Part shown: positions 1 through 64,000 of the stretch, in pieces
How positions within the stretch are numbered: position 1 is the stretch's first letter
Layout of the letters: every line of letters begins with the position of its first letter
Source of the DNA: an uncultured Acidobacteriota bacterium
GTDB lineage: Bacteria; Acidobacteriota; Terriglobia; Terriglobales; Acidobacteriaceae
Length of the DNA stretch: 64,000 bases
Direction of reading: 5' to 3'
Assembly (NCBI GenBank): GCA_963735815.1
Contig: CAVTMJ010000011.1
Location: 89,406-153,405 of the forward strand
Made by a program: the position numbers and the translations under genes
Notes under the pieces: model-generated
Seen by the model: only the letters and a program-made list of their open reading frames with translations
What the model was told of the DNA's origin: nothing
The model's database searches: none

Positions 1-1
1 T

Positions 2-229
2 GTGCCGGCGGAGACGTTGGCCTTGCATGCACGCATCGTGGCGGAACTGAGGGCGCAAGGTTTGGCGGCAAAGTCTCTGGCCGTCGGCGCACGGATGCCC
101 GAGTTTGCCCTTCCCGATCACAACGGAACAGTAGTCTCGTCCGCGGATTTGTTGGGTCGCGGGCGGCTGTTGTGTGCTTCTTCCGGGGGCGCTGGGATCC
201 GTTCTGCTGTGGGCAGATGGAGGCGATGA
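2..229 (+). CDS. peroxiredoxin-like thioredoxin-fold protein (AhpC/TSA, PRX_like2-type), N-terminal fragment. The 5' end is outside the window and the frame breaks near 160-172.
   Basis: The translation ...GARMPEFALPDHNGTVVSSADLLGRGRL is the usual lead-in to the active-site strand of AhpC/TSA-type proteins. The homologous sequence continues in another frame (ORF 172..588). Confidence 0.55.
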   Translation: MPAETLALHARIVAELRAQGLAAKSLAVGARMPEFALPDHNGTVVSSADLLGRGRLLCASSGGAGIRSAVGRWRR

Positions 230-588
230 ACCGGGCGCTTCCGGAGATTGAACAGGCCGGAGCTTCGCTGGTGGCGATCTCTCCGCAGACCGTGAAGCAA
301 TCGTTCTTCATGGCCGATCAGCATCGGCTGGGTTTCCCGCTGTTGTGCGACGCTGGGAATCAGGTGGCTCGGAAGTTTGGTCTCGTCTACCGCGTGTCGC
401 CCGATCAGGAAAGCATCTATCGGCGAGCGTTTATTAACTTGCCGCTGGCGAATGGAGATGAGAGTTGGGAGTTGCCGATTCCGGCTGCGTACGTGGTGGA
501 TCGCGATGGGACGGTGCTGTTCGCTTACGCGAATGAGGATTATGCGGAGCGGGCGGAGCCGGGGGAGATTGTGGGATTGTTGAAATGA
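172..588 (+). CDS. peroxiredoxin-like thioredoxin-fold protein, C-terminal part (continuation of 2..229 after a frame change)
   Basis: VCFFRGRWDPFCCGQ...GASLVAISPQ...HRLGFPLLCDAGNQVARKFGL...PAAYVVDRDGTVLFAY matches the F-x-R-G-x-W-C-P-x-C ... AISPQ ... LSD architecture of PRX_like2/AhpC-TSA proteins. The first Cys position holds Asp. Confidence 0.6.
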   Translation: MCFFRGRWDPFCCGQMEAMNRALPEIEQAGASLVAISPQTVKQSFFMADQHRLGFPLLCDAGNQVARKFGLVYRVSPDQESIYRRAFINLPLANGDESWELPIPAAYVVDRDGTVLFAYANEDYAERAEPGEIVGLLK

Positions 589-628
589 GCAACTGCAAGC
601 GTAGCAACGGTATTCGTTCTTTTGATAT

Positions 629-1063
629 ATGAAAATTCTCATCGCGGCCTTGGCGATGGCCCTCGGAGTTGTAGTCGTCCATCACTTTTACGGCTTATAC
701 AAACTGGGCCAACTCGATGCTGCTATCGCAACTATGCACGAATTGGTGGCTGCTGAGGCTAAGTTTGCACAGGCTCGTCCGGAGCGTGGCTATACCTGTA
801 ATTTTTTCGAACTGACCGATGGCGGATGGGTCGATGATGAGCGGATCGATAAACAGGTGATTAAAACGCTCGCCACGACGGGCAAGCGAAGTGGATATTC
901 GTTTGAAATCCGAGGGTGTCAGAAGGTGGATGGAAACCCGAATCCAACCTACAAGCTCATCGCTCGGCCGATAAGCGACAGCGATCCAGACGGCCGCGAC
1001 AACGTGTGCGCAGATCAATCTGGGATTGTGCGTTTCAACGATCCGCAGTGCAATCCGAAGTAA
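629..1063 (+). CDS. hypothetical protein with an N-terminal hydrophobic helix and a pilin/pseudopilin-like globular part, but no canonical prepilin leader
   Basis: 144-aa ORF. The helix MKILIAALAMALGVVVVHHF is followed by AIATMHELVAAEAKFAQ...SGYSFEI...YKLIARP, which resembles acidobacterial type IV pilin-like proteins. A strong terminator follows the ORF. Confidence 0.5.
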   Translation: MKILIAALAMALGVVVVHHFYGLYKLGQLDAAIATMHELVAAEAKFAQARPERGYTCNFFELTDGGWVDDERIDKQVIKTLATTGKRSGYSFEIRGCQKVDGNPNPTYKLIARPISDSDPDGRDNVCADQSGIVRFNDPQCNPK

Positions 1064-1129
1064 TCTTGAGGTCTAAGCTGGCTACGAGGGATACTCTCAT
1101 AGCTGGACAGGCTGATCGTGCTTCCGAGA

Positions 1130-1159
1130 CCCGAACCTTCGCGGTTCGGGTTTTCTTTA
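1130..1159 (+). terminator. rho-independent terminator downstream of the pilin-like ORF
   Basis: Stem CCCGAACC / GGTTCGGG (8 bp) with a short loop, followed by TTTTCTTTAT. Confidence 0.65.
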
Positions 1160-1300
1160 TGGGATCGGATTGACTTGTTCTCCTTGCGGGCCTTCTGGAA
1201 GCATGGTACGGGGGCGCCGGGATCGACAAAGGACGCCGGTGAGATCCCTCGCCGGCGCTATGGCTCCCGTCGCGCTCAAGCCCACTACCCGGACTCACCC

Positions 1301-1329
1301 TTGCCAATCCCGCTAACTTCCGCGATAAT
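1301..1329 (+). promoter_or_regulatory. candidate sigma70-type promoter of the rpsP operon
   Basis: TTGCCA, 17-nt spacer, GATAAT, about 58 nt upstream of the rpsP ATG (1387). Confidence 0.35.
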
Positions 1330-1386
1330 AATGGTTTGTCTTACCCCTCCCAGAAGGATTAGGAAAGGAAACCAAGTTCCGTGTTA

Positions 1387-1644
1387 ATGATTCGTCTGGC
1401 GCGCACGGGTGCGCGCAAACAACCGCAGTACCGCGTGGTGGTAATCGAGAAGGCGCGGGCGCGCAATGGGCGCTCGGTCGAAGTAGTGGGGACCTACAAT
1501 CCCCGCGGCGCCGCTGCTCATATTGATCTCAAGCGCGATCGCATCGACTATTGGGTTTCCAAGGGCGCGAAGATGTCGGAACGCGTGAGCAAGCTGTTCG
1601 CGAAGCCTTTGCCTACTCCGGTGAGCGCTGGACCTGCCGCTTAG
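1387..1644 (+). CDS. rpsP: 30S ribosomal protein S16
   Basis: MIRLARTGARKQPQYRVVVIEKARARNGRSVEVVGTYNP is a canonical S16 N-terminus. A GGAAAGGAAA purine tract lies upstream. The ORF track also offers GTG 1381. Confidence 0.95.
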   Translation: MIRLARTGARKQPQYRVVVIEKARARNGRSVEVVGTYNPRGAAAHIDLKRDRIDYWVSKGAKMSERVSKLFAKPLPTPVSAGPAA

Positions 1645-1821
1645 GTGAGCCGACCTCAGCGGCTAAAGCCGCTCCAGTATTGCAGACCTTGACGGCTCGA
1701 CTGAAGCCGAGCCCTTTCAAAGCAGAAGAGCTTGGGGCTTTCAACTAGCAAGCAGGTCCAGCTTTTCGGCAAAGCATCAGAGTTTTCTGAGCTTCCCCGA
1801 AGGTTAATTTGGGAGTCGCGA

Positions 1822-2073
1822 ATGAGCGAGCAAGGTGGCGACGCGAAGGTTCTCCTCGAGCACGTGACCAGGGTTCTGGTGGATGCACCCGACCAGGTTG
1901 CAGTGAACCAGGTAGAAGAAGACGGCGAGACGGTGCTGGAGTTAACCGTCGCCGAAAGCGATCTGGGTAAGGTGATTGGCAAGTCCGGGCGCACCGCCCG
2001 TGCGCTGCGAACGCTGTTGAGCGCGGCCGGAGTCAAGGCGAACAAGCGCTACGCGCTCGAGATCCTGGAATAA
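1822..2073 (+). CDS. KH-domain RNA-binding protein (UPF0109/YlqC-like)
   Basis: The GKVIGKSGRTARALRTLL motif (GxxG KH loop), about 84 aa, in the conserved position between rpsP and rimM. Confidence 0.85.
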   Translation: MSEQGGDAKVLLEHVTRVLVDAPDQVAVNQVEEDGETVLELTVAESDLGKVIGKSGRTARALRTLLSAAGVKANKRYALEILE

Positions 2074-2097
2074 AGCTCGCGAATTGCCGGAACGAAG

Positions 2098-2661
2098 ATG
2101 GGCGACGAGTACATCAGCCTGGCTCGCGTCCTGAAAACGCAGGGGCGGCACGGCGAAGTTGCCGTGGAAGTGCATTCCGACGTTCCGGACCGGTTCGTGG
2201 AAGGCATGCGGCTGTTCGCGCTCGATTCGAAAGGCGAACGGCGGCAGTTGAAGGTCGAAGATATCTGGCCGCATAAGGGTCAGGTGGTTCTGAAGTTCGA
2301 AGGGATCGACTCGATCTCGGACGCGGAAACCCTGTTGCGATGCGAATTGCAAGTACCGCAGGCCGAACGTGCGGAACTGGAGCCGGGCTGGACTTACATC
2401 AGCGATCTGACGGGCTGTGTAGTTTTTGACGGCGATCGCGAGATTGGCAGGGTGGAAGGCGTGGAGTTCGGGGCGGGTGAAGCGCCGCTGCTGATCGTGC
2501 GCGGCAAGGCGAAACTGCCCTACGAGATTCCGTTCGCCGAGGCGTACCTGACAGGCGTGGACCTGACGGCGAAGCAGGTCCGGATGCGGTTGCCCGAGGG
2601 GATGCTTGAGGTGAACGCTCCGCTGAGCGAGGAAGAGAAGCGGGAACAGAACAAGGATTGA
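2098..2661 (+). CDS. rimM: 16S rRNA processing protein RimM
   Basis: ISLARVLKTQGRHGEVAVEVHSDVPDRF matches the RimM N-domain and a PRC-barrel-like C-terminus follows. The operon context also fits. Confidence 0.9.
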   Translation: MGDEYISLARVLKTQGRHGEVAVEVHSDVPDRFVEGMRLFALDSKGERRQLKVEDIWPHKGQVVLKFEGIDSISDAETLLRCELQVPQAERAELEPGWTYISDLTGCVVFDGDREIGRVEGVEFGAGEAPLLIVRGKAKLPYEIPFAEAYLTGVDLTAKQVRMRLPEGMLEVNAPLSEEEKREQNKD

Positions 2662-2672
2662 GAAATTGGGTG

Positions 2673-2758
2673 ATTGAGTAATCGGGAAATTGAAAACCGG
2701 CTATCGCGCTGGCCCAGATTCTCAATTACACAATTACTGAATTTCCCAATTACTCAAT
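2673..2758. repeat. imperfect 19-nt inverted repeat (REP-like, AATTAC-rich) spanning the rimM-trmD spacer. The right arm covers the trmD start codon.
   Basis: The left arm ATTGAGTAATCGGGAAATT (2673-2691) is complementary to the right arm AATTTCCCAATTACTCAAT (2740-2758) at 18 of 19 positions. CAATTAC also occurs three times in 2722-2755. Confidence 0.6.
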
Positions 2759-3557
2759 GCTGGCTGATCTGGTAACAATTTTTCCGGACTTCTTCCGCGG
2801 GCCGCTGGACTACGGAATTCTTCGGCGGGCCCGGGAAGCGGGACTGGTCGAAGTTAAGGTCCACGACCTGCGGGAGTTTACCCGCGACAAGCATCGCACG
2901 GTGGATGACCGCCCATTTGGCGGCGGCGAAGGCATGGTGCTGAAGCCGGAACCGATCTTTGAATGTATTGAGGAGCTGAAGGTAGCGTCGCGCGACGAAC
3001 GCGTCGGGAAGACGGCGAAGCAGTCGGTGATCTTGCTCTCCGCGCAGGGGCGCCGGCTCGATCAGGGACTGGCTCAGGAATTAGCCGGGCTGGAGCGGAT
3101 CGTGCTGATCTGCGGGCGGTATGAGGGCGTGGATGAGCGCGTGAGCGAGCATCTGGCGGATCGAGAGATTTCGATTGGCGATTACGTGCTCAGCGGCGGC
3201 GAAATGGGTGCGGCGGTGATCGTGGATGTCGTCACGCGGTTGATTCCAGGCGCGGTCGGCAATGAAAATTCCACGCGGCAGGAGTCATTTTCGGCTTCGT
3301 CTGAAGTAGTGGCCGGCGATGCTCCGAGTTCAACCTGCGTTTCCGGCGGGTTGCTGGATTATCCGCATTACACGCGGCCCGCTGAATTTCGTGGGATGGC
3401 AGTGCCCGAAGTGCTGGTGAATGGCAATCATGACGAGATCCGGCGCTGGCGGCGCAAAACAGCTTTACAGAAGACGCTGCGCAATCGACCGGACTTGATT
3501 GATGCGGCGGACTTGAGCGAGGAAGATCGAAAGTTGCTGGCGGCAATGAAAAAGTAG
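2757..3557 (+). CDS. trmD: tRNA (guanine37-N1)-methyltransferase TrmD
   Basis: The sequences TIFPDFF...YGILRRA, DDRPFGGGEGMVLKPEP, ICGRYEGVDERV and GDYVLSGGE are canonical TrmD motifs. Confidence 0.95.
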   Translation: MLADLVTIFPDFFRGPLDYGILRRAREAGLVEVKVHDLREFTRDKHRTVDDRPFGGGEGMVLKPEPIFECIEELKVASRDERVGKTAKQSVILLSAQGRRLDQGLAQELAGLERIVLICGRYEGVDERVSEHLADREISIGDYVLSGGEMGAAVIVDVVTRLIPGAVGNENSTRQESFSASSEVVAGDAPSSTCVSGGLLDYPHYTRPAEFRGMAVPEVLVNGNHDEIRRWRRKTALQKTLRNRPDLIDAADLSEEDRKLLAAMKK

Positions 3558-3603
3558 GAGATAGGCTTCGTGTTGCAGCTTCGCGATCTCCAAAGGAAAA
3601 GCA

Positions 3604-3628
3604 GGTCCTTCGCTTCGCTCAGGATGAC
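3604..3628. repeat. short REP-like element (reverse complement of GTCATCCTGAGCGAAGCGAAGGACC)
   Basis: It shares the core GTCATCC(C/T)GAGCGAAG with a second copy at about 9801-9821 and lies in the trmD-rplS spacer. Confidence 0.5.
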
Positions 3629-3715
3629 AAGCTTTTTTGGGCATCGAGACTACGAGAGATTTGCGGGATAGCGAGATATCCACTGATAACTGGAAATTCC
3701 CTAAGGAAATAAGAC

Positions 3716-4096
3716 ATGTCGAACCTCATCATTGAAAAACTGCTGGCGAAAACCAAGCGGACCGATTTGCCGGACTTTGTTCCCGGCGACACCATTCGCG
3801 TGCACGTGAAGATTCGCGAAGGCGACAAGGAGCGCGTACAGGCGTTTGAAGGCGTCGTCATTTCGCAGGCCAAGGGTCCACAGGCCAGCTTCACCGTCCG
3901 CAAGATCAGCTTTGGACAGGGCGTGGAACGTATTTTCCCCGTGAACTCCAAGGTCATTGACCGGGTGGAGTTGCTGAGGTCGTCGAAGGTCCGGCGGGCG
4001 AAGCTCTATTACCTGCGCGCATTGAAGGGCAAGGCAGCTCGCCTGAAGGACGTGGAGCGCGAGCATGCCACGCCTGAGGCTGTCACGGCGAAATAG
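3716..4096 (+). CDS. rplS: 50S ribosomal protein L19
   Basis: [33 protein letters not shown]...[17 protein letters not shown] is canonical L19. Confidence 0.95.
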
Positions 4097-4111
4097 TTGA
4101 ATTGCATTGCT

Positions 4112-4137
4112 GCGGGCGCAGAGGTCTCTGTGCCCGT
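4112..4137. terminator. 12-bp hairpin between the convergent rplS and PilZ genes (possible bidirectional terminator)
   Basis: GCGGGCGCAGAG-gt-CTCTGTGCCCGT (two G-U pairs). No clear U-tract on either strand. Confidence 0.35.
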
Positions 4138-4181
4138 GATGTCCCCGGTACGCGAAGATCGTATTCGTGGAATTCGAATCG

Positions 4182-4946
4182 CTAATTGTTTGCACCGGCC
4201 GAACTTGCCTTGTGCTTGTCGGCCTTTTCTATTGATTTCTTCCCCGCCTCCAGTTTCCGCAGCAGGTGCTGCAGGATCGCCCGGTCGCCCTTGCGCACTT
4301 CGCGGAATTCAATTCCCAGGCCAACGTCAAGCGCGGCATGCCGCACCTGTCCTTTGAAGGCCAGGTTGTAGTTGGCGACGTTCAGGACGAGTTTCAGGTC
4401 CGTTCCTGGCAATAGCTGGCTCTTTGTGGTCACCAGGCAGCCGATTTCGGAAACGTCTTTCAACATTCCGTCCAGATGCGCCGGGCCAGAACCTTTGTGG
4501 AGCAACTCTACATAGCCGCCAGTTCCGAAACGCGGGAAGCGACGGCGGTTCCCTGCCTCGCTTGACCTCCACGAAGGACGTCGAGCGTCCCGGATTACCG
4601 ATTCGTAAACCTGCTCCATATCGCCCAATTCGGCTGACCAGAGAGTTTTCTCCGCTTCCACACACTGAATTCCGACCAGGCCCTGCAGATGGGTGCTGGC
4701 TTCGCCAATCCAGACCACGCGGCAAAAGGCCTTGCTGCGGCCACGCTCGATGGTCACAATCTCGCCCGCTTCTTTCACGCAGCGCAGACCGGTCAGGCGC
4801 GCACCGTGCGCGGAGATGTCGTAAGTGCAGGCCATCTCAAGACGCGGTTTGGAGTCAGAGTCGTAGTAGGTCACGCGAACCGGCAGGGCGACAGAAATGC
4901 GCTTGTCGCTTCGGTCGACGGCCTCTTTCACTTTTGATTGCGTCAC
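4182..4946 (-). CDS. tandem PilZ-domain protein (putative c-di-GMP receptor)
   Basis: Two PilZ signatures: DKRISVALPV...YDISAHGARL and NRRRFPRF...KDVSEIGCLV (RxxxR plus D/NxSxxG). Confidence 0.8.
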   Translation of the reverse strand: MTQSKVKEAVDRSDKRISVALPVRVTYYDSDSKPRLEMACTYDISAHGARLTGLRCVKEAGEIVTIERGRSKAFCRVVWIGEASTHLQGLVGIQCVEAEKTLWSAELGDMEQVYESVIRDARRPSWRSSEAGNRRRFPRFGTGGYVELLHKGSGPAHLDGMLKDVSEIGCLVTTKSQLLPGTDLKLVLNVANYNLAFKGQVRHAALDVGLGIEFREVRKGDRAILQHLLRKLEAGKKSIEKADKHKASSAGANN

Positions 4947-5223
4947 TCAGTAATCCCAAATGCGTTGAGTACTAAGGGGCAGTTGCGCCCTGTGGGGGAT
5001 TACAAGGAGAGTATCAAGCAGTCGAAGCATCTACAATTTACGGCGGTACCCATACTACGGATTACCGTTGCGCTACCTTGAGGCCAGACTGTGCTATTGA
5101 GGAAATCCGGGGACCGGTAGTGAAGGTTTCCTCCTAGCGACGACGGGGCTCCGCGGGCGCGGGTCTTGGACTGCATTCGGCTTTCGCCTCACGGCAGCTC
5201 AGTATCACAAGGTTGGGGCAATT

Positions 5224-6060
5224 TTGCGGCGCAGTCTTCCTGAGCGCTGGATGATACAGATTATGAAGCTTTCACTTGCGCTTCCACAGCGCGGTCGGCG
5301 AACATCGGAGAAAGACATCCCTGTGCCGGTCAAAACCAAGTCCGCGAATCTTTCTGCGTCGGCCGCGAAGCTGCGCCTGTTGAAGCGGCTCCGCTGCACG
5401 CTACGGTATGAGAAGAAGGCCTGGGATGCTGGAGCCCGGCTGGTCGCCGGCGTGGACGAGGTAGGTCGCGGATCTCTGTTTGGCGCGGTGGTGGCCGGCG
5501 CGGTGATCCTTGATCCCAGGTACCGGATTCGTGGGCTGCGCGACTCGAAGCTTCTGCCTGCGGAGCGGCGAGAGGTGCTGGCGGAGCGGATCCGCGAGCA
5601 TGCGATTGCGTGGGCGGTGGCGGCGGTGGACGCGGCGCGCATCGATCAGATCAACATCTACCAGGCGTCGCGAGTGGCGATGCGCATGGCGGTGTCGCAA
5701 CTCACCCCGGCAGCCGATTATCTGCTGATCGACGCTCTCAAGCTGGACTGCGAACAGGAACAGCGCGCCTTGATTCATGGCGATGCGCTCTCGGCATCGA
5801 TCGCGGCGGCATCGATTCTGGCAAAGGTGGAGCGCGATCAAATGATTCGCGCATGGGATCCCGTATTCCCCGTGTACGGGCTGGCTTCGAACAAGGGCTA
5901 CAGTACTCCGCATCACCTGGCCGCGCTGCGCGAACATGGGCCCTCACCGTTGCACCGGCAGTCGTTCGCACCCGTGTGGAACGCTCCGGTACCGCAGGAG
6001 GTATTGAGCTTCATGCTGGAAGAAGCGGAGGCGGAAGCGGTTGAGGAAGTGGGGGCGTAG
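5224..6060 (+). CDS. rnhB: ribonuclease HII
   Basis: VAGVDEVGRGSLFGAVVAGAVIL, RDSKLL, GDALSASIAAASILAKVERD and NKGYSTPHHLAAL are canonical. The start is uncertain (alternative ATGs at 5251 and 5263). Confidence 0.9.
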   Translation: MRRSLPERWMIQIMKLSLALPQRGRRTSEKDIPVPVKTKSANLSASAAKLRLLKRLRCTLRYEKKAWDAGARLVAGVDEVGRGSLFGAVVAGAVILDPRYRIRGLRDSKLLPAERREVLAERIREHAIAWAVAAVDAARIDQINIYQASRVAMRMAVSQLTPAADYLLIDALKLDCEQEQRALIHGDALSASIAAASILAKVERDQMIRAWDPVFPVYGLASNKGYSTPHHLAALREHGPSPLHRQSFAPVWNAPVPQEVLSFMLEEAEAEAVEEVGA

Positions 6061-6195
6061 GGGTTTCGAGCTTTGAGCTTTGAGCGAAAGCTAGTAGGGT
6101 CTGCGTAGTTCATGGTTAATCACGTAAGAATCCTCATAAATCTGCACAGCAAACTGGGAATTTCATCCCAGGACTGCTGGCTCGATACTCTGCAA

Positions 6196-6274
6196 GCTCG
6201 CAACTCGCAGCTCATAGCTCAGCTCGAGGCTCGAGGCTCGAGGCTCGTAGCTCGCAGCTGGCAGTTCGTAGCTT
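6196..6274. repeat. degenerate tandem 8-mer array (GCTCGNAG-type) with three perfect GCTCGAGG units at 6222-6245
   Basis: Read directly: gctcgcaactcgcagctcatagctcagctcgaggctcgaggctcgaggctcgtagctcgcagctggcagttcgtagc. A separate GAGCTTT x2.5 run sits at 6068-6085. Confidence 0.7.
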
Positions 6275-6285
6275 AGAATCTCTGC

Positions 6286-7032
6286 ATGCCTCGTTTACTC
6301 TGCGTCACTGCACATCCAGACGATGAAGCTGCGGCGTTTGGCGGGACCCTGCGGCTCTATCACGATCGCGGTTCGGAGATTTATCTGATTTGCCTTACGC
6401 CGGGTCAGGCCGCAACCCATCGGGGGACGGCAAAGAACGATCAAGAGCTTGCCACCATTCGGAGGAAGGAACTGGCGGCTTCCTGCGAGATCCTGGGGAT
6501 CGATCGCTGGGAGGTGCTGAATTACGCGGATGGCCAGCTTCATCGAGTGGATTTACAACGTGTGGTCGGAGATCTGGTGCGGCATATACGGGAGTTTCGC
6601 CCGCACATCGTGCTGACCTTTGGCCCGGAGGGAGCGTTTACGGGACATACCGATCACACCATGGCCTCGGTTTTCGCGACGCTGGCTTTCCAGTGGGCAG
6701 GACGGAGCAATCGCTACTCGGATCAACTCATTGATGGAGTAGGACCCTATCGCTCGCAAAAGTTGTACTACGTGACCGCGAACTTCGTGCTGCCGGACCG
6801 GCCGCCAACCGCGCCTCCACCGATCACCACCATGATTGACATCGGGGAGTTGATGAAGACAAAGATTGAGGCTTTTGCGGCGCATACTACGCAGGCTCCG
6901 GTATTTCCTATCGTGCGAGACACGATCCTGTCGCGCGGGCCGCAGGAAGTGTTTCACTTGGCGGCCAGGTCGCAACCCGGAAAGCTCATTCTGGAAACTG
7001 ATTTGTTTGCTGGACTAGACTTCGAGGACTAG
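6286..7032 (+). CDS. PIG-L/LmbE family N-acetylglucosaminyl deacetylase
   Basis: LCVTAHPDDEAAAFGGTL and the HTDH motif are typical of PIG-L-family zinc deacetylases. Confidence 0.85.
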   Translation: MPRLLCVTAHPDDEAAAFGGTLRLYHDRGSEIYLICLTPGQAATHRGTAKNDQELATIRRKELAASCEILGIDRWEVLNYADGQLHRVDLQRVVGDLVRHIREFRPHIVLTFGPEGAFTGHTDHTMASVFATLAFQWAGRSNRYSDQLIDGVGPYRSQKLYYVTANFVLPDRPPTAPPPITTMIDIGELMKTKIEAFAAHTTQAPVFPIVRDTILSRGPQEVFHLAARSQPGKLILETDLFAGLDFED

Positions 7033-7081
7033 CCGCAGGACTCGCGCAGTTCCCCGCACACGCTCTTCCATCGACTATCTT

Positions 7082-8956
7082 TTATTTTGCCTTCAGGATG
7101 TCTGCCATCAGATCAGGCTTGCTTTCATCGCGAACCAGGCGCGGATACTTTTCGCCGTCGTGGTAGTTCAGTTTGAAAGTCTTGTAGTAGTCGGTGTTCT
7201 CGACCAGCAACTCGATCGGGTCGGTTCCCCCTTTGGCGCCTTTGATCGCGTCGTGCAGGACGTCGGCTGAGAAGCGGCGGCCGTTTACGGCGACGATCTT
7301 CATGCCGGGGCCGATTCCGGCTTTGGCAGCCATCATGCCTTCAATGGCGTCGATGACGGACCCGTCTTCGCGCAGGCGCAGTCCGACGGTGTAGATCTCG
7401 CGCACTTGACCGTCTTCGCGTTCGTCGCTGTGATAGTAGTCGGTGGGAGTCTCGTCGTAGGTAAGCTTCCACCCTGTCTGCTCGATTCCGCCGAGAGGTG
7501 CGCCCGGGCCGTGATTGGTCAGGCGCTCAATCCAGAAGCCTGCCCAGTCATAGGGCACCACCTGGTTCAGAGTCTTGATGACATCTTCAAACGTGTAGGG
7601 CTTCACCACGGGAGCGCCGCCGGGAGCGCCGTGAAACAGTTTGCAGAAATCGTCCAGAGACTTCTTGCCCTGGGATTGCTGGCGGATGATGGCGTCGGCC
7701 CACATCCAGTTCAGCGTGTCTTCATCGTAGAAGTCGGTTGAGCGGCGCCAGGAATACCAGGTTTTTGGTGCGAAGTAGAGTTGGGGCGCGGCGTCGGCTG
7801 TGTCCTGCAGATTGCGCCAGGTGCGGCCAGGAAGGTGGTCGAGGTCGGCGGCAACGCCGGCGAGGTATTCGCGGTACTGATCCGGCGTCCAGAGGCCGGC
7901 GCGCGCGGTGAGAATGCTGCCCAGATATTCGGTGAGGCCTTCATAGACCCAGAGCAGATCCGTTTGCATCTTCACCTGGTAGTCGGGTGTAGCGAGGCCT
8001 GCGGGGCGGCGATACTTGCCATTCCAGCTATGCACGTATTCGTGCGGGAGCAGGCTCGCCTCGAGTTTGCGATCCGTCTCATCGACTAGGCCGCGTTCCC
8101 CGACGCGGCTGTCGTCGGATTCATGATGCTCGAGCCCGAAGTGGGCCACGTGATCGCTGAGCGTGTACAGAAAGTGGTAGTGCTGGTAATGCTGGGCGCC
8201 GAAAAGCGCTCCGGCTTGCGCGACGAGATTCTTGTAGTGATCCCAAACTTCCTGAGGGGGCTCGAGGGCGGCGGCACTGTCGGCGGCCACATCGAGTTCG
8301 GCAGACGGCTGCCCGGTTGTGAGCGGCACTGCCTTCAGGTATTGGCCAGTGAGCACTGGAGAGTCGACCAGCATGGTGAGCGATACGGGGCTGAAATGAA
8401 GGTCGCCGCCATTCGCGTCGCTGACGGAAAGAGATGTCGCGTACTTCCAGCCGTCGGGAATTCGCAGGCTGGCGGAGTAGGTGATGTCGTCGCTCTTCCA
8501 CCCCTTGGGATAAAGGAGAACCTGGTTCCAACTTAAGATGAGCAGTTTGTCGGTCGCTGAGGAACCGGCGGAGAATCCTCCGACCAGATTTGCGGGCTCG
8601 AGGTAGTCGAGATCGGCGAGGACTTCGTTTACGCCCGTAGGAACTTCGACATTGATGGTCCAGCCATCGAGAAGATCGCGACGCCACTTTAAAGGCTTTC
8701 CGCTGGCCGAGAATTTCAATCCGGTGAGGTCGATGACGGGGCCGTCAGGCGCGTGCTCGCCGGGAATCCATTTGGGGTAGTACAACGTGAGGGTGCCCGG
8801 TGTCGCCGGAATGCGCAATTTCGCATGGATGATTTTGCGCGGGGCTTCTGTGGCATCGACCGCAATGGAGACAGTTGGACCGGCGGCAAAGGATCGCAGT
8901 ACAGACAGAATCAACACGGCGATTGCAGACACAACACGACCCCGGAAAGAGGACAT
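7082..8956 (-). CDS. M61 family glycyl aminopeptidase with a C-terminal PDZ domain, exported
   Basis: A signal peptide (MSSFRGRVVSAIAVLILSVLRSFAAG), the zinc motif LPHEYVHSWNGKYRRP (HExxH + WN) and PDZ-like GMKIVAVNGRRF. Confidence 0.85.
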   Translation of the reverse strand: MSSFRGRVVSAIAVLILSVLRSFAAGPTVSIAVDATEAPRKIIHAKLRIPATPGTLTLYYPKWIPGEHAPDGPVIDLTGLKFSASGKPLKWRRDLLDGWTINVEVPTGVNEVLADLDYLEPANLVGGFSAGSSATDKLLILSWNQVLLYPKGWKSDDITYSASLRIPDGWKYATSLSVSDANGGDLHFSPVSLTMLVDSPVLTGQYLKAVPLTTGQPSAELDVAADSAAALEPPQEVWDHYKNLVAQAGALFGAQHYQHYHFLYTLSDHVAHFGLEHHESDDSRVGERGLVDETDRKLEASLLPHEYVHSWNGKYRRPAGLATPDYQVKMQTDLLWVYEGLTEYLGSILTARAGLWTPDQYREYLAGVAADLDHLPGRTWRNLQDTADAAPQLYFAPKTWYSWRRSTDFYDEDTLNWMWADAIIRQQSQGKKSLDDFCKLFHGAPGGAPVVKPYTFEDVIKTLNQVVPYDWAGFWIERLTNHGPGAPLGGIEQTGWKLTYDETPTDYYHSDEREDGQVREIYTVGLRLREDGSVIDAIEGMMAAKAGIGPGMKIVAVNGRRFSADVLHDAIKGAKGGTDPIELLVENTDYYKTFKLNYHDGEKYPRLVRDESKPDLMADILKAK

Positions 8957-9112
8957 GCGGAAAGGCTCCTTGTGACCCCAAGCGTGCTCGGCGGACTCGC
9001 CGGCAAAGCGATGAATATATCAGGTTCAGGTCTTAGGGAATGGCGTGAGCGCCGTCGTGATTCGGAGGAACACTTCTGGGAGTGCGGTGAAAGTCGGTAG
9101 AATCGGAAGGTC

Positions 9113-9694
9113 ATGCGGGCACTTTGTGTTTTTTGCGGGGCCAATTTCGGGCGGCGTCCGGCTTACCGGGAGGCGGCGCAGCGGTTGGGGGATTTGCTGG
9201 CGCACCGCGGGATTACGCTGGTCTATGGTGGAGGGAATGTCGGGCTCATGGGGGCTTTGGCGGACGCTGCGCTGGCGGGTGGCGGTCGCGTGATTGGCGT
9301 GATTCCGCGCGCGCTGGTTGAGAAGGAAATCGCGCACCAGGGGCTCAGCGAAATGCGCGTGGTGGGCTCAATGCACGAGCGCAAAGCCATGATGGCCGAT
9401 CTGGCAGATGCCTTCCTGACCTTACCCGGTGGCTTTGGAACGTGGGACGAGTTTTGCGAGGCGCTGACCTGGTCGCAGCTCGGCCTGCAGACGAAGGCAT
9501 GCGCTTTTCTCAACGTCGAAGGGTACTACGATGCTCTGCTGGCGCTGACGGAGCGGGCTGCGGAGGATGGCTTTATTCGGAGCGAGCATCGGGAGCTTTT
9601 GCTGGTCGGCGATGATGTCGCAGAACTGCTCGATCGATTGCGCGACTATGAAGTGCCGTACGTGCCGAAGTGGGTAGGGAGAGCGGAGCGGTAG
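9113..9694 (+). CDS. LOG family (TIGR00730) nucleotide phosphoribohydrolase
   Basis: VFCGANFG...LVYGGGNVGLMG...PGGFGTWDEFCEALTWSQLG is the PGGxGTxxE LOG signature. Confidence 0.9.
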   Translation: MRALCVFCGANFGRRPAYREAAQRLGDLLAHRGITLVYGGGNVGLMGALADAALAGGGRVIGVIPRALVEKEIAHQGLSEMRVVGSMHERKAMMADLADAFLTLPGGFGTWDEFCEALTWSQLGLQTKACAFLNVEGYYDALLALTERAAEDGFIRSEHRELLLVGDDVAELLDRLRDYEVPYVPKWVGRAER

Positions 9695-9770
9695 GGTCGC
9701 TTTCTCCGGACGCGGCGGAGTGAAATGTCTTGTAGCGGCGACAACGCTGCCTGGAAACGCGAGGGTCTCC

Positions 9771-9821
9771 TCGACTTCGTTCGGCTATCGCCTCACTTCG
9801 CTCGGGATGACAATTTCTAAA
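9771..9821. repeat. REP-like element, second copy of the GTCATCC(C/T)GAGCGAAG family
   Basis: The reverse complement reads GTCATCCCGAGCGAAGTGAGGCGATAGCCGAACGAAGTCGAGGAGACCC. It lies in the LOG-tmk spacer. Confidence 0.45.
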
Positions 9822-9920
9822 AGCGTCATCTAAGCGGGATGACTTTTTCTTAGAGGACACTCCCGGAAATGAGAATTTTGCGGGACTGACACCATCCTTC
9901 GAGTCCTTTATTATCCATTC

Positions 9921-10604
9921 GTGTCCAATTCACATCGCGGGAAGTTCATTACGTTTGAGGGCCTGGACGGGACGGGCAAGAGCACCCAGATTGAAAAACT
10001 GGCGAAGGCTTTGCGCGCTCGCGGCATCTCGGTGGTGGTGACGCGGGAACCGGGGGGGACCGAGACCGGGGAGAAGATTCGTGAGGTGATTTTGTATTCG
10101 GGAACGACCGGACTTTCTCCGATGGCGGAGATGGCTTTAATGTTTGCTTCGCGTGCGCAGCATATTCGCGAGGTCATTGAGCCGGCCGTGACCGCGGGGA
10201 AGGTTGTGCTCTGCGACCGGTTCACAGATTCAACGGAGGCTTACCAGGGGGCAGGGCGCAAGCTGGGCAGCAAGGCGGTGCTCGAACTGCATCGCATCCT
10301 GTGCGCTGACCTGCAGCCGGACCTGACCATCCTGATGGACTCCGACTTGGCACGCAGCGTGGAACGCGCGCGGCGGCGCAACCAGAGATCGTCGATGAAC
10401 GGGCGCCATCAGAAAGATGAGAACCGCTTTGAGCAGGAGAACCGGGCGTTCTTCGGGCGAGTGCGCCATGGATATCTTGCGATCGCCAAACGCGAGGCTG
10501 ACCGGGTGGCGGTGATTGATGCTCGCGGAACCCCTGCGCAGACACACACAAAGATTCTGGAGGCGGTACTGCGACGACTACGAATCCCGGCCAAGGCCCA
10601 CTGA
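9921..10604 (+). CDS. tmk: dTMP (thymidylate) kinase
   Basis: The GKFITFEGLDGTGKSTQ P-loop, TREPGGT and the DRFTDSTEAYQG motif. GTG start. Confidence 0.92.
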   Translation: MSNSHRGKFITFEGLDGTGKSTQIEKLAKALRARGISVVVTREPGGTETGEKIREVILYSGTTGLSPMAEMALMFASRAQHIREVIEPAVTAGKVVLCDRFTDSTEAYQGAGRKLGSKAVLELHRILCADLQPDLTILMDSDLARSVERARRRNQRSSMNGRHQKDENRFEQENRAFFGRVRHGYLAIAKREADRVAVIDARGTPAQTHTKILEAVLRRLRIPAKAH

Positions 10605-10629
10605 CAACCTCATCGGAAAGATACAATCA

Positions 10630-11622
10630 ATGCTTATGCGGAAGTCTTTATCTCCTTCACTGCGTTGCTTCGTGGTTGCGTTCTCGTTGTGCCTGTCCTC
10701 AGCCGACGCGCAGGCGTCTGGCCGACCCGCGCATACGCAGGTCAAGACTCTCAAGGTCACGATTCTTTCGACCATGCTGGCCGATCGAGGCATCGGCGAA
10801 TGGGGTTTCGCAGCTCTAGTGGAGAGCGATGGCCACCGCATTCTGGTGGATACGGGAGCGCGGCCGGAGACTGTGCTCACGAATGCGCGCGAACTGGACG
10901 TTGATCTCAGCGATGTAAAAGAAGTAATCCTGACGCACAACCACGATGATCACGTGGGCGGCTTGCTCACCTTGCGCCGCGAATTGATGAAGAAAAATCC
11001 CAGCGCGCTCTCGGTGGCACACGTGGGGAAGGGCATCTTTTACAGCCGGCCTGAAGGGGACGGGAAAGAGGGCAATCCGATGGTTGCCATACGGCAGGAG
11101 TACGAGAGCACCGGCGGCAAATTCATCGAGCACGATCAAGCGGTCGAGGTTTTCCCAGGCGCGTGGCTCACCGGGCCGGTTCCGCGCACCTATCCGGAAC
11201 ATAACTGGTCGGTAAAGGGGAAAGTGAAAACACCGGACGGTTTGGTCGAGGATACCATCCCGGAGGATCAATCCCTGGTTCTCAATACTCCGAAGGGGCT
11301 GGTGATGGTTACCGGGTGCGGGCATGCGGGAGTGATAAACATCCTGACGTTCGCCGAGAAGGAATTTCCCGACACTCCCGTCTATGCCGTCCTGGGCGGA
11401 GTGCATCTTTTTCCGGCAACCGACCAGCAGATTGATTGGACTGCCGACAAGTTGAAAGGGTTCGGGCTGTCTTATTTGGTGGGCGCCCACTGCACCGGGA
11501 TTGAAAGTGTCTACCAGATCCGCGAGCGGCTGGGGCTTTCGCGGCAATCCGCAGTGGTGGGCGCAGTAGGCGCAACGTTTGTGCTGGGCGAGGGAATCCA
11601 CCCGGGACTGATCGCTCAGTAG
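10630..11622 (+). CDS. exported MBL-fold metallo-hydrolase (COG1237-like)
   Basis: A signal peptide (MLMRKSLSPSLRCFVVAFSLCLSSADAQA) and the THNHDDHVGG (HxHxDH) motif. The ORF-track start at 10516 overlaps tmk and is unlikely. Confidence 0.8.
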   Translation: MLMRKSLSPSLRCFVVAFSLCLSSADAQASGRPAHTQVKTLKVTILSTMLADRGIGEWGFAALVESDGHRILVDTGARPETVLTNARELDVDLSDVKEVILTHNHDDHVGGLLTLRRELMKKNPSALSVAHVGKGIFYSRPEGDGKEGNPMVAIRQEYESTGGKFIEHDQAVEVFPGAWLTGPVPRTYPEHNWSVKGKVKTPDGLVEDTIPEDQSLVLNTPKGLVMVTGCGHAGVINILTFAEKEFPDTPVYAVLGGVHLFPATDQQIDWTADKLKGFGLSYLVGAHCTGIESVYQIRERLGLSRQSAVVGAVGATFVLGEGIHPGLIAQ

Positions 11623-11660
11623 GCTGTGTTAACGGCTAAGAGTATTGCGGTTTTCGCAAG

Positions 11661-12281
11661 CTAGTATTCGGCAACCACCTTGGGCTGGGCTTCCATCAGC
11701 CTCGCCGTAGCAGTTTTACGCGCCAGTCGCAGGTGTTTCGTGGCCGTCACGAAGCAAGACATCGCGCCGCCGAAAGTGAACCAACTCTGCGTAAAGAAGG
11801 AAACCGCAAGAAACAACGCCGAGAAGCCGTAGAGTTCCACCGCCGACATTCGCAGACTGAGCGGGCGGGAGTACTGGATTCGCCCTTGGACAGCGACGGA
11901 CCCCGTGATTGCTCGAAACAGAAACAGGTTGCGGAAGTGGCGAATGTGAATGGCCAACTCCACTGACACCATGGCGCCGAACACCATCTGGTAAAGCGCA
12001 ATCGTGGATTGCCAGGAGCACCACCAGGTGGCCACCAACCAAACTTCTGTCCAAAGCAACGCAGCGATGAAGCGCGGGCTGATAGCTCGCAGAGAATCGA
12101 TATCAGCCTGGAAGTACGGCGTAATTTCGTAGCTACCTTCGAACTCTATCTTTTCACGCACCCCCCGTTGATACAGGCGCGCACATATCAGCGTGAGGTA
12201 GTAATCAGAGGTGTACAGAACACCCCAGAAGACCAACCCTGGCCAAAGTGATTCGAAGAAGTAAGTGTCGAGACCCGTCAT
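11661..12281 (-). CDS. hypothetical integral membrane protein
   Basis: 206-aa ORF with about 5 hydrophobic helices rich in Trp/Phe. No recognisable family. Confidence 0.55.
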   Translation of the reverse strand: MTGLDTYFFESLWPGLVFWGVLYTSDYYLTLICARLYQRGVREKIEFEGSYEITPYFQADIDSLRAISPRFIAALLWTEVWLVATWWCSWQSTIALYQMVFGAMVSVELAIHIRHFRNLFLFRAITGSVAVQGRIQYSRPLSLRMSAVELYGFSALFLAVSFFTQSWFTFGGAMSCFVTATKHLRLARKTATARLMEAQPKVVAEY

Positions 12282-12413
12282 AGTTTTCTTCTCAACTTCT
12301 TAGAAGCAGAACACGGACCTATCGGGGTTTCAAGATTACCGGCGGGCGATGCCGGGTCTGCGACGAACAAGGCTGGCTCTGCGAGAACTCTGCTTGCGTG
12401 GTAATTTTGATGA

Positions 12414-13508
12414 ATGCCTTTTTCCGATTTTCATGGCAATCCGGAGATCATTCATCGCCTGCGCGACATGCTGGCGCGCGGGCACTTTCCGCACGCCATG
12501 ATCCTGGCCGGGCCAACCGGGTCCGGAAAATACACTTTGGCGCTCATGCTGGCCAAGACCATGAACTGCCTTGACCCACAGGTGAGCGACGGACTGCCGG
12601 ATTTCTGCGGAAAGTGTTCGAATTGCGCCCGCATCGATCAGGCGGCCAATCTTGATGCCCGTTTTGCGGAAGCCGTAGAGGCTCGCGAAAATCTGCGCGA
12701 CACCGACAAGAAGGAAACGCGCATTCTGGTGCAGACTCATCCGGATGTGCTGGTGATTCCGCCCGACCCACCGCAGATGATGATCAAGGTCGACCAGGTG
12801 CGAAAGGTCATTGAATCGATCTACTACCGTCCGGCGGAAGCCAAAGAACGCGTCTACATCTTTACCGATTCGACCTTCATGAAAGAGGCGGCGAACTCTC
12901 TGCTCAAGGTTCTGGAGGAGCCCCCGGAGTTCGCAACGATATTTCTGCTGACCGACAACGTGGGCGAACTGCTGCCGACGATCCGGTCGCGGGCGATGAC
13001 GTTTACGCTGGGCGCTTTGAGTTCGGAAGAGATCGACCTGGATCTCGCCAAGCAGCACCCGGAGTGGACCGCGAAGCAACGCAGCCTGGTGGCGCGCCTT
13101 TCGGAAGGGGCGGTGGGCCGGGCCCGTGGATTTGATCTCGCCAAGTACAGCGGCGCGCGGGCGAACGCTATGACCGTCCTGAATACTGCTTTGCGCACGG
13201 GAGACCATAGTGATCTCTTCAAGGTCACCGAGACCTATCGTCCAGGCGCCGATGGACGCGACAAGATCGAGCAGCTTATACGGGCTCTTTACTCCTTGCT
13301 GCAGGACTTAATGTTTCTGAATTCTGGGGCGCCAGAACTGGTGCACAACACCGACATCCAAGGGGAACTTCAGAAACTTGCAGGGACGGCCGATTTCGCC
13401 TGGATCGTGCTGGCGACCGAACGGCTGGCAGAAGTGGAACGCGGCATGAGGCGGAATCTGCTGCGGTCGTTGTCGTTGGATGGGTTCGCAACGGCGGTGG
13501 AAATTTAG
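12414..13508 (+). CDS. holB: DNA polymerase III delta' subunit
   Basis: HAMILAGPTGSGKYTLALMLAKTMNC, the zinc module CGKCSNCARI, and SRAMTFTL (SRC-like). Confidence 0.85.
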   Translation: MPFSDFHGNPEIIHRLRDMLARGHFPHAMILAGPTGSGKYTLALMLAKTMNCLDPQVSDGLPDFCGKCSNCARIDQAANLDARFAEAVEARENLRDTDKKETRILVQTHPDVLVIPPDPPQMMIKVDQVRKVIESIYYRPAEAKERVYIFTDSTFMKEAANSLLKVLEEPPEFATIFLLTDNVGELLPTIRSRAMTFTLGALSSEEIDLDLAKQHPEWTAKQRSLVARLSEGAVGRARGFDLAKYSGARANAMTVLNTALRTGDHSDLFKVTETYRPGADGRDKIEQLIRALYSLLQDLMFLNSGAPELVHNTDIQGELQKLAGTADFAWIVLATERLAEVERGMRRNLLRSLSLDGFATAVEI

Positions 13509-13647
13509 CAGCGGCCTTCGAGCTACGAGTAACGTGCTCGGGGCCAAAGTTTCGCGGGTATCCTTCAAATATAAGCGCTTCCACATCTGCCGCCGCTATT
13601 CCCACACCCGCCCGAAGTCTTTGCCCCTCCATCACTTAAGGATTGTC

Positions 13648-13676
13648 TTGTTTCCGGTTCCTGTGCTACGTTAAAT
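13648..13676 (+). promoter_or_regulatory. candidate sigma70-type promoter upstream of the Hfq-like gene
   Basis: TTGTTT, 17-nt spacer, TTAAAT. It lies about 80 nt upstream of ATG 13756. Confidence 0.3.
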
Positions 13677-13755
13677 GAAAGTCCACGCCTTATTTCCACA
13701 TACACAGCAGGAGTGTGGTGGCCGGCGCCCTGGATGCGTGTAAGCAGGTGGTGCC

Positions 13756-14145
13756 ATGAAGGATGTAATCGATTCCATGCCAACGGAACGTCCGCTCGAG
13801 CAGGAAGGGTTTGCCAACCGGAAACTGATCCGGCCCTCCCTGAACCGCAACGACCACAATTCGAATCACACTCAGGCCCCCATGGAAAGACGTGAACGCC
13901 CCGCTGGCGGCGGTAAGAAAGCTGCGCCTCCCGAGACCACAAATGCCGAGAACTTCTACTACCAGAAGCAGATGCAGGGCAAGACCCCGATGGTGATCGT
14001 ACTGCGCGACGGCGAGGAGATCCACGGGGTCATCGAGTGGTACGACAAGCATTGTCTGAAGGTGAACCGCTCGTCCCAGTCAAACCTGGTGATCTATAAG
14101 CCGGCCATTAAGTACATGTACAAAGAAGGCGAGAATTCCCGGTAA
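13756..14145 (+). CDS. Sm/Hfq-like RNA-binding protein with an N-terminal extension of about 60 aa
   Basis: The C-terminal half, FYYQKQMQGKTPMVIVLRDGEEIHGVIEWYDKHCLKVNR...NLVIYKPAIKYMY, aligns by eye with Hfq Sm1 (VxIxLxNGxxLxGxIxxFD) and Sm2 (YKHAI). Confidence 0.6.
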   Translation: MKDVIDSMPTERPLEQEGFANRKLIRPSLNRNDHNSNHTQAPMERRERPAGGGKKAAPPETTNAENFYYQKQMQGKTPMVIVLRDGEEIHGVIEWYDKHCLKVNRSSQSNLVIYKPAIKYMYKEGENSR

Positions 14146-14326
14146 AGGCGACCGGTGGTCTTGCTACTTTCGATACGTGCAGGTACTTCCGACAGTGTTT
14201 CCCTGCTAGGTCCTGCAATCTCCGAGTGCTATACTCCGCTGCAACAACCCTCTAATTGAGCCATTTTCGTCGCGTCTGGCCGAGATGCCGGGTCGGAGTG
14301 TCGACCTTCGCCAGAGGGAGCGGGAT

Positions 14327-15220
14327 ATGAGCACGATCGCCTTCACAGAGCCGCAAAGTTTCGCTGCGCGTCAGCCTTTGACACGGCGGATCGCGCCGCG
14401 CCGCAACGTGGCTGTTCCGTTGAATGTCACGATTTTACGGTCGGGTGTGCCGGACTCTGTGCCCGGACGCTCACTGGACGTTGGCGAAGGCGGAATTGGC
14501 GCGGTACTCGCCGCAGAGTTATTTCCCGGAGAATTGGTGGGCGTCGAATTCCGCCTGCCGGATTCCACCCCGGTGCTCGCCAAGGCGAGGGTTTGTTACC
14601 AGGAAAGACTTCGTTGCGGACTGCAGTTTTTGTCGATTCCGCCCGACCAAAGAGAAATGTTGGGAGCGTGGTCGCTCGACGTTCCGAAGCGCACTGCACA
14701 AACCCTAGCTACTCCTAAGACCCCTCTCGCCGCCAGGCCCGTTCATCGCGCTGAGGCGCCCTTGCCGAAGTTCCTGGCTGATTCCTCTCCACGCACGGAG
14801 AAAACGCCCGCCTATTTGAAGCGCAAGATTTTCATGCTGCTGGCAGCGTCGGTAATTGTGGCCGGAGGCGTAGGCTGGTGGCAGTGGCAGCAGGGTTGGG
14901 AAGAACTGGAATCGCGTTTGCCCGGACGATCCGCGGAAGTGGCGCAGGCTCCAGTATCGGTTGGCTTTGAGGTGATGCAACGCCTGCTGGTGCACAAAGT
15001 CGATCCGATGGCGCCTGCTGCTGACCGGATTCGCGGAGTGGCAGTCGTCTCAGCAGTGATCGGGCGGGACGGATCCGTCATCAATGTTCGGCCGGTCAGT
15101 GGTCCGGAAGGATTGACTCGCGCGGCCATGGACGCAGTGCAGTGGTGGAAATTTGAGCCTTACCGGCAGAACGGCGTTCCCTTGGAAGTAGAGACTTCCC
15201 TGGCCATCGAATTCCGCTAG
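14327..15220 (+). CDS. PilZ domain - transmembrane helix - TonB C-terminal domain fusion protein
   Basis: The N-terminus has RRNVAVPLNV...LDVGEGGIGAV (PilZ-like). A TM helix IFMLLAASVIVAGGVGWW follows. The C-terminus IRGVAVVSAVIGRDGSVINVRPVSGPEGLTRAAMDAVQWWKFEPY is TonB_C-like. GGGAG lies upstream of ATG 14327. Confidence 0.7.
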   Translation: MSTIAFTEPQSFAARQPLTRRIAPRRNVAVPLNVTILRSGVPDSVPGRSLDVGEGGIGAVLAAELFPGELVGVEFRLPDSTPVLAKARVCYQERLRCGLQFLSIPPDQREMLGAWSLDVPKRTAQTLATPKTPLAARPVHRAEAPLPKFLADSSPRTEKTPAYLKRKIFMLLAASVIVAGGVGWWQWQQGWEELESRLPGRSAEVAQAPVSVGFEVMQRLLVHKVDPMAPAADRIRGVAVVSAVIGRDGSVINVRPVSGPEGLTRAAMDAVQWWKFEPYRQNGVPLEVETSLAIEFR

Positions 15221-15256
15221 ATTTTTACCGAGAAGAAGCTGCCTGCAATTGCTTCG

Positions 15257-15640
15257 TCACTTCTGTGCGATGCGGTTCTTGCGAATTCCATCCAATACAA
15301 CAAAGCTACTGGTGCCAAAGCACCCCACGGCGATCAGCGCTGCTACCTGGTAAAGGTCTGAGCCCAGGCGCAGCCGGTCGGCGAACAGAGCACATAGCGC
15401 GCACACAATTCCGATGATATTGAGCCACTGTGGAACTCGTATCTGCGCGGGAGATGCCTGGCGCAGGCGCCGCTGAAACAGCACAGCGGCGAGCCCGATG
15501 GCAGCCAGCACCACCGCTGCGATCGGACTGTGAAAGGCGGCGCCGCGGGTGTAAATCACGACTAAAGCGATGGCCAGTATGAGCAGGCCGGCAGCGATCA
15601 CCGTCCAACGGCGAGACGTATTCGTCGAAAGTTCAGGCAA
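15257..15640 (-). CDS. small hypothetical membrane protein (start uncertain)
   Basis: Four hydrophobic helices. The long ORF (to 15805) would overlap the LuxR gene, so I chose an internal TTG at 15640. Confidence 0.4.
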   Translation of the reverse strand: MPELSTNTSRRWTVIAAGLLILAIALVVIYTRGAAFHSPIAAVVLAAIGLAAVLFQRRLRQASPAQIRVPQWLNIIGIVCALCALFADRLRLGSDLYQVAALIAVGCFGTSSFVVLDGIRKNRIAQK

Positions 15641-15716
15641 GTGGGTTCTATAGGAAGACGAACCCCATTGTAGACAGAGTGCCGCCGAGTTGCGAGTGCG
15701 AAGATGCCGGGTGCCA

Positions 15717-16427
15717 TCAGTCCGTGCCCGGCAGCCATTCTGCGGCGCGATGATCGCCGTGGTGGACAGCGTATAGCACCAGTTCCACTCGGGTGGAGAT
15801 GCCAAGCTTATCGAAGATCCGAAACAGGTATTTCTTCACCGTATGCTCACTGAGGGCCAGTTCCTGGGCGATCTCTCGATTGGAAAGACCTTCCGCTACC
15901 AAGGCCACAACCTGTTCCTCGCGTGGAGTGACGAGCGCTTGCCCGTCCGCATTGACCACCCTCAACGATGGCACCTGGGAAACCAGGTCGATCAGATAGT
16001 CGATCTGCTGCGCGGTGGCCCAAATCTGGCCGCGATGAACCACTTGTATGCACTTGCAGAGCGCCCGGAATGGAGATATCGAAAAGCAGAACAGGCCCCG
16101 AGCGCCGGAACGGAACGCATTCACGGCCAGTTCCCGGTCCACGGATTCCAGCACCAGAACCTTCGCCACCTTTGGAAATGTGATGTGGATTCGACGGAGT
16201 ACAGCCATGTCCTGCCAGGTTGATCCGTTGCCATTAGAGGCCAGCAGAACTACGTCGTGAGCGGAATTGGCCAGAAGTTTGAGGACCTCTTCCGTCTCCA
16301 GGACACAAGAGTCGACCTTGAGTTCAGGGCGCCGACGGAGGGCCCTGGTTAGAAGTTGCAGTTGCATTTGGCTGGAATCCGCGACCAGCACCCGGATCGG
16401 ACTACTGATAGGTTCTTTAATACTCAT
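15717..16427 (-). CDS. LuxR/FixJ-family transcriptional regulator with a degenerate (pseudo-)receiver domain
   Basis: The C-terminal HTH is TPREEQVVALVAEGLSNREIAQELALSEHTVKKYLFRIFDKLG. The N-terminal REC-like fold has A at the phospho-acceptor position (DVVLLASNG versus DLILLDLNMPG in NarL). Confidence 0.85.
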   Translation of the reverse strand: MSIKEPISSPIRVLVADSSQMQLQLLTRALRRRPELKVDSCVLETEEVLKLLANSAHDVVLLASNGNGSTWQDMAVLRRIHITFPKVAKVLVLESVDRELAVNAFRSGARGLFCFSISPFRALCKCIQVVHRGQIWATAQQIDYLIDLVSQVPSLRVVNADGQALVTPREEQVVALVAEGLSNREIAQELALSEHTVKKYLFRIFDKLGISTRVELVLYAVHHGDHRAAEWLPGTD

Positions 16428-16921
16428 GGCGCATGGCGAGTGCGATTTGCACAATGAGGCGATTGTAGGGACCATATCGATACAAGTCATGGTCAGTAGT
16501 CACCAGTTTTGGTGACGGTTCCCACATCCGACGAGTGGAATGACAATGTGAAAAAGCTGGATGTTGGGATGAAATGCTGAAACCGCCGATGCCGGGTCCT
16601 ACTTCGCAACAGCTACACAGAGGAGCAGTTAGCAATCGCTCCAATTCCGATGCAGGGTGCTGGATGAAGAATTTCGCAGTCGGGCAAGTCCACGAAAGTA
16701 GCGCATACCTGAGTAGTTAACCCGGCAGGAGTTTCCGTCTTGCTCTTGCGGCCTTCCACAGAATGCTAAATGCAATCGGAAGGGTACCCTGCGCTCGGAA
16801 GGCTAGCTCGTGTGCCATAGGAACAAGGATGCCCACCCACGTAGACAACACAGGCTATGTCTTGCTGAAAATGGCGAGTGGCCGTAGGTTGCAGAAGCAC
16901 GGTAATGGAAAGCGGCGCGGT

Positions 16922-17707
16922 ATGGAAATGAAGCCCCCTTCCCCAGTTCTGCTGGCTGTTTTCGTTACGGTGCTACTGATGAATGTGTTCGAAGTCGCCG
17001 GCGCCCAGGAAACAGGCCCGAACCCGGGGGTTCAAAGGGAACCTGTCTCTCCGGCTGCGAGTGTTCCGGAGGGTATTGGGGCAGCGGCTTCACAGCCCGG
17101 TAGAGCGGACGGCACGGGAAACCCAGTGCTCGGAAGGGATCGCCGTCCACTCTACCGATTCAACAAGAGCGACGTAGTTGAAATCAGTTTTGCGTTTGCC
17201 TCCGAATTTAATCAAACAGCGACTGTCCAGCCGGACGGGTACATCACTTTAAGAGACGCGGGCCACCTGGTAGCCGAAGGTCTTACCGCCGAGGAACTGG
17301 AGGCTGCCATCGCGGCGGCCTACGGAAAGCTGCTGCACGATCCTCGCATCACGGTGGGGCTGAAAGATTTTGACCGTCCCTATTTCATTGCCGCAGGCGA
17401 GGTGGGCCGGCCCGGCAAGTACGAGTTGCGCGGCCCGATCTCGATTTCGGCCGCGGTAGCAATCGCCGGCGGGTTTAACGAGCACGCCAAGCATTCGCAG
17501 GTGGTGCTCTTCCGGCACGTCAATGCAGACCTGGTAGAAGCGCACGTTTTGAATGTGAAGGAGATGCTGAAGCACCACAATCTGGACGAGGATCCCCTGC
17601 TGCAAGCCGGAGACTACGTGTTCGTTCCACGCAGTACGATCTCCAAGATCATGCGATTCATGCCCGCCACAAGCATGGGGATGTATTCCACCTCAGCCAG
17701 ATTCTGA
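16922..17707 (+). CDS. polysaccharide export protein (Wza-like; Poly_export + SLBB)
   Basis: A signal peptide (MEMKPPSPVLLAVFVTVLLMNVFEVAGA), then YRFNKSDVVEISF...TVQPDGYITL...GLTAEELEAAI...AGEVGRPGKYEL...GDYVFVP. Confidence 0.85.
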   Translation: MEMKPPSPVLLAVFVTVLLMNVFEVAGAQETGPNPGVQREPVSPAASVPEGIGAAASQPGRADGTGNPVLGRDRRPLYRFNKSDVVEISFAFASEFNQTATVQPDGYITLRDAGHLVAEGLTAEELEAAIAAAYGKLLHDPRITVGLKDFDRPYFIAAGEVGRPGKYELRGPISISAAVAIAGGFNEHAKHSQVVLFRHVNADLVEAHVLNVKEMLKHHNLDEDPLLQAGDYVFVPRSTISKIMRFMPATSMGMYSTSARF

Positions 17708-17738
17708 TCCGGCGCGGTCGCCGGGATGCTTATGCAGA

Positions 17739-19232
17739 GTGCTTATGACCGAGGAGATGGCTGCAGTCCGCGATCAACCTGGCGATCCGGCACCTCCCAC
17801 TCTACGTGATCTACTGGCGGTTGTGTTCCGGCAACGCCGGGTTGCGACAGGCACGTTCCTGGCGGTGCTTGTTCTGACCGGAATCTACGCGTGGATCACA
17901 CCCGCTTACCAGGCCCACATGAAGGTCCTGCTGCGGCGGAGCCGGGTGGATGCCGTCGTCACTCCAGAGCAGAGTTCGCCAGTCTCTTTTGCCCGGACGC
18001 AGATCGGCGAGGAGGAAGTGAATTCCGAGATCGAGCTTTTGCGCGATCAGGAAGTTTTACAGAAAGTAGTGGAGCAGAACGGTCTCGCCACTACGCTGAA
18101 CAAACCAAAGCTGGGTGCGAATCCAGATATCGTTCGAGTTGCGCGGGCAGTGCGACAGCTTGCCAATCGCCTTAAAGTTGAGGCAATCCGCAAAACGAAT
18201 CTGATTTCCGTCACCTACAACGCTTCCGATCCCGCCGTCGCCGCAAGGGTTTTGAGCAGCCTGGCCTCGGCTTATCTGGAAAAACACAAAGCCGTGCGGA
18301 GATCAGCGGAAGAGTTGCCCTTCTTCGAACAGCAAACCAAGCGTTCGCGCGGGCAGTTGGACGTAGCCGAAACGCGGCTGCTGAATTTCAGTGACCAGCG
18401 AGGTGTCGTGTCAGGGGCTCTCGAAAGAGATCTCGCGCTCCAACGAGCCGGGGAAATCGAGAACAGCCACCAACAGGTTCTGGTCGCCATCCAGGAAACT
18501 TCCCGACGCACGCAGGAACTGCGGGGCAAGCTGAAATCGCTTCCGGAACGCAGCACATCGGCCATTCGCACTTCGGATAACCCGCAGTTGCTTGAGGTCC
18601 TGAAAGGCAAGCTGCTGGAACTGCAGCTTAAGAAGACGGAGCTGCTCACCAAGTTCCAGCCCTCTTACCCGCTGGTGGAGCAGGTTCAGACCCAGATCGA
18701 TCAGGCCAGGGTGTCCATCGCTGCGGAGGAACTGGCTCCAGTGCGGGAGGAAACTACCGAGAAGGATCCAAACTTCGAGTGGGTGAAGTCGGAACTCGGG
18801 AAAGCGGAGGTGGAGTTGGGTGCGCTGTGCGCACGCGAGCGGGCCATCGGTACGCAATTGGCGATCGCACACGGTCAGGCTCGACAGCTGGGTGAGGCGG
18901 CGATTCGTCAGCAGGATTTGCTGCGAGGGATGAAAACAGCCGAGGAAAGCTATCTGTTGTACGCAAAGAAGAGCGAGGAGGCAAGGATCAGTGACGCACT
19001 GGACGAGCGTGGCATCGTTAACGTGATTCTGGCCGAGCCGCCGATAGCTCCTGTCCTTCCCAGGCGCTCAGCGTGGATGTGGCTGCTATGGGGTGTGGCG
19101 ATGGCGACCACGGCCAGCGTTGCAATGACCTTCGTGGTCGACTACGTCGACCCGGCGTTTCGGACTCCCCAGGAAATAGTGACGTACCTGCGCGCACCGG
19201 TACTGGCGTCGCTGCCGAGGGAAGCCGCATGA
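17739..19232 (+). CDS. polysaccharide chain-length determinant / co-polymerase (Wzz/GumC family, no kinase domain)
   Basis: An N-terminal TM segment with a Wzz motif (LRDLLAVVFRQRRV...TGIYAWITPAYQA), a long coiled-coil periplasmic region and a C-terminal TM helix. An alternative ATG lies at 17745. Confidence 0.85.
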   Translation: MLMTEEMAAVRDQPGDPAPPTLRDLLAVVFRQRRVATGTFLAVLVLTGIYAWITPAYQAHMKVLLRRSRVDAVVTPEQSSPVSFARTQIGEEEVNSEIELLRDQEVLQKVVEQNGLATTLNKPKLGANPDIVRVARAVRQLANRLKVEAIRKTNLISVTYNASDPAVAARVLSSLASAYLEKHKAVRRSAEELPFFEQQTKRSRGQLDVAETRLLNFSDQRGVVSGALERDLALQRAGEIENSHQQVLVAIQETSRRTQELRGKLKSLPERSTSAIRTSDNPQLLEVLKGKLLELQLKKTELLTKFQPSYPLVEQVQTQIDQARVSIAAEELAPVREETTEKDPNFEWVKSELGKAEVELGALCARERAIGTQLAIAHGQARQLGEAAIRQQDLLRGMKTAEESYLLYAKKSEEARISDALDERGIVNVILAEPPIAPVLPRRSAWMWLLWGVAMATTASVAMTFVVDYVDPAFRTPQEIVTYLRAPVLASLPREAA

Positions 19233-19963
19233 CTGCCGGTATTGGCGTATTGCGGAACCTTCTGCCTGCAGAGGCCGTCGTGGACCGGGAGGCAGTCGGA
19301 TCAGCACCGGTGGATGTGCCGGGATGGGAGTGGAATCCGAAAAGGTATGCGGAAGCACAAATCCGCGGACTCGTGCGCCGCGTTTTTTCGCCGGGATGGC
19401 CGCGGCCGGCCAAGCAAGTGGTGTTCAGTGCCGCAGATGGCGGAATGGATATTGCGGACGTGTGTTTCAGGACCGCGGAAACATTGGCTGCGGACGGCGC
19501 CCAGAATGTTTGCCTGGTGGAGACCGATTGGGATGGTCGGCCACTGGAGCAGCGATACGGGAGGACCAGCAACGACGGCAATGTCAGCTTTGAGGCAACC
19601 GGGGCGGTGCGAACGTCCTCCCGCCAGATTAAGAAAGGTGTTTGGCTGGTGCCGGTAGTGGTATTTCTCGGTACACCAGAGAACTTGCACAACCCCGCGG
19701 TGCTGCGCAGCCGCCTGGGACAATTGCGGCGCGAGTTCGATTACGCGGTGATTCATTCAGCTCCGGTCGGGGAATCAGAAGCTGCGTCCCTGCTGGGAAG
19801 TCTGGTGGACGGGTTGCTCCTGGCAGTGGAAGCTCATCGAACCCGACGCAGGACTGCCCTCCGAATCCGTGAACACTTGCTATCGGCGAATGTGCGGTTC
19901 TTAGGCGTGGTGTTGCAGGACCGGACGTTTCCAATTCCGGAGAGGCTGTACCGCAGACTTTAG
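19229..19963 (+). CDS. BY-kinase/ParA-fold-like protein lacking Walker A and B residues (probable pseudokinase)
   Basis: It is collinear with CpsD/Wzc kinase domains (KQVVFSAADGG...CLVETDW...FDYAVIHSAP...GLLLAVEAH...FLGVVLQD). It has no GK[ST] P-loop and no Tyr-rich tail. Its ATG overlaps the upstream stop (ATGA). Confidence 0.6.
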   Translation: MTAGIGVLRNLLPAEAVVDREAVGSAPVDVPGWEWNPKRYAEAQIRGLVRRVFSPGWPRPAKQVVFSAADGGMDIADVCFRTAETLAADGAQNVCLVETDWDGRPLEQRYGRTSNDGNVSFEATGAVRTSSRQIKKGVWLVPVVVFLGTPENLHNPAVLRSRLGQLRREFDYAVIHSAPVGESEAASLLGSLVDGLLLAVEAHRTRRRTALRIREHLLSANVRFLGVVLQDRTFPIPERLYRRL

Positions 19964-20078
19964 GCTTCAAAAGTCATGAGCGACGCTAACCGTCGCAGGA
20001 ATGCACTTGTTCTTTGTAACAGTGAGACCTCCGATCGCAAAGGCGCTCGCGACACGATCGGGGCAACGAGTCGGCGCC

Positions 20079-20264
20079 ATGAACTGGATTGCAGAGTTCG
20101 ATACCACCACGATTGAAGGTGGAGAGTTCAGCTGGTACGCGATTGAAACGAGACCGCGGTCGCCGATGGAGGTCCCACAGCAAATCTCCCCTTCAGGAAC
20201 TCGATCGAATCCGCGCAGGATTCGCTGTCAACAAATCGCAGAGTGTGAACGGGAGTTTGTCTAG
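20079..20264 (+). CDS. short ORF with a NusG/RfaH (NGN)-like N-terminal signature, possibly a relic
   Basis: MNWIAEFDTTTIEGGEFSWYAIETRPRSPMEV resembles the WYA(L/V)xT(R/K)xRxE start of NusG paralogs found at polysaccharide loci. It is only 61 aa with no KOW. Confidence 0.2.
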   Translation: MNWIAEFDTTTIEGGEFSWYAIETRPRSPMEVPQQISPSGTRSNPRRIRCQQIAECEREFV

Positions 20265-21868
20265 TGGCGGTTGCCGCAATTCGACCTCAGCCCTCGCTTG
20301 ATCAAGCTGCTTGCGTTGCGCGCTTGATCCCCGGACAAAGCCTGGACAGGCCGAGACAACGGATGGGCCCGCAGGCGGTTCTGGCCGACGGTACGCTTCG
20401 ACGGGCAACCGAGGGAGATTCCCAAGCATTTCCAGGACGCTGGCTCGCAGAATTTCTTCTGCCAACACCTTTCTCAGGAAACGATCGTCATGGACTGTGC
20501 CCAGCACTGATCGCAGATTATGCGTGCGTTTTGACCAGCTGGCTTGGCCTTGCCTGCCTTCGAAGCATTGGGACCGCGGGTGTTTCGGCATTCCAATCCA
20601 CAGAAGATTTTGTCCCCAACACGAGATGGCTAGGCACGGCCATGCTCTTCGCTCTCGTTATGACACTGTTGGGATATTCGCAGGGTCTCTACCGGCAACT
20701 GCGCGGCGGAGGCCTGACTTCGACCGCGATCCTGGCCAAGGCCGTTGCGTGGACAACGGTTCTAGTGGGCGCTTGTGTACGACTGGTGGGAGCCTCCGAA
20801 CCCTCCATGGGGTGGATCACTGGCTCTGCTTTGCTGACCTTTGCTGCACTTGCCTGGTGGAGAGTCTGGTGCTCGCATGGAAAGGTCGGTGGAAGACAGC
20901 GGCCGGCACGAAATGTCCTGGTGGTAGGTACCACAGCCGCAGCCCGGAGAGTAGTCGCCCACATTCACCAGCATCCTGAGTTGCGAAAAGCGGTGCGAGG
21001 CTCTCTCGTTGAGGACAGCATCCTGACTCTCGGCCTCCCCTGCCTTGGGACCAGGCTGGCGACCATGGCACGCACCGAGTTCGTGGATGAAGTGATCCTG
21101 GCAGCGCCCATTCGCCGGGAGATTGCACAGACCGTGATTCGGGAAGCCCGGAGAAATCATCTCGACGTGAAGGCGGTGCCGGACCTTTACGGATGCGACG
21201 TTCGCGAGCAAGGAATCGAAGACCTGGGATTCGGGCCGCTGGTTACGTTGCATGAGGAAACATTGCCGCGGGCTGGATTATTTCTGAAGAGACTTCTCGA
21301 TGTAGTGCTGTCCGGCTGCGCCCTGCTTGTCTCCGGACCATTGATGGTCGCGATAGCTTGCCTGGTGAAGATCGATACACCAGGACCAGCGCTATACAGC
21401 GCGCTGCGGGTGGGCAGGAAAGGAAAGCGCTTTCGGTGCCACAAGTTTCGGACCATGGTGGTGAATGCCGGAGACTTCAAAGAAGACTTACGAAAACACA
21501 ATGGGCGCGAGGGGCCGACTTTCAAGATCGTAAGGGATCCGCGTATCACGCAAGTGGGCGGCTGGCTGCGGCGCTACAGCCTCGATGAACTCCCACAACT
21601 GTGGAACGTGTTCATCGGCGACATGAGCCTGGTGGGGCCGCGCCCGCATCCGCTCGACGATTTCGAGCGCTACGAACTGGAGCACCTGCGTCGCCTCGAT
21701 GTAACGCCTGGAATTACCGGGCTGTGGCAGGTGACCGCCCGGCACAGCCCGTCCTTTCATATCAACATGGCGCTTGATCTCGAATACATCGAGCGCTGGA
21801 GTCTGTGGATGGACCTGAAGATCCTGCTACGCACCGTAGCGGTGGTCCTGCAGGGGACGGGCGCGTGA
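20264..21868 (+). CDS. exopolysaccharide priming polyprenyl glycosylphosphotransferase (Bac_transf; WbaP/EpsB-like)
   Basis: The C-terminal domain reads LKRLLDVVLSGCALLVSGPLMVAIA...RCHKFRTM...GPTFKIVRDPRITQVGGWLRRYSLDELPQLWNVFIGDMSLVGPRP. The start is uncertain (GTG 20264 or ATG 20363). Confidence 0.85.
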   Translation: MAVAAIRPQPSLDQAACVARLIPGQSLDRPRQRMGPQAVLADGTLRRATEGDSQAFPGRWLAEFLLPTPFSGNDRHGLCPALIADYACVLTSWLGLACLRSIGTAGVSAFQSTEDFVPNTRWLGTAMLFALVMTLLGYSQGLYRQLRGGGLTSTAILAKAVAWTTVLVGACVRLVGASEPSMGWITGSALLTFAALAWWRVWCSHGKVGGRQRPARNVLVVGTTAAARRVVAHIHQHPELRKAVRGSLVEDSILTLGLPCLGTRLATMARTEFVDEVILAAPIRREIAQTVIREARRNHLDVKAVPDLYGCDVREQGIEDLGFGPLVTLHEETLPRAGLFLKRLLDVVLSGCALLVSGPLMVAIACLVKIDTPGPALYSALRVGRKGKRFRCHKFRTMVVNAGDFKEDLRKHNGREGPTFKIVRDPRITQVGGWLRRYSLDELPQLWNVFIGDMSLVGPRPHPLDDFERYELEHLRRLDVTPGITGLWQVTARHSPSFHINMALDLEYIERWSLWMDLKILLRTVAVVLQGTGA

Positions 21869-23178
21869 TCACCGATGCCGGTGCCATGAGTCCTTCCTCG
21901 CGGGCTGCTGCTTATGGTGGTTCGTTTGTCACGGTTGTTTTCGCGCCGTTGCAGGCTGCAATGGCCGCTCCTGCCGTCCTGTACATCGCTACGTTGACGG
22001 TGTTTCTGTTTCGACCCCCCGCACTCGAATTTCATTTTGTCGACCGGATCGCGTTGGGTCTCCTCGTTTTAGTCGTTGGCCTGCGTGGAGTGGTCCTGCA
22101 TCAGTCTCCGCTGCGAAGTGGTTTGACCTGGCCGATGGCCGGCCTCGCGGTGCTGGCAATCGCCGGAATGGTTCACCACTCGTCAGAGGTGAGCACCTGG
22201 AGCGTGCTGGCTGCGAAATTCTTCGTACCATTCATTTTGTTCCAGATCGCGGGCCTGGTATTTCGGGATGTGCGGTCACTTCGTTGGCTGGAGCGATTCT
22301 TTCTGATTGTGTTGGCGTACTTGAGCTTTGTCTCCGTTGCCCACCTGGTGGGCGCATACGAGTTGGTATTTCCGCCATTCATTCTTAACGAAAGTATGGG
22401 CATCCACGCGGATCGTGCGCGAGGGCCTTTCCTGCAGGCAGTCGCCAACGGGGTAACGATCAACATGCTCGCGCTGATCGCAATCGACTGCTATCGCAAA
22501 AGGAGTCTGCGCGGCGTCGCCGCGTTCGCGCTCCTGGCTTCCCTGCCGTTGGCTATCGTGGCTACGAAAACGCGCGGAGTATGGCTTTCGTTTGCGGTGT
22601 CAGCGCTGTGGCTGTTCTCGAAGATAGGGGAAAAGAGGCTTCGTCACGCGGCTCTGGGCTTTGGGGTTGTCGCTACCCTTGCTAGTCTGGCAGCGATCGA
22701 ATTCGGCAATGGCGGACGCGCCTTGCAGGACCGGCTGCAGGAAAGCGGCGCCGTTGAGTTCCGCATGGCGGCCTATCGGGCGGGTTGGGAGATGTTTTTG
22801 GAGCGACCGCTGCTGGGATGGGGGACGCAGGACTTGCAGATCGAGCTCGCGCGAAGAATCAGAGGCTTTCAAGGCGGCTCGTTCGCGGTGCACAACACGT
22901 ATCTCGATGTGCTTCTCGAGCAGGGAGCGGTGGGGCTTGGACTGTATCTGTGGTTGATTGTGGCGCTGTTCCGACTGGGAAGAAATGGGACGCAGAATTC
23001 AGACCCTGTTGTGAGTTCAATTCGCAACGTGTGGCCGCTGCTGCTGGCGGTGTATTTCGTCAACGCAACCTTTGTGGTGATGAACTATCAGTTCGTGAAT
23101 GGATTGTTGTTCACGGGTGCGGGCATCCTTGCGGTGCATTGCTCAACCACAGGCCCGCGGCTCTTGAGGCTGCGATGA
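21865..23178 (+). CDS. O-antigen ligase-like (Wzy_C) membrane protein, probable EPS polymerase
   Basis: About 10 TM helices, a periplasmic loop ...HADRARGPF... and TKTRGVWLSFAVSALW typical of the Wzy_C family. Its GTG overlaps the upstream stop (GTGA); an alternative ATG lies at 21886. Confidence 0.7.
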   Translation: MITDAGAMSPSSRAAAYGGSFVTVVFAPLQAAMAAPAVLYIATLTVFLFRPPALEFHFVDRIALGLLVLVVGLRGVVLHQSPLRSGLTWPMAGLAVLAIAGMVHHSSEVSTWSVLAAKFFVPFILFQIAGLVFRDVRSLRWLERFFLIVLAYLSFVSVAHLVGAYELVFPPFILNESMGIHADRARGPFLQAVANGVTINMLALIAIDCYRKRSLRGVAAFALLASLPLAIVATKTRGVWLSFAVSALWLFSKIGEKRLRHAALGFGVVATLASLAAIEFGNGGRALQDRLQESGAVEFRMAAYRAGWEMFLERPLLGWGTQDLQIELARRIRGFQGGSFAVHNTYLDVLLEQGAVGLGLYLWLIVALFRLGRNGTQNSDPVVSSIRNVWPLLLAVYFVNATFVVMNYQFVNGLLFTGAGILAVHCSTTGPRLLRLR

Positions 23179-24713
23179 GTTCACACACACGGCATACTGC
23201 GATCACGCAGCCTCAGGACGGTGCAACCGCCATCGCGGTCAACCAGTTCCCATCCCCAGGCAGCGCTCCCGACCTGACGATCCTTACGACCAGGGGTGGC
23301 CTCTATCTGGGCTTCCGGTATGGGCTGGGCATCCTCGTAAGCTTCGTGAACATGCTGGTGATGACCCGATGGATTGGGCCGCACGCTTACGGAATATTCG
23401 TAACCGCTCTGGGACTGTCTGCTTTCTTGGCCGCGTTCACGCGTGGCGGGATTGACACCTACCTCATACGCTCGGAACGTCCCCCAGATTCACATTCCTA
23501 CGACATCGCAAACACGCTAGTCGTGGGATTTTCAATCGTACTGATGGCCTCGGGCGCCGCGGTTGCCCCACTGCTGACGAAGTGGTATGGGAGCCGTGAA
23601 TTTGTGGCGCCATTCCTCGTCACACTGCTGACCGTGCCATTAGTGGGACTTGCCGGGCCGGCGACCGCGAAGCTGGAACGGGAACTTAATTTTCGGGCGG
23701 TGGCGGGAATCGAACTGGGAGGGCAGATTCTCGCACTAGCCGTCGGGGTGGGGTTGGCCTGGTGGGGATGCGGAGTATGGGCTCCGGTTGCAGGATTGCT
23801 GGCTTGGCAGTTGTGGGCCGCCGCGGGCGCACTGCGAGCGGCGGACCTCACGCCGCACTTTCGCTTCGACGCGGCCGAGGCGCAAAGAATGCTGTCGTTT
23901 GGTTTGGGATACAGCGCGTCGCTCCGCATATGGCAGATGCGCACCCTGGTAAATCCATTGATTGTGGGCCGCTTCGCAGGCGCCGAGGGAGTGGCCTTTG
24001 TGGCGCTGGCAATCCGCTTCGCTGAGGGACTGGGCTTCGTTCGCAATGCCGCAGGACGGCTGGCGATTGCGACTTTATCCCGCCTGCAACACGATCGGCG
24101 CCGCTTTCAGTCGGCCCTCGAGAACGCACTGAAGCTTCAGGTGTGGTCTCTCGGGCTGATGCTGTCCGCCTTCGCATTGATTGCGCCCGTGATTCTTCCC
24201 CGAATGATCGGCGTGCGCTGGATGCCCAGTTTAAGGATTTATCCCTTCATCGCCGCGGGAGTGCTTATGAATTCGGTGTACAACCTGCAGGCATCCGCCC
24301 TCTACGTCGCGGGCCAGCAGTGGCTGGTCCTGCGGGCATATGCGTTACACGTCATGCTACTGGCAGCGGGAACGCTTCTTCTGCTGCCCGGGCTCGGAAT
24401 AACCGGCTATGGATGGGCCGAGATTGCGGCGTGCGGGGGATACGCACTCCTGCACGCGGGCGGAAGACGATTTGCGCCCGTGTCGTACGGGCACCTGGGA
24501 TGGCCGGCTTTTGTGTTTCTACTGCCGCCTTTCATGTTGCTCTCCCGCGGAGTCTGGGCATGGGCGTTGTGGATTCCTGTGGTTGTGCTTCTGGTCGGCA
24601 AGGCTGGACAAATTGCAGCCAGCGACCGCGTTCCTTTCTCGTTGGCGCATTCTCCGTCGATCGATTTGTCGGTCGAGTCTATTTCGTCCAAATTCACAGG
24701 CACTGGAACGTAG
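23175..24713 (+). CDS. Wzx-type oligosaccharide flippase (MOP superfamily polysaccharide biosynthesis protein)
   Basis: A polytopic membrane protein of about 512 aa placed between the polymerase and glycosyltransferases. Its ATG overlaps the upstream stop (ATGA). Confidence 0.75.
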   Translation: MSSHTRHTAITQPQDGATAIAVNQFPSPGSAPDLTILTTRGGLYLGFRYGLGILVSFVNMLVMTRWIGPHAYGIFVTALGLSAFLAAFTRGGIDTYLIRSERPPDSHSYDIANTLVVGFSIVLMASGAAVAPLLTKWYGSREFVAPFLVTLLTVPLVGLAGPATAKLERELNFRAVAGIELGGQILALAVGVGLAWWGCGVWAPVAGLLAWQLWAAAGALRAADLTPHFRFDAAEAQRMLSFGLGYSASLRIWQMRTLVNPLIVGRFAGAEGVAFVALAIRFAEGLGFVRNAAGRLAIATLSRLQHDRRRFQSALENALKLQVWSLGLMLSAFALIAPVILPRMIGVRWMPSLRIYPFIAAGVLMNSVYNLQASALYVAGQQWLVLRAYALHVMLLAAGTLLLLPGLGITGYGWAEIAACGGYALLHAGGRRFAPVSYGHLGWPAFVFLLPPFMLLSRGVWAWALWIPVVVLLVGKAGQIAASDRVPFSLAHSPSIDLSVESISSKFTGTGT

Positions 24714-24721
24714 GCACTTTG

Positions 24722-25987
24722 GTGATAGTTGCTTACATCACGAATGAGTTTCCCGCAGCGGTTGAATGGTACGTCGTAGATGAGATTCTGGAACTGCGAA
24801 GACGCGGGGTGAAGGTCATACCCTGCAGTGCACGCAAGGCAAGTCCGGAGAGCCTTCCCCCAGACCTTCAGGAACTGGCTCGTCAGACACTTTCTCTGCA
24901 GCCGTTCCGCTGGGTGGTTCTGCTTCTCGCGCTTTGGATGTGTGTGTCGAGGTTCATCGTGATCCGCGATTTGCTGGAGCACGCCGTACTTCAAAGTAGC
25001 GAGCCCCGGAAGCGGCGCATACGGATCTTAGCTCTTACCTTGATGGGGGCATACTACGCGCTGCTGCTGCGAGATCACCGCGTGCAGCATATTCACGTGC
25101 ACCACGGTTATTTCTCCTCATGGATCGCGATGGTCGCGGCACGGTTCCTCGACATCTCGTTCAGCATGACATTGCACGGATCCGACCTGCTGGTACATGG
25201 CTCGCACATGGACGCGAAATTGTCTGCTTGTAAGTTCTGCCTGACCGTGTCGCAGTTCAACCGGCGACACATTCTTGCGCACTACCCGAGCGTGGACTCA
25301 AGGAAAATCATGCTGCGCCGGATGGGAGTGGACATCCCAGCGCCCACGATTCCTGGACTCAGTAACTCGGAAAAGATTCCTGTTTTGCTTGCAGTCGGGC
25401 GCTTGCACCCAGTCAAGGATCATGTGTTCCTGCTGCGGGCGTGTTATCTGCTACGGGAATGCGGCTTGCGGTTTCGATGTCTCATTGTCGGGGACGGCCC
25501 GGAACGCTCAAAACTTCAATTTCTCATTCACGAACTCAGGATCGAAGACCTCGTCACGTTAGTGGGACACGTTCCGCACAACCATGTACCTGGCTATTAC
25601 CGATATGCCGATGTAGTTGTGCTCACCAGCCGAAGCGAGGGCATTCCGCTGGTTTTGATGGAAGCCATGGCCCACGAAACCATCGTGCTTGCGCCCGCCA
25701 TTACGGGCATTCCGGAACTCGTGATTGACGGCAAAACCGGATTTCTTTACGAACCGGGCTCGCTCGAGGACTTCTCCTGGCGCACTGAGCAGATCTGTAA
25801 ATCCTTGAACGCGCTTACCTCGCTGCGGCGGTCGGCTAGGGAACACGTGCGCTCGTACTTTGAAAAGCAAGCGAATCTCAGGCAGTTTGCAGACTTGTTC
25901 CTGGCAAAAATCGAGCGCAGCGATCGCGGATATGCCGATGAAAATCCTGTATTGCAACAAGTACAACTTTCCCTTCAGCGGGACTGA
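24722..25987 (+). CDS. glycosyltransferase family 4 (WcaL-like)
   Basis: VAYITNEFP..., the C-terminal GT1/GT4 core VGRLHPVKDH...LIVGDGPERSKL...VLTSRSEGIPLVLMEAMAHETIVLAPAITGIPELVIDGKTGFLY (EX7E region). GTG/TTG start just after the flippase stop. Confidence 0.82.
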   Translation: MIVAYITNEFPAAVEWYVVDEILELRRRGVKVIPCSARKASPESLPPDLQELARQTLSLQPFRWVVLLLALWMCVSRFIVIRDLLEHAVLQSSEPRKRRIRILALTLMGAYYALLLRDHRVQHIHVHHGYFSSWIAMVAARFLDISFSMTLHGSDLLVHGSHMDAKLSACKFCLTVSQFNRRHILAHYPSVDSRKIMLRRMGVDIPAPTIPGLSNSEKIPVLLAVGRLHPVKDHVFLLRACYLLRECGLRFRCLIVGDGPERSKLQFLIHELRIEDLVTLVGHVPHNHVPGYYRYADVVVLTSRSEGIPLVLMEAMAHETIVLAPAITGIPELVIDGKTGFLYEPGSLEDFSWRTEQICKSLNALTSLRRSAREHVRSYFEKQANLRQFADLFLAKIERSDRGYADENPVLQQVQLSLQRD

Positions 25988-26498
25988 GGTATACCTGTTC
26001 GACCTCATGAACATGATGCAAGAGCAAGGGCATCAGGTGGCCTTGTTCTCGATGCGTGACCCGCGGGGCAAGCCGACCGCATTTGATGATTACTTCGTCC
26101 CATACACAGACTTCAAAGGCACAGATCACTCTTTGCTGCGCCGTGCACGTCTGGCAGGCCATGCCATCTATTCGCCGGACGCGCGGCGCCGACTCAAGGG
26201 ATTGATTGACGAATTTCGTCCCGATGTGGCGCACGTCCGCAACATTTACCACCACCTTTCCCCATCTATCTTGTGGGAGCTTAAGCGACGCGGAGTGCCC
26301 GTGCTTTACCACTTGAACGATTTCAAGTTGCTATGCCCGAGTTACAACCTCACCAGCAAAGGAAGGGCTTGCGAGCGCTGCCGGAATGGCCAGTTCTGGA
26401 GGATGGTTCCAGAGGGCTGCTACCACGGAGGCCGAGCCAACAGCGCCGTGCTTGCCGCTGGAAGCCTACCTCCATCGCTGGCTGGGGACCTACGCTGA
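25938..26498 (+). CDS. glycosyltransferase family 4, N-terminal half (interrupted by a +1 frame change near 26457-26461)
   Basis: MKILYCNKYNFPFSGTEVYLFDLMNMMQEQGHQVALFSM...HVRNIYHHLSPSILWELKRRGVPVLYHLNDFKLLCPSYNL...CERCRNGQFW. Homology continues in the frame of ORF 26386. Confidence 0.7.
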   Translation: MKILYCNKYNFPFSGTEVYLFDLMNMMQEQGHQVALFSMRDPRGKPTAFDDYFVPYTDFKGTDHSLLRRARLAGHAIYSPDARRRLKGLIDEFRPDVAHVRNIYHHLSPSILWELKRRGVPVLYHLNDFKLLCPSYNLTSKGRACERCRNGQFWRMVPEGCYHGGRANSAVLAAGSLPPSLAGDLR

Positions 26499-28374
26499 GT
26501 GCGTTGACCGTTTCCTGGCGCCCAGCGAATTCGTGCGCAGCAAGTTAATTGAAAATGGTTGGAACGGGGACTGCATCGACGTGTTGTCGCACTTCCAACG
26601 ACTGCCGGCGGAGGCGCCGACCGCACCGACTGAAAACGCGCCAATCCTCTACTTCGGACGTTTATCCGCCGAGAAGGGCGTGGAAGACGTGCTGCACGCG
26701 AAGACCCAGGTACCGGGGGTCCGCTTTGTACTCGCGGGGGAGGGTCCCGAACGCGTGAACCTCGAGAGACTGGCGCGGGACCTGAAACTCAAGGATGTGG
26801 AATTCGTGGGCCACTTGCAACGCGAGGAACTTGAATTGCAAATCCGCGAGGCGCGATTCACCGTTTTACCATCACATGCTTACGAGACGCTCGGCAAAAC
26901 GATACTGGAATCCTATGCGCAGGGACGAGCGGTCGTCGCGTCTGATCTGGGGTCACGGCGGGAGTTCGTCAGGCACGGTGAAACCGGACTGCTCTACCCG
27001 GTGGGAAATGTCGAGCGACTGGTGGAGGCCTTGCGATTTCTGTGTGCGCATCCAAAGAAGGCCGAGGGCATGGGATTAGCCGGGCGGGAATTTGTGAGAG
27101 CCAATCACTCGCCCGCCGCTCACTATCAGGCAATGACTCGATTGTACGAATGGCTGATCGCTTCGAGGCAGCATTGGGCATCAAAAACACGGGGTAGGCA
27201 AGCGCTGTCACTTCCCTCGGGAAACGGACGATTGCGAGTTGCCTTTATCGGGGGTCGCGGCGTGATCGGGAAATACAGCGGCGTCGAGGGATACTATGAG
27301 GAAGTTGGGCGGCGACTGGCCGACGCTGGCCATGAAGTCACGGTATACTGCCGCAACCGTTTCACTCCTCCCCAGAAGCTTCATAACGGCATGCGATTGG
27401 TGCGGCTGCCGGCCCCGAAATCCAAGCACTTCGAGACTTTCTTCCACACACTGTTGAGTTCGATTCACGCCTTATCGCAGCCGTATGACATCGTGCACTA
27501 TCAAACGCTTGGTCCGGCACTGTTTTCGTTCATTCCGCAGCTCGCCGGCCAGAAGACAGCTGTCACAGTGCAAGGTCTGGATTGGCAGCGCAAGAAATGG
27601 GGACGCTTTGCATCGGCTGTACTACGCTTCGGAGGCTACGCCGCTATTCGTTTTCCCGATGAGACGATGGTCGTGTCGAAAACCCTCCAGGCCTATTACC
27701 GCAAGCGTTATGCGGCGCACACGCGGTATGTGGCCAACGGTACGATCCTGCGAGACAAGAAGCAGGCTCGTGAAATTCGCGAGTATGGACTTGATCCCGA
27801 ACAATATATTTTGTTTTTGGGAAGATTCTCCCCGGAAAAGAACTGCCATCTGCTGGTCGAAGCTTTCGAGCAGCTCGACACCAACGTAAAGCTGGTGCTT
27901 GCGGGGGGAGGAACCGCCTCGGACCCTTACGCCCTCCGTCTTCGCCAGCACGCGACCGATCGTATACTCCTGCTTGACTATGTTTCCGGCGATCCTTTCG
28001 ATGAACTGCTGACCAATGCCATGCTGTTTGTGCTGCCTTCCGACCTCGAGGGGCTGTCTCTGGCCCTTTTGGAGGCGATGGGAGCCGGACTGTGCGTCCT
28101 GGTTAGCGACATTCCAGAAAATCGCGAACTGATGGAAGGTGCCGGCTTCACCTTTCGGTGCGGTGACCTGGCAGACTTGAAACAAATGCTCGAACTTCTG
28201 ATTCGTGCAGATTCTTTGCGCACAGCCGCCGGGAAGGCCGCCAAAAAACGCATAGAAGAACATTACCTGTGGCCCAGCATTACGAAGGAAATTGAAGCCG
28301 CTTACTATGAGATGCTGGGGATTCATTCGGACGAGGGCTCGCCGCCGGAACATGTGCGCAAGGTGGCTGTTTAA
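26386..28374 (+). CDS. C-terminal half of the preceding GT4, fused in frame to a complete second GT1/GT4-type glycosyltransferase (starting near 27232)
   Basis: LEAYLHRWLGTYAECVDRFLAPSEF...GRLSAEKGV...VLPSHAYETLGKTILESYAQGRAVVASDLGSRREFVRHGETGLLY is followed, with no stop, by RVAFIGGRGVIGKYSGVEGYYEEVGRRLADAGHEVTVYCR...GRFSPEKN...VLPSDLEGLSLALLEAMGAGLCVLVSDIPENREL. Confidence 0.72.
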   Translation: MASSGGWFQRAATTEAEPTAPCLPLEAYLHRWLGTYAECVDRFLAPSEFVRSKLIENGWNGDCIDVLSHFQRLPAEAPTAPTENAPILYFGRLSAEKGVEDVLHAKTQVPGVRFVLAGEGPERVNLERLARDLKLKDVEFVGHLQREELELQIREARFTVLPSHAYETLGKTILESYAQGRAVVASDLGSRREFVRHGETGLLYPVGNVERLVEALRFLCAHPKKAEGMGLAGREFVRANHSPAAHYQAMTRLYEWLIASRQHWASKTRGRQALSLPSGNGRLRVAFIGGRGVIGKYSGVEGYYEEVGRRLADAGHEVTVYCRNRFTPPQKLHNGMRLVRLPAPKSKHFETFFHTLLSSIHALSQPYDIVHYQTLGPALFSFIPQLAGQKTAVTVQGLDWQRKKWGRFASAVLRFGGYAAIRFPDETMVVSKTLQAYYRKRYAAHTRYVANGTILRDKKQAREIREYGLDPEQYILFLGRFSPEKNCHLLVEAFEQLDTNVKLVLAGGGTASDPYALRLRQHATDRILLLDYVSGDPFDELLTNAMLFVLPSDLEGLSLALLEAMGAGLCVLVSDIPENRELMEGAGFTFRCGDLADLKQMLELLIRADSLRTAAGKAAKKRIEEHYLWPSITKEIEAAYYEMLGIHSDEGSPPEHVRKVAV

Positions 28375-28506
28375 CCTCCACTGCTTCCGATCACGACGGT
28401 CGGCGGCTGTTTTCAATTACAATCACGGTTAGTGGATTGCATCGGCCCGGAGATCCTACGATCCCGGGCTTTGGGCTCCTTACGCAGAAAGGCTGGCTTC
28501 TTCATC

Positions 28507-29598
28507 GTGGAAAACACAATCCTGGTGACGGGAGGAGCAGGATTTATAGGATCCAACTTCATCTTGCACTGGATCGAGCGCGAAGACAGCCGTGTGGTAA
28601 ATCTGGACAAGCTTACCTACGCCGGCAATCCACGAAATCTCGAGCGAATCTTTTCCCACCCACGTTATTCGTTTGTGCAAGGCGACGTCGGTGACCGCAA
28701 GCTGGTCGCGGAATGCCTTCGCACTCACAGGCCAAAGGCCATCGTACATCTTGCGGCGGAGAGCCACGTGGACCGCTCGATCCTGGGTCCGGATGACTTT
28801 ATTCGCACCAATGTTACCGGCACGTTCAGCTTGCTCGAGGAGTCACGCGCGTACTGGTCCACCCTGCAAGCGAGCGATCAAAGCGCGTTTCGCTTCCTGC
28901 AGGTTTCAACCGACGAGGTCTACGGATCGCTGGGCTCGGAGGATCCGGCTTTCACGGAGACCACGGCCTACGCTCCGAACAGTCCGTACTCCGCTTCGAA
29001 GGCGGCCGCCGACCACCTGGTACGCGCTTACCATCACACCTATCGTTTGCCGACTCTGACCACCAATTGCTCCAACAACTACGGGCCACTGCAATTTCCG
29101 GAGAAGCTGATTCCGCTCATGATCTTGAACGCGCGAGCGGGGAAATCTCTACCCATTTACGGAGATGGGAAAAACGTGCGGGACTGGCTGTACGTGGGCG
29201 ACCATTGCGACGCGCTGCGTACCGTTCTCGCCCGGGGTCAAGCCGGATCAACTTACAACATTGGCGGATGGAACGAGAAAGCGAACATCGAAATTGTCGA
29301 GACCATCTGTTCGCTTCTCGACGAATTCTGCCCGAAGGATCCGGTGGTACCACATAGAAACCTGATCAGCTTTGTCACCGATCGTCCCGGACACGATCGC
29401 CGCTACGCGATCGATGCGGGCAGGATTGCCCGCGAATTGCAATGGCATCCCCATGAAACCTTCGAGAGTGGGATTCGTAAGACCATTTTCTGGTATCTCG
29501 AAAACGACGAGTGGACGAAAGAAGTGACTAGCGGCGCATATCGGCAGTGGATGGAGAAACAGTACTCCACTCGCGGAGAGTCTTCGTCGCGGGCATAG
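28507..29598 (+). CDS. rfbB: dTDP-glucose 4,6-dehydratase
   Basis: [36 protein letters not shown] and [15 protein letters not shown] (YxxxK). The start is uncertain (the ORF opens at 28432). Confidence 0.92.
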
Positions 29599-29619
29599 GG
29601 AGAAGAGGAACCGGCGTGC

Positions 29620-30525
29620 ATGATGGCAAGAACTGCTGAGAGCAGTCCACAATACAAGGGAATTATTCTGGCCGGCGGTTCCGGCACACGGCTGTATCCC
29701 GTCACTCAGGGAACCTGCAAGAGCCTGCTGCCGATTTACAACAAACCGATGGTCTACTATCCCCTGTGCACGCTGATGCTGGCGGGGATCCGCGACATTC
29801 TTATAATCTCGACCCCCGAAGATACTCCTAGATTTGAGCAACTGTTGGGGAATGGACAGCAATACGGCATTCGCATCGAGTACGCCGTACAGGCGAAGCC
29901 GGAAGGCATTGCGCAGGCTTTTCTGGTGGGCGAGCGGTTTATTGGGTCAAGCCCGTGCGCGCTGGTGCTCGGCGATAACATCTTTTATGGGCATGATCTG
30001 GCGAAGGACCTGCGTGCGGCAACGCAGAAGGCTGCAGGTGCAAGGGTGTTCGCCTACCCGGTGTTCGATCCCGAGCGTTACGGAGTGGTGGAGTTTGATC
30101 GTACGGGACGAGCCCTGAGCGTGGAGGAGAAGCCGAAGAACCCGAAGTCGCGCTATGCGATCACGGGACTGTATTTCTATGATAATGAGGTCGTGCGGGT
30201 TGCAAAATCTCTGAAGCCTTCGGCGCGCGGTGAGCTTGAGATCACCGACGTCAATAAAACCTACCTGGAACGAGGCCAGCTCGAAGTGATTGTGATGGGA
30301 CGAGGAATGGCCTGGCTGGATACGGGCACGCACGAGTCCCTGATGGATGCGGCTCTGTATATTCAAGCGATCGAAAAACGCCAGGGCTTGATGGTCGCCT
30401 GTCCGGAGGAAATCGCGTTCCGCTCAGGCTACATCACGGCGGATCAACTGGAGACCGCCGGCCGCTCCATGAAGAACGGGTACGGCGAATACCTGCTCCT
30501 GCTGCTGCGCGACAAAGTGTTTTAG
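29620..30525 (+). CDS. rfbA: glucose-1-phosphate thymidylyltransferase
   Basis: [17 protein letters not shown]...[15 protein letters not shown]...LGDNIFYG...[19 protein letters not shown] is canonical RmlA. Confidence 0.95.
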
Positions 30526-30543
30526 GCATTCGGAACCCATCGC

Positions 30544-31086
30544 ATGAAAAAGCTCAGCACGCCACTTGAGGGGGTTTTTGTTCTGGAACCGGCAGTATTC
30601 AGCGATGCGCGCGGCTTTTTTCTGGAGAGCTACAACGAGCGTGCGCTGGCGGAAGCCGGAATTCATGAACACTTCGTACAAGACAACCAATCGTATTCCA
30701 CACTCAATGTGGTGCGCGGCTTGCACTACCAGATACGGCAAACCCAGGGCAAGCTCGTGCGCGCCATTGTGGGTGAGATTCTCGATGTGATTGTCGATTT
30801 GCGGAAAAGCTCGCGGACCTTTGGAAAATGGAGTTCCGTGCCGCTTACAGACCGGAACAAACACATGCTGTGGATTCCTCCGGGACTCGCCCACGGATTT
30901 CGCGTGGTTTCAGAAAGCGCACATGTGTTGTACAAAGCGACCGACTACTACTGCCCTGAGGCAGAGCGAACGTTGGCCTGGAACGATCCCGACCTGAAGA
31001 TTGACTGGCAACTCGCGGGCGATCCAGTTGTTTCTCACAAGGATCAACTGGGCACTTTGTTTCGCGATGCCGAGAAGTTCGAGTAG
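30544..31086 (+). CDS. rfbC: dTDP-4-dehydrorhamnose 3,5-epimerase
   Basis: FSDARGFFLESYN...VRGLHYQ...QGKLVRAIVGEILDVIVDLR...LWIPPGLAHGF is canonical RmlC. Confidence 0.93.
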   Translation: MKKLSTPLEGVFVLEPAVFSDARGFFLESYNERALAEAGIHEHFVQDNQSYSTLNVVRGLHYQIRQTQGKLVRAIVGEILDVIVDLRKSSRTFGKWSSVPLTDRNKHMLWIPPGLAHGFRVVSESAHVLYKATDYYCPEAERTLAWNDPDLKIDWQLAGDPVVSHKDQLGTLFRDAEKFE

Positions 31087-31097
31087 GAAATCCCTCC

Positions 31098-31934
31098 ATG
31101 CGCGTCATCATCTTTGGTGCAACCGGCCTGCTGGGCAAAGCCCTGTTGCGGGAGTGGCAGGGAGACGAAGTGGTCGGCCTGAGTTCCGCGGATGCAGATA
31201 TCCGCTCGGATGAGCAGGTTGACAAAGTTCTCCGAGAGCACCGACCCGAGTGGGTCGTGCTGGCGGCGGCTTACACCGACGTCGATGGCTGCGAGACTCA
31301 CTCCGACCTTGCCTTCGACGTCAACTGCCGCGGGGCCATGAACGTTGCGAGCGGGTGTGCACGAACGGGATCCCGTCTCCTCTTTATCAGTACGGACTAT
31401 GTGTTCGACGGAAACAGGAACAAGCCGTACGAGATTGATGAACCACTCTCGCCGCAGACCGTCTACGGAAAAACGAAGGCAGCCGCAGAAACAGAAATTC
31501 GCAAGCTTCATCTTGAAGCGTGCATTCTTCGAACCTCGTGGGTCTTTGGAATCGGCGGCAAGTGCTTCCCCGATACAATTCTGAAACTTGCGCAAACCCG
31601 CGCGGAACTGGATGTGGTCGATGATCAGCGCGGAAGTCCGACGTACACGCTCGATCTCGCCCGCACGATCAGAGACTTATGCCGCAAAAACGCGAGCGGC
31701 ATCGTGCACGCGACCAACCGTGGGGATTGCACCTGGTACGACTTCGCCTATGCGATCGTCCAGCAAGCGAAACTCCCCGTCCGGGTTCGGCCGACCTCCA
31801 GCGAGAAGTTCGTGCGGCCTGCCAAGCGACCGAAGTATTCCGTCTTGTCGCTGGTTAGTCTGGAGCGATACGGATTGCAAATGCCTGCGTGGCAGGATGC
31901 CCTGGGACGGTACCTTGACGAACGCCGTTCCTGA
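31098..31934 (+). CDS. rfbD: dTDP-4-dehydrorhamnose reductase
   Basis: MRVIIFGATGLLG, AAAYTDVDGCE, STDYVFDG, YGKTKAAAE and DQRGSPTYTLDLA are canonical RmlD. Confidence 0.92.
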   Translation: MRVIIFGATGLLGKALLREWQGDEVVGLSSADADIRSDEQVDKVLREHRPEWVVLAAAYTDVDGCETHSDLAFDVNCRGAMNVASGCARTGSRLLFISTDYVFDGNRNKPYEIDEPLSPQTVYGKTKAAAETEIRKLHLEACILRTSWVFGIGGKCFPDTILKLAQTRAELDVVDDQRGSPTYTLDLARTIRDLCRKNASGIVHATNRGDCTWYDFAYAIVQQAKLPVRVRPTSSEKFVRPAKRPKYSVLSLVSLERYGLQMPAWQDALGRYLDERRS

Positions 31935-31948
31935 TTAGGAACAGCTGG

Positions 31949-32185
31949 ATGGGTGGGGAATCAAGCCGTGCAATTCCCCAAACGTTAGAATGCCTGCACA
32001 ATATCGTGCTTGGTGACGATTTTATGGCAGACATTCCCGCAAGCAATCTGAGACTTCCGTTCGAGATTGAGCTTTCCAGAAACCCAGACGACCGCCGCGC
32101 CCAACCTCGTGGCGAAACTGTCTTCAGCCGCATCGAAGACGCAACCTATGCGGTTCTCCGCGAGCACGAAAAGAAGACTGCCTAA
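31949..32185 (+). CDS. small hypothetical ORF (weak)
   Basis: A 78-aa ORF downstream of rfbD with no recognisable motif. A shorter version could start at internal Met 32024. Confidence 0.2.
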   Translation: MGGESSRAIPQTLECLHNIVLGDDFMADIPASNLRLPFEIELSRNPDDRRAQPRGETVFSRIEDATYAVLREHEKKTA

Positions 32186-32286
32186 CGGCTAGAGGCACAA
32201 GGCTCGCTCGCTTGGTTTAGACCGACGCGTCGCTTGCTCCCTTCTAAGCCCGCAAGGAAATTTTCCACGCCCGACTTCCTCCGCAA

Positions 32287-32838
32287 TCACTTCTTCTGCA
32301 TGGGCACTTCGATCGGCTCCAAGCCTGCCTTCTTGAGCTGCCCATTGAACGCGGGAAGCTCTTTGTTTCGCATGCCAGCCCAACGGGCCAGTTGCTCGTC
32401 GAGCGCGCGTTCCACCTCAGAGAACGTCGCGACCGCCTGCGTAGTCGGCGCGGCATCGGCCGAATCGACGATCGCCAGCAGAGTGCTCAATCCACTGTTC
32501 AACCGAGCCAGTCCTCGCCCCGCCGGCGTGCTCAAGTATTGAGCGCCGTATCCACCGGCCGATCCCTCCACCTCGACAAGTTTCCTGTCGAGTTCGCCGA
32601 CCTGCGATTGAAGGTTCGCGGTAGACGAAATCTCCTTCAGGCCTTTCCGAATCCTCTGGACCTCAGTTAACGCATCGAAATCGCGCTGCATGGCTTCCAC
32701 AATTTTCATTTCCATTTCAAACTGGGCTTTCAAGCCTTCGGGAGAAGTTTTGACGCGCGGGTCCATCTTGACTGTGAGCGGTTGCGCCAGAGTCTTTCCG
32801 CCCGCGGTGAGCTTGATCGAATAGGTTCCCGGCAACAC
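32287..32838 (-). CDS. C-terminal segment of the BNR/sortilin-like glycosidase (separated from 32730..35444 by a -1 frame change in a CCG run)
   Basis: LPGTYSIKLTAGGKTLAQPLTVKMDPRVKTS is the typical C-terminal domain of these roughly 1050-aa acidobacterial proteins. Read in this frame, the upstream sequence gives ALDRDYPISAIVGETPLYPLGAPV. Confidence 0.7.
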   Translation of the reverse strand: MLPGTYSIKLTAGGKTLAQPLTVKMDPRVKTSPEGLKAQFEMEMKIVEAMQRDFDALTEVQRIRKGLKEISSTANLQSQVGELDRKLVEVEGSAGGYGAQYLSTPAGRGLARLNSGLSTLLAIVDSADAAPTTQAVATFSEVERALDEQLARWAGMRNKELPAFNGQLKKAGLEPIEVPMQKK

Positions 32839-35444
32839 CGGAGCGCCCAGTGGATAGAGAGGGGTTTCGCCAACGATTGCCGAAATCGGGTAGTCGCGAT
32901 CCAGCGCGGCGGCGGCGGATAGTGCAGATCCCAGACAAAGCGATGCATGCCGGCTTCGGTGGAAAGTTTGCGTTCGGGTCGAATCCAGTACGTCGGCACG
33001 TTGATGTCTTTTGCGTCCAGCACGTCGGGCTTGTCGGAACTGGAAAACCGGCGCACGAGTTTGCCAGACGAGTCGACAATTTCCAAAGTGACATCGCCCG
33101 AGACCGCCGACTTGAGCCAGTAATCCAACGTGGCCCCGTCTGGCGGATTTTGACCTGCCGGGATGTCAGGCGGGAGTGGTGTATCGGTTCCATTATCGCG
33201 CCGTACCCGGTAGGTAAGCTGCGGCGCGAAAAGGTGTGCCTCGGAATCTGCGATCTGCGGGTTGAGTTGCCGCAATGGCGTGACGTTGTCCAGAATCCAG
33301 AACGAGCGCCCGTGAGTTCCCACCACCACATCGTCGTTGTGTACTACCAGATCTCGAATCGAGCTTGCCGGAAGATTCAGCTTCAACGACTGCCAGTGGT
33401 CTCCATCATCAATCGAGAAGTAGACGGTTCGCTCGGTGCCGGCGAACAACAGGCCCTTGCGGACCGGATCTTCACGTACGCTGTTCACCGGATCATTGCC
33501 GGCGATTCCGGTTGTGATCAGTTGCCAGGATTTGCCTCCGTCGTGGGTGCGGTAAATGTACGGACGCAAGTCGTCCAGCCGAATCCGATTCACGGCGGCA
33601 TACACAGTGTTCGCGTCAAAATGGGATGCATCCAGCTGCGCGATTTTGCTCCACGGCGTCAGGTTGGGAGGCGACACGTTCTGCCAGGACTTGCCGGCAT
33701 CGCGCGTGATGTGGATGAGCCCATCATCGGTTCCGGCCCAGATCAGATTCCTGTCTTTGGGAGACGGAGCGATGGAGTAGATCACTCCGCGATGCTTGCC
33801 CTTGGCCGGATCCGCGTCGACAAAGGGCCCAAGGGTCGCGGGAACTCCGGGGTCTTCTCGGGTCAGATCGGGGCTCACCGTTTGCCAACTGTTGCCGCCG
33901 TCCGTGGTTTTGAAGAGAACATTGGAGCCGAGATACAGCGTGTGCGGATCAGCAGGTGAAAATATCAGGGGAGCGGTCCGGTTGAATCGATACTTGCCGG
34001 TGCGCAGCACCACCGGAGAGACATCTTGCGTCTGACCCGTAGTGCGATTGAACTTCGTTGCCTTGCCGCCATAAATGATGTTGGGATCCAGTGGGTCCGG
34101 CGCCACGTACCCGTATTCTTCCACGCCCACCGGATACCAATCGCGAAACGTGATCTCGCCGAAGTCGCTGCGACTCGCGATACCGACGCTTCCGCTTTCC
34201 TGCTGGCCGCCGTAAACCCAATACGGAAACTGATTATCGGTGATGACATGGTAGAACTGCGCCGTGGGCTGGTTGTACCAGGAACTCCACGTTCCTCCGC
34301 CATTCACGCTGATCACAACTCCCTGGTCGCTGGCCAGCGCGATAATCTGCGGGTTCTCGGGATTGATCCACACCGTGTGATAGTCATCTCCGCCAGGAGC
34401 GCCTCGGATCGCGGTGAAGGTATGTCCGCCATCGGTCGAGCGATAGAAGGAGGTGTTGGGCACGAAGATGGTATCCGGTTCGTTGGGATGGACGCGAATG
34501 AAAGCGAAGTCATCTCCTCGACCGCAGACGCGCTCCTCGGAATTGACGTGCGTCCAACTCTCCCCGGCATCCTCCGACCGATACACGCCGCCCGCGCTCT
34601 GGGATTGCACCATCGCGTACATGCGCTTGGGATCACTCGGAGCAATGGCAATTCCGATGCGACCAAGATCGCTGCCCGAAGGCAAGCCCTTGGTTAACTC
34701 ACGCCAGGTCGTTCCGCCATCCTCTGACTTAAAAAGGCCGCTGCCGGCCGCGCCGTAGGAGTTCCCCGTCGTCCAGGGTGGCCGGCGAGAGGCCCATAGC
34801 ACGCCATAAACGGTCTGTGCGTTTCGAGGATCAAATGCGAGGTCAGCTCCACCGACGTCATCATTTCTGGATAGGACCTTCTCCCAGTTCTCCCCGCCAT
34901 CCAGCGATCGGAAGATTCCACGCTCAGCATTCGGGCCATAGGGATGGCCAACTGCCGCGACAAAAAGCCGGTTCGGATCCTTCGGATCCACGAGGATTGC
35001 CGCGATCTGTTGGGCATCGCGCAAGCCGAGATGCTTCCAGGTTTTGCCGCCATCAGTGGATTTATAAATACCGTCTCCGACCGAGAGATCGGGACGTCGC
35101 AATCCTTCGCCGCTACCGACGTAGATGATTTCGGGATTTGAAGGCGCGAGGGCGAGGGTACCGATAGAGCCCGTAGGCTGATCATCAAAAATCGGACTCC
35201 AGGTGTGACCGTAGTCGGTTGTCCTCCACACGCCACCGTTGTTGGGAGCCATGTAGAAAACATTCGGCTTGCCGGGAATGCCCGTGATCGCGATCGTTCG
35301 CCCGCCGCGAAATGGGCCGATCATGCGCCAACGCATCCCCTGGTAAAGCTCGGGGCTCAAGGATTGCGCCGACGCCGCAGGCAGACTGAACCAGCAAACA
35401 AGAAGGACAAAGAAATGCCGTAGGATTCGGGGAAGAGCGATCAC
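32730..35444 (-). CDS. exported BNR/Asp-box repeat, sortilin/VPS10-like (GH74-like) glycosyl hydrolase family protein, main body
   Basis: A signal peptide (MIALPRILRHFFVLLVCWFSLPAASAQS) and many Asp-box repeats (STDGGKTW, SLDGGENW, SEDGGTTW, SEDAGESW, STDGGHTF, VNGGGTW, TTDGGNSW, TRDAGKSW, THDGGKSW). Confidence 0.85.
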   Translation of the reverse strand: MIALPRILRHFFVLLVCWFSLPAASAQSLSPELYQGMRWRMIGPFRGGRTIAITGIPGKPNVFYMAPNNGGVWRTTDYGHTWSPIFDDQPTGSIGTLALAPSNPEIIYVGSGEGLRRPDLSVGDGIYKSTDGGKTWKHLGLRDAQQIAAILVDPKDPNRLFVAAVGHPYGPNAERGIFRSLDGGENWEKVLSRNDDVGGADLAFDPRNAQTVYGVLWASRRPPWTTGNSYGAAGSGLFKSEDGGTTWRELTKGLPSGSDLGRIGIAIAPSDPKRMYAMVQSQSAGGVYRSEDAGESWTHVNSEERVCGRGDDFAFIRVHPNEPDTIFVPNTSFYRSTDGGHTFTAIRGAPGGDDYHTVWINPENPQIIALASDQGVVISVNGGGTWSSWYNQPTAQFYHVITDNQFPYWVYGGQQESGSVGIASRSDFGEITFRDWYPVGVEEYGYVAPDPLDPNIIYGGKATKFNRTTGQTQDVSPVVLRTGKYRFNRTAPLIFSPADPHTLYLGSNVLFKTTDGGNSWQTVSPDLTREDPGVPATLGPFVDADPAKGKHRGVIYSIAPSPKDRNLIWAGTDDGLIHITRDAGKSWQNVSPPNLTPWSKIAQLDASHFDANTVYAAVNRIRLDDLRPYIYRTHDGGKSWQLITTGIAGNDPVNSVREDPVRKGLLFAGTERTVYFSIDDGDHWQSLKLNLPASSIRDLVVHNDDVVVGTHGRSFWILDNVTPLRQLNPQIADSEAHLFAPQLTYRVRRDNGTDTPLPPDIPAGQNPPDGATLDYWLKSAVSGDVTLEIVDSSGKLVRRFSSSDKPDVLDAKDINVPTYWIRPERKLSTEAGMHRFVWDLHYPPPPRWIATTRFRQSLAKPLSIHWALRCCREPIRSSSPRAERLWRNRSQSRWTRASKLLPKA

Positions 35445-35488
35445 GTTGACCTCCGGGGCGGAGGCAAGGATAAACCAATCAAGACATG

Positions 35489-35570
35489 TTAACCACAGAG
35501 GAACAAAGAATCACAGAGGTGCTAGAAACCCTCTGTGCCTCTGTGCTCTCTGTGGTTAAGTTCTTTTGTT
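35489..35570. repeat. nested palindromic REP-like element (CACAGAGG / CCTCTGTG family); likely also the ilvA terminator
   Basis: The outer arms are TTAACCACAGAG (35489-35500) and CTCTGTGGTTAA (35548-35559). The inner arms are TCACAGAGG (35511-35519) and CCTCTGTG (35530-35537). It lies directly downstream of the ilvA stop. Confidence 0.55.
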
Positions 35571-35593
35571 CTCCTGCACCCAGGACCCCGAGC

Positions 35594-36814
35594 CTATAGG
35601 ACGCGCTCGTGCCTGTAGCCCGACTCAGCCAGCGCCTCGAGAATGCGCTGAATCTGATCCTTGCCTCGGGTCTCGAGCGTCACGTCAATCAGGGTATCGC
35701 CCAGGCTGACGCCGTAGTACGCCCGATCAAATTGCAGTTCGACGATGTTGGCATGGTGGGCCGCGATGATTTTCGTAAGCTGGTGCAGCGAGCCGGGACG
35801 ATCCGATAAATGAATCTGCAAACGCACCAGCCTTGCATCTTTCACAAGGCCACGCTGGATAATTCGTGACAGCAGCGTGACATCGATGTTGCCACCACAC
35901 ACCAGGGCGACTGTCTTCTTGTTCCTGAGCTTTGCTTTGCGATGAAGGAGGGCGGCAACGGCGGCCGCGCCCGCACCCTCGGCCAGCATCTTTTCGCGTT
36001 CCAAAAGAGTGAGAATTCCACTCGCAATTTCTTCTTCCTCAACCGCCACCACATCGTCCACGTACTTCTCGATGAGCTGCAAGGTGCGCTCGCCGGAACG
36101 GCGAACGGCGATGCCATCGGCAATGGTGGGATTCGATGCGATCACGGTAGGTTGGTGAGCTTTCAGAGCTTCCAGCATCGAAGGCATCCGCGCGGCCTGC
36201 ACACCGATAATGCGGACCGCAGGCCTCAACTCTTTGATCGCGCAGGCAATTCCGCTGATTAAACCGCCGCCGCCGATCGGGACAACCACTGCCTCCAGAT
36301 CGGGAACCTGTTCCAGCAATTCGAGACCGAGCGTGCCTTGCCCGGAAATCACCGCGGGGTCATCGAACGGATGAATGAAGGTGAGATGCTCAGTCTCAGC
36401 CAAGCCACGGGCGTGCTCATAGGCTTCATCGTAGCCATCACCGTGCAACACGACGTGCGCGCCATAACCCTTCGTGGCATTCACCTTCACGAGCGGCGTC
36501 ATTACCGGCATCACGATCTTCGCGGCGATCCCGTTGCCTTGCGCGTGGAAAGCCACGCCCTGGGCATGATTTCCGGCGCTGGCCGCGATGACGCCGCGTT
36601 CTTTGTCATGCGCGCTGAGCGTCAGAATCTTGTTGAGCGCTCCGCGTTCCTTGAACGATCCTGTCCGCTGGAGATTTTCAAGTTTCAGGTACACGGGCTG
36701 GCCGCTGATCTCGGAAATACTGGGGGACAGCGGGCATGGTGAGAAATAGATGGCCCCAGCGATCCGGCCGCGAGCTTCGCGGATGCTATTCAGGCTTACC
36801 TCAGGTTTGGACAT
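35594..36814 (-). CDS. ilvA: threonine ammonia-lyase (threonine dehydratase) with one C-terminal ACT-like domain
   Basis: The PLP site LQRTGSFKERGALNK, ASAGNHAQGVA and GGGGLISG, followed by a regulatory ACT-like tail. Confidence 0.9.
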   Translation of the reverse strand: MSKPEVSLNSIREARGRIAGAIYFSPCPLSPSISEISGQPVYLKLENLQRTGSFKERGALNKILTLSAHDKERGVIAASAGNHAQGVAFHAQGNGIAAKIVMPVMTPLVKVNATKGYGAHVVLHGDGYDEAYEHARGLAETEHLTFIHPFDDPAVISGQGTLGLELLEQVPDLEAVVVPIGGGGLISGIACAIKELRPAVRIIGVQAARMPSMLEALKAHQPTVIASNPTIADGIAVRRSGERTLQLIEKYVDDVVAVEEEEIASGILTLLEREKMLAEGAGAAAVAALLHRKAKLRNKKTVALVCGGNIDVTLLSRIIQRGLVKDARLVRLQIHLSDRPGSLHQLTKIIAAHHANIVELQFDRAYYGVSLGDTLIDVTLETRGKDQIQRILEALAESGYRHERVL

Positions 36815-37125
36815 GTTGTACCGTTCAATATTGAGATTTGATCACCGCACAGCGACTGGTCAGAAAACTTATCGCAAAAATGCAAACCCACCATCCATTG
36901 CCTCTGGTGGTGGGCGTTCAGAACTTTGAGTAATTGCGTGTCGATCAGCTCATTGTTCCCCAGGCAACCGAGGCGGGCGAATCCATCGGAATGGAAATCC
37001 TAATTCGACGCGCTCGATTGGTGGGCATAGGCAAAAGCTTCCTTGAATAAGGCCATATCGTAGCACATGCACACGGAATGACGGAGCATACGGGAGGGCC
37101 TGCAGTTCGAGGTGGAAGGGCGTCG

Positions 37126-38022
37126 CTATGTCAGGCGCGTCGATACAAACCCGGCGGCCCAGGCAGGCTGCCAGTTCAAAGCGGTCGACGGTTTTGGTGA
37201 TCCTTCTGGCTGTACGACCGTGGGCTGCGGAAATTGGCCGGCCTCTGCCGAGCCCGAACTGTAGTTGATGTAACTGCCGTGTCCAAACTCCCAGGAGTTC
37301 GGAAGAATTGGTGTCTTCGACAGGTTCGCAGGCTGGTCCGGAGGAGTCGGCCCGGTGCGCCCCAATGCGGCATGCCAGTAAGGATCTCCGCGCGTGATGA
37401 TCCCGGAGAGCGGATTGCCCAGCGGGAAAGCCCACTTCAAAACTTCATCGCATTGGGAGGCCAGCACGGAGATCTTGCCAACGCGCGCAGTGGCGTCCCT
37501 GTATTCGTCGGTCAGGCAGTTGTCATCGATGGCAGCCGCCATCAACATGAGTGCGCTTACTGGCATGGAGGATGGCAGTCGTCGAATGGTCTCCAGTACC
37601 ACCCGCGCGCCGAGGCTGTGCGATGCAAACGAGATTCTGGCCGCGCCGGCAAAGTTGGCGCCAAGATAGGCAGCCAGCAGTTGCCCGCTCTTAATCGCCT
37701 CGTTCCCTTCGACCGGATAATCGAGAAAAGGGACCCATCGCGAATCGCCGGGCCACAACACTCCGATGAACAGGCCATTTGGTCCATGCTGCACCCACTT
37801 CGCCCAGTGGGACAGATTGCCGATTCCATCAGCGCGGTTGACATGAAAACCATGGGTCGCAAGCAGCACGTCCCTGCCCTGAATGGACCGCACCATCTCG
37901 GGCGCAAGCGGAGTCGACGGATTTGGATTTTGCTGCGCCTCGGTGCGAACCACAACATCATCGGCGCTGGCGACCGGGTTGCCGCCAACCGAATCCGCGC
38001 GGAGATCGATAAAGTAAGTCAC
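37126..38022 (-). CDS. alpha/beta hydrolase, DUF900-like serine hydrolase (no signal peptide)
   Basis: The ordered motifs are LLATHGFHVN, WPGDS, FASHSLGARV (nucleophile elbow), MAAAIDD and FGHGSY. The GTG start lies 3 nt after the upstream stop. Confidence 0.7.
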   Translation of the reverse strand: MTYFIDLRADSVGGNPVASADDVVVRTEAQQNPNPSTPLAPEMVRSIQGRDVLLATHGFHVNRADGIGNLSHWAKWVQHGPNGLFIGVLWPGDSRWVPFLDYPVEGNEAIKSGQLLAAYLGANFAGAARISFASHSLGARVVLETIRRLPSSMPVSALMLMAAAIDDNCLTDEYRDATARVGKISVLASQCDEVLKWAFPLGNPLSGIITRGDPYWHAALGRTGPTPPDQPANLSKTPILPNSWEFGHGSYINYSSGSAEAGQFPQPTVVQPEGSPKPSTALNWQPAWAAGFVSTRLT

Positions 38023-38025
38023 CGA

Positions 38026-38739
38026 TCACTTGCTCCAGGACTGAGCAGCCTTGGCTCCAGCTTGAATCGCGCTCGACAGGTCCTTCGCGATCGGCGCCAG
38101 CGGAGTCGCTAAGAGTCCGGCGAGAACCGACCTCACGACTTCGCTGCCATTCGAGAAGAAGGCGTTGCCGACAACGATCCGTCCTCCAAGAATCGCAAGA
38201 AACATGGCAATGAAAACTGCCAGCAACTTGGCGCTATTCCGATAACGTTGGTCGGCCCGTTGATACCCCTGATCGAGCAACGCGCTCAGCAGAAGATCAA
38301 AACGGCCGTACACGTCTGTTTCCTGCGGTGAAAGCGCCGTGGAAGAACCCATTTTCGTTGCGATGCCCGCAAGCACATCCTTGTCGACTCCTGTGGCCGC
38401 CGCCATGTGGTTCGCGTTGCCCGGCGTCAGGTTCAACTTGATCAAGGCCTTGGCAACCGACTTTTGGTCGCCGAGCAACATCCCATTCAGCCAATTCGCG
38501 CGCAGCGTCCGCAAGGCCGATGCAAGGTTGAGAGCGGCATCTGGGGAAATATTCACGGAGTTAGGGGGGATCAACTTTGAGATGACACCCTTGATGTCTC
38601 CAAATCCGCGATTTGATATGCCTCCTCCAAAGCCTTTGGTGGCATCGACCACTCCATAGGCCGCGGTCCCAAGACTGCCGATGGCCAAGACAACTTTAGG
38701 AAGATCCAGATTCGATTGCGAAGTGGCAATTTCGAACAC
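38026..38739 (-). CDS. hypothetical membrane protein of unknown family (partner of the DUF900-like hydrolase)
   Basis: 237-aa ORF with hydrophobic helices LPKVVLAIGSLGTAAYGVV, LLAVFIAMFLAILGGRIVV and VLAGLLATPLAPIA. It is translationally coupled to the downstream gene. Confidence 0.6.
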   Translation of the reverse strand: MFEIATSQSNLDLPKVVLAIGSLGTAAYGVVDATKGFGGGISNRGFGDIKGVISKLIPPNSVNISPDAALNLASALRTLRANWLNGMLLGDQKSVAKALIKLNLTPGNANHMAAATGVDKDVLAGIATKMGSSTALSPQETDVYGRFDLLLSALLDQGYQRADQRYRNSAKLLAVFIAMFLAILGGRIVVGNAFFSNGSEVVRSVLAGLLATPLAPIAKDLSSAIQAGAKAAQSWSK

Positions 38740-39048
38740 GCTTCACCTCTCTAACATTGGTTGAGCCCTTGCGGAAATTCCCACACTGTTGCGAGGGTTT
38801 GCTCCGAAGGATTTGTCACTCCGATAGTGCGAGTTTCAAGCTTCTCGAATCATAAGCACTCGGAAGAACCGAAATTCTCTGTCCGAAACGACCTCCCAAA
38901 CCCCCAATGGCTTTCCTTCGACGACGGTTGGCTTCGCTACCATGGAATTTTCTTTTTATTAACATCTTTTGAGATACACAGTTTGCTTTCTTTTTCTTTC
39001 TATTTGTGGTGTAATCTTTCGGGTTCCGCGCGTGCTTGAGGGGGGACT

Positions 39049-42000
39049 ATGAACGTGCCACGGATTTCGCTGTGTCTGCTTGTTTGTCTGGTGGCCTTTT
39101 CGTCCGCATTTGCCCAGGTCGACACCGGCACCATCGCCGGCAGTGTTCATGACAGCCAGGGGGCCGGCGTACCGTCCGCCTCCGTGACGTTTGTGGAGAC
39201 GTCCACCAACGCAAGTATGAAAACCAAGACGGATGGTTCGGGCGACTTCGCATCGCCTCCTTTGCGGCCGGGCAGTTACAAGGTGACCGCGGAAGCTCCC
39301 GGATTCAAAACCCAGACCCGGGGCACGCTCGTCGTCCGTGTCCAAGATAGGCTGCGCCTCGATTTCGAAATGGCAGTCGGGTCAGTGTCGGAGAACGTCG
39401 TGGTGACGGCAGAAACTCCCACCATACAGACCGACACTTCCTCTCTGGGAGAAGTAGTTTCCACCAAAGAGATGACACAATTGCCTCTGAATGGACGCGA
39501 CTACATTCAGTTGGCAACACTGACTACGGGGGTGGTCCGCACCAGTTCCGGTACCAACGGGAATACGGGTGGAAGCAGCACGGGTGGGCAAAACAGTTTT
39601 GTCGCTAACGGCACGCGCGGAACGCTGAACAATTTTCTGCTGGATGGTTTGGATAACAATTCCAACGACAACGGCGGCGTGGTTCTCCGCACCAACGTCG
39701 ATGCAATTCAGGAATTCAAGCTACAGACCAATACCTACTCGGCCGAGTTCGGCCGTAGCGCAGGTGCTGTCGTCAATGCCATCACAAAGTCGGGGACGAA
39801 TCAGTATCACGGCAACGTTTTCGAATTCTTCCGGAATTCCGCACTGGACGCGCGCGACTACTTTGAGGATCCAGCCACGAAGAAAGCTTCATTCAAACAG
39901 AATCAGTTCGGCGGGACGCTGGGTGGCCCGATCGTGAAAGACAAGCTGTTCTGGTTTGGCGACTATCAAGGTACGAGTATCCGGAGGCCCCTCACTTGGG
40001 TATCTGTCGTTCCTACTCCGGAGGAACGGGTCGGAAACTTTTCGGCGGCGGGGGAGCCCGTTATTTACGATCCGACCACCGGAATGCCATTCGCCGGGAA
40101 CATCATTCCGACGCCCCGCATTGACCTTATCAGCCAGGCCTTCATGAACCTCTACCCCGATCCAAATCAAACGGCGGGTTCGGGTGGCAACTTCATCATT
40201 TCCCCCATCGAGCAAGATCGGATCGACCAGGGAGATGGCCGGCTGGACTACAACCCATCGCAACGGGACCAATTTTTCGTGCGCTATTCCATGAGTGGAA
40301 GGACCGATGTTCGCCCCGCACCTCTCCCGGGAATGGCGAATGGTGGCGACTCGAGTACTGGCAATGGATTTGAAGATACTAAGGGCGCATCGCTGGGCTA
40401 TACCCGTTCGTTTACGCCGAGGACTGTGAATGAAGTTCGCGTCGGCTTCAACTACGTGCACGTCCGGCGCGGCGTGCCCGCAGGCGGCAATGTGTTACCC
40501 CCACCCGAACTTCGGGTGCCAGGCGTGCCCGATGATGCTCGTGTCAACGGCTTAACCCTGTTTGCGCCCCGGGGATTCCGCCGCGTAGGAGATCCCAGGT
40601 TCGCCCCCACCATTCTGGCCAGCCAGGAACGCCAGATCAACGATGTACTCACTCTGGTCCGAGGTGCGCACACCATCAAGCTGGGCGGTGAAATTCGCTG
40701 GAGCCAGTTCAACATCTCGCAGGAGGCCTCGCCGCGAGGAGGATTCAACTTCAGCGGTCAGTTCACCCGAAATGGGCAGGGAACAGGCAGCAGCCTCGCC
40801 GACATGCTGTTAGGTTTGCCGATATCGGCCGGGATTTCCACGGTGATTGAGATGGGCAATCGGCAGCACGTTCCCGCATTGTTCGCGCAGGACGACTGGA
40901 AGGTAACTCGGCGCCTCACGCTGAATCTGGGCCTTCGGTATGACTACTTCTCACCCATCGTTGAAGTCAATAACCGGCAGAGCAATTTCAACTATGCGAC
41001 GGGAACCCTGATCCAAGCTGCCCAGAATGGCGCATCCCGCGCGCTCGTCAATGCCGACAAGGCAAACTTTTCTCCGCGCATCGGATTCGCCTTCACTCCG
41101 GGAGGCAATTCCGACACCGTGATTCGCGGCGCGTACGGCATCTTCTTCAGCGGTCAGGAAATTCGTACGGCGGCACCGCTCCAATTGGCTTATAACTTGC
41201 CCTTCTTCTACGAACCGAGCTTCGTCAGTGACGGCGTAACGCCAGTGATCACCGTCTCGCAAGGGTTCCCTACCCTGGATCCGAGTCTAGCGGTGAACCC
41301 GGGCGTTACCAGTGTCGACCCCAATCTCCACACCCCGTACTACCAGAGTTGGAACCTCGCGGTGCAGCGCGCGTTGCCGGGAGCGATCAGCATTGAAGTC
41401 GCCTACGCCGGATCGAAAGGTACCCACCTGCAAGCCGTCACCGATCGGAATCAGGTTCCCGTGCCGGGTCCGGGCGATATCCAGCCCCGCCGCCCTTATC
41501 CTTTTTATGGTGGATTCACTTCCATCCAGAATCTGGGCAGTTCGAACTACAACTCGCTGCAGGTAAAAGGCGAGAAGCATCTAAGCCACGGATTGTATTT
41601 CCTGAGTGCCTTCACCTACAGCAAAGCCATCAACGACCTTCCGGAAATCTGCTGCGCGGCCCCCTTCCCGCAGAACAGCTACGATATCCCTGCGGAACGC
41701 GGTCCCGCCGACTTCGATCAGCGGCTTCGCTGGGTATTCAGCTTCGACTACGAAATCCCATTCGGCGGGAGCAAATCAAAGTTCAGCAATCGCGCTGTCG
41801 ACGCCCTGCTGGGTGGATGGCACGTAGGTGGCATCTACACTTTGGCGAGTGGCTTCCCGTTTTCTCCCTTGTTGGGCACGGACCCATCGAACACGGGTAC
41901 CCAAGTCTCGGTGCGTCCCAATCAAATCAGCAATGGCAATCTCCCGCGCGACCGCCGCACCAAAGACATGTGGTTCGATATCAACGCATATCCGATTCCC

Positions 42001-42270
42001 GATGGCACTCAGTACTTCTTCGGTAATGCAGGGCGAAACAGTCTGACCGGACCCGGCTCAAATGTCTTTGACGGCTCGCTGCGCAAAGAGTTCGCCATCA
42101 CCGAGAGGCAACGTCTGGAATTCCGTACAGAGTTCTTCAACGCTTTCAATCATCCGAACTTCGCCCAACCGGACAACTTCGTCGATGACGGACCCGGCGT
42201 GGCGGGCACGATTACGTCGATAGCCACACCCATGCGCCAGATTCAATTTGGATTGAAATACTCGTTTTGA
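39049..42270 (+). CDS. TonB-dependent receptor with an N-terminal carboxypeptidase-regulatory-like domain
   Basis: A signal peptide, then QVDTGTIAGSVHDSQGAGVPSASVTFVETSTNASMKTKTDGSGDFASPPLRPGSYKV (CarboxypepD_reg), a plug region and a C-terminal beta-barrel ending QIQFGLKYSF. Confidence 0.88.
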   Translation: MNVPRISLCLLVCLVAFSSAFAQVDTGTIAGSVHDSQGAGVPSASVTFVETSTNASMKTKTDGSGDFASPPLRPGSYKVTAEAPGFKTQTRGTLVVRVQDRLRLDFEMAVGSVSENVVVTAETPTIQTDTSSLGEVVSTKEMTQLPLNGRDYIQLATLTTGVVRTSSGTNGNTGGSSTGGQNSFVANGTRGTLNNFLLDGLDNNSNDNGGVVLRTNVDAIQEFKLQTNTYSAEFGRSAGAVVNAITKSGTNQYHGNVFEFFRNSALDARDYFEDPATKKASFKQNQFGGTLGGPIVKDKLFWFGDYQGTSIRRPLTWVSVVPTPEERVGNFSAAGEPVIYDPTTGMPFAGNIIPTPRIDLISQAFMNLYPDPNQTAGSGGNFIISPIEQDRIDQGDGRLDYNPSQRDQFFVRYSMSGRTDVRPAPLPGMANGGDSSTGNGFEDTKGASLGYTRSFTPRTVNEVRVGFNYVHVRRGVPAGGNVLPPPELRVPGVPDDARVNGLTLFAPRGFRRVGDPRFAPTILASQERQINDVLTLVRGAHTIKLGGEIRWSQFNISQEASPRGGFNFSGQFTRNGQGTGSSLADMLLGLPISAGISTVIEMGNRQHVPALFAQDDWKVTRRLTLNLGLRYDYFSPIVEVNNRQSNFNYATGTLIQAAQNGASRALVNADKANFSPRIGFAFTPGGNSDTVIRGAYGIFFSGQEIRTAAPLQLAYNLPFFYEPSFVSDGVTPVITVSQGFPTLDPSLAVNPGVTSVDPNLHTPYYQSWNLAVQRALPGAISIEVAYAGSKGTHLQAVTDRNQVPVPGPGDIQPRRPYPFYGGFTSIQNLGSSNYNSLQVKGEKHLSHGLYFLSAFTYSKAINDLPEICCAAPFPQNSYDIPAERGPADFDQRLRWVFSFDYEIPFGGSKSKFSNRAVDALLGGWHVGGIYTLASGFPFSPLLGTDPSNTGTQVSVRPNQISNGNLPRDRRTKDMWFDINAYPIPDGTQYFFGNAGRNSLTGPGSNVFDGSLRKEFAITERQRLEFRTEFFNAFNHPNFAQPDNFVDDGPGVAGTITSIATPMRQIQFGLKYSF

Positions 42271-42529
42271 TATTTGCAGGCCTGCGGCATCCGTTGATGG
42301 CGGGGAATGAACGAAGAAGAACCTAAACAACTTCGGCGCCGCCAAACTTTCACGGATGCCTGATGTTGGCGGGGAGTGAAAATTTGAATCAGCGATCCCT
42401 GCCTTCCCACCTTCAAGGCGGGGTCGCCCTCCTTGCCGCCTAACTCATGCGCGTCCCATCGCCTCTTGGCATCCCACCACAAGCCAGCTATGCTCATCAA
42501 ACCCTGACCAAGTTCAACGAGGAGATGTA

Positions 42530-43894
42530 ATGGGTGAACGGGCGCTGACTTCGAAACCTTTGTTCAGAGCGAACCTTTTCGTGATTCTTGTTCTTATGGG
42601 CTTCGGGTTAAGAATCGGATACGGGCTGGTCCGATATCGAAGCACTCTTACCCTTTCGGGAGACGCTTTCATAGATTTTTGGAATCACGACGCCTGGCTT
42701 CACGTCCTGATTGCGAAGGCCATCCTACTGGGCAAGGGCTACGTGGTCTACGATCAGCCCGGCGCAAGGCTGATCCGCTACGCCGGACAGCCCGCCCTTT
42801 TCAAAGCGCCCTTGTACCAGTATTTCCTTGCGGGAGCATTTGCGATTTCAGGGTTCTCATTCAAATTGTTTTTTCCACTGCAATCGCTGATCGGAGGTCT
42901 GACAGCCGGGTTCGTCGGTCTCATCACGCTGCGGATATTCCACAGTTCAAGAGCTGCCTGGTTGGCCGGCATCGGAGCGGCCGCCCATCCGATTCTGGTG
43001 AATTCTGCGTCTCAACCATACAACGAGAATGTGTTCTTTTTCTTCTTCATCGTCGCGATATGGGCCTACCTCGTCTGGTTGGACTCTAGGGCAGTCCGGT
43101 GGGCCCTCCTGTGCGGGGCCTCGATGGGTCTGTGCATGCTGACGCGGGAGAGTGGGCTGGTTCTACTCATCGCGATGGGTGGAGTTCTGCTGATTGCTAC
43201 TCCGCCCAAGCTAAGTACGTGGCTGCGGTTCGCTTTGATTCCAGCAATGACAGTCGCCGTGGTCGCCCCCTGGACGATACACAACTACGTTCGCTTTCGT
43301 GCGTTCGTTCCGGTGGCGAGCATTATGGGGGTTGATTTCACCGAGGGAAATAACGAATGCGTGGCGGCCGAGAGTCTCTTCGTTTCCTACTGGGCGGAAG
43401 GCAAATGTGAGCAGGTTAACCAGCAGGTGCAAAGTCTGCTTTCTAGTCAGTCCTTTGACCCGCGTACTCCTCCTGCCGTTCGCGTCGATCAAGTTTGCAA
43501 ACGGATCGCGCTCCAGTTCGTGAAAAATCATCCCCTGGCGTACGTGAAGCTGGCCTTGCGCCGCCTCTGGACCACACTGCTACCCTATGCCCCCCGGGGA
43601 CAGCAAGGTTGGCACGAGAGAGTGATCTTGTTGCTCTACTGGCTGCTTGTGTTCCCCGCCGGTACTGCCGGTCTGATCATGACACTCAAAACTGGCATCG
43701 AACCCGGTCGGATGCTGCTCGCGTCATTAATCGTTCTGAATCTCGCAACGATTATGGCGGTGCTGTACTGGTCGGATCTCCGCTTCAGAGTAGGCATCGA
43801 CCTCATTCTCGCCTGCTTCGCAGGTTGGGCTTGCGATCAGTTCCTCCGTAGACGCGCAGGACACAACCGCGGAGATGCCGTCTCACAGGTCTAG
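42530..43894 (+). CDS. ArnT/PMT_2-like (GT39/GT83-type) membrane glycosyltransferase
   Basis: A polytopic membrane protein whose N-terminal loop (...GKGYVVYDQPG...PALFKAPLYQYFLAGAF) is typical of the dolichyl/undecaprenyl-phosphate-sugar transferase family. Confidence 0.65.
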   Translation: MGERALTSKPLFRANLFVILVLMGFGLRIGYGLVRYRSTLTLSGDAFIDFWNHDAWLHVLIAKAILLGKGYVVYDQPGARLIRYAGQPALFKAPLYQYFLAGAFAISGFSFKLFFPLQSLIGGLTAGFVGLITLRIFHSSRAAWLAGIGAAAHPILVNSASQPYNENVFFFFFIVAIWAYLVWLDSRAVRWALLCGASMGLCMLTRESGLVLLIAMGGVLLIATPPKLSTWLRFALIPAMTVAVVAPWTIHNYVRFRAFVPVASIMGVDFTEGNNECVAAESLFVSYWAEGKCEQVNQQVQSLLSSQSFDPRTPPAVRVDQVCKRIALQFVKNHPLAYVKLALRRLWTTLLPYAPRGQQGWHERVILLLYWLLVFPAGTAGLIMTLKTGIEPGRMLLASLIVLNLATIMAVLYWSDLRFRVGIDLILACFAGWACDQFLRRRAGHNRGDAVSQV

Positions 43895-43897
43895 TCT

Positions 43898-45646
43898 CTA
43901 GATCAGCTCGCGCACCTGATCAGATATAGTGGTGAGCGCAATTTTCTTGCGGTTTGGCTCGCCCCGGGCCAGTGACTCCGCAAAGTGTAAAGCTTGTTCC
44001 GCCTTCACCTTGGCCGGCATCGGCGGCTCGAAGGGATCCACAACTGCTTGTAACACTGCGGGACCAGGAGCATTCAGGAATTCATCCACCGCGCGTCCGC
44101 ACTGTGCCGGATCCTCCAGCGTGAAACCAACGCCACCGCAAGCGTGCGCGAACGCGGCAAAGTCGATGGGATGCAAATCGACACCGTATTCGGGATTGCC
44201 GAGAAACACCATCTGTTCCCACTTGATCTGTCCGAGCGTGTTGTTCTTGATGATCACGACTTTAATGGGAAGCTTGTATTTCACTGCCGTCACAAAGTCC
44301 GCCATGAGCATCGAAAATCCGCCATCCCCGACAAAGGCGACGCACTGGCGATTCGGAAAGGCAATCTGGGCGGCAATGGTATAGGGCAACCCGGGAGCCA
44401 TGGTGGCGAGATTGCCGGACAGAGTGTGCATCTGGCCACGACGAGCCAGAATGTGTCGCGCCCACCACGTCGCTATGGTCCCGCTATCACAGCTGACGAT
44501 CGCATCATCGCGCAGTCGCTTGCCGAGTTCCCATGCCACCGCTTGCGGCTTCATGGGCTTGTCAGAACGCGTGGCGCGTTTCTCCATCACCTCCCACCAG
44601 TCTTTCATCCCTGCCTGGGCTGCCTGAAGAAAACTTCGGTCCTCTTTTTGTTTCAGCAGAGGAATCAGTTCCCGTAGAGTATTGCGACTGTCGCCGACCA
44701 AGCCTACTTCGACCGGATATCGCAGGCCAATGCGTTTGGGATCGAGTTCAATTTGGACTCCCCGGGCCTGCCCCGGTTTCGGCATGAACTCGATGTACGG
44801 AAAAGAGGTGCCCACCATGAACAACGTGTCGCAGTCCTCCAGCGCTTCCTGAGAAGGCTTCGTGCCGAGCAGCCCGATGCAGCCAGTGGTGTAGGGACTG
44901 TCGTCCGGAACCGCTGCTTTGCCAAGCAACGCTTTCACGATGGGCGCTCCCAGCAACTCCGCGGTTCTTTCCAATTCAGCGCTTGCATCCAAAGCGCCTC
45001 GACCAGCCAGAATGGCGACTTTCTTTCCCAGGTTCAGAATTTCCGCCGCTCTCTCCAGCTCCACCCGGTCGGGCAGCCTGGCACTGCGCGCGTACACATC
45101 CGATGTGTGATGAGCGATGTTGCGCTTCGAACGCTGGCTCTGCTTCAGCTCCTTTTCCTGCAGATCCACAGGAAAGGTAATGTGCGACACTCCGCGATAA
45201 GCAATAGCGGTTCGACACGCTAAGTCAGTGATGTTCTCTACATGGGTCGGCCCCATGATGCGTTCATTGAAAACGGCGACGTCCATGAACAGCTTGTCGA
45301 GAGCAACATCTTGCTGGGTGTAAGTTCCAATGAGATCGTGAAACTGAAGGCCAGTAATCGCAAGCACCGGCTGGCCGTCAAGCTTGGCGTCGTAAAGCCC
45401 GTTTAAGAGATGAATACCACCGGGACCTGAGGTAGCCAGGCACACACCCAGCCTGCCGGTGAATTTCGCATATCCGCAGGCCATGAAAGCTGCCGCTTCC
45501 TCATGGCGCACCTGCACAAATCGGATCTTGTCCTCGTGGGTGCGGAGCGACTCCATCACGCCATTGATGCCGTCACCCGGCAGGCCAAAGATAACCTCAA
45601 CTCCCCATTCGATCAGCGTTTCGATGAGCACATCCGCCGCAGTCAT
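43898..45646 (-). CDS. thiamine-pyrophosphate enzyme, pyruvate oxidase / pyruvate dehydrogenase (quinone) PoxB-like
   Basis: MTAADVLIETLIEWGVEVIFGLPGDGINGV...VRHEEAAAFMACGYAKFTGRLGVCLATSGPGGIHLLNGLYDA and the TPP motif GDGGFSMLMADF...NN. A GAAGGAG RBS precedes ATG 45646. Confidence 0.85.
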   Translation of the reverse strand: MTAADVLIETLIEWGVEVIFGLPGDGINGVMESLRTHEDKIRFVQVRHEEAAAFMACGYAKFTGRLGVCLATSGPGGIHLLNGLYDAKLDGQPVLAITGLQFHDLIGTYTQQDVALDKLFMDVAVFNERIMGPTHVENITDLACRTAIAYRGVSHITFPVDLQEKELKQSQRSKRNIAHHTSDVYARSARLPDRVELERAAEILNLGKKVAILAGRGALDASAELERTAELLGAPIVKALLGKAAVPDDSPYTTGCIGLLGTKPSQEALEDCDTLFMVGTSFPYIEFMPKPGQARGVQIELDPKRIGLRYPVEVGLVGDSRNTLRELIPLLKQKEDRSFLQAAQAGMKDWWEVMEKRATRSDKPMKPQAVAWELGKRLRDDAIVSCDSGTIATWWARHILARRGQMHTLSGNLATMAPGLPYTIAAQIAFPNRQCVAFVGDGGFSMLMADFVTAVKYKLPIKVVIIKNNTLGQIKWEQMVFLGNPEYGVDLHPIDFAAFAHACGGVGFTLEDPAQCGRAVDEFLNAPGPAVLQAVVDPFEPPMPAKVKAEQALHFAESLARGEPNRKKIALTTISDQVRELI

Positions 45647-46094
45647 ATGGACTCCTTCTCGGGCAATGTTTGCTGTACTAGAGATGCGATTCCCAAGCCC
45701 CCCGTTCAAGGGAACGGGAAAGATATTTTGGACAAACGCAGAGACACCCTTCTGAGCGCTGCTGGGTGCAATACCATCGAGGAGACATTCGCACGTTGAC
45801 GACTAGGAAGCGGCCCTTCTCAGCACCAAACTCATCTCTACATTCTCAGCTTCGGACACGCGATGTCGTGAAATCAATACCGTATTCACCGCATCGCTCC
45901 TGTTGGGAATGGAATACGGATAGCAGCCAGCGGCACTACAGGCTTTCTTCGAGCGTTGGGTCGGCTCTTAAGAAGGATTATGAAATGCTCGGTGTCGGAT
46001 AGGTTCGATACTGGATGCAACCAGCCCGGTTCATCGCCTTGCCGTGGTAAAGGCGTTGTGGGCCTACGGGATCGCGGCCGTGGATCCTCGCACT

Positions 46095-47798
46095 CTAGTC
46101 GTCCAGGCCCTTTCCTTCGGTCAGGCGGATGTAGCGGTTGATCGGCAAGGTGGAGATCTTGTCTATATGCTTGCTGGGGGCTGGCCAGTGAATCTCAAGC
46201 GCATCGATGTTTCGCGCACTCCCGATGCCCAGGACTTCGCGTGGATCGTGGGAAGACAGGTAGCTGCCGCCGTTGTTCTTGAGCCTGAAGCGCCTTTTTC
46301 CGCCCGCTGTCCAGTGAATTTTCGCGCCGATGCCGTCGCGGTTGCAGTGCACACCTTCCAGTTTGATCCCGAGCCAGTTGTTTCCCTTGGCTGCGCGATT
46401 GTTGAGCAGCAGAGGAGCCCCGCCGTTGTTTCCAATGATGACGTCCAGAGCACCGTCGTTGTCGTAGTCGCCCACCGCCAGGCCGCGCGCCGGGAAGAAC
46501 TTCTTGAAGGCGGGACCAGCCCGCTCGCTAACATTGTGCAGGCGGCGATCGTCGCCCTGATGAAACAGAAGCAGCGGTTCTTTGTATTTCACCTGCATCG
46601 AATAGCCGTCGATCATGTCATCGGGATGACCGTTGGCCAGGATCAGATCGATAGCGCCGTCGTTGTCGTAATCGAAGTATTTCAGGCCCCAGCCGCTCAG
46701 CAGGCGCGTCGCCTGAGCAACATCGTTCGCCTGAGCCACATCGCGGAATGTTTCATCCTTATTGTTCTGGTAGACGGAAAACATTTCGTGATCGACGTTG
46801 GCGACGAACAGATCCTGCCATCCGTCGGCATCGAAGTCGGCGGCATCCACCCCCATGCCGGAGCGCGCCTGCCCGCTCTCGCTGAAGCCGACCCCCGCCT
46901 GCAGGCCAACCTCCTCCCATTTCCAGCGGCCGTTTGCGCCCGGGCCACGATTCAGGAACAGAAAGTTCTGAACCGTGTCGTTCGCGACAAACAGGTCCAT
47001 CCGGCCGTCGCCATTGACATCCGTCGCTACCACACCAAGGCCTTTGCCGAGCGCCTTCGCGATGTCAGTATCCTTGCTCACCTCCGTAAACGTGCCATCG
47101 CCGTTGTTGTGATAAAGGAAGCTGGCGGTGGGGCGGAAGACGCGCGGAATACAGTAGTACTTCTTGCCGATCTTATTGTCCCCACATTCGAGTTTGTGCT
47201 CACCGGAATAATCGACAAAGCTGCAGACGAACAGGTCGAGCCGGCCGTCATTGTCGTAGTCAAACCAGACAGCGCTTGTAGTCCAGCCGGGAGTGGCAAC
47301 GCCGGCTTTCTCGGTCACGTCGGCGAAAGTTCCGTCGTGATTGTTCTTGTATAAGGTACACTTGCCATAGGCGGTCACGAAGATGTCGGGCCAGCCATCG
47401 TTGTCGTAATCGCCGACCGCGACTCCCATGCCGAACGACGTTCCGCTGAGTCCAGCCTTTTCGGTCACGTCCGTGAAAGTGCCGTTCCGGTTGTTTTTGT
47501 AGAGGGCATTGCGCACCGGTTTGGTCGGCTTCCAGAAATCGCTGGGACCACTGTTCACCAGAAAAATGTCCATCCACCCATCGTTGTCGAAATCAAGGAA
47601 GGCACAACCGGGACCCATGGTCTCGGGAAGATAGTGGCTCGCCGACATGGCATTTTCGTGCACCCAGTCGATGCCGCTCGCCGCTGCAGGGACCTCCGCG
47701 AACAGCGGTCCGGATGCTGGGACCCCTCGCTGTCCGTATAGACGAGTCGCGCTGAACGCGCTGGCCAGCCACAGCCATTCTCTTCTCGAAATCTTCAT
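46095..47798 (-). CDS. CRTAC1 family protein (FG-GAP/VCBS repeats + ASPIC/UnbV C-terminal domain), exported
   Basis: A signal peptide ([23 protein letters not shown]), repeated DxDNDGxxD(I/L)F(V)xN units, and a C-terminal [19 protein letters not shown]...LEIHWP (UnbV_ASPIC). Confidence 0.85.
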
Positions 47799-47829
47799 AA
47801 GGGAAACCTTTGGGCGGACACACCTGCGA

Positions 47830-48951
47830 TCACTGCGCCTTCACCCCGGGTTGCTTCGCTTGCGCTTCAGCCGTTAGCTTCTCCACGATACCTTTCTCGC
47901 GGTTGCCTTCTGCGGGCCGCTTCAGGCGGAAATAGGCGATCGACAACGACACATGAGCCTCCGTGAAACCTGGGGATTCTTTGACGATCGATTCCAGTTC
48001 GCGCCGCGCCTGCTCGGCTTTTCCTTCCGACAGGTCGATGGCCGCCAGTTGATAGCGCACGGCTAAATCGCCCGGGCGTGTCTCCAGCGCGCGCCTAAGG
48101 TATGGTCGTGCCTCGTCGAATTTCTGTTCCTGGCGGAGCATTGCGCCCAACTGAAGGTTGGAAACGTAATCGTACGGATCAATTGCCAACTCCGCCTGGA
48201 ATTCCTTGCGTGCTTCGTCCGGCCCAGCAGTGACCTGCAAGGCTTGTCCGTAGAGAACGTGCACCCCGGGAAGCTTCGCGTCCAGCGCCACTGCTTTGGC
48301 CAGCTCGTCGCGGGCGCCTGAGAAATCCAAGGCTTCTATTTTCGCCGCGCCGAGCATCAGATGCGCTTCTGCAGACTCGCCATTCCGCAAGATGCGATCG
48401 ACCAGGACCTGTCCTTGTTCAACTTGATGGTCGCGAATCAGGGCCGTTCCCAGCAGATACACGATTCCCATCTCATCGGGATGTTTCTTGTAGGCAGGTT
48501 CCAGAAGGCCAATCACATCCTTGTTCTGCCCCATGCGCAGGTAGCAGTCGCCGAGCAGCAGGATCGCCTGGACATTGCCAGGCTCCTCCTCGTGGACTCG
48601 GACCAATTGATCGACGGCATCTGCGATTCTCCCGGTTTTGTAATAGGCGAGCGCAAGGTTCAGGCGAAGGCCCGGAGCGGAGGGAGCGTGCTTCAGTGCA
48701 ATTTTGTACTCGGTGATCGCTTCGGCAAATCGTCCCAGCCCGGCGAGAGCCGCGCCCAAATTTGATCGAATCGCCGCCGCGTCAGGCTGGACCTTCAAAA
48801 GCTGCCGGTAGTCCTGGACGGCTCCCTCGAGATCCCCGGCCTTCTGCTTAGCCACGGCGTCGTTGAACAGTTCCTGAGGAGTCTGTGCAATTGCGGCGGG
48901 AACTGAGCCTGCGAGGAGGATAAAGATTAGAGGAAGAATGACTCTACGCAT
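47830..48951 (-). CDS. exported tetratricopeptide-repeat protein
   Basis: A signal peptide ([23 protein letters not shown]) followed by about 8 TPR units (AxxxYxxALxxxP pattern). Confidence 0.8.
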
Positions 48952-48956
48952 ACTGA

Positions 48957-50633
48957 CTATTGATCCCCGCGCGCCAGGCCCGATTGCTTCACCGGAGTCG
49001 CCGCCTTGCGCAGCGCGGCTTCGACGTCGTCAGGATGGAAGTCCTGCTCGCTGAGTCCGGTACTGAACAGGATCTTGCCATGCCTGTCGACTACGTATGC
49101 CTTGCTGGGCCACGCGGCGTATGCCTTCTCCGCCGACCCCTCCATGCTATCAATAAGGGCCGGAAACTCGATGTGCAATTTGCGGACGCACATGGTTGCG
49201 TGGTCATGGCGTTCACCCATGTTCGCCGCGGGTTCCAGCACGATCCCTTCGCGCTGATTGCGGGTGCTGGCCCAATCGTTGGTAGAGTGCGCCTCGCGAA
49301 TGTAGATCAGATAAAACGGGATTCGGTTCTTGTACTCGGGATAAAGCTTGTTCAGCGTGCCGGCCGCGCTCCGGAAATTCGGACACGTGTAACTGCCAAA
49401 CACCAGCAGAACCGGACCGTCATTTCGAAGTTCTGCCAGGCTGACGCGGACCTCAGTTCCCATCCTGGTGGCGTTAAAGTTCGGCGCAGCTTGGCCTGCA
49501 CGAGGTCCGCTTGCCGCCAATGCTGAACTCGGACTCAGATCTGCGGCCAGCTTCTTTTCGCGGGCCGCTTCCGCGGTCAGGTGAAGCTTCTGGTCAACTT
49601 CTGACAATCGCTGGTGCACGGCGGCGGACTTGGGCCACTTCCGCTCCAACCTTTCCAGCTGGCGACGAGCTTCTCCCAGTATGCCCTCGCCTTCGCAGAC
49701 CGTGGCCAGTTCCAATGCCGCGGCTAGCGAATCGGGACGGACGCGCAGAGCTTGCCGAACCAGGGGCTCCGCATCCTTCCATTGCGAGCGCGCCGTGAGA
49801 ATCTGCGCGAGATAGAGGTTGGCCTCGAATTGGTTTGGATCGGAGGCGAGTTCCTTCTGAAAAGCCTCGGCAGCCGCATCAGGGTCGCCCGTATTGAGCA
49901 GCGCCTGTCCGTAAAGAGACTGCAAGCCGGGAAGGCCTGGATTCAGTTCGATCGCGCTAGCCAGTTGCTTGACCGCAGCGGGAAAGTCTTTGGCGGCGAA
50001 CATCTGGTTGCCAAGCAGAAACCGGGCTTCGGCGGAGTCTCCTTTGCTCAGTATGCGGTCAACGCGTTTCTGCCCTTCTGCGATTTGCCCTTCGTTGAGA
50101 AGTGCAGTCCCCAGCAGATAGGCGATCGCGAGCTCGTCACCGTGCTCCGCCTCGACCGGAGTCAGCAGTTTGATCACATCCTGGTTTTCACCCATCCGCA
50201 GTTGGCAATCGGCCAGCAGCAGAATTGTCTGCAGGTTATCGGGCGACATGTCATGGCTTTTTGCGAATTCGCCCGTGGCCTCGGCGATGCGTCCCGACTT
50301 GTAGTAAGCCAGCCCCAGGTTGCGGACGATATCCCCGTTTTGCGGGTCGAGGGCCGTAGCCTTCCTGTATTCCGTGATCGCCTCGTCGAAGCGATTCAGA
50401 TGCGCCAGCAGCACGCCTAGATTCGCTTGTACGGCGGCTTCCTTGGGCCGGGCGGCCAGAAACTGTCGATAACCCCGTACAGCTCCCTCGAGGTCTCCAG
50501 CTTGCTGCAGTTCCACGGCGTGGCGCAGCGTGTCCTCGGGCGAGGTGTTCTGCGAAAAGCTGGGACTGTCGGAAAGCACTCCGATCCAGAGTCCCACGGC
50601 GAGGGCTGCGGCAATATGGAGCGCTCGAGACAT
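48957..50633 (-). CDS. exported TPR-repeat protein fused to a C-terminal iodothyronine-deiodinase-like thioredoxin-fold domain
   Basis: TPR repeats over about 330 aa, then VLLVFGSYTCPNFRS...FYLIYIREAHSTNDWAS. This matches the deiodinase motifs FGS-x-T-(U/C)-P-x-F and YI-x-EAH-x-x-D-W. The start is uncertain (50633 or 50687). Confidence 0.75.
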   Translation of the reverse strand: MSRALHIAAALAVGLWIGVLSDSPSFSQNTSPEDTLRHAVELQQAGDLEGAVRGYRQFLAARPKEAAVQANLGVLLAHLNRFDEAITEYRKATALDPQNGDIVRNLGLAYYKSGRIAEATGEFAKSHDMSPDNLQTILLLADCQLRMGENQDVIKLLTPVEAEHGDELAIAYLLGTALLNEGQIAEGQKRVDRILSKGDSAEARFLLGNQMFAAKDFPAAVKQLASAIELNPGLPGLQSLYGQALLNTGDPDAAAEAFQKELASDPNQFEANLYLAQILTARSQWKDAEPLVRQALRVRPDSLAAALELATVCEGEGILGEARRQLERLERKWPKSAAVHQRLSEVDQKLHLTAEAAREKKLAADLSPSSALAASGPRAGQAAPNFNATRMGTEVRVSLAELRNDGPVLLVFGSYTCPNFRSAAGTLNKLYPEYKNRIPFYLIYIREAHSTNDWASTRNQREGIVLEPAANMGERHDHATMCVRKLHIEFPALIDSMEGSAEKAYAAWPSKAYVVDRHGKILFSTGLSEQDFHPDDVEAALRKAATPVKQSGLARGDQ

Positions 50634-50713
50634 GGCCTCAGACTTGGATTCCGGACGCAGAAAATGGGATGACCGGAGCCATCCCATTTTAGCTTTGAAA
50701 CGTTCTTCTTGGG

Positions 50714-53700
50714 TTAGAAGAAGAACTTGACGGCGAATTCAAAGATGCGATTGCCTTCCTTGGTCGTTGTTTTTCCGAAGTCCTTGTTGTTGAGTGTGAC
50801 TGCCTGCGTGTTCGGGTCCTGGGTGAAGTTCAGGGACAAGTTGTTGGTGCCGTTAAACGACCACAAGGGGTGATTCAGGAAGTTGTACGCCTGAACCCGG
50901 AATTGCAGCTTCTTCGACTCTGTTATGGAGAAGTTCTTGAACACTCCAAGATCGGAGTTGAAGTAGCCCGGGCCGTACACGACTGGTAGTAACACCGGCC
51001 CGTTTTGTCCGGGCGTCGTTGGTGCAGCGAAGCAAGCCCCACTCACGTACTGATGTGAACTGAGTCCGGACTTCGGATTGCACGTCACCAACGGCTGCAG
51101 CTGCATTGCGTTCGTACCGAGGATGGATTGGTTTGTGATTGTGATTCCCTTGCTGCCGTCGGGGTTAATGATTGTTTGTGAGCCGGGAATGATCGCGTTG
51201 TTCAGCGACATGTTGAAGTTGGTGTTGTTGCTGAGACCGGTGAGGTTGGCTCCGCTCTGTAGCTGCGTGATGCCAGAAAGCTGCCAGCCGGCAGTTGCAC
51301 CCCCCAGGAAGCCGTGAGCGTGCAGCGGATTCCCAAAGTCGATCGAATACGCGATGTTGAAGAGTTGCCGCCGATCTCCCGGTTGCACGCCGTAGTTTGC
51401 GCGAAGATTGAACGGGTTCAGGGTTACCGAGGGGTTGTTGGCCGGATTGCCGGGCTGCACAATTCCCAAGGACTTCTGGTATGTGTAGTTTGCTTGGATC
51501 ACGTAGCGGCCTACGTGACGTCCCCAGGTCATTTGCAGGCCGTTATAGTTCGTGTAGATATTGCTAACGGCGGTGTTCACATCGCCATAACCCTGGGGAT
51601 TGCCATTGGCATCGCAACAAGTGTTCAGCGGACGATATTTGTCAGGGTTGGCCAATGACGGATTGATGACGGTGGGGTCATTGAAAATCGCGCCCACCGG
51701 GGCCAAGTTCAGGTTGCTCCCCGCGCCTCCGATATTCAGTTGATCCCGGCTTCGATTGCCGACGTACGCAACTTCCAGCAAGCCTTGCCACGGCGTCTGT
51801 TGTGCAACCGTGAAGCTCCAGCTGTCCGTAAACGGTTGTTTGTCGTCCTTCCGGTCAACCGCAAAAGGCGAGGCCGGATTTGCAGCCGCGTTGATACAGG
51901 AGAGGTTGCGGGCAAACAGGGGCGCGGTGGACGGGTCGGTACAGGTCGAACCCGTCGTATCCCAGTTCGTCGGACTCAGGTTTGCAGCGGCAGATCCCGC
52001 AGCCAGATCCAACCCGTTGGTGAACTGACCGGAGTGATAGTAGAACCGGCCCCAACCGCCACGGAGGATCGTCTTGCCTGTGCCGAACAGATCGTAGGCA
52101 GCTCCGAACCTGGGCTGGTAGTACAGCGCCCTGGTTGGGAAGCCCGTGAGCGGCACCGATTTGGTCTGGGCGTGCCATTGGAAACCGCAGAACGTCGGTG
52201 ATGCGGCGCAGGTAGGATCGTACGCCGAAGGATTGAAGATCGAATATCCAAACCCTTCTCTGTCAGTCCACGGCGTGAAGTGTGTTAAGCGCAATCCGAA
52301 TTCAACCGTCAGTTTCTTGGTGGCTTTCCACGAATCTTGCCCAAAGAATTCCACCGTATTGTAAGAGATGTTGTTGATCCGGTTGAAATTCGCCTGGTTA
52401 TAGCTGGACATGTTTCCAGTAATCATGTCGGCGTACACGTTGCCAAACGTCTTGGGGTTACTGGAAAGGAATTGCATGTAACCGTTGCTATTGTTGTTGG
52501 CGGGCTGAGCGTTGCGAATCCACTCGTAGAAGAAGCCCGCTTTCAGCGTGTGCGTCTTCACAACCTTGGTTAGGGTGTCGCTGACGCTGGGCATCCACTT
52601 GTCGGCGTAAAGACCCGCGCCCTTGCCGCCCGCCTCGAAACCACCGGGATTGAAAACGAGCGCTGCCTCACCGCTGCCTCCGCTTCCGCCAAACGACGGA
52701 ATCTGAGAGATACCCTTCGCATTGGCGAATGTGAGGCCTGGGTACGTGAAGCCCACAGTGTTGCGGTCTACCTTCCCCGAGTCGGCGAAGACATTGGGGA
52801 AGCCAATGTACGTATAAGCCACCACCGTTTCGTTGGTCATGGTTGGGCTGAAGACGTGAGTGATCGTTCCGGTGATCGAGTCAGACTTATTGCGACCCTG
52901 GATACTGCTGGGATACGGAACCTGGTCCGTCTGTCGCCACCAGAGCCCTACCGGGAATAACTGCACTTCGCGCTGATAGTTGTAGCGAACGAACACCTTC
53001 GTGTTGTCACTGATATTCCAGTCCACCCGGGTCGTAAATTGCCGGTTGTTCTGGTTGAAGACTTCCGCCTGCACATAGTTAAACCCGCCAGTCAGGTCGG
53101 GATTAGCATTCGCATGAGGATAGAGGTTCATCAACGCCTGCATGTTAGGGTCGATCAGGTTAGGCAGGATGTTCCCGTTAGCGTCAAGAATACTCGGATT
53201 CGGCACCCCCGGCGGGTTCCCAGATGCGGTCTTATTGTTTGTACCGCCCTCTTTTGCAAGCTCCGCGGCGGAGAAGTTCCCGGCCCTCATGCCGTCCGTG
53301 GGCACGGTCGCTTGTAGCAACCCGGTGTCCAGCACTTGGTAGAAGTATTCGTACCCAGCAAAGAAGAAGAGCTTGTTGCGGCTCTTGTTGAAGCCGGTTC
53401 CCGGAATAATCACCGGGCCACCGATGCTGCCGCCAGGGAAGTAATACTTGTTTTGTGGTTTCGGCACTCCCTGGTGTCCGTTGAGCCAATCATTTGCGTT
53501 CAAGGAAGCATTTCGAGCGGAGAAGAAGGCACTGCCATGAAACGAAGAGCCGCCGGACTTGGTGACAGATGTGATAACCGCCGGGCCTTTCTGGTTCTCG
53601 GCGCTGAAATTCGAAGTGAGAACCCGGAACTCCTGCAGGAAATCGGAGTTGGGGTTGACTGGCGTGTCGCAGTTGCATCCCGGATCAGAGACGTGGGCGC

Positions 53701-54352
53701 CGTCGGCGACGATATCCAGAGAATTGTTCTTGAGTCCGTTATAGGAGAAGTTGTTGTTCAGCGGACTCTGGCTACCCGAGTCGCCGTTAGCGTTGATGCC
53801 AATCGTCTGCCCAGTATAGCTGGCCTTATTTCCCGTTCCGCCGCTCGTGGCATTGATGCTGAAACCGGGAGTGATTTTTACATACTCCGCCGCATTGCTA
53901 CCGACTTGGATAAAATTCTGCAGTTCCTTGCTGGCCAGTGTAAATGACTTTTCACCGGAGTCCTGGGTTGCTACCGAAAACTCCTCGGCATTGACCTCCA
54001 CGGTCTGGCTGGTAGCACCGACGGCAAGAGCTACGTTGACATTGCGCCGCTCGCCGCCGCCCAAGGCGATGCCGTCGGCTTTGTAGGCCTGGAAGCCCCC
54101 GGCCTCGACTCTGAGTCCGTAAGCGCCCACCGGCACAGAAGCGAACGTGAAATATCCTTCGCCGTTTGTCACGGTCTCGCGTGCGGAACCCGATTGTGCA
54201 TCGGTCAGAGTGACTTTCGCATTGGCTATCACTGATCCCGAAGGATCCGAAACCACGCCAGTCAGCGTGGCAAAGATCGCTTGCCCCCAAGCATTCGCGC
54301 CGAGCAGCGCGAGTAGACACACCATCACCGTAACCTTCACTGTGTTTGACAT
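50714..54352 (-). CDS. TonB-dependent receptor with an N-terminal carboxypeptidase-regulatory-like domain
   Basis: A signal peptide, then TLTGVVSDPSGSVIANAKVTLTDAQSGSARETVTNGEGYFTFASVPVGAYGLRV and a long beta-barrel ending FAVKFFF. Confidence 0.88.
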   Translation of the reverse strand: MSNTVKVTVMVCLLALLGANAWGQAIFATLTGVVSDPSGSVIANAKVTLTDAQSGSARETVTNGEGYFTFASVPVGAYGLRVEAGGFQAYKADGIALGGGERRNVNVALAVGATSQTVEVNAEEFSVATQDSGEKSFTLASKELQNFIQVGSNAAEYVKITPGFSINATSGGTGNKASYTGQTIGINANGDSGSQSPLNNNFSYNGLKNNSLDIVADGAHVSDPGCNCDTPVNPNSDFLQEFRVLTSNFSAENQKGPAVITSVTKSGGSSFHGSAFFSARNASLNANDWLNGHQGVPKPQNKYYFPGGSIGGPVIIPGTGFNKSRNKLFFFAGYEYFYQVLDTGLLQATVPTDGMRAGNFSAAELAKEGGTNNKTASGNPPGVPNPSILDANGNILPNLIDPNMQALMNLYPHANANPDLTGGFNYVQAEVFNQNNRQFTTRVDWNISDNTKVFVRYNYQREVQLFPVGLWWRQTDQVPYPSSIQGRNKSDSITGTITHVFSPTMTNETVVAYTYIGFPNVFADSGKVDRNTVGFTYPGLTFANAKGISQIPSFGGSGGSGEAALVFNPGGFEAGGKGAGLYADKWMPSVSDTLTKVVKTHTLKAGFFYEWIRNAQPANNNSNGYMQFLSSNPKTFGNVYADMITGNMSSYNQANFNRINNISYNTVEFFGQDSWKATKKLTVEFGLRLTHFTPWTDREGFGYSIFNPSAYDPTCAASPTFCGFQWHAQTKSVPLTGFPTRALYYQPRFGAAYDLFGTGKTILRGGWGRFYYHSGQFTNGLDLAAGSAAANLSPTNWDTTGSTCTDPSTAPLFARNLSCINAAANPASPFAVDRKDDKQPFTDSWSFTVAQQTPWQGLLEVAYVGNRSRDQLNIGGAGSNLNLAPVGAIFNDPTVINPSLANPDKYRPLNTCCDANGNPQGYGDVNTAVSNIYTNYNGLQMTWGRHVGRYVIQANYTYQKSLGIVQPGNPANNPSVTLNPFNLRANYGVQPGDRRQLFNIAYSIDFGNPLHAHGFLGGATAGWQLSGITQLQSGANLTGLSNNTNFNMSLNNAIIPGSQTIINPDGSKGITITNQSILGTNAMQLQPLVTCNPKSGLSSHQYVSGACFAAPTTPGQNGPVLLPVVYGPGYFNSDLGVFKNFSITESKKLQFRVQAYNFLNHPLWSFNGTNNLSLNFTQDPNTQAVTLNNKDFGKTTTKEGNRIFEFAVKFFF

Positions 54353-54501
54353 GGAAGCGTTACTCCCTTCGAATCGCCATCAATTCTTTCGCTGAATGCC
54401 CCAACGGTAAGAGCCTGCGGTTGCACGCCATCCTGTCTCCCACAAAGACAGACTGTCCAGATCGGGCGGGTAGTACTTTTCTATTAGCGTGAACCGACGC
54501 G

Positions 54502-54531
54502 ATTAAGCCTCAACTGGACACGTCTTGTCAA
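54502..54531 (-). promoter_or_regulatory. candidate sigma70-type promoter for the TBDR-TPR-TPR-CRTAC1 operon
   Basis: On the minus strand: TTGACA, 18-nt spacer, CTTAAT. It lies about 150 nt upstream of ATG 54352. Confidence 0.3.
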
Positions 54532-54634
54532 GCGCAAAATCGTTATTCTGCGGTGGGTTTTACCATTCTGGTCACTACCCGGCCAATCTATGGATATTGG
54601 TAGAATTCCGAAGGTAAATAGAGATCGATGCCGG

Positions 54635-55240
54635 CTAGCTCCAAAGACGATCCCATGAGCGCTCCTGGTCCCACTCCGGCGTAGGATCAAAGTAGCCAGT
54701 TTTGGGCGCAAGATGCTGGCGCACCACGTCTTCATTCAGTGTCACGCCCAGCCCGGGCCGGTCCGGAACATCGATAAAGCCGTGATTTACGATCGGAGAC
54801 TTCACTCCCTCTTGCACCAGAGAAGACCACCACGGCACATCGAGGGAGTGATTCTCCAGCGCCAGGAAATTCAGTGTGGCCGCAGCGCAGTGAACGTTGG
54901 CCATGCAGCTCACGGGCGTTCCTGCGAAGTGCATTGCCATCGGCACACCGTACTTCTCCGCCATGTCTCCAATCTTGTGCGTTTCGAGAATTCCCCCGGA
55001 GGTTGCCAGGTCCGGCTGAATCTTGCCCACTGCGTGGGCCTTACACAACACCTCGAATGGCTCTTTCAGATAGATATCCTCTCCAGTGAGAAGCGGTGTG
55101 GGGCTTTCGTCCGAAATTTTCTTCAACAGATCCGTGTAAGTCCAGGGGAGGACGTCCTCCAGCCACGCTAAATTGTATTTCTCGTAGGCCCTGCTGAGCC
55201 GAATAATGGATTTCACGCCCAGATGTCCAAGATGGTCCAT
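54635..55240 (-). CDS. enolase-superfamily sugar-acid dehydratase (ManD/galactonate dehydratase-like), C-terminal part after a +1 frame change
   Basis: MDHLGHLGVKSIIRLSRAYEKYNLAWLEDVLPW...LLTGEDIY...IQPDLATSGGILE...GVPMAMHF. The family motifs are D-H, WLED, GE and D..GG. Confidence 0.75.
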   Translation of the reverse strand: MDHLGHLGVKSIIRLSRAYEKYNLAWLEDVLPWTYTDLLKKISDESPTPLLTGEDIYLKEPFEVLCKAHAVGKIQPDLATSGGILETHKIGDMAEKYGVPMAMHFAGTPVSCMANVHCAAATLNFLALENHSLDVPWWSSLVQEGVKSPIVNHGFIDVPDRPGLGVTLNEDVVRQHLAPKTGYFDPTPEWDQERSWDRLWS

Positions 55241-56000
55241 GGCAAGCGGGAATCTCCATGCCCACCGCGTCGCGTATTGCGGCGACGTACTGCTCGAGCA
55301 TCGCGATGCCTTTGTCCGTGACTTCCATCCCCACGAACGGATGCGGCAGTTGATTTTGTTCCCAGTCGGTGAGGCCTGAGGGCCCGCTGACGGTGCCGGG
55401 TGTGTCGGCGACCATCTCGATTCCCAGGTCCATCTTGAGCCAGGTGATCCCCATCGATTCTTTGCGCTCCTTCATCCGTTGCGCATAGATTTTGGGGTCC
55501 TTTGATTCGGTGGTGTCCGCGTAGAGGCGGATTTTGTCGCGAAACTTGCCACCACCGAGCATTGCGTAAACCGGACTGTTGTAGACCTTGCCCGTAATGT
55601 CCCAGAGCGCCATTTCGATCGCGCTTACTCCACCGCCCTGGCGCGCGTGCCCGCCGAATTGTTTGATCTTCCGGAAAACCCGGTCGAGCTGCAGTGGGTT
55701 CTCGCCGACGATCCGGCTCTTGAGGAACAGTGCGTAGGTAGCGCTGGCGCCGTCGCGCACTTCACCGAGCCCGTATACTCCCTGATTCGTGTCGAGACGA
55801 ATGATGGGGCAGGGACTTGGCCCCGGCTTCACGATCGTGGCCACGCGCATATCGGTGATTTTCAGCGTGGAAGGGCTGGAGTTCGTGTTGACGCCTTTCG
55901 GGTCGGCCTCCATGGATTCGCGGGCCAAAAGTGTGCCTCCAAAAACCATGGCGGAGGTTTTCAGGATCTCGCGTCGGCCAAAGAGTTTTTTCGTATCCAT
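55041..56000 (-). CDS. enolase-superfamily sugar-acid dehydratase, N-terminal part with a twin-arginine signal
   Basis: MDTKKLFGRREILKTSAMVFGGTLLA (Tat-like), then LKITDMRVATIV...IRLDTNQGVYGLGEV...SAIEMALWDITGKVYNSPVYAMLGG. The frame is lost at the CCC run (minus strand, plus coordinates 55248-55250). An AAGGGAGGA RBS precedes ATG 56000. Confidence 0.75.
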   Translation of the reverse strand: MDTKKLFGRREILKTSAMVFGGTLLARESMEADPKGVNTNSSPSTLKITDMRVATIVKPGPSPCPIIRLDTNQGVYGLGEVRDGASATYALFLKSRIVGENPLQLDRVFRKIKQFGGHARQGGGVSAIEMALWDITGKVYNSPVYAMLGGGKFRDKIRLYADTTESKDPKIYAQRMKERKESMGITWLKMDLGIEMVADTPGTVSGPSGLTDWEQNQLPHPFVGMEVTDKGIAMLEQYVAAIRDAVGMEIPACHGPSWTSGREIHYSAQQGLREIQFSVAGGRPPLDLHGSVEENFGRKPHTASHWRGYLSERAIRGVV

Positions 56001-56314
56001 AAAGGTCAGTCCTCCCTTTCCACATCCTGTTAGGTACCAAGGCACATTCGAAATCGCCCTGGCGTCTGAACTTCCTGACCGCCTATGCGATCGAATTGAA
56101 CTTCTTCTGTTGCTTCTGTCGCGGGCACTTGCGTTCAATCGGTAGCAGCCTGCTCGCAAAAGGAACGCTGAATTGTACGCTTGTAACACCAGGATTCAGG
56201 TTTGACAAATGTTCGGCGATTTGAGAGCTTCACTGGCACCCTTGCCCAGCATTCTGCAACTCACGCCACGTGCGTTCTTCAGCAGCGTATTCTTTTCCGA
56301 TCGGAGGGAACCGG

Positions 56315-57247
56315 ATGATCCGAATGGCAGTCAGTCGTAGCACCTGCATCTTTGTTGCGCTCGCGTTTGTTGCTGGTCTGGTGCAGCCATTGCTGATGCA
56401 TGCGCAACTCCTGTCCTTTCCCAAGCAGGATCTGGTCGACTACACCGCGCAGAATCCCTTCGATCGGCTCGCGGACGGCCGCCCCAAAGTTCCTGACGAC
56501 CTGATCGAAAGAGCCCGTGGATTATCGTCGGAAGAGGTGTGGGCGGTTCTTGAGGAGAAGGGATTTCGCAATCAATACGCCGACGGATTCCAAGTGCTGC
56601 ATCCGGGCAAGACCATGGTCGGTCGCGCGTTCACCGTGCAGTTCATGCCGTCGCGCTCTGACGTGGAAGACGTCGCCAAAGCAAAGGCGAAGGACCGGGG
56701 CATTCCACAATTGACGAATCAGACCGCGATCGACATGCTGCAGCCCGGCGATGTTCTGGTCGTTGACCTGTTCGGCAAAAAAGTGAACGGGACCATCGTC
56801 GGCGACAACCTTTTTTATTACACGATGAAGGCAACGCACAGCGGGGGCCTGGTTGTTGACGGCAGCATTCGCGATCTCGACGGCATTTCGGAAATCGACA
56901 TGCCCGCCTACTTCCGTGCAGTCGATCCGACTCCAATCGGCGATGTCATGCTCACCGGCATCAACATTCCGATACGCATCGGACGAGTCACCGTGATGCC
57001 GGGAGATCTCGTAGTCGGCGACCGGGAAGGCGTCTACTTCGTTCCACCGCAGTTGGTGAAGGAAGTTCTCGATCGTGCCGACGAGATCCATATTCACGAC
57101 GAATGGACCAAGAAAAAATTCGACGAAGGGAAATACAAGTCGAGCGAGATTTACGGGTCACCCAAGGATCCGAAGCTTCAGCAGGAGTACAAGGATTATC
57201 TGAAGAAACGGCTCGACGAAATTCACAAGCAGCGGAGCTCAAAATAA
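56315..57247 (+). CDS. RraA-family (RraA/HMG-CHA aldolase-like) protein with an N-terminal Sec-type signal peptide
   Basis: MIRMAVSRSTCIFVALAFVAGLVQPLLMHA, then GKTMVGRAFTVQFMP...LQPGDVLVVD...GTIVGDNLFYYTMKATHSGGLVVDGSIRD...VMPGDLVVGDREGVYFVP, which is an RraA-like fold signature. A GGAGGGA RBS is present. Confidence 0.78.
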   Translation: MIRMAVSRSTCIFVALAFVAGLVQPLLMHAQLLSFPKQDLVDYTAQNPFDRLADGRPKVPDDLIERARGLSSEEVWAVLEEKGFRNQYADGFQVLHPGKTMVGRAFTVQFMPSRSDVEDVAKAKAKDRGIPQLTNQTAIDMLQPGDVLVVDLFGKKVNGTIVGDNLFYYTMKATHSGGLVVDGSIRDLDGISEIDMPAYFRAVDPTPIGDVMLTGINIPIRIGRVTVMPGDLVVGDREGVYFVPPQLVKEVLDRADEIHIHDEWTKKKFDEGKYKSSEIYGSPKDPKLQQEYKDYLKKRLDEIHKQRSSK

Positions 57248-57259
57248 CGGAGGTCCACC

Positions 57260-58396
57260 ATGTCGAAGGGTAACGAAATCACGCGACGTGGATTCATGAC
57301 GCGCGTGGGTCAAGGTCTGGTTGCAGCCAATGCTGCGGGACTGCTGAAGCATGCCTCCGCCGCACAGCTGGTCGTCCCGGATCCTCCCGGCAAGAAACTG
57401 GGATGGGCCATCGTTGGCCTGGGCAGCCTTTCCATCCATCAGATTCTGCCTGCATTTGCCCAATGCGAGAAATCAAAGGTGGTCGCCCTGGTGAGCGGCC
57501 ATCCCGATAAGGCCAATAAGCTCGCGCTGCGCTATGGAGTCAATCCGAAGAACATCTACAACTACCAGAACTACGATTCGATCAAAGATAATCCCGAAGT
57601 CGACATCATTTACATCGTCTTGCCGAACGGCATGCACTGCGAGTACACGGTGCGCGGACTGCAAGCGGGAAAACACGTTTTGACCGAAAAGCCGATGGCC
57701 AACACTCCGGCCGAATGTCAGCACATGATCGATGCCGGCCGTAAGGCGAACCGAAAGTTAATGGTCGCGTACCGCTGCCGCTACGAACCTTACAACCAGG
57801 AAGCCATTCGTGTGGCGCGGTCCAACGAGCTGGGAAAGACCAAGGTGATGCTCGCGGACGCCGGCTTCACTATCGGCGATCCAAACCAGTGGAGGCTGAA
57901 GAAAGACCTGGCAGGCGGAGGATCGCTGATGGATATCGGCATCTACGCCCTGCAAGCCGCGCGCTATCTCTCTGGCGAAGAGCCCACACAGGTGAATGCG
58001 ATGATGTACAGCACACCAGGTGATCCGCGTTTCAAGGAAGTGGAGGAGGCAATCAACTTCCAACTGCGCTTCCCCAGCGGAATCCTCGCGAACTGCACGT
58101 CAAGTTACGGATACGCATGGCAGTCCCACTACCGTGTGGTCAAGTCGGAAGGTTGGCTTGAGATGGATCCGGCGACCGCCTACAGCGGTTTGCGCATGCG
58201 CGTCCACTACGGAAACACCATCGAAGAAAAGGATCTGCCCGTGGTCGATCACTTTGCTGCCGAAATGGAGCACATGTCCAGCTGCGTCATGGAGAACAAG
58301 GAACCGCTCACGCCGGGCGAAGAGGGTCTGCGCGACCTGACGATCATGAAAGCGATCTACCAGGCGGCAAATACGGGCACAACGGTTAAGCTCTAA
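57260..58396 (+). CDS. Gfo/Idh/MocA family oxidoreductase with a twin-arginine signal (glucose-fructose oxidoreductase-like)
   Basis: MSKGNEITRRGFMTRVGQGLVAANAAGLLKHASA (Tat), LGWAIVGLGSLS Rossmann, and the EKPMA motif. Confidence 0.88.
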   Translation: MSKGNEITRRGFMTRVGQGLVAANAAGLLKHASAAQLVVPDPPGKKLGWAIVGLGSLSIHQILPAFAQCEKSKVVALVSGHPDKANKLALRYGVNPKNIYNYQNYDSIKDNPEVDIIYIVLPNGMHCEYTVRGLQAGKHVLTEKPMANTPAECQHMIDAGRKANRKLMVAYRCRYEPYNQEAIRVARSNELGKTKVMLADAGFTIGDPNQWRLKKDLAGGGSLMDIGIYALQAARYLSGEEPTQVNAMMYSTPGDPRFKEVEEAINFQLRFPSGILANCTSSYGYAWQSHYRVVKSEGWLEMDPATAYSGLRMRVHYGNTIEEKDLPVVDHFAAEMEHMSSCVMENKEPLTPGEEGLRDLTIMKAIYQAANTGTTVKL

Positions 58397-58441
58397 GTTT
58401 GGGCTTCCCAGTAATGCTTGCCGGTCCTCTCGTGGTCATGC

Positions 58442-60787
58442 TCACGGCTTGACCGTAATCGCTTTTCCCGAATAGCGCACAACTTTGTCGGGTTCCTCGG
58501 TTGCGTCCACGCCCACTCCGTGATTCTCGCGGACAAACACGACGCGAAAACTTCGGTCCTCCAGCATCCCCGCAAAACGACCTTTACGGTCGCCGATCGT
58601 CAAGGTTTCTCCGGCTTCGTCCCAGTGAAACGGGATCGTCGCATAGGCTCCGCCCTCATAGTTATAGTTGTCGTTCTCGTCTTCATAGAGCGTGAAATCC
58701 CCGTTCGCACCTCGATAGATACGTAGTTCAATTGGATCGGGAGGCTTTTGCGTGCTCCACTCTTCCTCAGGACCCATCGGAACGATCGATCCCGCTCGAA
58801 TGAATAGGGGAATACGCTCCAATGGAGCCGGCGCATCAACGCTACGCTCACCGTTGCTGGTTGTGCCCATCCAAAAGTCGAACCACTTGGCCTGCGGAAG
58901 ATAGAGCCGCCGGCTTTGGGTCGCTGGATCGGTAACGGGGTTTACCAGGATCGCGGGCCCGAACATGAATTGATCGCTGACGTTCGCTGCCCGTACATCG
59001 GTGCGGAAATCCATCACCAGGGCGCGCATCGGCGTGTAGCCCTCATGGGTGGTCTTCCAGGCGAGCGAATAAATGTAGGGCAGCAAGCGATAGCGCAACC
59101 GATCAAAGCTGACCAATATTTTTTGAGCATCGGGCCCGTAGGACCAGAGTTCGTTCTGATCGGTGCTGCGGGTCCCGTGGACTCGCAGGATTGGATTGAA
59201 CGTACCAAACTGAAACCAACGAATGAACAGTTCGCGATAGGCTGGATCGTCTGGGTTGCCGGAGACAAATCCGCCGATGTCAGTGGTCCAGTAGGGCAAG
59301 CCTGAAAGCGAATAATTCAGCCCGGCCGGGATCTGCTTTTTCAGGAATACCCAATCGGAGTTGACGTCGCCAGACCAGACCGCAGCCGCATTTCGTTGAG
59401 CGCCGGCAAAAGCCGATCGGCTGAGAATGAAAACGCGCTTGTCGTGGCTGGCCTCTCGCTGCCCCTGGTACACGGCTGAAGTGGTCATGAGCGAAAACAT
59501 GTTGGCGAACCGGGCACCGTTCCCCAGTGCGGTCTTATTGGTCGCGAGAATTGTGGTCTCTTGCCCCTCGGTCTCCGGTTCCGTTGTGTCAAGCCACCAG
59601 GCATCAACTCCGATCTTGAAGAGAGCCTTGTCCATGAGATTCCAGTAATACTTTCGCGCCGCCGGGTTGAAGGCGTCGTAGAGTGCTTGGCCCACCGGAT
59701 GAAAACCGCCCACCTTGGTTTTCGCGATAAAGAATCCCTGCTTCTCCATGTCGTCGTAGGTTTTGGTGCCGGGACGAAAATAGGGCCAGAACGAAATCAT
59801 CAAGTGGAAGTTGTTCGCGTGGAGATCATCCACCATGCCCTTGGGATCGGGATAGCGCTCTTTGTCGAAAACCGGTTCTCCCATCGTGTACCACCAGAAC
59901 CAGTCCTGCACGATGTTGTCTACCGGGATATGCAGATCGCGATATTTGTGGGCTACCGCAAGTAACTCATCCTGGCTTTTGTAACGGTTCTTGCATTGCC
60001 AGAACCCATAGGCCCACTTGCCGAACAGGGGAGGAGAACCGGTGAGTTCCCGGTACGCGCCAACCAACTGGTCGAACTCCGGCCCGTAGATGAAGTAGTA
60101 ATCGATGACATCGGCAACCTCGGAGCTAACATACAGCGCGCTTAAGAATCGGTTGTTGAAGCGGCTGCGCGAGGTGTTGTTCCAGAAGATGGCGTACCCG
60201 TTGCTCGACAAGAAAAAAGGGATGCTGATGTTGGTATTGTCCTGGGAGATGTCGACGGCTTCGCCCCTGTAGTTCCACACCCCGGCCTGGTGCTGGCCGA
60301 GACCGTAGAACGCCTCGTATGATCCCCAGAGATTGGAGAACATTTCGGCGTGGTAAGTGTGTTCTCCGTTCACGACGACCGGAGTGAAGCTGCGGCCATA
60401 ATCCTCGAAGAGCTTTTTCCCCTCGGCGTCGTTGAAACGAATGTTCCCATCTTTGCGGGTAACGGTCACTTGCAAGCGACTTGTGGAAACAACGACTGAG
60501 TCTTCCCCAGATTGCATCGACCACTGCGTGGCGGGCCAGTTCTTCTTGATCACCACGTAGTCTGGTGAGTCTGGGAATGACTGGCGGACCGTGTACAAAA
60601 CCCGGATCATCGAATCCGAACAAACCTGCAACTTCATCGCTCCCGACTTGACCACGAAGCGCACTCCGTCGGGCTCACGTTGGACATCGGTGACCGGGTC
60701 GAGATCTTTCCATTGGGCCGCGGCAGGAACAGAACCAACAAGAAGGAAAGCGACCGTCAAACGACCAATCAGGGAAAATACAGACAT
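58442..60787 (-). CDS. glycoside hydrolase family 31 (alpha-xylosidase/alpha-glucosidase-like), exported
   Basis: A signal peptide (MSVFSLIGRLTVAFLLVGSVPAAAQ), then HIPVDNIVQDWFWW, GVDAWWLDTTEPE (nucleophile region) and AAVWSGDVNSDW. The ORF track also allows 60823. Confidence 0.88.
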   Translation of the reverse strand: MSVFSLIGRLTVAFLLVGSVPAAAQWKDLDPVTDVQREPDGVRFVVKSGAMKLQVCSDSMIRVLYTVRQSFPDSPDYVVIKKNWPATQWSMQSGEDSVVVSTSRLQVTVTRKDGNIRFNDAEGKKLFEDYGRSFTPVVVNGEHTYHAEMFSNLWGSYEAFYGLGQHQAGVWNYRGEAVDISQDNTNISIPFFLSSNGYAIFWNNTSRSRFNNRFLSALYVSSEVADVIDYYFIYGPEFDQLVGAYRELTGSPPLFGKWAYGFWQCKNRYKSQDELLAVAHKYRDLHIPVDNIVQDWFWWYTMGEPVFDKERYPDPKGMVDDLHANNFHLMISFWPYFRPGTKTYDDMEKQGFFIAKTKVGGFHPVGQALYDAFNPAARKYYWNLMDKALFKIGVDAWWLDTTEPETEGQETTILATNKTALGNGARFANMFSLMTTSAVYQGQREASHDKRVFILSRSAFAGAQRNAAAVWSGDVNSDWVFLKKQIPAGLNYSLSGLPYWTTDIGGFVSGNPDDPAYRELFIRWFQFGTFNPILRVHGTRSTDQNELWSYGPDAQKILVSFDRLRYRLLPYIYSLAWKTTHEGYTPMRALVMDFRTDVRAANVSDQFMFGPAILVNPVTDPATQSRRLYLPQAKWFDFWMGTTSNGERSVDAPAPLERIPLFIRAGSIVPMGPEEEWSTQKPPDPIELRIYRGANGDFTLYEDENDNYNYEGGAYATIPFHWDEAGETLTIGDRKGRFAGMLEDRSFRVVFVRENHGVGVDATEEPDKVVRYSGKAITVKP

Positions 60788-61091
60788 CCTGGGGCAGGAG
60801 ACGCGAGCGGGCAGATATGGCACGGCGGCATGTTAGCGTGGACCGAAACGCAATGCAATGAACGCTACTCTCTTGTAGCCTGGTGCGGCCTGCCTGCGGA
60901 TTAACAGCCCTGCATGGACCTGGGTTCAACTTCTCCTGGGCTCAACGCAAGCTCATGGGACGCGTTCCCGGCAGATGCACGCGCAGCCTTGGAGAGAGTG
61001 GAGGCGTTGTTAATTGGACCCAAACAGACCCAAATTGAGGAAGTCCGAAATTTGGGAACGACGCTAATTCAATGAACTGCTTGGAGAAGAT

Positions 61092-61169
<78 letters not shown>

Positions 61170-61394
61170 ACGAAAACGGCGAGGCCCGCCTTTATTCACG
61201 AGCGTGCCACGGGTCGCCGCAGTTAACTGCCTGTAAAGTATAACATTCTCAGGATTTTGATCGGCCGCTGCTGCTAAGATTCGCAGCACGCTGCATTCAT
61301 TCGCGTGTGAATGCTCGGCGCGAAGCGAGCGCCGCCCGAAGTTTCTGAAAAGGGCGCGCGCTTCGGTACAATACTTCAGCATTAAAACGATTCA

Positions 61395-62555
61395 ATGGAT
61401 CTCGCCATACTAGCCAAGGAGCTGTACACGCCGCTGGAGCGTATCGAGCGACCGGTGCTGCTCGTGCAAGACGGCGTGATCGCCAGTATCCATCAGCAGC
61501 GTGAGCGGGATATCCCGAAGAACTGCCGGGTGCTTGATCTGGAAGACGCGATCCTGGTGCCCGGCTTTATCGACATGCACATCCACGGCGGCGCGGGACG
61601 CGATGTCATGGACACCGCCCCGGATGCCCTGCCGGCCGTGGAACGTCTTCTCTATTCCCATGGGGTGACGACGTATTTCCCTACCACGATTACCGCCCCG
61701 ATCGACCGGACGCTGGCCGCCCTCGACAGTCTTGCGGGCGCGATCGAACGGGCTCGCGAAAGTGAAGAGTTGCGGGCCACGCCGGTGGGAATTCACCTGG
61801 AGGGCCCGTTCATCAGCCACGCGCGGCCTGGCGTTCATCCAACAGGCGATCTGCAAAAACCAACCTTGGCGTTGTTCGAAAGGCTCTGGGAAGCTTCGCG
61901 CGGAACAGTGAAGATCATTACGATCGCTCCTGAGTTGGATGGGGCGCGTGAAGTGATCAGTGAAGCTACCCGTCGCGGAGTCTGTGTGAGCATGGGACAT
62001 TCAGACGCCGACTTGGCCCAGGCGCGAGCCGGTGTCGATGCAGGCGTGCGCCATGCGACCCATACCTTCAACGCCATGCGGCCGCTCGAACACCGGGATC
62101 CCGGAATTATTGGCGAAGCCTTGATGGACGAACGCATCAGTGCGGAGATCATCGCGGATGGCATTCATGTGGACCCGCTCGTGGTGCGCTTGTTTCTTCT
62201 TGCCAAAGGCGCAGACGGAGCGGTGCTCGTCACCGATGCGACTGCGGCCACCGGCATGCCCAACGGGCGCTACCGCCTGGGATCTCTGGAAGTCGACGTC
62301 AAAGACGGAAAATGCCTGCGGGATGGGCGGCTCGCCGGGAGCGTCCTGACCATGGATAGGGCTGTGCGGAACGTCATCAAGTTTGCCAACTGGGATTTGC
62401 AGCACGCAGTGCGTCTGGCAACACTGAATCCGGCGCGCGCCACCGGGCTGCCGGGGAATGCGGGAACGTTGGTGGCAGGGGCGCGGGCTGATGTCGTCGC
62501 TTTGAATTCGGCGGGCGACGTAGTCAAGACGATTGTGTGCGGACGAGTTGCCTAG
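61395..62555 (+). CDS. nagA: N-acetylglucosamine-6-phosphate deacetylase
   Basis: VPGFIDMHIHGGAGRDVMD, HLEGPF, GHSDA, HTFNAM and ADGIHV are canonical NagA metal-binding motifs. Confidence 0.92.
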   Translation: MDLAILAKELYTPLERIERPVLLVQDGVIASIHQQRERDIPKNCRVLDLEDAILVPGFIDMHIHGGAGRDVMDTAPDALPAVERLLYSHGVTTYFPTTITAPIDRTLAALDSLAGAIERARESEELRATPVGIHLEGPFISHARPGVHPTGDLQKPTLALFERLWEASRGTVKIITIAPELDGAREVISEATRRGVCVSMGHSDADLAQARAGVDAGVRHATHTFNAMRPLEHRDPGIIGEALMDERISAEIIADGIHVDPLVVRLFLLAKGADGAVLVTDATAATGMPNGRYRLGSLEVDVKDGKCLRDGRLAGSVLTMDRAVRNVIKFANWDLQHAVRLATLNPARATGLPGNAGTLVAGARADVVALNSAGDVVKTIVCGRVA

Positions 62556-62578
62556 GCATTCATCGGGGGAGTTACAGA

Positions 62579-63706
62579 ATGGCTGACAAGCGCGAATTTC
62601 CACACCACATGATCAAGGAGATCTTTGAGCAGCCGCAGGGGCTGCACGACACCATTGCCCCTCGTATTTCGCTGCCTGAGGGAGTGGTGCAGCTGAACGA
62701 AGTACCGATCCGCCGCGAGGAGCTTCAGAAGTTGTGCCGAATCAACATTGTCGCGTCGGGAACCAGCCGTCACGCGGGAATGACGGGCCAGTACATGATT
62801 GAAGACCTCGCCAACGTTCCCGTCGATGTGGACTACGCCAGCGAGTTTGAGTATCGCAATCCGATGATCGGTCAGAGCGAGCTGACGATCGTGATAACCC
62901 AGTCCGGGGAGACAGCGGACACGGGGGCCGCCCAGCGCGAGGCCAAAAAAAGAGGGTCGCGGACGGTCGCGATTTCAAACGTTGCGGAAACCACCATCGC
63001 CCGCGAGGCCGATGGCGTCATCTACACCCTCGCCGGACCGGAAATCAGTATTGCTTCCACCAAGGCCTTTACCGCGCAGATGGCGGCGCTCTTTCTATTC
63101 GCCTTGTATCTGGCGCAAGCGCGAGAGTCTTTGAGTTCTGACCGTCGCGAGTTCTACATCCGCGAATTGCTGGACCTGCCCAGCAAAGTAAAGCGAACAC
63201 TGGAATGTGTAGAGCAGTGTGAAGAGATTGCTGCGGAGTTTCACAAAGTGAATGACTTCCTCTTCATGGGTCGCGCGATTCACTACCCGATCGCGATGGA
63301 CGGCGCTCTCAAGCTGAAGGAGGTCTCCTATATACATGCCGAGGGTTACCCTACCGGAGAGACCAAGCATGGTCCCAACGCACTGATCGACGAGCACCTG
63401 CCGGTCGTCATTATTGCGACTCGCGATCCTGCTGACGCTGGCTCTATGCTGCGCTATGGCAAGACGGTCAGCAACATTGCAGGATTCAAGAAGCAGTCCA
63501 GCAGTGTAATTGCCCTGGTCTCGGAAGACGATACCGAAGTTCGCAAGCTGGCGGATCACGCCATACCGATTCCACTCGCTCCCGAGCTTCTATCTCCGAT
63601 ACTGGAAATCGTCCCGCTGCAGCTGTTCGCCTACTACATGGCGGTCAAGCGTGGCTTGGACGTGGATCGCCCGCGCAACCTGGTCAAATCTGTCACTCTG
63701 GAGTAA
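62579..63706 (+). CDS. GlmS-type double SIS-domain protein lacking the glutaminase domain (probable glucosamine-6-phosphate deaminase/isomerase, NagB-II-like)
   Basis: HHMIKEIFEQPQ, ASGTSRHAG, ITQSGETADT, EGYPTGETKHGP and the C-terminal LVKSVTLE match the GlmS isomerase half. A GGGGGAG RBS is present. Confidence 0.85.
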   Translation: MADKREFPHHMIKEIFEQPQGLHDTIAPRISLPEGVVQLNEVPIRREELQKLCRINIVASGTSRHAGMTGQYMIEDLANVPVDVDYASEFEYRNPMIGQSELTIVITQSGETADTGAAQREAKKRGSRTVAISNVAETTIAREADGVIYTLAGPEISIASTKAFTAQMAALFLFALYLAQARESLSSDRREFYIRELLDLPSKVKRTLECVEQCEEIAAEFHKVNDFLFMGRAIHYPIAMDGALKLKEVSYIHAEGYPTGETKHGPNALIDEHLPVVIIATRDPADAGSMLRYGKTVSNIAGFKKQSSSVIALVSEDDTEVRKLADHAIPIPLAPELLSPILEIVPLQLFAYYMAVKRGLDVDRPRNLVKSVTLE

Positions 63707-63726
63707 GGGCGAACTGCCGGAGGCTT

Positions 63727-64000
63727 TTAATTGGGCTTTCGCGTTTTCCCGTCGGCGAGATATTGCAGCATCAGGGCTTCCGCTGCCCCGCGAATGCGGT
63801 CATTGAGAGGAGTCGGGGCCGCCTGCTGCACCCCGTCATTGGATGGCTTCTGGCGGATGGTCTCGCGCAGCCGGTCGCCGAATTCAGATTCATTCGTAAT
63901 GACCTGCCCGTAGAACCACAAAAAATGTCGCATCTGGTCGAGCGCTGATTTCAGCACCTGCAACGACTCCAGTTCCGGACCAGTGCTCAGCGCCTCGAGG
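63727..64000 (-). CDS. hypothetical protein, 5' end outside the window
   Basis: The minus-strand frame stays open to the window edge (...LEALSTGPELESLQVLKSALDQMRHFLWFYGQV...). No recognisable motif. Confidence 0.3.
   Translation of the reverse strand, partial: LEALSTGPELESLQVLKSALDQMRHFLWFYGQVITNESEFGDRLRETIRQKPSNDGVQQAAPTPLNDRIRGAAEALMLQYLADGKTRKPN

Follow-up and report, generated by a model that had tools for sequence, protein, structure and literature searches.

The P1–P2 locus

The analysed window, a stretch of 64,000 nucleotides from an uncultured Acidobacteriota bacterium, carries a compact cassette of two minus-strand genes, here denoted P1 (a membrane protein) and P2 (an alpha/beta hydrolase). 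The features of the cassette and its immediate surroundings are the following:

35594-36814, minus strand: gene of an ilvA-like PLP enzyme, neighbour of the cassette
36875-36915, minus strand: terminator-like GC-rich hairpin followed by UUUGCAUUUUU, from RNA folding
37126-38022, minus strand: P2 gene, ORF of 298 aa with GTG start
38020-38036, minus strand: coupling junction, with the P1 stop, tcg, the P2 start and a GGAG in the 3' end of P1
38026-38739, minus strand: P1 gene, ORF of 237 aa with GTG start
38740-39048, no strand assigned: divergent intergenic region of 309 nt, common to the cassette and the TonB-dependent receptor gene, AT-richer than its surroundings
39049-42270, plus strand: gene of a TonB-dependent receptor with a carboxypeptidase-regulatory-like N-terminus, neighbour of the cassette

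An earlier note on this DNA had described two coupled minus-strand ORFs with a gap of three nucleotides, and its coordinates, lengths and GTG start were confirmed. Read from the sequence, the junction is TGA(38028-38026)-tcg-GTG(38022-38020). A GGAG at 38036-38033 is located 10 nt upstream of the P2 start, within P1, and the P1 start is preceded at a distance of 6 nt by a Shine-Dalgarno GAGG (38749-38746). The non-coding flanks of about 310 nt, AT-rich on the upstream side, were likewise as the note had described them. The downstream flank measures 311 nt (36815-37125) and the upstream flank 309 nt (38740-39048), with the GC content dipping to 0.48 at 38600-38999 as compared to 0.56–0.62 around it. 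The cassette as a whole has the GC content of the genome and of its flanks. Also in agreement with the note, the two neighbours, the ilvA-like gene and the receptor gene on the opposite strand, are functionally unrelated. Neither P1 nor P2 is a chance ORF, because their homologues form 1379 and 1428 clusters, respectively, at 90% identity.

The intergenic region 38740-39048 presumably holds promoters. A short A/T-rich hexamer followed by CC (GAATTTCC in the window, 38780-38773) is repeated in several diverged loci, approximately 35–55 nt ahead of the start, and this hexamer is a candidate for the -10 box. A promoter consensus scan of 38740-39048 returned none, and the promoter/terminator scan overall remained at background. 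On the opposite side of the cassette, the hairpin at 36875-36915 is found about 210 nt past the P2 stop and about 60 nt ahead of the ilvA-like start. Folding of the RNA of 36872-36935 (minus strand) gave -21.5 kcal/mol, with z = -2.4 relative to shuffles. The simple terminator scan missed this hairpin; judging from the calculated fold, it may nonetheless act as a terminator. Searches against Rfam gave no match to a regulatory RNA in or around the cassette.

Features of the two proteins

P2 passes the Pfam model for DUF900 (PF05990) with 31.4 bits relative to a gathering cut-off of 20.5 (E 1.7e-7), the match spanning residues 44–197 only and profile positions 13–169 of 232. A precomputed PF05990 match is present in most P2 homologues. 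DUF900 is accompanied by weaker Pfam matches to the lipase-type families DUF726 and DUF676 alone, and no delivery domain (PAAR, MIX, LXG, RHS) was found with Pfam. In the monomeric AlphaFold2 model (pTM 0.84) the strands follow the alpha/beta-hydrolase order, and the strand formed by residues 129–135 leads directly into S136. The modelled nucleophile is thereby placed after strand 5 of a central parallel beta-sheet; residues 197–228 were modelled at low confidence. Based on the model and the profile match, P2 is assigned to the DUF900-family alpha/beta-hydrolase fold.

The motifs of P2 comprise HG (H57-G58, residues 57–58), SHSLG (134–138, with S136), D192 and FGHGSY with H248. HG, S136, D192 and H248 are each kept in at least 97% of 78 homologues. 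The earlier note had recognized a DUF900-like motif pattern, which is sustained for HG, SHSLG and FGHGSY but has to be corrected for the aspartate of MAAAIDD. D166/D167 of this motif is kept in 66 of the 78 homologues only, as compared to 78 of 78 for D192, so that the latter is the better candidate for the catalytic acid. H217 was rejected as catalytic base in a similar manner (46/78, versus 77/78 for H248). The conserved residues S136, D192 and H248 occur in the order expected for a Ser-Asp-His triad, to which they are attributed. Together with the DUF900 score, this substantiates the earlier assignment of P2 as a DUF900 serine hydrolase.

Foldseek comparison of the P2 model returned PETases, cutinases and lipases at probability 1.00 (E 3e-4 to 7e-3). 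All matches are esterases or lipases, including Legionella PlaB, the thioesterase TesA, a feruloyl esterase and hornet phospholipase A1 (4qnn), which gave the highest query TM-score. In the PDB, sequence searches matched the esterase MGS0156 and lipase A, and the profile search provided nothing meaningful. The most likely activity of P2 is that of a phospholipase A or of an acyl-esterase related to it. The lipid substrate is inferred because of this family resemblance, and it should be noted that the substrates of alpha/beta hydrolases are hard to predict (PMC11878206; bioRxiv 10.64898/2026.06.10.730825). P2 has no membrane helix (the top Kyte-Doolittle 19-residue window reaches 1.22), and no signal peptide was recognized by eye.

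P1 displays three hydrophobic segments in the family-averaged Kyte-Doolittle profile (residues 13–31, 172–190 and 200–218; TM1 to TM3), with a soluble stretch of about 135 aa between the first two, in line with the one N-terminal and two C-terminal helices noted previously. The hydrophobicity peaks of TM1 and TM3 are borderline (1.58 and 1.47). Averaged over the family, the net charge amounts to +2.7 behind TM1 and to +2.0 for the C-terminal end, while the N-terminus has -0.6 and the loop 194–204 has -0.2. P1 is accordingly predicted to be an inner-membrane protein with the N-terminus outside and with both the helical domain (about 135 aa) and the C-terminus on the cytoplasmic side. The monomeric AlphaFold2 model is all-alpha (pLDDT 78). 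Residues kept in at least 90% of the homologues include G24, A26, D32, K35, W83, Q92, K97 and D142 and, further towards the C-terminus, R146, D148, Y166, N168, P213, P216, K219 and D220. Small and polar residues are strongly conserved within TM1 and TM3 (G24, A26, D32, P213 and P216), which suggests that P1 is more than an anchor.

The earlier note could not place P1 in any family, and the searches bear this out. No family scored above threshold in Pfam, NCBIfam, PADLOC or PHROGs, sequence and profile searches of the PDB returned nothing meaningful, and Foldseek gave no significant match to the model (best E 0.18 in the PDB and 0.22 in BFVD). By eye, no signal peptide was recognized. Still, P1 homologues make up 612 clusters at 50% identity, all of about 220–260 aa, and occur in at least 333 species-level genomes. 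P1 thus represents a sizeable, uncurated family without a recognizable fold relative.

Three candidate identities of P1 were discarded. A sub-threshold similarity to holins extends over TM2 (Phage_holin_3_7, E 0.021, 15.3 bits versus a cut-off of 25.4; PHROG 217 holin, E 0.11, below threshold), and neither 50,697 phage records nor IMG/VR contained a homologue. The likeness to the Lif foldase (PF03280) is architectural only, there being no Lipase_chap match at E <= 1. The topology of one plus two membrane helices with a cytoplasmic domain is common to P1 and MotA/ExbB/TolQ, and the idea of such a relation originated from Foldseek matches to TolQ and ExbB (E 1.4–3, TM about 0.2). Alignment of the P1 profile with MotA by hhalign gave a probability of 0.2%, and all-against-all clustering of flanking ORFs revealed no conserved MotB/ExbD-like partner beside P1.

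Pairing, spread and genomic surroundings

Each of the 91 loci (87/87, and four further rhizobial or metagenome loci) has P2 immediately behind P1, in the same orientation. Among 84 related loci, the distance from P1 stop to P2 start clusters at -4 to +10 nt. The pair is therefore kept as neighbours across genomes and conforms to the self-contained, translationally coupled two-gene module that the earlier note had proposed. None of the three outcomes that the note had named as counter-evidence was encountered. No third conserved gene emerged, as ORF clustering in the 84 loci returned only P1, P2 and out-of-frame shadows. When four alphaproteobacterial loci were compared, the only shared element was a 61-aa stretch in the proteins encoded upstream of P1 in two of them, both with peptidoglycan-binding domains.

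The carriers belong to the Acidobacteriota (soil Acidobacteria) and to the Alpha-, Beta-, Gamma- and Deltaproteobacteria. The spread across these five bacterial lineages is patchy, with identities of about 45–50% between phyla. Of 84 loci, 82 hold just one copy of the pair, orphan arrays are absent, and tandem diverged P1 copies are found in two loci. P1 and P2 are conserved to a nearly identical extent: the homologue cluster counts are close to equal (1379 versus 1428), pairwise identities average 50.5% for P1 and 50.4% for P2 and correlate with r = 0.87 between the two proteins. Gene order is kept in the two closest genomes, to which the identities amount to 93.7 and 83.7% for P1 and 96.3 and 88.3% for P2; the flanking genes show 96.3 and 87.3% (TonB receptor) and 98.5 and 97.3% (ilvA). 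The pair is chromosomal, and in the clade of the window the conserved order with flank-like divergence fits vertical inheritance. The spread across phyla fits occasional horizontal transfer. Carriers among culturable rhizobia comprise Sinorhizobium fredii NXT3 (plasmid pSfreNXT3a), Mesorhizobium sp. B1-1-8 and Rhizobium leguminosarum.

The genes next to the pair are a mixture of metabolic and housekeeping functions. Neither protein matched any of the 5027 models of PADLOC-DB 2.0 (2023), even at E <= 1. At positions ±1 to ±3, no more than about 10 of about 310 genes (approximately 3%) match any PADLOC model, and these hits are generic; the count refers to flanks of ±6 kb, crude gene calls and the 2023 version of PADLOC. 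Within this set, enrichment of defence islands around the pair, as conceived in the earlier note, was not found. The same applies to secretion loci: secretion-apparatus and T6SS families appear neither in the per-gene Pfam listings of 11 loci nor among the top 25 Pfam families by frequency in any of the neighbour sets. No P1 or P2 homologue was detected among the 50,697 phage records or the IMG/VR viral contigs, and out of 72,556 plasmid records a single one was matched, identical for P1 and P2. A term search of papers from 2020 onwards yielded no defence pair of an alpha/beta hydrolase and a transmembrane protein, and in two defence-discovery papers of 2026 the terms hydrolase, lipase or esterase appeared in reference-list entries only.

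Individual loci have distinct surroundings. One adjoins a SIR2 gene and an nSTAND/WD40 gene, and some are found near integrases or in an ICE-like region with relaxase-like and lysozyme genes. RHS toxins are encoded within a few kb in two loci, and lysozyme and peptidoglycan-binding genes occur near the pair in some rhizobial loci. In Mesorhizobium the pair directly follows luxR-luxI, the only locus with luxI adjacency. An assignment of the pair to the Tle/Tli systems was rejected, given that P2 hits no Tle family (DUF2235, Lipase_3, DUF3274, PLD) and that no linkage to VgrG, Hcp, PAAR or a T6SS cluster was observed in the 11 loci listed per gene or in the top 25 families of the neighbour sets. 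P1 was likewise dismissed as a Tli-type periplasmic or lipoprotein immunity protein on account of its three hydrophobic segments, the predicted cytoplasmic bulk, and the lack of a recognized signal peptide.

Role of the pair and comparison with known systems

In summary, the wider data lean towards an obligate complex of a membrane protein and a hydrolase, even though nothing within the window decides on its role, as the earlier note correctly stated. We tentatively favour, with a confidence that falls just short of an even chance, a reading in which P1 and P2 form an obligate unit and P1 tethers or controls a cytoplasmic, lipolytic P2 at the inner membrane. Both genes would be co-expressed, served by their own upstream intergenic region and the terminator-like hairpin downstream. 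P2 would be a cytoplasmic lipase-type serine hydrolase, held at the inner face of the membrane by P1, the large helical domain of which would face the cytoplasm; P1 probably also controls the access of P2 to lipid. The tether or gate would thereby be a separate protein, whereas in many other membrane lipases the anchor is part of the enzyme. We infer that P1 and P2 interact physically. The physiological role of the pair may be controlled turnover or remodelling of membrane lipid, which agrees with the data a little more closely than a weapon or a suicide switch against phages would.

The patchy occurrence in five lineages fits an accessory, transferable function and counts against the tether model. 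Moreover, a phospholipase that is constitutively cytoplasmic puts its host at risk, a property as compatible with a suicide switch as with lipid remodelling. Along these lines, the pair may be a self-contained, previously unrecognized switch for membrane self-destruction or immunity outside defence islands, in which P1 senses a membrane or infection cue and thereupon lets a phospholipase A of the cytoplasm attack the inner leaflet; we consider this rather unlikely. In this reading P1 counts as a new fold, and polar residues are conserved within its membrane helices. An anti-phage abortive infection system, where P1 senses infection or is itself the effector that damages the membrane, or P2 is unleashed on the inner membrane and the cell dies before phage release, is also judged unlikely. 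A phospholipase in the cytoplasm would be an evident choice of suicide effector, the distribution across phyla is patchy, and the loci next to SIR2 and nSTAND/WD40, integrases or the ICE-like region would be in keeping with defence. The combination of an enzyme and a small multi-pass membrane protein also resembles the HAD-like hydrolase and transmembrane protein of P4 satellites (PMC9122126). However, P1 and P2 match none of the PADLOC models, the few PADLOC matches among the metabolic neighbours, counted from crude gene calls within ±6 kb, are generic, searches of phage genomes and IMG/VR gave no hit and those of 72,556 plasmids one, and the pair has native composition with gene order kept among close relatives.

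The conflict or defence role and the effector-immunity arrangement, both raised in the earlier note, find no support in the neighbours, in phages and viral contigs, or in the equal conservation of P1 and P2. For interbacterial competition, P2 would have to be a delivered lipase toxin and P1 the membrane immunity protein of the producer, which we regard as improbable. Lipase effectors with adjacent dedicated partners are common. The RHS toxins in two loci, the tandem diverged P1 copies in two loci, and the lysozyme and peptidoglycan-binding genes of some rhizobial loci are compatible with such a function, and the DUF900-type enzyme cinquedea kills bacteria from outside (bioRxiv 10.64898/2026.06.10.730825). 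Yet P2 has neither a signal peptide recognizable by eye nor a Pfam delivery domain, secretion families are missing from the 11 loci and the top 25 neighbour families, the pair is mostly single-copy without orphan arrays, and the bulk of P1 is predicted to face the cytoplasm rather than the periplasm, the site of action of Tle/Tli lipase immunity proteins. P1 is as conserved as P2, which is unexpected for a fast-evolving immunity protein. Even more doubtful is an export or folding helper, i.e. P1 as a holin-like channel or membrane foldase for a leaderless P2 that works outside the cytoplasm. This is suggested by the weak holin similarity over TM2, by lipase-specific foldases being membrane-anchored, all-helical and encoded with the lipase, and by other DUF900 proteins carrying an N-terminal anchor or lipoprotein signal (PMC11878206). 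Conversely, the holin hits stay below the cut-off and involve one hydrophobic helix only, P1 much exceeds the usual size of a holin, no phage record or IMG/VR contig was found to carry either gene, Lipase_chap does not match, and the predicted topology places the helical domain in the cytoplasm. Finally, P2 may act on a non-lipid substrate (a thioester, peptide, acyl-homoserine lactone or polymer ester) that P1 delivers or senses instead of tethering a lipase, which appears quite unlikely. The difficulty of predicting alpha/beta-hydrolase substrates, the Foldseek matches to cutinases, TesA and feruloyl esterase, the position after luxR-luxI in Mesorhizobium, and the conserved polar residues in the P1 helices, which could form a binding site or conduit, agree with this option. 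Still, the luxI adjacency is restricted to one locus, the matches to DUF726, DUF676, MGS0156 and lipase A are all lipase-type, and the closest characterized relative is a phospholipase A with an identical nucleophile motif.

Independent of its role, P1 defines a sizeable family that is new to Pfam, NCBIfam, PADLOC and PHROGs, and its invariable coupling to P2 is a concrete starting point for DUF900, a family listed as of unknown function in which a single relative has been characterized, in 2026. If a phospholipase tethered in trans is correct, the pair would represent a new bacterial control of a dangerous lipid-cleaving enzyme, with bearing on membrane homeostasis in Acidobacteria. These bacteria are abundant in soil and genetically little studied. 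The culturable rhizobial carriers make the role of the pair directly testable.

As an analogy for the possible working of the pair, PlaF and PlaB come closest. PlaF of Pseudomonas aeruginosa and Legionella PlaB are membrane-tethered phospholipases A of the alpha/beta-hydrolase type; they work on membranes of the cell itself or of a host, and anchoring or oligomerization restrains them. Unlike P1 and P2, these enzymes combine catalysis and the anchor or regulatory domain in a single chain, and the catalytic domain of PlaF faces the periplasm. No sequence-level relation to P2 beyond the shared fold was found (Foldseek E about 2.5e-3, TM 0.3). Lif (PF03280) of Pseudomonas and Burkholderia is a membrane-anchored, all-helical partner coupled to a lipase gene; it is encoded downstream of the lipase and works in the periplasm on the secreted enzyme. 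P1 differs by its three membrane segments, the predicted cytoplasmic domain, the upstream position of its gene, and the lack of a match to the Lif Pfam family.

Rst_Hydrolase-3Tm, an anti-phage system of P4-like satellites, consists of a HAD-like hydrolase and a transmembrane protein (PMC9122126) and shares with P1 and P2 the layout of two genes for a hydrolase and a small transmembrane protein. Identity of the two systems was rejected, as P2 is an alpha/beta hydrolase and not HAD-like, and no PADLOC model for Rst_Hydrolase-3Tm matches. The canonical rhizobial DUF900 proteins (PMC11878206) resemble P2 in the alpha/beta-hydrolase core with an extended beta-sheet. They are equipped with an N-terminal transmembrane helix or a lipoprotein signal of their own, whereas P2 has a separate partner instead. 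Cinquedea is a bactericidal phospholipase A that Haloferax larsenii secretes; its activity has been demonstrated, and the DUF900 Pfam domain is present in 69% of its archaeal homologues (bioRxiv 10.64898/2026.06.10.730825). Likened by description, cinquedea and P2 have the Ser-His-Ser-Leu-Gly motif and the Ser-Asp-His order in common, and 4QNN, the nearest solved structure of cinquedea, is also the one with the top query TM-score for P2. Cinquedea is secreted by means of a 30-aa signal peptide, mostly archaeal, and encoded by a single gene without partner, whereas P2 has no recognizable signal peptide and is always paired with P1.

The two-gene unit and its relatives

The unit consists of P1, the gene of an unclassified three-helix membrane protein, followed by P2, the gene of a lipase-like DUF900 serine hydrolase. 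The features are as follows.

38739 to 38026, minus strand: P1, 237 aa, GTG start
38022 to 37126, minus strand: P2, 298 aa, GTG start
P1/P2 junction, minus strand: TGA-tcg-GTG, read from the sequence
35594–36814: ilvA-like gene, 311 nt from the P2 side of the unit
36875–36915, minus strand: GC-rich hairpin then U-run, fold -21.5 kcal/mol, z = -2.4
38773–38782: A/T-rich hexamer plus CC, with equivalents in related loci L001, L002, L008, L009, L011, L014 and L017
39049–42270: TonB-dependent receptor gene, divergent from P1, 309 nt upstream

Both ORFs are exactly as an earlier note had given them, and the roughly 310 nt of non-coding DNA that it described on either side was recovered. The AT-richer flank is the upstream, TonB-side one only (GC 0.48 vs ~0.58), and the cassette shares the base composition of the surrounding chromosome. 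The start codons are preceded by GAGG (6 nt upstream of P1) and by GGAG (10 nt upstream of P2, within the 3′ end of P1). The hairpin could mark a transcript end ahead of ilvA. The hexamer, rich in A/T and with CC after it (GAATTTCC, AAATTTCC, TAAAATCC and the like), is seen again in diverged loci, ~35–55 nt upstream of where P1 starts; it may be a -10 box for the pair's own promoter. Rfam gave no match within or around the unit. Inspection by eye of the first 50 residues per ORF suggested ordinary chromosomal genes in the rest of the window (rhamnose-nucleotide synthesis, a BNR-type glycosidase, TonB receptors, an ArnT-like transferase). The last ~70 residues of a 904-aa BNR/sortilin-like protein (ORF 32730–35444, minus) are Arg/Ser-rich and apparently out of frame (32730–32950), which suggests a frameshift or sequencing error close to the 3′ end of that gene.

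Relatives of P1 occur in at least 333 genomes (one genome per species), a lower bound because the scan used a single peptide pattern. The carriers are mostly Acidobacteriota (Terriglobales, Bryobacterales, Holophagaceae), together with Thiobacillus, Nitrosomonas, Burkholderiaceae, Methylobacter, Pseudomonas and deltaproteobacterial MAGs. A P2 homologue directly follows P1 on the same strand in 87/87 loci, with stop-to-start distances clustering at -4 to +10 nt. The same order was found in the Sinorhizobium fredii conjugative plasmid pSfreNXT3a, Mesorhizobium sp. B1-1-8, Rhizobium ruizarguesonis and one further metagenome contig. Clustering of all flank ORFs revealed no third conserved gene beside the pair. 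Mean pairwise identities are 50.5% for P1 and 50.4% for P2, and the pairwise values correlate (r = 0.87). The two closest genomes keep the gene order, and in them the pair diverges at about the rate of the adjoining TonB receptor. P1–P2 is a real, autonomous two-gene unit whose members are strictly co-inherited under equal constraint; no earlier description of this strict coupling was found in the literature searched.

Two loci carry a tandem second, diverged P1 copy with one P2 each (L055:5092–5772 and 6001–6657, 45% identity; L061:5160–5858 and 5974–6666). Therefore, a distinct P1′ subtype exists in one Acidobacteriaceae and one Bryobacterales genome. At L023:6600–7491 and L054:6674–7542, tblastn recovered the P2 homologue as two overlapping segments; a frameshift, pseudogenisation or an assembly error could explain this.

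The hydrolase and its membrane partner

P2 exceeds the Pfam threshold for DUF900 (31.4 vs 20.5 bits), with weaker matches to two other alpha/beta-hydrolase families, DUF726 and DUF676. The AlphaFold2 model (pTM 0.84, mean pLDDT 77, low confidence at residues 197–228) shows the alpha/beta-hydrolase strand order, with S136 immediately after strand 129–135. Family and fold thus agree with the earlier reading. Foldseek against the PDB returned esterases and lipases only (PETases, cutinases, pancreatic lipases, Legionella PlaB, hornet venom phospholipase A1 4qnn) at modest E-values, 3e-4 upward, and a top query TM-score of 0.40, to 4qnn; PDB sequence searches gave no close relative. Among 78 homologues (~50% mean pairwise identity), H57-G58, S134-H135-S136-L137-G138, D192 (78/78) and H248 (77/78) are essentially invariant, in keeping with the HG motif, nucleophile elbow and late histidine noted previously. 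The aspartates of MAAAIDD, read there as part of the DUF900 pattern, did not hold up: D166/D167 are kept in 66/78. H217 is kept in 46/78, and all these residues were rejected as triad members. Because of this conservation pattern the predicted catalytic triad is S136-D192-H248. P2 is an intact lipase-type serine hydrolase and, judging from its sequence, very probably an active enzyme. Since it has no hydrophobic segment by hydropathy and no recognised signal peptide, it should be cytoplasmic.

P1 could not be placed in any family by the first reading, and searches of Pfam, NCBIfam, PADLOC and PHROGs still gave it no match above threshold; for its all-helical AlphaFold2 model (pLDDT 78), Foldseek returned nothing significant from either the PDB or viral proteins. 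It is an undescribed family of 1379 clusters at 90% identity and 612 at 50%, the best 150 of the latter being mostly 220–260 aa without fusions to other domains. Family-averaged hydropathy places hydrophobic segments at 13–31, 172–190 and 200–218, and a 56-residue helix of the model (138–193) continues into the second of these. From charge distribution, the N-terminus is predicted to lie outside, and both the C-terminus and the middle domain of 135 residues to be cytoplasmic. Conservation is concentrated in TM1 (G24, A26, D32, K35), the middle domain (W83, Q92, K97, D142, R146, D148, Y166, N168) and a PLAPxAKD motif after TM3. The topology is reminiscent of MotA/ExbB/TolQ; homology to these was rejected by profile comparison (probability 0.2%).

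Genomic surroundings

Neighbours, called by a greedy longest-ORF rule in flanks of ±6 to 8 kb, are heterogeneous, mostly metabolic and on either strand (accC in 9/83; GFO/IDH oxidoreductases, multicopper oxidases, peptidases, permeases). Enrichment near defence or secretion genes was not seen: roughly 10 or fewer of ~310 genes at ±1 to ±3 match PADLOC (2023 version), all generically (helicase, reverse transcriptase, ATPase), and secretion-system families were missing both from the per-gene listings and from the 25 families met most often in each neighbour set. Neither gene turned up in 50,697 phage records or in IMG/VR, and a search of 72,556 plasmids gave one record, matched by both.

At ~13–15 of 84 loci (L063, L072, L077, L044 and ~10 more, Acidobacteriaceae-type) the genes directly upstream of the pair, on its strand, are pepP(M24)-accB-accC, the latter two encoding subunits of acetyl-CoA carboxylase. 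The probable cause is synteny in a single lineage, but the arrangement could hint at a tie to fatty-acid metabolism. Several placements are suggestive, and none recurs. At L002/L003:8001–9649 the pair lies within a flagellar cluster, with fliD-fliS-like genes on one side and flagellin/flgK-flgM-flgI-flgH on the other; the upstream sequence is shared by L017. SIR2 and nSTAND/WD40 genes and a giant RHS/YD protein flank it at L007 (1–3269 and 15237–16792), a Thiobacillus MAG has, 3.5 kb upstream, an RHS protein whose toxin tip is Endonuclease_NS_2 (L026:71–2476), and integrases adjoin it at some loci. On the Mesorhizobium sp. B1-1-8 chromosome (CP083956.1; L089:5555–8619), luxR- and luxI-type quorum-sensing genes are immediately upstream, the called luxI end overlapping the called P1 start; given the nearby GH25 and phage-type lysozymes, relaxase-like gene and PLC-type phosphoesterase, the region looks like an integrative conjugative element. 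Separately, a peptidoglycan-binding-domain protein directly precedes P1 on the S. fredii plasmid (L088:5899–7629) and a metagenome contig (L091:6012–6833), with a C1 peptidase and a di-haem peroxidase nearby.

A proposed membrane-held lipolytic complex and its alternatives

P1 is firmly assigned as an uncurated membrane partner of P2. Tentatively, and with somewhat less than even confidence, we propose that the two form an obligate complex in which P1 would hold P2, as a lipolytic hydrolase of the cytoplasm, on the membrane's inner face and control it. We lean towards lipid turnover or remodelling as its purpose because of the native composition, the housekeeping neighbourhoods and the near-absence from mobile elements. 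A non-lipid substrate for P2 appears distinctly unlikely.

The conflict or defence role raised in the earlier note would fit a spread that is patchy across phyla and the danger that a phospholipase in the cytoplasm inherently poses; still, metabolic neighbours, few and generic PADLOC matches and the lack of phage and IMG/VR matches render a suicide or defence function rather unlikely. Its other proposal, an effector–immunity pair, is very doubtful, as neither delivery signal nor apparatus was found and P1 is as conserved as P2 and predicted to face the cytoplasm. An export or foldase role for P1 is highly improbable, its sole basis being sub-threshold holin similarities, the only hints for this protein, confined to one hydrophobic helix.

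Almost nothing was found in the literature on DUF900, of which P2 is a new subfamily; the family is known yet uncharacterised. In a 2024 survey it is listed among families of unknown function, and its rhizobial members are described as having either a membrane helix at the N-terminus or a lipoprotein signal (PMC11878206). According to a 2026 preprint, cinquedea, a secreted archaeal alpha/beta hydrolase with the triad Ser163/Asp231/His275, is a phospholipase A that kills bacteria, and DUF900 is present in 69% of its archaeal homologues (bioRxiv 10.64898/2026.06.10.730825). Ser-His-Ser-Leu-Gly, its nucleophile motif, is identical to that of P2, and its nearest solved structure, 4QNN, is also the one with the highest query TM-score for P2. 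A membrane partner with a lipolytic hydrolase is an arrangement of a known kind, and the proposed P1–P2 complex would represent a two-protein version of membrane-tethered phospholipases A.
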